DNA from: a bacterium
GTDB lineage: Bacteria > Sysuimicrobiota > Sysuimicrobiia > Sysuimicrobiales > Humicultoraceae
NCBI GenBank assembly: GCA_041497675.1
Contig: JBGQGY010000047.1
Span: 1 to 23,758 of the forward strand
Direction of reading: 5' to 3'
DNA: 23,758 nucleotides
Under the pieces are notes generated by a model. The model did no database searches. It was not told the origin of the DNA and saw only the letters and a program-made list of their open reading frames with translations. Positions within the stretch are counted from its first letter, which is position 1; each line of letters begins with the position of its first letter. This document shows, piece after piece, positions 1 through 23,758 of the stretch. A program made the translations under genes and the position numbers.

Positions 1-2
1 AC

Positions 3-494
3 CGGGTTCGGCTGCCCGATATCCGCAAGGGGGAGTTCGAAGGTCTGGCCGCCAAGATGCGCCAGCCAGAGTGGGCACCGGACATCGGCGACCCACACCC
101 GCATCCATCCGCCGGTGCGGTCGTCATCGGCGCAAGAAAGCCGTTGATCGCCTACAATATCAATTTGCGGACCGACGATGTGCGCATCGCGCAAAGCGTC
201 GCCCGAGCCATCCGAGAATCCAGCGGGGGCCTGATGCACGTGCAGGCGATGGGCGTCACGGCGGTCTCGGGTCTGGCGCAGGTCTCGATCAACCTGCTGG
301 ATACGGCGCGCACGCCCATGGCGCGTGTCTTCGATCTCGTGCGCACCGAAGCCGACCGCTTTGGCGTCACGATCGCCGAGAGTGAGATTGTTGGTCTTGT
401 GCCCTTGGATCCCCTCCTCGACGTGGCGCGCGCCTACCTGCGTCTGCGGGAGTTCGACCGGGCTCAGGTACTCGAAGTGCGTCTGATGGAATAA
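3..494 (+). CDS. ftcD: Glutamate formimidoyltransferase, C-terminal part (5' end lies outside the window)
   Basis: Frame is open from base 3: RVRLPDIRKGEFEGL...GARKPLIAYNINL...AQVSINL...ESEIVGLVP, all typical FTCD-family motifs. Lies directly upstream of hutI. Confidence 0.9.
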   Translation, partial: RVRLPDIRKGEFEGLAAKMRQPEWAPDIGDPHPHPSAGAVVIGARKPLIAYNINLRTDDVRIAQSVARAIRESSGGLMHVQAMGVTAVSGLAQVSINLLDTARTPMARVFDLVRTEADRFGVTIAESEIVGLVPLDPLLDVARAYLRLREFDRAQVLEVRLME

Positions 495-500
495 CGGCGG

Positions 501-1766
501 ATGGAGTCCGCCGACCTCCTGCTCGAGCACGCGGCCGAACTGTTGACACTGGCCGGGCCCGCCGACGGGCCGCGGCGTGGCGCGGCATTGCGCGACGTGG
601 GCGTGATCCGAGACGGCGCTGTGGCAGTTGCCGATGGTGAGATCGTGGCCGTGGGGCCGACCGACCAGGTCCGTGATGCCGTGCGCCTCTCGCGCGCAGC
701 GACCGTGATCGACGCGACGGGGCGGGTCGTGCTGCCCGGGTTCGTGGACGCGCACACGCACCTCGTATTTGCGGGCCCGCGCGTCGACGAATTCGAGATG
801 CGTCTGCGCGGCGCGAGCTATCTCGAGATCGCCGCGGCGGGCGGCGGCATCCTGCGGTCGGTGGCGGCGACGCGGGACGCCGATGAGGAGTCGCTGTATC
901 GGCTCGGGCGCGTGCGTCTGGATCATCTGCTCCGCACGGGGACCACGACCGCGGAAGCGAAGAGTGGGTATGGGTTGACGCGTGACGATGAGCTGAAGCA
1001 GCTCCGCGTGATTCACCGTTTGTCGGCCCAACACGACATCGACCTGATCGCAACGGTCCTCGCCGCGCACGCGGTGCCACCCGAGTTCGCGGGAGATCCG
1101 GACGGATACATCGACACGGTCATCCGCGATATTCTGCCGGCTGTGGTCGACGAGGATCTGGCGGAGTTCTGCGACGCCTTCTGCGATGTTGGCGCGTTTA
1201 CGATCGAGCAGGGTCGCGCCGTGCTGGAGGCCGGAAGCGAGCTGGGGCTGGTGCCCAAACTGCACGCCGATGAGTTCGCCGATACCGGCGGCGCCCGGCT
1301 GGCCGCCGAGGTGGGCGCCATCTCGGCCGACCACCTGCTCCACGCGTCGGACACCGGTCTGGCGGCGATGGCGGCGGCCGGCACAATGGCGGTGCTCCTG
1401 CCCGGGACCGCGTACTTCCTCGGGTTGCCCTTTGCCCAGGCCAGGCGGATGGTAGAGTTGGGTGTCCCGGTCGCACTCGCATCGGACTACAACCCGGGAT
1501 CCTCGCCGATGTGGTCGATGCCCGCCGTGATCTCGCTGGCGTGTGTGGGCATGCGGCTGGTGCCCGCCGAAGCGATCGCGGCCGCGACGATCAATGCCGC
1601 GTGGGCGATCGGCATGGCGGAGGAGGTCGGCAGCCTTGAGCCGGGGAAGGCGGCGGATCTGGTGGTCCTTGATGTCGCCGATCATCGGGAGATCGCGATG
1701 ACGCTCGGAGGGTCGATCGTGTGGCAGGTCATCAAGCGCGGCCGGATCGTCGCCGGCATCACCTGA
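501..1766 (+). CDS. hutI: Imidazolonepropionase
   Basis: Amidohydrolase motifs PGFVDAHTHLVF, EAKSGYGL, KLHADE, SADHL, ASDYNPGSS and GSLEPGKAADLV. Confidence 0.95.
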   Translation: MESADLLLEHAAELLTLAGPADGPRRGAALRDVGVIRDGAVAVADGEIVAVGPTDQVRDAVRLSRAATVIDATGRVVLPGFVDAHTHLVFAGPRVDEFEMRLRGASYLEIAAAGGGILRSVAATRDADEESLYRLGRVRLDHLLRTGTTTAEAKSGYGLTRDDELKQLRVIHRLSAQHDIDLIATVLAAHAVPPEFAGDPDGYIDTVIRDILPAVVDEDLAEFCDAFCDVGAFTIEQGRAVLEAGSELGLVPKLHADEFADTGGARLAAEVGAISADHLLHASDTGLAAMAAAGTMAVLLPGTAYFLGLPFAQARRMVELGVPVALASDYNPGSSPMWSMPAVISLACVGMRLVPAEAIAAATINAAWAIGMAEEVGSLEPGKAADLVVLDVADHREIAMTLGGSIVWQVIKRGRIVAGIT

Positions 1767-2545
1767 TGGGCGGCGTGAAATCGCCACTGGTCCGCCTCGG
1801 CGTCTGCGCGTCGACCAATGAGGTCGCCCGGTGGCTCGCCGCCGCGGGTCTGCCGGAAGGGACGGCGGTCATCGCGCAGATGCAGACCCGCGGGCGCGGG
1901 CGGCACGGCCGTATCTGGAGCTCTCCGGCGGGCGGGCTCTGGTGTTCCCTTCTGTTGCGACCCGCGGCGCAGACCGCGTGGGGGCGGCTGAGCCTGGCGG
2001 CGAGCGTGGCGACGGCCGAGGCCATCGAGCAGACGGCGAACGTCCGCGCGGCGATCCGGTGGCCGAACGACGTGCTGGTCGAGGGAAGGAAGGTCGCCGG
2101 GATTCTTTTGGAAGCCGCGGCGCATGCCGTCATCGCCGGCATCGGGATCAACGCTAACGTGGCGACCGCCGATCTGCCCCCAGTGGTCCGCGGGCGCGCG
2201 GGGTCCCTCCACGAGTTGAGCGGTCGCGCGATTTGCCTCGAGACCCTGTTCGAGACGCTGCGGGAGAGGTTCGCACGCTGGTATGCGCTCTGGAGCAGCA
2301 CCGCGGATGCGGCGGCGGAAGACATCATCGAGGGTTGGTCGGCCCGCGACGCCACCCGGGGGCAGCACCTCGGTATCCAGGTTGGTTCGCAGCGCGTGGA
2401 AGGCATCGCCGAGGGTGTCGACGCGACCGGCGCCCTGCGAGTTCGCGCCCGTGATGGTCTGGTGCGAACCGTGACCGCGGGAGACATCGTCTCGCCGCCG
2501 GTCCTCGCCGGCGGGGATGGCAGGATCGGCTACGGCGACGTCTAA
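1766..2545 (+). CDS. birA: Biotin--[acetyl-CoA-carboxylase] ligase, monofunctional (no N-terminal HTH)
   Basis: STN, QTRGRGRHGRIW, RWPND, KVAGIL and GIGIN motifs plus a C-terminal SH3-like GVDATGALRV. ATG at 1766 overlaps the hutI stop (TGATG). Confidence 0.9.
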   Translation: MGGVKSPLVRLGVCASTNEVARWLAAAGLPEGTAVIAQMQTRGRGRHGRIWSSPAGGLWCSLLLRPAAQTAWGRLSLAASVATAEAIEQTANVRAAIRWPNDVLVEGRKVAGILLEAAAHAVIAGIGINANVATADLPPVVRGRAGSLHELSGRAICLETLFETLRERFARWYALWSSTADAAAEDIIEGWSARDATRGQHLGIQVGSQRVEGIAEGVDATGALRVRARDGLVRTVTAGDIVSPPVLAGGDGRIGYGDV

Positions 2546-2558
2546 CCACAGCGGCGGC

Positions 2559-3476
2559 ATGGACCGCCCGCGTCACGTCGTGAGCGTCAGCCTCGGGTCG
2601 AGCCGGGGCAACCACCGGGTCGAGACCGAGCTGGCCGGCCAGCGGTTCATCATCGAGCGCATCGGGACCGACGGTGACTATCAGGCGTGGTGCCGGCGCC
2701 TGCGTGAACTGGACGGTAAGGTGGACGCGATCGGGTTGGGGGGCATCAACCTCGCGCTGATCGCCGGGAACCACAAGTACTACATCCGCGACGCCGTCCG
2801 AGCCGTCGCCGGGATGCGCACCCCCGTGGTCGACGGTGGCGGGATCAAGCAATCGTGGGAGCAGCACCTCATCCTCACGGGTCTGCGGGACGCGATCGGG
2901 CTCGACTTTCGCGGCAAGCGGGTGCTCCTGGTGGCGTCCGTCGATCGATACGGCATGGCCGAGGCCTTTACCCGGGCCGGCGCCGATGTGGTCTTCGGCG
3001 ACTTGATGTTTGGTCTGGGCATACCAATCGCGCTGCGCGGTCTGACGACGATCAAGATTCTGGCCGCCATCTTGCTGCCGATCTTGACGCGCGGCCCGTT
3101 TACCTGGCTCTATCCCACCGGGAAGAAGCAAGAAACCGTCACACCGAGGTTTGGTCGAGCCTACAGATGGGCAGAAGTTATAGCGGGGGACTTCCATCTC
3201 ATACAGCAGAACATGCCTGACGATCTCTCGGGGAAAACGATTCTCACGAATACGGTGACGCCGGCCGACGTCGACGCGCTGCGGCAGCGGAAGGCGTCCG
3301 TGCTGATTACCGTGACGCCGGAGATGACGGGCCGGTCGTTTGGCACCAATGTGATCGAAGCGGTGATCGTCGCAGCCTCCGGTCGTCGGCCCGAAGATCT
3401 CACGCCGTCGGACTACATCGAGTGGATGCGACGACTGGATTTTCGACCGCGCATCGAGCGGCTCGTACCGGCATGA
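2559..3476 (+). CDS. Conserved protein of the family usually annotated 'quinate 5-dehydrogenase' (function unverified)
   Basis: VVSVSLGSS, ERIGTDGD, DAIGLGG, VVDGGGIK, VDRYGMAE, FGDLMFGLG and GRSFGTNVIEA motifs, recalled from Clostridia-type genes near greA. Start placed at ATG 2559, after the birA stop. Confidence 0.7.
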   Translation: MDRPRHVVSVSLGSSRGNHRVETELAGQRFIIERIGTDGDYQAWCRRLRELDGKVDAIGLGGINLALIAGNHKYYIRDAVRAVAGMRTPVVDGGGIKQSWEQHLILTGLRDAIGLDFRGKRVLLVASVDRYGMAEAFTRAGADVVFGDLMFGLGIPIALRGLTTIKILAAILLPILTRGPFTWLYPTGKKQETVTPRFGRAYRWAEVIAGDFHLIQQNMPDDLSGKTILTNTVTPADVDALRQRKASVLITVTPEMTGRSFGTNVIEAVIVAASGRRPEDLTPSDYIEWMRRLDFRPRIERLVPA

Positions 3477-3488
3477 CGCGCGTCTTGC

Positions 3489-3517
3489 TTGACGGCGATA
3501 GATGACGTGTCTATACT
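3489..3517 (+). promoter_or_regulatory. Sigma70/sigmaA promoter for greA
   Basis: TTGACG (3489-3494), 17-bp spacer, TATACT (3512-3517). Confidence 0.8.
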
Positions 3518-3532
3518 CCAGGGTAGTCGCTT

Positions 3533-3562
3533 CCGACCGCCAAGCATACGCTTGGCGGTCGG
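3533..3562 (+). promoter_or_regulatory. Perfect 13-bp hairpin in the greA leader
   Basis: CCGACCGCCAAGC-ATAC-GCTTGGCGGTCGG, downstream of the predicted promoter, with no clear U-tract. Confidence 0.6.
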
Positions 3563-3617
3563 TATCAATTGTGGCTGACAAATACGAGATGGGGACGGTC
3601 CAGGACCCTGTTGCCAG

Positions 3618-4124
3618 ATGAAAAATAATAAGAGCCCGAAAATTGCCGACGCCGAGAAAGAGACCATCCTGACGCAGGACGGCCTGCACAAGCTCGAAGA
3701 GGAGCTCGAGCACCTCAAGGGCACCCGTCGGAAAGAGATCGCCGAGCGCATCAAGCAGGCCAAGGAATTCGGCGACCTCTCTGAAAACGCCGAATATGAC
3801 GACGCCAAGAACGATCAGGCGTTCGTCGAGGGCCGGATTCTGCAAATCGAGCATATGCTACGCAGCGCCCGCGTGATCGACAACCACGCCGCCAACTCCG
3901 ACACCGTTGCGGTCGGCTCGACCGTTCGGTTGAAGGATGTCGGGGCGGGGGACGAGATTAAGTACACGATCGTGGGGTCCGCCGAAGCCGATCCTCTGCA
4001 GGATCGTATCAGCAACGAATCCCCCGTCGGTCATGCCTTGATCGGCCGCAAACGGGGCGAGACCGTCACCATTCGCGTGCCGGCCGGGACGCTCAAGTAT
4101 ACGATTCTGGAGATCACGGCCTAA
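3618..4124 (+). CDS. greA: Transcription elongation factor GreA
   Basis: GDLSENAEYDDAK acidic finger and ISNESPVGHALIG C-terminal motif. Confidence 0.97.
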   Translation: MKNNKSPKIADAEKETILTQDGLHKLEEELEHLKGTRRKEIAERIKQAKEFGDLSENAEYDDAKNDQAFVEGRILQIEHMLRSARVIDNHAANSDTVAVGSTVRLKDVGAGDEIKYTIVGSAEADPLQDRISNESPVGHALIGRKRGETVTIRVPAGTLKYTILEITA

Positions 4125-4203
4125 GCGCATGTGCGCGCGTCCACGGAGGACGCCCGCGCGCCGTCCGGCCCGGGAGATGTGTCCCGGGCCGTCACAGTCT
4201 CGG

Positions 4204-4233
4204 GTGGAGCATCGACGTGTGGAGCATCGACGT
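4204..4233. repeat. Exact 15-bp tandem duplication GTGGAGCATCGACGT x2
   Basis: Copies at 4204-4218 and 4219-4233 in the greA-clpC intergenic region. Confidence 0.9.
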
Positions 4234-4274
4234 ATGGATGAGGCACCCGGTCTGTCGCGGGGCCGCGGGAGTTG

Positions 4275-4301
4275 GGAATTGTTCATAGGGAGGGTACGTA
4301 A
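4275..4301 (+). promoter_or_regulatory. Putative ECF-sigma promoter upstream of clpC
   Basis: GGAATT (4275-4280), 16-bp spacer, CGTAA (4297-4301). Confidence 0.5.
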
Positions 4302-4349
4302 GAGAGATGTAGGGCCAGGCGCGTCTGCCGGGCTGATGTGCACGGGGTG

Positions 4350-4378
4350 GCAGGAGTGGAGTTCCCGGAGGCAGAATT
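4350..4378 (+). promoter_or_regulatory. Putative sigmaH-type promoter upstream of clpC
   Basis: GCAGGA...GCAGAATT: AGGA (4352-4355), 18 bp, GAAT (4374-4377), matching the Bacillus sigmaH core spacing. Confidence 0.5.
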
Positions 4379-4431
4379 GCCAGATCATGTAAAGCGGGGT
4401 TCCTCTCACCCTCGGAAGAGAGGAGAGTGCA

Positions 4432-6894
<2,463 letters not shown>

Positions 6895-6913
6895 ATCGGC
6901 CTGAAGCCGTCGG

Positions 6914-6954
6914 CGGGACCCGGGCCACGAGGCCGGGTCCCGTTTGTTATCTTT
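6914..6954 (+). terminator. Intrinsic terminator after clpC
   Basis: CGGGACCCGG (6914-6923) pairs with CCGGGTCCCG (6933-6942), followed by TTTGTTATCTTT. Confidence 0.75.
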
Positions 6955-7022
6955 CAAAATTCCCTGCAGGTGGTCGCTACCGCTGCCGATGAAAGAGTGG
7001 GAAGGCGCGGCCGGAGGTGGGG

Positions 7023-8381
7023 ATGGAACGGACCAAGGGGCAATACGTCTGTCAGACGTGCGGTCACGCATCGCCCAAGTGGCTGGGGCGGTGCCCGTCA
7101 TGCGGCGAGTGGAACACCCTCGTCGAGGAAATCGAGGCTGCGGCCAAGCCGGCTGCCCGGCGCAGGGCGTCGGGTGCTGCCGCAGCAGAACCGGTGTCTG
7201 TGGCCACGGTGACGCTTCCCGATGAGACGCGGACCCCGACCGGGGTGGCAGAGTTCGACCGGGTGCTCGGTGGCGGTCTCGTGCGGGGATCAGTCGTGCT
7301 CGTCGGTGGAGACCCGGGAACCGGCAAGACCACCCTCCTGACCCAGGTCGGCGACCGGGTGGCCCGGGCCGGCGGCCAGGTGTTGTACGTCACCGCCGAA
7401 GAGTCGGTCCGGCAGACGAAGCTCCGCGCCGAGCGATTGGGCGCGGCCGCACCCGGGCTGCTGGTGCTCGCCGAAAACGATCTCGACGTGATCACCGAGA
7501 CCGTCACGCGCCGGCCGCCGACCGTACTTATCGTCGATTCGATCCAGACCGTCTACCGGGCCGACGTCGCGTCGGCACCGGGCAGCGTAGCGCAGGTGCG
7601 CGAGTGCGCGGCTGCCCTGGTCAGGCTGGCGAAGGACCGTGAGGTCACCACGTTCATCATCGGGCACGTCACAAAAGAAGGCGCCCTGGCCGGGCCGAGG
7701 GTGCTGGAGCATCTGGTCGATACCGTGCTCTACTTTGAGGGCGACCGGCACCACGCCTACCGAATCTTGCGCGCCACGAAGAACCGGTTCGGATCCACCA
7801 ACGAGATCGGCGTCTTCGAGATGGCGGGCAGCGGGCTGGTAGAGGTGCCCAACCCCTCGGCGGCGTTTCTGTCCGAACGGGCGCAGGCGGCGCCGGGGTC
7901 GACCGTGGTCTGCGCGATCGAAGGGTCACGACCGCTGCTGGTGGAGGTGCAGGCGTTGGTCAGCCCCACGCACTTTGGCATGCCGCGGCGCACGGCCGCG
8001 GGGGTGGACTACAACCGGCTGCTGCTGTTGCTGGCCGTGCTAGAACGGCGCGCGGGCCTGCAGCTGGCCAGCCAGGACGTCTACGCCAGCATCGCCGGGG
8101 GGATCAACGTCGAGGAGCCCGCGGCCGACCTGGGTATCGCCGTCGCCGTCGCGAGTAGCCTGCGCGACCGTCCGGTCGATCCGCAGACGGTCGTGCTTGG
8201 CGAGGTGGGGCTGGCCGGAGAAGTTCGGGCGGTGCCGCAGCTCGGTAAGCGCCTGGCTGAGGCGGCGCGGCTGGGATTCGCGCGGGCGGTCGTGCCGCGC
8301 GCGGGGGCGGCCGATGCACCGGCGGGTCTGGAAGTCATCCCCGTGCCTGATCTGTCAACTGCGTTGAGAGCACTCGTGTAG
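7023..8381 (+). CDS. radA: DNA repair protein RadA/Sms
   Basis: C4 zinc finger (CQTC...CPSC), Walker A GGDPGTGKTT, KNRFG motif and Lon-like C-terminus. SD GGAGG at 7013-7017 favours ATG 7023. Confidence 0.97.
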   Translation: MERTKGQYVCQTCGHASPKWLGRCPSCGEWNTLVEEIEAAAKPAARRRASGAAAAEPVSVATVTLPDETRTPTGVAEFDRVLGGGLVRGSVVLVGGDPGTGKTTLLTQVGDRVARAGGQVLYVTAEESVRQTKLRAERLGAAAPGLLVLAENDLDVITETVTRRPPTVLIVDSIQTVYRADVASAPGSVAQVRECAAALVRLAKDREVTTFIIGHVTKEGALAGPRVLEHLVDTVLYFEGDRHHAYRILRATKNRFGSTNEIGVFEMAGSGLVEVPNPSAAFLSERAQAAPGSTVVCAIEGSRPLLVEVQALVSPTHFGMPRRTAAGVDYNRLLLLLAVLERRAGLQLASQDVYASIAGGINVEEPAADLGIAVAVASSLRDRPVDPQTVVLGEVGLAGEVRAVPQLGKRLAEAARLGFARAVVPRAGAADAPAGLEVIPVPDLSTALRALV

Positions 8382-8491
8382 CTGCGTGGGCTGAGGCGCC
8401 GGCATGACGACGCCGATGGTGTGGACGGTTCCTCGCTCGTGCTGTCACGCAGCCGGACCCGCAGGCGCGTTCTCGATAGCGTAAGATTCAC

Positions 8492-8526
8492 GAAAACAGA
8501 ACGCGCCCAGGCAACGCCTGGACGCG
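8492..8526 (-). terminator. Intrinsic terminator for the minus-strand gene 8556-8951
   Basis: Minus strand reads CGCGTCCAGGC-GTT-GCCTGGGCGCG (11 bp with one G-U pair), then TTCTGTTTT. Confidence 0.7.
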
Positions 8527-8555
8527 CCTTGTGCACAATGTCGGTTGCAAACGTT

Positions 8556-8951
8556 TTACGTCAGGTGGAACACCCCAAGCGTCGCCACGCGAGTGTGTTC
8601 TTTGGTCAACACGGCCTCGAGATCCAACCCCAAGAGACCCGCAGCGGCCGCCAGATAGAACAGCGTCGCGCCGATCTCGGTCTCGAGCACCTCACGGCAC
8701 TTCTCGCACAGGGTGCCGTTCACGTGCGTCTGCATCATCTCGCGGATTTCAGCCAGGCTCAGTTCGGCGGGAAACCGCTGGCGGCTGGCGTCGATGCTGA
8801 TACATCCGCAGTTCGTCACGGACTTTGCAATGGCGCGGTTGACACGAGCGGCGGCTTCAGACAGCTTGGTTTGGACATCGAGGATACTGCGATGGCGGAT
8901 CAGGTACTGACTGACGGTGTCCTGGAACGTGTCCTGCCGAATCTCAGCCAT
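8556..8951 (-). CDS. Conserved small Cys-containing protein with a MazG-like C-terminal helix (family found next to radA in Clostridia, often labelled DUF1573)
   Basis: RHRSILD..TKL.E..ARVNRAIAKSVTNCGC, LCEKCRE and EIGATLFYLA. Has its own SD (GAGGTGA), consensus promoter and terminator. Confidence 0.8.
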   Translation of the reverse strand: MAEIRQDTFQDTVSQYLIRHRSILDVQTKLSEAAARVNRAIAKSVTNCGCISIDASRQRFPAELSLAEIREMMQTHVNGTLCEKCREVLETEIGATLFYLAAAAGLLGLDLEAVLTKEHTRVATLGVFHLT

Positions 8952-9009
8952 GCCCGATACTCACCTCACCGAGCCGCGAAGACATAGCGTATCTGCAAAG
9001 ACGAGTGTC

Positions 9010-9039
9010 ATTATAGAGAGCGCATCGTGACGCTGTCAA
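9010..9039 (-). promoter_or_regulatory. Consensus sigma70 promoter for the minus-strand gene
   Basis: Minus strand TTGACA (9039-9034), 18-bp spacer, TATAAT (9015-9010). Confidence 0.8.
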
Positions 9040-9060
9040 ATGGCCGGTGTCGAACCCCTG

Positions 9061-9069
9061 TGCTATACT
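9061..9069 (+). promoter_or_regulatory. Extended -10 promoter for the PIN/TRAM-ispDF-cysS-rlmB operon
   Basis: TGcTATACT, back-to-back with the minus-strand promoter. Confidence 0.6.
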
Positions 9070-9155
9070 CGACACGACACGCACCGTCGATGCGGCCGGG
9101 TCATCATGTTGATGACCGGTCGGCGGTGAGGATTCAACCGCGCAACGGTGAGGGG

Positions 9156-10238
9156 ATGCGCGACCTAATCTTGAAGGGTGTCGGCGCGCTGCTTGGCGGC
9201 CTGATGGGTTACGAAGCAGCGGTGCTGGCCATCGCATGGAACCCGGCGATCCAGGCTGCCGGGTTCCTGCTCTACATTGTCGCCGTGGTCATCGGCGGCG
9301 TCGTTGGCGTGATCGTCGCGCCGGCGGCCGGGCGGGGATTCGTCGCCTCAATGGCCTGGGTGCTGCGCGGTCTCGCGAGTCTGTCACTGCACGACCTCAT
9401 CCTGGGCGGAGTCGGACTGATCGTCGGTCTCCTCCTGGCACTGTTCGTCGGGTACCTGCTTGCAGAGCTACCGCTCATCGGGCCCTACATCCGACTCATT
9501 GCGGGTCTCGTCTTCGGCTACCTCGGCCTGCACATCGCGTTACAGCGACGTGACGAGATCGCCGGCATCGTGTCGCGCGAACGCGGTGCGCCGCAGAGCA
9601 AGCACACCCAGGGGACGCCCAAGCTCCTCGACACCAGCGTGATCATCGATGGCCGCATCGTCGACATCGTGCTGAGCGGATTTCTGGAGGCGCCCCTGCT
9701 CGTGCCGCGATCGGTGCTTGCCGAACTCCAGCGGATTGCCGACTCGTCCGACCTGCTCCGGCGAAACCGGGGACGCCGTGGCTTGGATATCCTCAACCGG
9801 CTCCGCCGCGAGCTCGACGCCGTCAACATTGTCGACGATCACGCGGCGCCCGGCACTGACGTCGACGCTCAACTGGTGACGCTGGCGAAAGCCCAGCACG
9901 CCTGGGTGGTCACCAACGACTTCAACCTCAGCAAGGTAGCCGAACTTCAGGGCGTCCGCGTGCTCAACGTGAATGAGCTGGCGCAGGCCCTGCGACCGAC
10001 GGTCCTGCCGGGCGAAGAACTCTCCGTGCAGGTGATCCGCGACGGTAAGGAGGCCGGTCAGGGCGTGGCCTACATGGAAGACGGCACGATGATCGTCGTC
10101 GAAGGCGGCAAGCGGCTGATCGGCGAGACCTCCGGGGTCATCGTGACCAGCGTCTTACAGACGTCGGCCGGCCGCATGATCTTCGCACGGCCCAAGTCCA
10201 CCGAGTCCACCGGACCCTCGACCGTTCAAAAACGATGA
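9156..10238 (+). CDS. yacL: Membrane-anchored PIN/TRAM domain protein (YacL family)
   Basis: Four N-terminal hydrophobic helices, PIN motifs [11 protein letters not shown] and VTNDFNL, TRAM motifs [20 protein letters not shown] and [13 protein letters not shown] 9156 follows GAGGGG. Confidence 0.9.
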
Positions 10239-11383
10239 GTGTCGGCGCTATCGTGGTGGCGGCCGGCGACGGGACCAGGCTGCCGGGCCCGGTTCCCAAG
10301 CCGCTGCTTCCGCTCGGCCGCAAGACCGTGCTCGAGCGGGCGCTGGCCGCCTTCCAGGCCTGCGATCGTATCGACGGGGTCGTGGTGGTCGCGGGCGCCG
10401 CGTACACGGATGCGGTGACCCAGTTGGCGCCGCCCAAGGTCACGGCGGTGGTGGCGGGTGGCCGGACGCGGCGCGCATCGGTCGCCGCCGGGCTCAGCGC
10501 GCTGCCGGATGCGCAGTGGGTCGTCGTGCATGACGGCGTCCGCCCTTTCGTCACGCCGGCGCTGATCGAACGGGTGCTTGCCGCCGCCGTGACGCATGGC
10601 GCCGCCACCGCGGGGTTGCCTGTCTCCGACACCGTGAAGGAAGTGCAGGACGACCGGGTGTCCCGCACGATCCCCCGCGACGGTCTCTACCTGGTGCAAA
10701 CGCCGCAGGCGTTTCGCGCAGACCTGCTGCGTGAGGCCCACGACCGCGTGCCTCTCGAGGCCGCGATCACCGATGACGCGGGACTCGTCGAGCATCTCGG
10801 GCGCTCTGTGGTGGTGGTGCCGGGTGACGGGGCGAACGTCAAGGTCACGACGCCGTCTGACTATGAGATGGCGCGCCGGCAGTTCGAACGGCTCCCCGGT
10901 CTCGCCGCGCGCGTCGGGGTCGGCTACGACGTGCACCGTTTGGCCCCGGACCGGCCGCTGGTGCTCGGCGGCGTGCAGATCCCGTCGCCGCGAGGGCTGG
11001 CGGGGCACTCAGACGCGGACGTGCTCGTGCACGCGATCATGGACGCGTTGCTGGGTGCCGCGGGGCTGGCCGATATCGGCCGGCACTTCCCACCCGATGA
11101 CCCGACGTATCGCGGTGCAGACAGCATCGGGTTGCTCGAGTCGGTGGCCGCGCGCCTGCGCGCGTCGGGGTGGGCGATCGCGAACGTCGATGCCGTGGTC
11201 ACCGCCGAGGCGCCGCGGCTTGCGCCCCACGTCGACGCCATGCGCGAGCGGATCGCCGCGGCCTTGGGGGCGATGCCCGGTCAGGTGGGGATCAAAGCCA
11301 CGACCGCTGAAGGTCTGGGCGCAATCGGACGGGGCGATGGGATCGCAGCACACGCGATCGCGCTCCTCGAACGGATGGAATAG
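10235..11383 (+). CDS. ispDF: Bifunctional IspD/IspF (MEP cytidylyltransferase / MEcPP synthase)
   Basis: IspD motifs [23 protein letters not shown] and NVKVTT; IspF motifs GYDVH, GHSDADV and DIGRHFP, all in one ORF. Confidence 0.93.
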
Positions 11384-11386
11384 CGC

Positions 11387-11743
11387 ATGCGGCGGAAGAC
11401 ACGTGGACGGCGCGAACCCAGCAGAGTCCGGTCTCAGCCGCAGACCGACCTGCTGTTTCTGGAGCGAGCCGAACGATCGGATCAGATCGTGATGGAAGTC
11501 GACCGCCCGCAGGCCTTCCGACCGCGTCTCGTGGGGTTCTGGCTCGACCGGCAGTTCCACCTGATCACCCGGGTCGCCGCCACCCGGCGCGAGCACGATG
11601 CCGTCTATCACCGTGTCGTCACCGATCGTGGCGCCTTTGACCTGCGCGACGTCCGCGTGATGGATCCGGGGACGCTCCGGATTCGCCGGCGCTGGGAACT
11701 GTGCGCCGAGCTCGATGCTATGCTCATCTCGCGCCCCGGATGA
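11387..11743 (+). CDS. Hypothetical small beta-rich protein (weak resemblance to DUF6504-like proteins)
   Basis: Fills the ispDF-cysS gap almost exactly (3 nt after the ispDF stop, 10 nt before cysS) with GC-typical codons. Pattern FWLDRQFHLITRV...YHRVVTD..AFDL....WEL. Confidence 0.6.
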   Translation: MRRKTRGRREPSRVRSQPQTDLLFLERAERSDQIVMEVDRPQAFRPRLVGFWLDRQFHLITRVAATRREHDAVYHRVVTDRGAFDLRDVRVMDPGTLRIRRRWELCAELDAMLISRPG

Positions 11744-11753
11744 GGTGTCCCTG

Positions 11754-13277
11754 ATGGGTCTGGTGCTCTACAACTCGCTGACAAAGCGCAAAGACCCCTT
11801 TGAGACGCTTGCGCGCGGGGAGGTCCGCATGTACGTGTGCGGACCGAATTTGTATGGGCCGGCGCACGTGGGGCACGCCCTCTCGTACACGATCTTTGAC
11901 GTGATTCGACGGTATCTGGAATACAAGGGCTATCGCGTGCACCACGTCCAGAACTTTACCGATATCGAGGACCGGATCGTGGAGCGGGCGCGTCTGGAGC
12001 AGCGCACCATCTTCGAGATCTCGCAGGAGTACATCGACCGGTTCTTGCGCGAGATGGACGCCCTCCACATCGAACGGGCCCACCACTACCCGCGGGCGAC
12101 CGACGTGATCCCCAAGATGCAAGAAATCATCACGGCGCTCATTGCGAAAGGCCACGCCTACGTGGTCGATGGCGACGTGTATTTTCGCGTACTGTCATTT
12201 CCCCACTACGGTCAGTTGTCCGGCCGCACGCTCGACCAGATGCAGGCCGGCGCGCGCATCGAGGTCGACGAGCGCAAGGAACACCCGATGGACTTCGCCC
12301 TGTGGAAGTCCTCGAAGGCGGGCGAACCGGCGTGGGACAGCCCCTGGGGGCCCGGCCGCCCAGGATGGCACATCGAGTGCTCGGCGATGTCGATGCAGTT
12401 CCTCGGCGAGCAGCTTGACCTCCACGGCGGCGGCGACGACGTCCGGTTCCCGCACCACGAGAACGAGATCGCGCAATCGGAGGCCTACACGGGCAAGCGC
12501 CCGTTCGCCCGCTACTGGATCCATAACGCGCTGATGAAGCCTCCGGTGGGCGAGGAGATGCATCGCCACCTCGGCAACTTTGTGGCGATTCGCGAGGCCC
12601 TGACGCGGTACGACGCCGACATGATCCGGCTCTTCATCCTGTCGGCGCACTACCGCACGCCGCTGCGATGGACCGATGAGGCCGTCGATGGGGCGGCCAA
12701 GGGGTTTGAGCGACTGCGCACGGCGCTGGTGAACGCCGAGTCCGCGCTGGAGCGGATGCCCGCCGAACGCGACGGGCCGGTGGCGGACCGGGCGCGTGCC
12801 GCGCGGGCGGCCTTCGAACACGCGATGGACGACGACGTCAATACCCCCCAGGCCATTGCCGCACTGTTCGACCTGGCCGGCGACATCAACCGCGCAGCCG
12901 GTGCGGCGTTGCAGGGCGACCGCTTTGCGGCGGGTGGGCTCTCGGTGGCCACGGAGACCTTGAAGACGCTCGCCGGGGTGTTGGGATTTCGTATCGATCA
13001 GCCGCGGCTCGCATCTGACGCCGCCGAGGCCCTCGGGCGCCTGCTCGAAATGTCGCGGACAAGAGCCCCGGCGCTGTTTGCCGATGGCGCGGCGCCGGCC
13101 GATGCGGCCGCGATCGTGGCCGCACTGCTCGCGGGTCGGGACCAGGCGCGCCAGCAGCGGCGCTTCGACGTGGCCGACGAGATTCGCCGCGGGCTGACCG
13201 ACTTAGGCATTATCGTCGAAGACCTCCCGGGAGGCTCGCGGTGGAGAGTCGCGGTACGGCGAGACGCACCGGCGTAG
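11754..13277 (+). CDS. cysS: Cysteine--tRNA ligase with a non-canonical KMSKS loop
   Basis: MYVCGP, HVGH, DFALWK, GRPGWHIECSAM and FPHHENEIAQSE motifs plus C-terminal anticodon domain (ADEIR..L...GI.VED). ATG 11754 follows GAGGTG. Confidence 0.92.
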   Translation: MGLVLYNSLTKRKDPFETLARGEVRMYVCGPNLYGPAHVGHALSYTIFDVIRRYLEYKGYRVHHVQNFTDIEDRIVERARLEQRTIFEISQEYIDRFLREMDALHIERAHHYPRATDVIPKMQEIITALIAKGHAYVVDGDVYFRVLSFPHYGQLSGRTLDQMQAGARIEVDERKEHPMDFALWKSSKAGEPAWDSPWGPGRPGWHIECSAMSMQFLGEQLDLHGGGDDVRFPHHENEIAQSEAYTGKRPFARYWIHNALMKPPVGEEMHRHLGNFVAIREALTRYDADMIRLFILSAHYRTPLRWTDEAVDGAAKGFERLRTALVNAESALERMPAERDGPVADRARAARAAFEHAMDDDVNTPQAIAALFDLAGDINRAAGAALQGDRFAAGGLSVATETLKTLAGVLGFRIDQPRLASDAAEALGRLLEMSRTRAPALFADGAAPADAAAIVAALLAGRDQARQQRRFDVADEIRRGLTDLGIIVEDLPGGSRWRVAVRRDAPA

Positions 13278-14071
13278 GCGCCGGCGGCCAGGGCCGCTCC
13301 GCTGAGCGCGGCCGTGCCGAGCGTTGGGGCGAGGATCAGATCGAAGGCCGCCACCCGGTGCTGGAGGCATTACGCGCGGGCCGGCCCCTCCGCAAGCTGA
13401 TGGTGGCCAGGGGCACGAGGGGCGGGTCGCTCCACCTGATCATCGGTGAGGCCCGACGGCGCGGTGTACCGGTCCAGGAAGTCGATCCCAGTGTCATCAT
13501 CCGTCTCTCGCAGTCTCGAACCCCGCAGGGCGTCATCGCCTACGCCGCCACCCACCAGACCGTGGATCTCGCCGACCTGTTGGACTCTGCCCGCGCCCGG
13601 AGCGAAGCCCCGTTCCTGTTACTGCTCGACGGCGTCGAAGATCCGGGCAACCTGGGCGCGATCCTCCGATCGGCCGAGGCCGCCGGCGTGCATGGCGTGG
13701 TGATTCCCAGGCGTCGCGCCGCCGGTCTCAGCCCGGCGGTGGCGGCGGCGTCCGCGGGCGCGATCGAACACGTCCGCGTGGCCCAGGTCGCCAACATCGC
13801 GCAGGCGATCGAACGCCTGAAGCAGGAGGGAGTCTGGTGTATCGGCGCCGACGCCGGGGGCGCGCAGTCGATCTACGAGACGCCGCTTGTGCCGCCGGTG
13901 GCCGTCGCGGTCGGTGGTGAGGGCCGAGGGTTGTCCCGACTGGTCCGCGAGCGGTGCGATCTCGTGATGCGAATCCCGATGTACGGCACCACCTCCTCGC
14001 TCAACGTCTCGGTCGCGGCCGCGCTCGTCTTATTCGAGGTGCGGCGCCAGATGCGGGCAACCTTACCTTGA
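13241..14071 (+). CDS. rlmB: 23S rRNA (guanosine-2'-O)-methyltransferase RlmB/TrmH family
   Basis: IEGRHPVLEAL, DGVEDPGNLGAILRSA, GGEGRGL and SLNVSVA SPOUT motifs. Start uncertain (GTG 13241 overlaps the cysS end). Confidence 0.92.
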   Translation: MESRGTARRTGVGAGGQGRSAERGRAERWGEDQIEGRHPVLEALRAGRPLRKLMVARGTRGGSLHLIIGEARRRGVPVQEVDPSVIIRLSQSRTPQGVIAYAATHQTVDLADLLDSARARSEAPFLLLLDGVEDPGNLGAILRSAEAAGVHGVVIPRRRAAGLSPAVAAASAGAIEHVRVAQVANIAQAIERLKQEGVWCIGADAGGAQSIYETPLVPPVAVAVGGEGRGLSRLVRERCDLVMRIPMYGTTSSLNVSVAAALVLFEVRRQMRATLP

Positions 14072-14096
14072 CGCATTCGGATGCGGTCCATATAAT
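14068..14096 (+). promoter_or_regulatory. Sigma70/sigmaA promoter for sigH
   Basis: TTGACG (14068-14073, overlapping the rlmB stop), 17-bp spacer, TATAAT (14091-14096). Confidence 0.85.
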
Positions 14097-14186
14097 GAGA
14101 TTCAACCAATTGTGATGCGCACACGAGCCCGCACCACGCACAACGAGCGAGGCAAGTATTCCCTGACGAGCCGGAGGGGATAGCCT

Positions 14187-14825
14187 GTGGCGCTGGCGCG
14201 GCGAGAAGGCGTGGGCTACAGCGAGCTTGTCGATGAAGAACTAGTCGATCACGCGAAGGGCGGAGACGATCGCGCCGCCGAGTTCCTGATCACCAAGTAC
14301 CGCAACTTCGTCCGCGTCAAAGCCAAGGCGTACTTCCTCATCGGGGCGGACCGCGAAGACATCATCCAGGAAGGCATGATCGGGCTCTATAAGGCCATTC
14401 GTGACTTCCGCCGTGACAAGCTGTCGTCGTTCCGGGCCTTCGCCGAACTCTGCATCACCCGTCAGATCATCACGGCGATCAAGACGGCGACTCGACAGAA
14501 GCACATCCCGCTGAACTCGTACATCTCGCTCAACAAGCCGATCTATGACGAAGACTCCGACCGGACGCTGCTCGACGTGATCAGCAGCATGAAGGTCAGC
14601 GATCCCGAGGAACTGGTCATCAACCAAGAAGCCTCGGCGACGATGCGCGAGCGCATCCGCAAGAACCTGAGCGAGCTCGAGTGCAAGGTCCTGACGGCCT
14701 ACCTCGAGGGCAAGTCCTACCAGGAGATGGCGAACGAGCTCAACCGGCACGTGAAGTCGATCGACAACGCCCTGCAGCGGGTGAAGCGCAAACTCGAGCG
14801 GAACCTCGAAGGCGAAGACGCGTAA
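14187..14825 (+). CDS. sigH: RNA polymerase sigma factor SigH (Spo0H type)
   Basis: YFLIGADREDIIQEGMIGLYKAIRDF, FAELCITRQIITAIKTATRQKHIPLNSY and KSIDNALQRVKRKLE are hallmark Firmicutes SigH segments. GTG start follows GGAGGGG. Confidence 0.95.
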   Translation: MALARREGVGYSELVDEELVDHAKGGDDRAAEFLITKYRNFVRVKAKAYFLIGADREDIIQEGMIGLYKAIRDFRRDKLSSFRAFAELCITRQIITAIKTATRQKHIPLNSYISLNKPIYDEDSDRTLLDVISSMKVSDPEELVINQEASATMRERIRKNLSELECKVLTAYLEGKSYQEMANELNRHVKSIDNALQRVKRKLERNLEGEDA

Positions 14826-14854
14826 GTCACCTCGTACGGCCCGCCCACAGCCCG

Positions 14855-14995
14855 ATGATTCGGCTTGTGTGTCCGAACTGTAAGTTGATCTTTCTCCGGG
14901 TGGAAGTGGCCGACGACACCGGCGTGCCCTGTCCCCGGTGCCGCACGACCTTTCAACCTGACGAAGAAGAGTTGTACGATCCGGAGAACGACTGA
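14855..14995 (+). CDS. 46-aa putative zinc-ribbon protein
   Basis: MIRLVCPNCKLIFLRVEVADDTGVPCPRCRTTFQPDEEELYDPEND has two CxxC pairs and an acidic tail. No clear SD. Confidence 0.6.
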   Translation: MIRLVCPNCKLIFLRVEVADDTGVPCPRCRTTFQPDEEELYDPEND

Positions 14996-15004
14996 GGCGA
15001 AAGG

Positions 15005-15982
15005 CTACCCGCCGATCTGGATCATCACGCGTTCTTTGGGATAGAGCTTTTCGGCCAGGGCGTGACCAAAGGGGCGGCGGTACGCGGCGGCCTGGAACCG
15101 CGCTTTCATCTCATCACGCGTGGCCCCCGCGCGCAGCGGGGTGAGCAGGTCTTCCTCGTCATCCCGAAGCAGACAGAGACGCAGCCGGCCGTCGGCGGTC
15201 AGGCGGATACGGCCGCACTTTGCGCAGAACGGTTCGCTGACCGGGCTGATGAACCCGAGCTCGCCGGCGGCGCCGCGCAGGCGATAGGTTCGCGCGGGGC
15301 TCTCCCCGGAGAGATCAACCGGCGTCATCGGGCCCAGGGCCGCTTCGATCCGGGCCATGGTCTCTTCGGATTTGACGATCCCGGCGTCGGCGAAGTCAGC
15401 CACGGTGCCAAACGGCATCACCTCGATGAACCGAACCCCCCAGGGCCGGTCGATCGTGAGCGCCGCTAGCGAGACGACGTCGTCTTCGTTGAACCCGCGC
15501 ACGACGACCGCGTTGAGCTTCACCGGGCGCAGCCCCACCTCGTCGGCGGCGGCGATGCCGGCGATGACCCGATCGACGTGTCCGCCGCGGGTGATCCGCT
15601 TAAACTTTTCGGCATCGAGCGTATCGAGACTCACGTTCACGCGGGTCAACCCGGCTTCGGCCAGCGGGCGCGCAAGCATTTCGAGCAGGATGGCATTGGT
15701 CGTGAGGGCGATATCGTTGATCCCCGGAATCGCGGCGATGCGGCGCACCAGCTCGACGACCCCCGCCCGCACGGTGGGTTCGCCCCCGGTCAGCCGGATC
15801 TTCTCCACGCCGAGTTCCGCCGCGATCTCCACCAACTGCACCAGTTCATCGTCCTGCAGGAGCGCGGCGGGTGGGCGGAAGTCGATCCCGTCCTCGGGCA
15901 TGCAGTAGACACACCGGAGGTTACACCGGTCCGTCAGGGACACCCGGAGATCAGTGAGCGGCCGCCCGAATTGGTCGCGCAT
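15005..15982 (-). CDS. moaA: GTP 3',8-cyclase MoaA
   Basis: MRDQFGRPLTDLRVSLTDRCNLRCVYC radical-SAM motif, LTGGEP, C-terminal FCAKC..IRLTADG.LRLC and terminal GG. Start placed at ATG 15982. Confidence 0.95.
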   Translation of the reverse strand: MRDQFGRPLTDLRVSLTDRCNLRCVYCMPEDGIDFRPPAALLQDDELVQLVEIAAELGVEKIRLTGGEPTVRAGVVELVRRIAAIPGINDIALTTNAILLEMLARPLAEAGLTRVNVSLDTLDAEKFKRITRGGHVDRVIAGIAAADEVGLRPVKLNAVVVRGFNEDDVVSLAALTIDRPWGVRFIEVMPFGTVADFADAGIVKSEETMARIEAALGPMTPVDLSGESPARTYRLRGAAGELGFISPVSEPFCAKCGRIRLTADGRLRLCLLRDDEEDLLTPLRAGATRDEMKARFQAAAYRRPFGHALAEKLYPKERVMIQIGG

Positions 15983-15991
15983 GGTTGGGCC

Positions 15992-16003
15992 TATGGTACC
16001 ATA
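15992..16003. promoter_or_regulatory. Perfect palindrome TATGGTACCATA, a putative bidirectional extended -10
   Basis: Reads TGgTACCAT on both strands within the roughly 50-bp divergent gap between moaA and the DUF418 gene. Confidence 0.55.
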
Positions 16004-16031
16004 CCGGCAAACCCGGTAGGGAGTCGCCAAC

Positions 16032-17279
16032 ATTCCAACCTCCATTGGTCCCATCGAGCCCCGTGAGCGTCTCCTGGTCATCGATGTCCTGCGCGGCGTC
16101 GCCATTTTGGGCATCCTGCTCGTCAACATGGACAGCTACGCCTGGCCGATGGCGCTCCCCCGGCTGGGATGGGCCGAGTCGACCGAGTTGGCCGACCGGC
16201 TGGCCGGTCTGGTCATCCGCCTGCTGGCGGAGGGGAAGTTCTACCCGCTCTTTTCATTCCTCTTCGGGTTTGGACTGGCCATCCAGATGAAGCGCGCCGA
16301 GGCGAGGGGCGCGCCGTTTGCGCACTTGTACAGGCGACGGCTGGTGTTGCTGCTGGGCATCGGGCTTACACACGCGGTCCTGCTCTGGTATGGCGACATC
16401 CTGGTCACGTACGCGGTCCTCGGGTTTCTGCTGCTCGCGTTCCGGCACCGGCGGCCGAAGACGCTGCTGATCTGGGCGGCGGTGTGCTGGCTGCTCCCGG
16501 TGGTGATGGACGGCCTCGTGTTTACGGCGATGCGTGGGAGCATGCCCACGGTCGTCGGGAATCTGATCCAGCGGATCGCGATGGCCGGTTCCGCCGAGGA
16601 CGCGACCGCCGTCGCGCGCTCGATCCAAATCTACGGGCACGGGACGTTCGTGCAGATCCTGGGGCAGCGGCTGCGTGATCTCGCAGCACTCTACCTGATC
16701 GGTCTCTTCTCGATCCCGACGATCTTCGCCATGTTCTTGTTGGGGGTGTGGGCCGGCCGCCGCGGGATCTTCAGCGACCTGGCCGGGTCGCGACCGCTGT
16801 TCAAGAAGATCGCTCTGTGGGGGCTCGTGATCGGCGGCATCGGCAATCTGGGCTACGTCCTGGCGCGCGATCTATCGGGCGGGGGGGTGTGGGCGGATTT
16901 CATCGGTGAGGCGGCCCACGCGCTCACGGCCCCGGTGCTGATGTTTGGGTACGTGGCGACGATCGCGCTGTTGATGACCGTACCGTCTTGGCAGCGGCGG
17001 TTGACACCGCTGGCGGCCGTCGGGCGGATGGCGCTCACCAACTACCTGTTGCAGTCGCTGATCTGCACGACGATCGTCTACAGCTATGGGCTTAGTTTGT
17101 ATGGCCGGATCGGTCTCGCGCAGGGTGTGGGTCTCGCCGCGGTTATCTACGCGGCGCAGGTCGTCTGGAGCAACTGGTGGATGCACCGGTTTCCCTACGG
17201 TCCCGTCGAATGGCTGTGGCGGGCGATGACGTACGGGCGGCAACCGCTGAGACCGTCGGAGGTGCGGGTGGATGGGTAG
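16032..17279 (+). CDS. DUF418 (YeiB-like) integral membrane protein, probable ATT start
   Basis: ERLLVIDVLRGVAILGILLVN, GKFYPLFSFLFG, GDILVTYA, GRMALTNYLLQS and GPVEWLWR motifs. Homology begins upstream of the first canonical start (TTG 16107). Confidence 0.85.
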   Translation: MPTSIGPIEPRERLLVIDVLRGVAILGILLVNMDSYAWPMALPRLGWAESTELADRLAGLVIRLLAEGKFYPLFSFLFGFGLAIQMKRAEARGAPFAHLYRRRLVLLLGIGLTHAVLLWYGDILVTYAVLGFLLLAFRHRRPKTLLIWAAVCWLLPVVMDGLVFTAMRGSMPTVVGNLIQRIAMAGSAEDATAVARSIQIYGHGTFVQILGQRLRDLAALYLIGLFSIPTIFAMFLLGVWAGRRGIFSDLAGSRPLFKKIALWGLVIGGIGNLGYVLARDLSGGGVWADFIGEAAHALTAPVLMFGYVATIALLMTVPSWQRRLTPLAAVGRMALTNYLLQSLICTTIVYSYGLSLYGRIGLAQGVGLAAVIYAAQVVWSNWWMHRFPYGPVEWLWRAMTYGRQPLRPSEVRVDG

Positions 17280-18819
17280 CAAAGGCTGGACGCTCGCCGC
17301 CGCGATCCTGGGCTCGGGGATCGTGTTTCTGGACAGCACCGTCATCACCGTTGCGCTTCCTAAGATCGGTCAGACGCTGCCGACGCGGTTGTTTGGGGTG
17401 CTCGAAGGGCAGTCGTACGTGTACTACGGGTATCTGTTGACGCTCAGCTCGCTCCTGATTCTGGGCGGCGCGTTGAACGACGCCTACGGCCGGCGCCGCA
17501 CGTTCGCACTTGGTCTGGCCGCGTTTGGCGCGACGTCGGTCCTCTGCGGGCTCGCGCCGACGGTGGAGGCGCTCATCGCCTTCCGGCTGCTCCAGGGCGC
17601 GGCCGGCGCGCTGCTCGTGCCGGGTTCGCTCTCGCTGATCACAGCAACGTTCGACGGGGAGGAGCAGGGCCGGGCGTTTGGTATCTGGGCCGGCGCCTCC
17701 GGTGCGACGACGATCCTCGGCCCGGTGATCGGCGGCATTCTGGTCGACGCGATCTCCTGGCGCACGGTCTTCTTGATCAACGCGCCCCTGGTCGCATTGG
17801 CGCTGTGGGCGACGTTGCGACACGTCGATGAGAGTCACGGTGCCCGCGACACGGGGCACTTTGACTGGACCGGCGCCCTGGTGGGCGCGCTGGCGGTGGG
17901 CGGGCTCACGTTTGGGCCGATCTATGGACAGCAGCGCAACTGGCAGCACCCATTGGCGTTCGTCGCCCTGGGGATTGGCGCGCTGGCGGCGGTCGCGTTC
18001 CCCTGGCTGATGGCGCGCAAGACGCACCCGCTGGTGCCGCTTGACCTGTTCCGGTCGCGGAACTTCACGATCACGAACCTCTCGACGTTCGTCATCTACG
18101 GCGCGCTGTATGTCACGCTGTACTACGTGCTGTTGTTCATGCAGGGCACGCTGGGATACTCGGCCGCGGCGGCCGGTCTGGCGATCGACCCCACCACGAT
18201 CTTCTTGGTGTTCTTTTCGGCCCGGATCGGCGTGCTCGCCAGGCGGTATGGCCCCAGGTGGTTCATGGCAGCGGGTCCGGCGATCATGGCCCTCGGCCTG
18301 CTATGGCTCGCCCGGGTGCCGTCGTCGAGCGCGCCGTGGGTCATCGCACCGGGCGTGGCGGCCTCGTACCTGCCCCACGGCGGCGACTATCTGGCGCACT
18401 TTCTCCCCGGGTTCGTCCTCTTTGGGATCGGCTTGGCGGTCATGGTCGCGCCGCTCACGACCTGCCTCATGACGTCGGTCCCGGTGGGCCGCGCGGGTGT
18501 CGGGTCGGCCATCAACAACGCGATCTCCCGGGTCGGACCGCAACTGGCCGGCGCGCTCATCTTCATGGCGATCACGGCGAGTTTCTATGGGGATCTGTCG
18601 CAGCGGGTGCTGGGACTCGACCCATTCTCGCCACTGGTGAGGGCGAAGATCGCCCCGTTGAACCGGCCCGCGGCGGATGTGCCGGCCGAGCAGGCAGCGG
18701 CGGCGCGCGAGGCCTCAACCGGCGCGTATCATCTGGCGATGCTCCTGGGCGCGGCGCTGTTGGCAGCGGGCGCAGTGATCAATGCCGTGGGGATTCGCAA
18801 CCCGGAGCCCGGCGGATAG
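17272..18819 (+). CDS. MFS transporter, DHA2 (14-TMS) drug:H+ antiporter type
   Basis: LDSTVITVALP, motif A (GGALNDAYGRRR), RLLQGAAGA, GPVIGG...WRTVFLIN and PLVPLDLFRSRNF. Overlaps the DUF418 stop. Confidence 0.9.
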   Translation: MGSKGWTLAAAILGSGIVFLDSTVITVALPKIGQTLPTRLFGVLEGQSYVYYGYLLTLSSLLILGGALNDAYGRRRTFALGLAAFGATSVLCGLAPTVEALIAFRLLQGAAGALLVPGSLSLITATFDGEEQGRAFGIWAGASGATTILGPVIGGILVDAISWRTVFLINAPLVALALWATLRHVDESHGARDTGHFDWTGALVGALAVGGLTFGPIYGQQRNWQHPLAFVALGIGALAAVAFPWLMARKTHPLVPLDLFRSRNFTITNLSTFVIYGALYVTLYYVLLFMQGTLGYSAAAAGLAIDPTTIFLVFFSARIGVLARRYGPRWFMAAGPAIMALGLLWLARVPSSSAPWVIAPGVAASYLPHGGDYLAHFLPGFVLFGIGLAVMVAPLTTCLMTSVPVGRAGVGSAINNAISRVGPQLAGALIFMAITASFYGDLSQRVLGLDPFSPLVRAKIAPLNRPAADVPAEQAAAAREASTGAYHLAMLLGAALLAAGAVINAVGIRNPEPGG

Positions 18820-18902
18820 TCCTGTCATGAACGGTTCGTTCGCCATCGGCCAATCGTCTCGAGCTTCGATCTCAAGGATGTAGGCTCATGCCCGGAACGC
18901 CC

Positions 18903-18928
18903 GGAACCTTTGCCATCTCACCCACGTA
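18903..18928 (+). promoter_or_regulatory. Putative ECF-sigma promoter for the FecR/DUF6600-like gene
   Basis: GGAACC (18903-18908), 16-bp spacer, CGTA (18925-18928). SD GGAGG lies near 18953-18957. Confidence 0.6.
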
Positions 18929-18966
18929 TCTAGGCGAAGGACCGCAGTCTAGGGAGGAATCTCGTC

Positions 18967-21006
18967 ATGCGTTTCACACAGTCTGTCGTCGGCGTCATCG
19001 CGCTCCTCGCGCTGATCCTGACCCCGCTGGCTCCGACGTCACGGTCGGGCAGCATCGCCCTGGCCCAAACTCCGGATCCGCCCGCCCGGGTTGGGCGTCT
19101 GAATTACCTCAGCGGGCAAGTATCGTTTGCCCCGGGAGGGATGAACGAGTGGGCGCCCGCCATCCTCAACTATCCGTTGACGACGGGCACCGCCCTGTGG
19201 ACGGATGACAACGCCCGCGCCGAGTTCCACGTGGGATCGACGGCGATCCGCATGGATCAGACGACCGAGGTCGATATTCTCAACCTCGACGATCAGACCA
19301 CGCAGCTGCGTGTCCCTCAGGGGACTGTCGACATCGGCCTACACCAGCTGGCGGCCGGTGAGCAGTTTGAGGTGGACACGCCATCGGCGGCCATCACGTT
19401 GGTGCGCGCGGGCCGCTACCGGGTCGCCATTGACGAGAACCAGTCCACGCGCATTACGGTGTGGTCTGGCCAGGTCGACGTCGCGACCTCTAGTCAGAGT
19501 TTCGTCGTCAATACCGGCCAGACGGCCATCATCTCAGACAACAACGTGTCGCCGTACCAGATCGTGCCCACCGCAGGGCTCGACGCATTTGGACAGTGGT
19601 CTTTGGCTCGTTGGCAACGGGAAACCCAGGCGCTCCAGGTCGCCACGCAATACGTGCCGGCGACGATGACGGGCTTTGAAGACATGGCCTATTACGGCAC
19701 GTGGCGCACCGCCGGAGGATACGGGAATGCCTGGTTCCCGAGGGTGCAGTCGGATTGGGCACCGTATCGCCATGGGCGATGGGTGTACGTGTCGCCCTGG
19801 GGCTGGACCTGGATCGATAATGCTCCGTGGGGCTTCGCGCCGTCCCACTACGGCCGGTGGATACTTATCGGCGGCCAGTGGGCGTGGATTCCCGGTCCGG
19901 TGGCCAGCCGGCCGATCTTTGCTCCGGCCCTCGTGGTCTTCGTGGTCCTCACGGGTGGGGGCGTCGGATGGTTCCCGCTGGCGCCGCGCGAGGTGTACGT
20001 CCCACCGTACTACGTCAGCCCGACCTACTACCGAACCATCAACATCACGGTCGTGAACGTGACTGTCGTGAACGTGACGAACGTCACGTACGTCTATCGC
20101 CACTTGCCCAGGGCCGTCACGGTAGTTCGGCAGGAAGCTTTCCTTCGCTCCGACCCGGTCGCCCGGTCCATCATGGTGGTCCGAAAGCCCGAGATCGACA
20201 ACGCGAGAGTTGCCGCCTCGGCCTCACCGCAGCCGACCCTCCCAAGTATGCTCGGACATTCGGGTCCGGCGGTGGCGCATAGGCCGCCCGCAGCCCTGCA
20301 GGAGCGCGCTGTGGTGATCAGGACCATTCCGCCGACGCCGGTCGCGCCGCCGGCGGTTATCCAGCGGGTCCGGGTGAGGACGGCCCCGGTGAAACCGGCC
20401 GCCGACTCTCGTCGAACCCCTGCGCCGACGCCGCGGTCTCTTGCAACAACGCCGCAGCCTGCCCAGACTCAGCCCGCCCGACCATCGCCGCGGTCGACGC
20501 GAACGGCACCGCAGACGGTGGCGCCGACGTCCATTCCATCCCAGCGCGCGGTCCCGACGCCGCGTTCGAGGCCAACGCCGCAGTCGGTACAGCCGACGCA
20601 GCCCGCCGCGCCGCAGCCGACGCCAAGGGCACCGCAGACGGTAGCGCCGACGCCCATTCCATCTCAGCCTCCTGCCCCGACGCCACGTTCGAGACCAACG
20701 CCGCAGTCGGTACAGCCGACGCAGCCGGCCGCGCCGCAGCCGACGCCAACGGTAGCGCAAACGGTGGCGCCGACGCCCATTCCATCCCAGCCGCAGGTCC
20801 CGACGCCACGTTCGAGGCAAACGCCGCAGCCGGTACAGCCGACGCAGCCCATCACGCCGCAGCCGACGCCAAGGGCACCGCAGACGGTGGCGCCGACGCC
20901 CATTCCATCTCAGCCTCCGGCCCCGACGCCGCGTTCGAGGCCGACGCCACGTCCGAGACCGACACCACATCCGAGACCGACGCCCACGCCCACAGGCGCG
21001 AGGTAA
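18967..21006 (+). CDS. Exported FecR-domain/DUF6600-like protein with a Pro/Thr/Gln-rich repetitive tail
   Basis: Signal-peptide-like N-terminus, DPPARVGRL motif, FecR-like beta region (FEVDTPSAAI...GRYRV), aromatic-rich region (WAPYRHGRW...WGWTW...PWGFAPSHYGRW, GWFPLAPRE) and low-complexity C-terminus. Confidence 0.8.
   Translation: MRFTQSVVGVIALLALILTPLAPTSRSGSIALAQTPDPPARVGRLNYLSGQVSFAPGGMNEWAPAILNYPLTTGTALWTDDNARAEFHVGSTAIRMDQTTEVDILNLDDQTTQLRVPQGTVDIGLHQLAAGEQFEVDTPSAAITLVRAGRYRVAIDENQSTRITVWSGQVDVATSSQSFVVNTGQTAIISDNNVSPYQIVPTAGLDAFGQWSLARWQRETQALQVATQYVPATMTGFEDMAYYGTWRTAGGYGNAWFPRVQSDWAPYRHGRWVYVSPWGWTWIDNAPWGFAPSHYGRWILIGGQWAWIPGPVASRPIFAPALVVFVVLTGGGVGWFPLAPREVYVPPYYVSPTYYRTINITVVNVTVVNVTNVTYVYRHLPRAVTVVRQEAFLRSDPVARSIMVVRKPEIDNARVAASASPQPTLPSMLGHSGPAVAHRPPAALQERAVVIRTIPPTPVAPPAVIQRVRVRTAPVKPAADSRRTPAPTPRSLATTPQPAQTQPARPSPRSTRTAPQTVAPTSIPSQRAVPTPRSRPTPQSVQPTQPAAPQPTPRAPQTVAPTPIPSQPPAPTPRSRPTPQSVQPTQPAAPQPTPTVAQTVAPTPIPSQPQVPTPRSRQTPQPVQPTQPITPQPTPRAPQTVAPTPIPSQPPAPTPRSRPTPRPRPTPHPRPTPTPTGAR
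20506..20949 (+). repeat. Coding tandem repeat, 123-bp (41-aa) unit, about 3.6 copies
   Basis: Units start at 20506, 20629, 20752 and 20875 (e.g. APQTVAPTPIPSQPPAPTPRSRPTPQSVQPTQPAAPQPTP), followed by short RPTP-type repeats. Confidence 0.9.
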
Positions 21007-21161
21007 AGGACACGAGGCTCGCCGACATCTGACGTGAGGTGAGAGACAGGACCTTGACCTAAAGTGGCTCGGCGGACGCCGTCAGCGCAGGTAACAGGCT
21101 CAAGATCAACATGAGAATTCCGATCAAACGGACGCTCATCGACGGTCAGCAGCCGCGCTGT

Positions 21162-21548
21162 TTATTTGCACTCGCACAGGTCGTCGAGAGTGCCAAGAAG
21201 GTATCGTCCAAAGATTAGGATGATGATAAGCGCCGTCGGCTGACTGACGTGCAGCCGTTCGGCTACGACCGCGGCGAGCGCCGCCATCAGTTCTGCGCTC
21301 CTGGAATACTTCTTGCGCTTCCTGCAGTAGGCCCAACCCTGACAGATGATGCCCGGCAGCGCTTTTGCGTACCTATCGTAGCGTTGACGCCCTCGCGTCC
21401 GGCGCACGGTTCGAGGGGTGAGGGACGGTAGTTGGAGACGCAACGTTGTAGTTTGCCCGGCTCGTTTGTCCAGCTCAATGAGCAGCGCGTCGGTAGACAC
21501 TTTTTGCAAGCGGTGGAGTTTGAGGGCGTTGCGTTGAGGCGCGCGCAT
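21162..21548 (-). CDS. Hypothetical basic protein with a hydrophobic C-terminal segment
   Basis: 128-aa ORF from ATG 21548 with GGTGA upstream. No recognisable family. Confidence 0.4.
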   Translation of the reverse strand: MRAPQRNALKLHRLQKVSTDALLIELDKRAGQTTTLRLQLPSLTPRTVRRTRGRQRYDRYAKALPGIICQGWAYCRKRKKYSRSAELMAALAAVVAERLHVSQPTALIIILIFGRYLLGTLDDLCECK

Positions 21549-22108
21549 TGTTTCACCGAGCGAACGGTGAAACCCTTGATCAATGGAGCCGCCGACCGGA
21601 GTCGAAGCATCTTCCGCTGAGGCTCGGGCGAGCCGCAGCGGCACAGGGCAACGACCTACTCGCTCATGTTCACGAAGCCGCGAGGACCACCTCCACCGCC
21701 TGACTGTCCGATGCCCAAGCCTTGCCTCGTGGCTCACTCGCGTGGGCGGAAGACACTTGGGAAGAGAGGCTAGCCGAAGAACGCGATAAGGGACTCGTTC
21801 TCATGCGGGGGCAACTGCCGGACGACTGCCAGAAGGCGTACTGAGGCCAGCGCGGGCAGTGGTACCCGTTCCAAGCGGTCAGGACGGCCGCGGGGCGCCG
21901 CGCGGCAGGGCCGGTGCGTAGCCTGCACAAGCAATCTTCTTGACGGGTTGGAAGCATCCCGAGTGCCAGTCTTTTGACCCTCGGTCGAGGTGACCGAAAG
22001 GGCCATTGGGGCGATCTCCTGCTCTGGCCTCAGGGAGGAGAGCGCCTGCTGGACTTCGAAGAACCGGCCAGCACTCCCGAGCGATGACAGAAGAAGGGGT
22101 GTCTGGAC

Positions 22109-22546
22109 ATGGCGAGGACCTTGTCGGTGGTCGTCGTCCTCGGGCTGACGCTCACACTTTCCACCTCAGTCATGGTTGCTACTCAACCAATGATCAAACT
22201 TTCGATTGCGTCTGGACAGTGGGCATATGGCTGCTTCACTTTCGAGGGGTCCGCCCGCAGCGTGGCTCGTGGGCGAATTTTGGTCCAACGATCCGCATCG
22301 TGATCTACACACCACACAACACTCTCGTGGGGATGACACGACTTGGCCGAAGGGACAGTACCTAAGCCGAATGAATCGGGAACCGCGACAGCCTTTCGGC
22401 TGAGCGAAATGTCCCCGAGCCACGTTAAAGGAGTCGCCTGGTCTGTCTACGTGAATGAGCTTCCCCACAAGATCGCGTTCGTCCGGACGAGGGGTCGCGC
22501 GGGCTACTTCTCCTGCGCCGAGTACGCTTCATTGTGCGGAAAATGA
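22109..22546 (+). pseudogene. Probable exported protein (FxLYD-like pattern) broken by about three -1 frameshifts
   Basis: SD plus signal peptide at 22109. Protein-like segments continue in successive frames and return to the original frame, ending at the TGA at 22546. Confidence 0.45.
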
Positions 22547-22582
22547 TCACTGTCTTACGGAGGAGAGGCAGGCGGTGGAGCG

Positions 22583-23059
22583 ATGGGTTTGACGGAAGAG
22601 GAGCGTAGGAAGATTTACGAAGAGGAGAAGGCGCGGGAGGACGCCCGTCGCCAGATCCAGGCCGAGCGCCAGCGCATCTACGAAGAGGAGAAGATGCGGC
22701 TCGAGGGCACGCAGGCTCAGCCCGCCCCCACTTCCACCCTCGGAACCCAAAGTCAACAGCAGGTGATCAACAGCGGCTCCTGGGGCGCTGGGGGCTTTGG
22801 GTTCATCTATCTACTCTCAATGAAAGCCTACACCCACGCCATCGTGAGCTTCGTCCTCTCCCTCATACCTATCGTCAACATCGTGGTGTTTGTCTACTAT
22901 GTCATCAACGGCAAGCGGCTGGCCTGGGCAAACCGGCAGTGGCAGGGGTTTGATGACTTCCTTTCGTGCCAGCGCATCTGGGATAGGTGGGCAAAGTGGT
23001 GGTTCGGCATCTTGGTTGTCTCGGCGATCCTCTACGCGGTTTCCGCTGTCCCGCAGTGA
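22583..23059 (+). CDS. Small membrane protein with a charged N-terminal repeat
   Basis: AGGAGAGG/GGAG upstream, duplicated ER..IYEEEK, SWGAGGFG motif, hydrophobic helices and GKRLAWANRQW..F..F...Q..W motif. Confidence 0.75.
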   Translation: MGLTEEERRKIYEEEKAREDARRQIQAERQRIYEEEKMRLEGTQAQPAPTSTLGTQSQQQVINSGSWGAGGFGFIYLLSMKAYTHAIVSFVLSLIPIVNIVVFVYYVINGKRLAWANRQWQGFDDFLSCQRIWDRWAKWWFGILVVSAILYAVSAVPQ

Positions 23060-23070
23060 CGGCTTGATGA

Positions 23071-23415
23071 GCGCCGCACTCCTACAACGTGACGCAGCGC
23101 GACTTCCGGCGTGTGCTGGACCTGGAAAGCCCGCGGGCTGAACTGCGGAAGCAGGGTGTGGCTGAAGACGCCCTGCCGAGGGGTCTGCCGCGTATCCGAT
23201 TCCACGACCTGCGCCACACGTCGGCTACCCTCTTACTCCAAGAGAACGTCCACCCCAAGGTCGTGTCGGAGCGGTTGGGACACTCGGGCATCAGGATCAC
23301 GCTCGACATCTACAGCCACGTCTTACCGGGGATGCAAGAGCAGGCGGCGCAGACGCTTGAGGCCTCAAGCAAGCTCAAGCGTGGGGGCGTTCGTGTCGAA
23401 CGCGTCAAGAGTTAA
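23071..23415 (+). pseudogene. Tyrosine integrase C-terminal fragment
   Basis: LPRIRFHDLRHTSATLLL...HPKVVSERLGHS.I.ITLDIYSHV contains the HxxR, H and Y catalytic residues. In-frame TGA at 23068-23070; the N-terminal domains and first catalytic Arg are missing. Confidence 0.85.
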
Positions 23416-23659
23416 CGATGAGTACCCACAACCACAAGCCAATGAGACCGAACGCCGTCGCCGCGAGGCCGGCTATCACGTACCTGACGGGTTCGTGAGC
23501 TCTCCGCGCCAGTACAACGGTTGCAATGCCCGATACGACGCCTGCGAGCGGTGCCCAGACCCATTGAGGGTCAACAGTGTTAGAGAGGCCGTAGATGCCG
23601 ATAAGATCCAGACCCATCGCGACCACGCCGAGCTTGCGTGAGAGATCGCCAGTTGCCAC
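23405..23659 (-). CDS. Hypothetical 84-aa membrane protein (about 3 TM segments)
   Basis: GTG start after AAGGGTG, three hydrophobic stretches, convergent overlap with the integrase fragment end. Confidence 0.55.
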   Translation of the reverse strand: MATGDLSRKLGVVAMGLDLIGIYGLSNTVDPQWVWAPLAGVVSGIATVVLARRAHEPVRYVIAGLAATAFGLIGLWLWVLIVNS

Positions 23660-23758
23660 TTGTCACCCTTCTTCAGGTGCCGGCATCGATGTTCATGGAA
23701 CTCGCCACGAACTCCCATTGTGACGTCGAGAGATAACCATCCCCGTTGCCCCGTTGCC

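Follow-up and report, generated by a model that had tools for sequence, protein, structure and literature searches.

A cysteinyl-tRNA synthetase with EMHRH in place of KMSKS in the CSP1-3 lineage (Ca. Sysuimicrobiota)

The window, which is the whole stretch of DNA analysed here (23,758 nucleotides), possesses a cysS gene (11754..13277, forward strand) encoding a cysteinyl-tRNA synthetase (CysRS) of 507 amino acids plus stop, in which EMHRH replaces the KMSKS signature. According to sequence comparison, this protein is in our judgement quite probably a vertically inherited housekeeping CysRS of CSP1-3 (Ca. Sysuimicrobiota, often labelled Armatimonadota), the mobile KMSKS loop of which has been remodelled to a lysine-free form. 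Class I aminoacyl-tRNA synthetases are defined by two signatures, KMSKS among them, and the second lysine of KMSKS is known from textbooks as the transition-state residue. In some other class I synthetases a Lys-to-Arg change at this lysine does severe damage, which speaks against our reading. As a lineage-wide essential CysRS with a lysine-free loop, the enzyme would allow the role of the lysines in CysRS to be studied in a natural setting.

Identity and conserved elements of the window CysRS

The open reading frame at 11754-13277 codes for a full-length cysteinyl-tRNA synthetase. The intact frame spans 11715..13277 on the forward strand and includes an in-frame ATG at 11715, upstream of 11754, which is probably not the start of cysS; the start was set at 11754 because homologues begin at the Met of MGLVLYN. 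In the family profile search, the score for TIGR00435 was 469.5 bits, the cut-off being 340, and profile positions 1-464 of 466 were covered. Three CysRS domains, all over their Pfam cut-offs, were also detected, including PF01406 tRNA-synt_1e (385.8 bits), PF09190 DALR_2 (56.2 bits), and PF23493 CysS_C (29.7 bits). DALR_2 (residues 353-412) and the anticodon-binding CysS_C (residues 452-498) together occupy 12810..13247 on the forward strand, and R462, D475, and D490 are unchanging in both variant and canonical sequences of alignment A2 (109 sequences). The AF2 model of the window CysRS has a pLDDT of 91.5, and its top Foldseek match is 1u0b_B, the E. coli CysRS-tRNACys complex (TM 0.77/0.85, 503 columns).

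The zinc site is likewise kept. E. coli C28, C209, H234, and E238, which we take to be the zinc ligands that select cysteine, correspond to C29, C209, H234, and E238 of the window CysRS in the HMMER alignment, the last three lying within WHIECS...FPHHENE (12378..12467, forward strand). In alignment A2, H234 and E238 are unchanging and C209 is conserved in at least 90% of the sequences. The original prediction, made from the sequence of this DNA, that the zinc ligands and the anticodon domain are retained was thus borne out.

It had also been proposed that the HIGH region is altered, and this is true for only one part of it. The segment CGPNLYGPAHVGH (11838..11876, forward strand) contains the zinc-ligand position C29, the clade-specific N32-L33, and an HxGH signature, which is present as HVGH at residues 38-41 (H38-H41); C29, H38, and G40 are unchanging in all 109 sequences of A2. 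Among 150 family representatives, HIGH and HLGH occur in 45 each, HIGN in 24, and HVGH in 16, and on these counts HVGH is an ordinary variant. The unusual part, as judged from the same comparison, is the preceding stretch CGPNLYGP, where position 32 is Asn in the window CysRS and Thr in 148 of the 150 representatives and in 46/46 canonical loci.

The loop in place of KMSKS

Literal KMSKS with both lysines is not present in the window CysRS. The loop instead reads EMHRH at 12555..12569 on the forward strand (E268, M269, H270, R271, and H272), encoded by GAG ATG CAT CGC CAC when codons are numbered from 11754. This replacement, which was the central claim made from the sequence, was recovered by codon count as well as by HMMER alignment to E. 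coli CysRS (PDB 1li5), in which rEKMSKSLGNF aligns with the window segment WIHNALMKPPVGEEMHRHLGNF and EKMSKS is matched by EEMHRH. The second-lysine position is occupied by R271, which is positively charged; Arg is found there in 35/35 MHRH and xMTRx rows, and Lys in 45/46 canonical rows. Among the 150 family representatives, KMSKS is found in 122, the second lysine is kept in 142, and the first position is K or R in 148. As most but not all members of the family have literal KMSKS, the protein was filed as a variant orthologue and not as a canonical CysRS.

The entire remodelled loop, HNALMKPPVGEEMHRHLGNF, extends from H257 to F276 (12522..12581, forward strand). Ahead of the motif it exceeds the loop of canonical relatives by two residues, columns 264-265 being gaps in 46/46 canonical loci. 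It also carries a clade-specific basic residue, K262 (12537-12539), at a position that is K or R in 35/35 variant rows and Q in 38/46 canonical ones. K262 was considered as an obligatory substitute for the first lysine, which is weakened by the finding that 3 of the 88 MHRH clusters (P0042, P0075, and P0080) are without a basic residue there. At residues 271-274 the AF2 pLDDT is below 50, and given this low model confidence the loop is probably flexible at these residues.

In the mechanism we propose, R271 would take the role of the second lysine and, in the transition state of adenylation, neutralise the alpha-phosphate and the pyrophosphate. The neighbouring histidines H270 and H272, plus K262 in most members, may replace the polar and positive contacts of the first lysine to ATP or to the tRNA 3' end. 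Cysteine would still be activated at the intact zinc site, and tRNA-Cys would still be charged via the intact DALR and anticodon-binding domains. Positions 376 and 382 of the DALR region are K or R in 96% and 87% of canonical rows, respectively, and in no MHRH row, the loss of which could mean changed tRNA contacts; the MHRH clade gains basic residues at 305, 334, and 496.

Conservation and selection of MHRH

Of the 120 closest protein clusters listed, 88 carry MHRH, down to ~58% identity. These clusters are drawn from five sources (jgi, ena, lgn, ncbi, and src), and the motif is unchanging in all of them (88/88). MHRH is also found at 14 of 80 genome loci, which represent 14 species-representative genomes under the names Armatimonadota or Ca. 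Sysuimicrobiota (CSP1-3), so that the conservation in related genomes, suggested earlier as a check, has been found. Moreover, the MHRH codons differ synonymously (CAT/CAC, CGC/CGG, and CAC/CAT). The recurrence of the same motif in the listed clusters and at the loci, together with this synonymous variation, excludes chance or error, and the argument that a single sequencing error cannot explain EMHRH is upheld.

The most conserved region in the MHRH group is the loop (0.95, versus 0.87 for the zinc/active-site region). The dN/dS values were 0.08-0.17 for six MHRH pairs and 0.145 for a KMTRS pair, which indicates at the sequence level that the MHRH genes are under strong purifying selection. 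Median composition is 1.6% K and 10.2% R in MHRH enzymes, compared with 4.5% K and 6.9% R in canonical relatives, and the GC content of the window is 64-69%. A general Lys-to-Arg drift in a GC-rich lineage probably helped the loop to change. For annotation, motif-based checks would wrongly mark MHRH cysS genes as defective.

Sister lineages and evolution of the loop

At 20 of the 80 loci, the loop is of the K/RMTR[HS] type, with the same N32, the insertion, and K/R262. These sister-lineage loops read KMTRH, KMTRS, or RMTRS and belong to some Chloroflexota and Armatimonadota. In the tree, K/RMTR[HS] rows are basal to a 17-row clade containing all MHRH rows, with the exception of L012 and L013, a KMTRS pair nested inside the MHRH clade. 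As the sister lineages read KMTRH, KMTRS, or RMTRS, the second lysine was changed to arginine first and the first lysine was lost later, while the nested pair implies that the loop has toggled, by reversal or parallel origin. Recombination was examined as the source of this pair and rejected, since L012 and L013 are nearest L010, L017, and L058 in 8/8 sliding windows, with no mosaic.

These sequence comparisons show the following order of events. In a common ancestor with some Chloroflexota, the loop was lengthened by two residues, a basic residue was gained at position 262, Thr32 beside HIGH became Asn, and the second lysine became arginine, yielding KMTRH, KMTRS, or RMTRS. Later, within CSP1-3, the first lysine was lost and Thr was replaced by His, yielding E-MHRH.

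Genomic slot and copy number

The window cysS occupies the ancestral slot clpC-radA-PIN-ispDF-cysS-rlmB. Its upstream neighbour in this conserved housekeeping block is ispDF, a fused IspD-IspF gene (10235..11383, forward strand; Pfam IspD and YgbB), and its downstream neighbour encodes an rlmB-like SpoU rRNA methyltransferase (13241..14071, forward strand; Pfam SpoU_methylase and SpoU_sub_bind), the true start of which may be later than 13241. In Chloroflexota loci, the PIN-(ispDF)-cysS-rlmB slot holds KMSKS enzymes. The gene rlmB follows cysS in 12 of the 14 MHRH loci, the other two contigs stopping before that point, and ispDF lies ahead of cysS in 12 of the 14, L005 being without ispDF and the contig of L058 beginning 534 nt upstream. 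The 80 loci come from 80 distinct assemblies, and each (80/80) has one CysRS match within the +/-10 kb around cysS to which the view is limited; no second CysRS-like match was found in these loci or in the window. The text of the Sysuimicrobiota paper does not mention cysS, and K01883/cysS was not found in 12 of the 14 supplement files of the PNAS CSP1-3 paper. Scans for a tRNA-Cys gene found none, either in the window or in 16 loci of the clade.

A conserved gene upstream of cysS

Directly upstream of cysS lies orf118 (11387..11743, forward strand), a conserved 118-aa gene that belongs to no known family. The TGA at which it stops (11741-11743) overlaps GAGGTG (11742-11747), the Shine-Dalgarno of cysS, and orf118 is translationally coupled to cysS. 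It precedes cysS in 17 of the 80 loci, namely L012, L013, L022, and every one of the 14 MHRH loci. Its homologues form 66 protein clusters, every named one of which is annotated as "hypothetical protein", and no match was found in Pfam, NCBIfam, PHROGs, or, by sequence profile, the PDB. The AF2 model of orf118 is all-beta (pLDDT 85.6) and gave no Foldseek match in the PDB at E<=0.001, and no longer or fused form of it came up when such forms were sought, which is weak evidence. Two candidate families were rejected as not significant, including DUF6504 (an Atlas lead of 0.85 to a cluster with 10% DUF6504 members; Pfam 1/66) and DUF1854 (weak Pfam matches in 27/66 members, best E 0.0059).

A T-box, which would have linked cysS to the sensing of tRNA-Cys, or other regulatory RNA 5' of cysS was also considered and discarded. 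The Rfam gathering scan of the whole window gave 0 matches, the matches from a permissive scan of 11300-11800 were all at chance level (sul1, E 1.9; P18, E 9.9), and the stretch upstream of cysS is occupied by orf118.

Lysines implicated in cysteine persulfide synthesis

Excerpts of two reports implicate the CysRS lysines in the motifs KIIK and KMSK in PLP-dependent cysteine persulfide synthesis (PMC5660078, PMC10655014), and the four lysines are described there as highly conserved in the proposal of CysRS as the main cysteine persulfide synthase (CPERS; Akaike et al. 2017). According to the same excerpts, E. coli CysRS carrying K73A, K76A, K266A, K269A, or double mutations kept protein synthesis in PUREfrex, an assay of protein-synthesis capacity and not of kinetics, but lost persulfide synthesis and PLP binding (PMC5660078, PMC10655014). 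These mutants set a precedent for translation without the lysines.

The window CysRS has none of these four lysines, the residues aligned by HMMER being R74, E77, E268, and R271. The absence of the KMSK lysines had been foreseen; beyond that claim, those of KIIK are absent too. The counterpart of E. coli 73-KIIK-76 is RIVE (11973..11984, forward strand; HMMER to 1li5), with DRIVERA aligned to DKIIKRA. Of the 150 representatives, 143 have K and 5 have R at the first KIIK position, and the string DKIIK, whose second KIIK position is Lys, occurs in only 19/150 among the 25 commonest strings listed. If the published CPERS model, in which the four positions of E. coli CysRS bind PLP, is right, the window enzyme should be without PLP-dependent cysteine-persulfide synthase activity, as predicted from its sequence. 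A clade without all four lysines bears on the current debate over CysRS as the main cysteine-persulfide synthase, and the MHRH enzyme offers a direct test of whether persulfide synthesis and translation are separable in nature.

A bolder form of our reading holds that MHRH is the sole CysRS of its genomes, that adenylation proceeds with an Arg clamped between two His, and that the enzyme is translation-competent and persulfide-synthase-null, with orf118 as a dedicated partner in its boldest version; we consider it unlikely. If it were true, neither KMSKS lysine would be needed for a class I synthetase, evolution could switch the loop from KMTRS to MHRH or from MHRH to KMTRS, and the conservation of CARS persulfide synthesis claimed for all organisms would be contradicted.

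Alternative explanations

The original prediction had left a choice between a lineage-specific loop using Arg/His and a repurposed paralog. Clade conservation, purifying selection, the genomic slot, and the intermediates speak for the first, while the second is without positive support. In the second case, the MHRH protein would charge tRNA poorly or not at all and would act instead in some other ligation of cysteine or in regulation, with the housekeeping left to a canonical KMSKS CysRS encoded elsewhere in the genome. The missing class-defining lysines, the loss of two conserved basic residues in the DALR region, and the coupling of a lineage-specific small gene (orf118) to cysS would fit such a role. 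CysRS is also among the synthetases that "often have paralogs", CysRS paralogs being frequent in bacteria, with MshC as a known repurposed one (PMC5388404). The MshC profile (TIGR03447) does give 278.7 bits for the window protein; however, this is below its cut-off of 485.1, whereas the CysRS cut-off is exceeded, and the anticodon-binding domain, absent from MshC, is kept. Against a paralog also stand the ancestral cysS slot, which holds a KMSKS enzyme in other phyla, the KMTRS read at the same slot in close relatives, the loop as the best-conserved part of the protein, and, more weakly, the single CysRS-like match within +/-10 kb per locus. On balance, a repurposed paralog seems rather improbable.

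SepRS/SepCysS-type indirect routes to Cys-tRNA occur in some prokaryotes, and a crippled synthetase might be tolerated if Cys-tRNA-Cys came from another route of this kind. The lysine loss itself, and nothing else, speaks for it. However, the low dN/dS and the loop unchanging in 88 clusters are the opposite of relaxed constraint, and the zinc-ligand positions and tRNA-binding domains are fully kept, which makes this explanation very improbable. An assembly or sequencing artefact, or a pseudogene, is scarcely conceivable, the reading frame being intact and the same motif, with synonymously varying codons, recurring in 14 independent assemblies and in the 88 clusters, which come from five sources.

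Comparison with known systems

Canonical CysRS, as represented by E. coli CysS (PDB 1LI5, 1LI7, and 1U0B; ~40% sequence identity to the window enzyme), is alike in family, domain order, zinc-ligand positions, HxGH, anticodon-binding domain, and genomic slot. It differs in having KMSKS where the window enzyme has E-MHRH, KIIK where it has RIVE, Thr32 where it has Asn, and a shorter loop without the basic residue at 262.

Nearest in the tree are the CysRS of the KMTRH, KMTRS, and RMTRS type, which share N32-L33, the two-residue insertion, K/R262, Arg at the second-lysine position, and the slot. They differ from the MHRH enzymes in a first position that is still K or R and in a Thr where MHRH has His. 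No description of a KMTRH/KMTRS/RMTRS/EMHRH subgroup was found among the matches listed in the literature search, and the KMTRH/KMTRS/RMTRS subgroup is unnamed and delimited in the present analysis.

In other families, ArgRS is naturally without a KMSKS lysine and has a compensating lysine in the HIGH loop, and in human TyrRS K+ reportedly replaces the second lysine. Both are likewise essential class I enzymes that have a substitute positive charge for the canonical lysine; in those families a lysine at another site or a cation serves as the substitute, whereas in the window CysRS it is an in-place Arg between two His. Within CysRS, 5/5 representatives of the KMAHS type have a Lys in the HIGH loop (CG[LM]TPK), which may be an ArgRS-like solution.

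AgnB2, described in excerpts of its report as a LeuRS that gives self-immunity to an antibiotic and has a KQSKS loop (PMC5059758), is also a natural KMSKS-loop change in a working synthetase. In the same excerpts the second lysine is said to touch the phosphate and the first to touch C75 (PMC5059758). As described there, both lysines are retained in AgnB2, which is a second copy for resistance, whereas the window gene lies in the housekeeping slot and has no link to an inhibitor.

Finally, MshC (Cys:GlcN-Ins ligase) resembles the window enzyme in its CysRS-derived catalytic domain, which activates cysteine. However, it is ~410 aa long, is without the anticodon-binding domain, and keeps KMSKS, as do 5/5 of the solved CysRS/MshC structures in which the loop was examined.

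Variant loop and predicted fold of the CysRS

The window carries an intact open reading frame at 11715..13277 (+), in which the start of cysS was placed at the Met of MGLVLYN at 11754, a start shared with relatives, yielding a product of 507 aa; a Shine-Dalgarno sequence, GAGGTG, is located at 11742-11747. Counting from 11754, the codons GAG ATG CAT CGC CAC at 12555-12569 encode E-M-H-R-H (residues 268-272), exactly the replacement of KMSKS by EMHRH described in the original prediction. In the HMMER alignment to E. coli CysRS (PDB 1li5), WIHNALMKPPVGEEMHRHLGNF pairs with '...REKMSKSLGNF' and TDIEDRIVERA with TDIDDKIIKRA. According to this alignment, the four lysines K73, K76 (KIIK), K266 and K269 (KMSK) of the E. 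coli enzyme correspond to R74, E77, E268 and R271.

The protein scored 469.5 bits against the CysRS equivalog model TIGR00435 (cut-off 340), while its score against the MshC model, 278.7 bits, fell below the cut-off of 485.1. Three Pfam domains exceeded their cut-offs: the catalytic domain of class I(C), DALR_2 and the anticodon-binding domain CysS_C. The zinc ligands of the E. coli enzyme, C28, C209, H234 and E238, have C29, C209, H234 and E238 as their counterparts in the alignment. These residues, as well as W205 and the C-terminal R462, D475 and D490, are invariant or nearly so in an alignment of 109 variant and canonical sequences. The preservation of the zinc-ligand positions and the anticodon domain, which had also been predicted, is thus confirmed, and the remaining catalytic and tRNA-binding apparatus of the enzymes with this loop (hereafter MHRH) is intact.

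The AlphaFold2 model built on the same 109-sequence alignment is confident (mean pLDDT 91.5, pTM 0.88), and its sole internal stretch with pLDDT <50 is residues 271-274, within the loop. The KMSKS loop has been described as flexible and low-scoring in AlphaFold-type models (PMC11580382). The top Foldseek match was the E. coli CysRS-tRNACys complex (1u0b_B, 503 columns, TM 0.77/0.85), followed by other CysRS, then MshC and then MetRS.

Conservation of the loop

Among the best 120 of 8000 scored protein clusters, 88 carry MHRH, 25 KMTRH, four KMTRS and three RMTRS, and those with a name are annotated as 'cysteine--tRNA ligase' from Armatimonadota MAGs. A search of one genome per species (GTDB representatives) returned 80 loci, including 14 with MHRH (L001-L011, L014, L017, L058), 20 with K/RMTR[HS] (hereafter xMTRx) and 46 with KMSKS-like loops (44 KMSKS, one KMAKS and one KMARS). 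By NCBI ranks, several MHRH loci belong to Ca. Sysuimicrobiota (CSP1-3; Ca. Fervidifonticultor, Humicultoraceae). Synonymous differences among lineages are seen in the MHRH codons (CAT/CAC, CGC/CGG and CAC/CAT). In 89 MHRH sequences, conservation peaks in the loop (257-276): the mean top-residue frequency is 0.95 there, 0.87 in the Zn/active-site region and 0.74 across the DALR and anticodon domains. Nei-Gojobori dN/dS was 0.08-0.17 in six MHRH pairs and 0.145 in a KMTRS pair. The MHRH loop is therefore conserved and under selection, and the Arg at its second-lysine position is invariant.

Gene neighborhood

The gene order of the window is greA, clpC, radA, a 188-aa ORF, a PIN-domain gene, a fused ispDF, orf118, cysS, an rlmB-like SpoU methylase gene and a sigma factor gene. 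In 12 of the 14 MHRH loci, rlmB directly follows cysS, the remaining two contigs stopping before that point. Likewise, ispDF precedes cysS in 12 of 14; L005 has no ispDF, and the L058 contig starts 534 nt upstream. The Armatimonadota xMTRx loci show an identical gene order, and the PIN-(ispDF)-cysS-rlmB order is also present in Chloroflexota loci with canonical KMSKS enzymes, indicating that the variant occupies the ordinary cysS position.

The best-supported reading, which we regard as quite probable, is therefore a housekeeping CysRS with a lineage-specific Arg/His loop. This was the first of two readings put forward in the original prediction, which had called for a check of EMHRH in related genomes; the loop proved to be clade-wide, in the ancestral cysS slot and under low dN/dS. 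A paralog, with a second cysS elsewhere in the genome, is improbable. Each of the 80 loci, no assembly being represented twice, has one CysRS-like match within +/-10 kb, and no second match is present in the window.

A gene of 118 codons, orf118 (11387-11743, +), fills the 370 nt that separate ispDF from cysS; a leader RNA at this place was considered and rejected by RNA scans. The stop codon of orf118 (TGA, 11741-11743) overlaps the cysS Shine-Dalgarno sequence, and from this arrangement orf118 is predicted to be translationally coupled to cysS. In 17 of the 80 loci (each of the 14 MHRH loci, and also L012, L013 and L022) it is the gene immediately before cysS, and it thus appears restricted to this clade. 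Its homologues form 66 protein clusters, all named ones being 'hypothetical protein'. Their Arg-rich N-terminus varies and a core of ~95 residues is conserved, with G50-F51-W52, R67, E69, R76, T79, G82, W103 and A107 invariant, and a six-stranded all-beta domain is confidently predicted (pLDDT 85.6). Family, structure and longer-form searches found no known family, solved (PDB) relative or fused form.

Two other features of the window were observed. The 188-aa ORF (8421-8987, +), between radA and the PIN-domain gene, is kept at that position in 13 clade loci with 35-53% identity, and matched no Pfam, NCBIfam or PHROGs family significantly (top Pfam UCR_14kD, E 0.14, under the cut-off). Moreover, a sigma-70-like promoter match (14068-14096, +; TTGACG-17-TATAAT, 11/12) precedes the sigma-factor gene at 14187. 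It is the only strong match within 10000-14400, consistent with ispDF-orf118-cysS-rlmB forming one transcription unit.

Origin of the variant loop

Compared with 46 canonical rows, 15 MHRH and 20 xMTRx rows have a package of changes in common: Asn at position 32 (canonical Thr, 46/46), Leu at 33 (Val, 35/46), Ile-Glu at 71-72 (Val, 40/46; Asp, 44/46), a two-residue insertion at 264-265 (gaps in 46/46), K/R at 262 in 35/35 (Gln, 38/46) and Arg at the second-lysine position in 35/35 (Lys, 45/46). Beyond this package, MHRH rows have lost the first lysine and changed Thr to His; the loss can be described interchangeably as a one-codon deletion or as K-to-E plus a deletion a few residues upstream. 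In addition, the first KIIK lysine has become R74, with Lys retained there in 13 of 20 xMTRx and 45 of 46 canonical rows.

For the careful ML tree, motif columns were removed and 28 rows used, leaving out the 46 canonical loci and seven Dehalococcoidia KMTRS loci (L025, L026, L028-L032). Its 17-row clade (100/99) splits into an MHRH clade of 12 rows and a clade of five. Within the latter, L010 (MHRH) is basal, and the MHRH pair L017+L058 is the sister group of the KMTRS pair L012+L013. MHRH monophyly was rejected by the AU test (p = 5.5e-5), for a group named after the quick tree had been seen. That quick tree, which has 50 rows and omits 31 canonical loci, requires two MHRH label changes and again places L012+L013 within the same 5-row clade. 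In each sliding window, and in neighboring genes, the closest relatives of the nested KMTRS cysS genes (L012, 4298-5800; L013, 10001-11491) are L010, L017 and L058; the windows gave no mosaic signal, so recombination was not seen. The tree topology leaves two histories: a reversion of the loop from MHRH to KMTRS, with a one-codon indel, or two or three separate origins. Because MHRH and KMTRS replace one another at one genomic position and are equally constrained, the comparison argues for their functional equivalence.

The seven Dehalococcoidia cysS genes are of the KMTRS type with the full package (N32, insertion, R262 and Arg). They group with canonical KMSKS Dehalococcoidia in the quick tree, being closest to these in the C-terminal half, and may be mosaic, or the package may have originated a second time.

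Possible mechanism and persulfide synthesis

Human TyrRS reportedly lacks the second lysine. In class I synthetases, both KMSKS lysines are described as touching ATP phosphates, and a LeuRS-tRNA complex shows K2 at the phosphate and K1 at C75 (PMC5059758). In the variant enzyme, transition-state charge would be supplied by R271, and other loop contacts might come from H270, H272 and usually K262, although a basic residue at 262 is missing in three of the 88 MHRH clusters among the best 120, which counts against a role for K262. The Thr32-to-Asn change next to HIGH may be another part of how the ATP site was remodelled. A drift from Lys to Arg probably helped the loop to change; MHRH enzymes contain 1.6% lysine and 10.2% arginine, versus 4.5% and 6.9% in canonical relatives, and window GC is 64-69%.

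E. coli CysRS mutants K73A, K76A, K266A and K269A, as well as double mutants, were reported to retain protein synthesis in PUREfrex and to lose persulfide synthesis and PLP binding (PMC5660078; review PMC10655014). Under the model of CysRS as a PLP-dependent cysteine persulfide synthase, the window enzyme, with none of the four PLP lysines, should make no persulfide. The MHRH CysRS is not a new kind of system; it is of interest to synthetase and persulfide specialists because it offers a ready-made natural experiment. The same review calls these lysines 'highly conserved' (PMC10655014), but at the second KIIK position the sequences surveyed do not bear this out: DKIIK is read in only 19 of the best 150 representatives, with DKIIN in 27 and DKIIA in 24 (25 commonest strings).

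Comparison with other CysRS

The family survey covered the best 150 representatives of 50%-identity clusters, from 24,692 proteins matching at E<=0.001. KMSKS was found in 122, KMAKS in 13, KMAHS in five (one mis-registered as AKMAH), RMGKS in three, and KMTRH, KMARS, KASKS, RMAKS, KMGKS, EMHKS and MMLES in one each; the second lysine is retained in 142 and a first-position K/R in 148. All nine variant representatives checked exceed the TIGR00435 cut-off. HVGH, the form that the HIGH signature takes in the window enzyme (residues 38-41), is ordinary (16/150, versus 45 HIGH, 45 HLGH, 24 HIGN and 10 HVGN).

Two other representatives have no first lysine. P0255 reads EMHKS, with the same E-M-H start, the second lysine retained and R at the KIIK position. 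P0181, whose loop is MMLES and which has HAGY in place of HIGH, looks like a degenerate paralog, although it passes TIGR00435.

No synthetase paper on KMTRH, KMTRS, RMTRS, EMHRH or MHRHLGNF was found among the full-text matches listed, and CysRS is not mentioned in the main text of the Sysuimicrobiota description.

KMAHS, in which His replaces the second lysine, marks a separate lysine-poor CysRS type. All five KMAHS representatives (P0136, P0188, P0203, P0230 and P0266) have a HIGH-loop lysine as CG[LM]TPK; P0266 additionally carries a fused hydrolase domain of the beta-phosphoglucomutase family. ArgRS has a HIGH-loop lysine that compensates, and the KMAHS enzymes are reminiscent of it, so that by analogy their lysine looks like compensation of the ArgRS kind. 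Among solved CysRS and MshC structures, all five chains with the loop inspected carry KMSKS, in contrast to EMHRH in the window enzyme.
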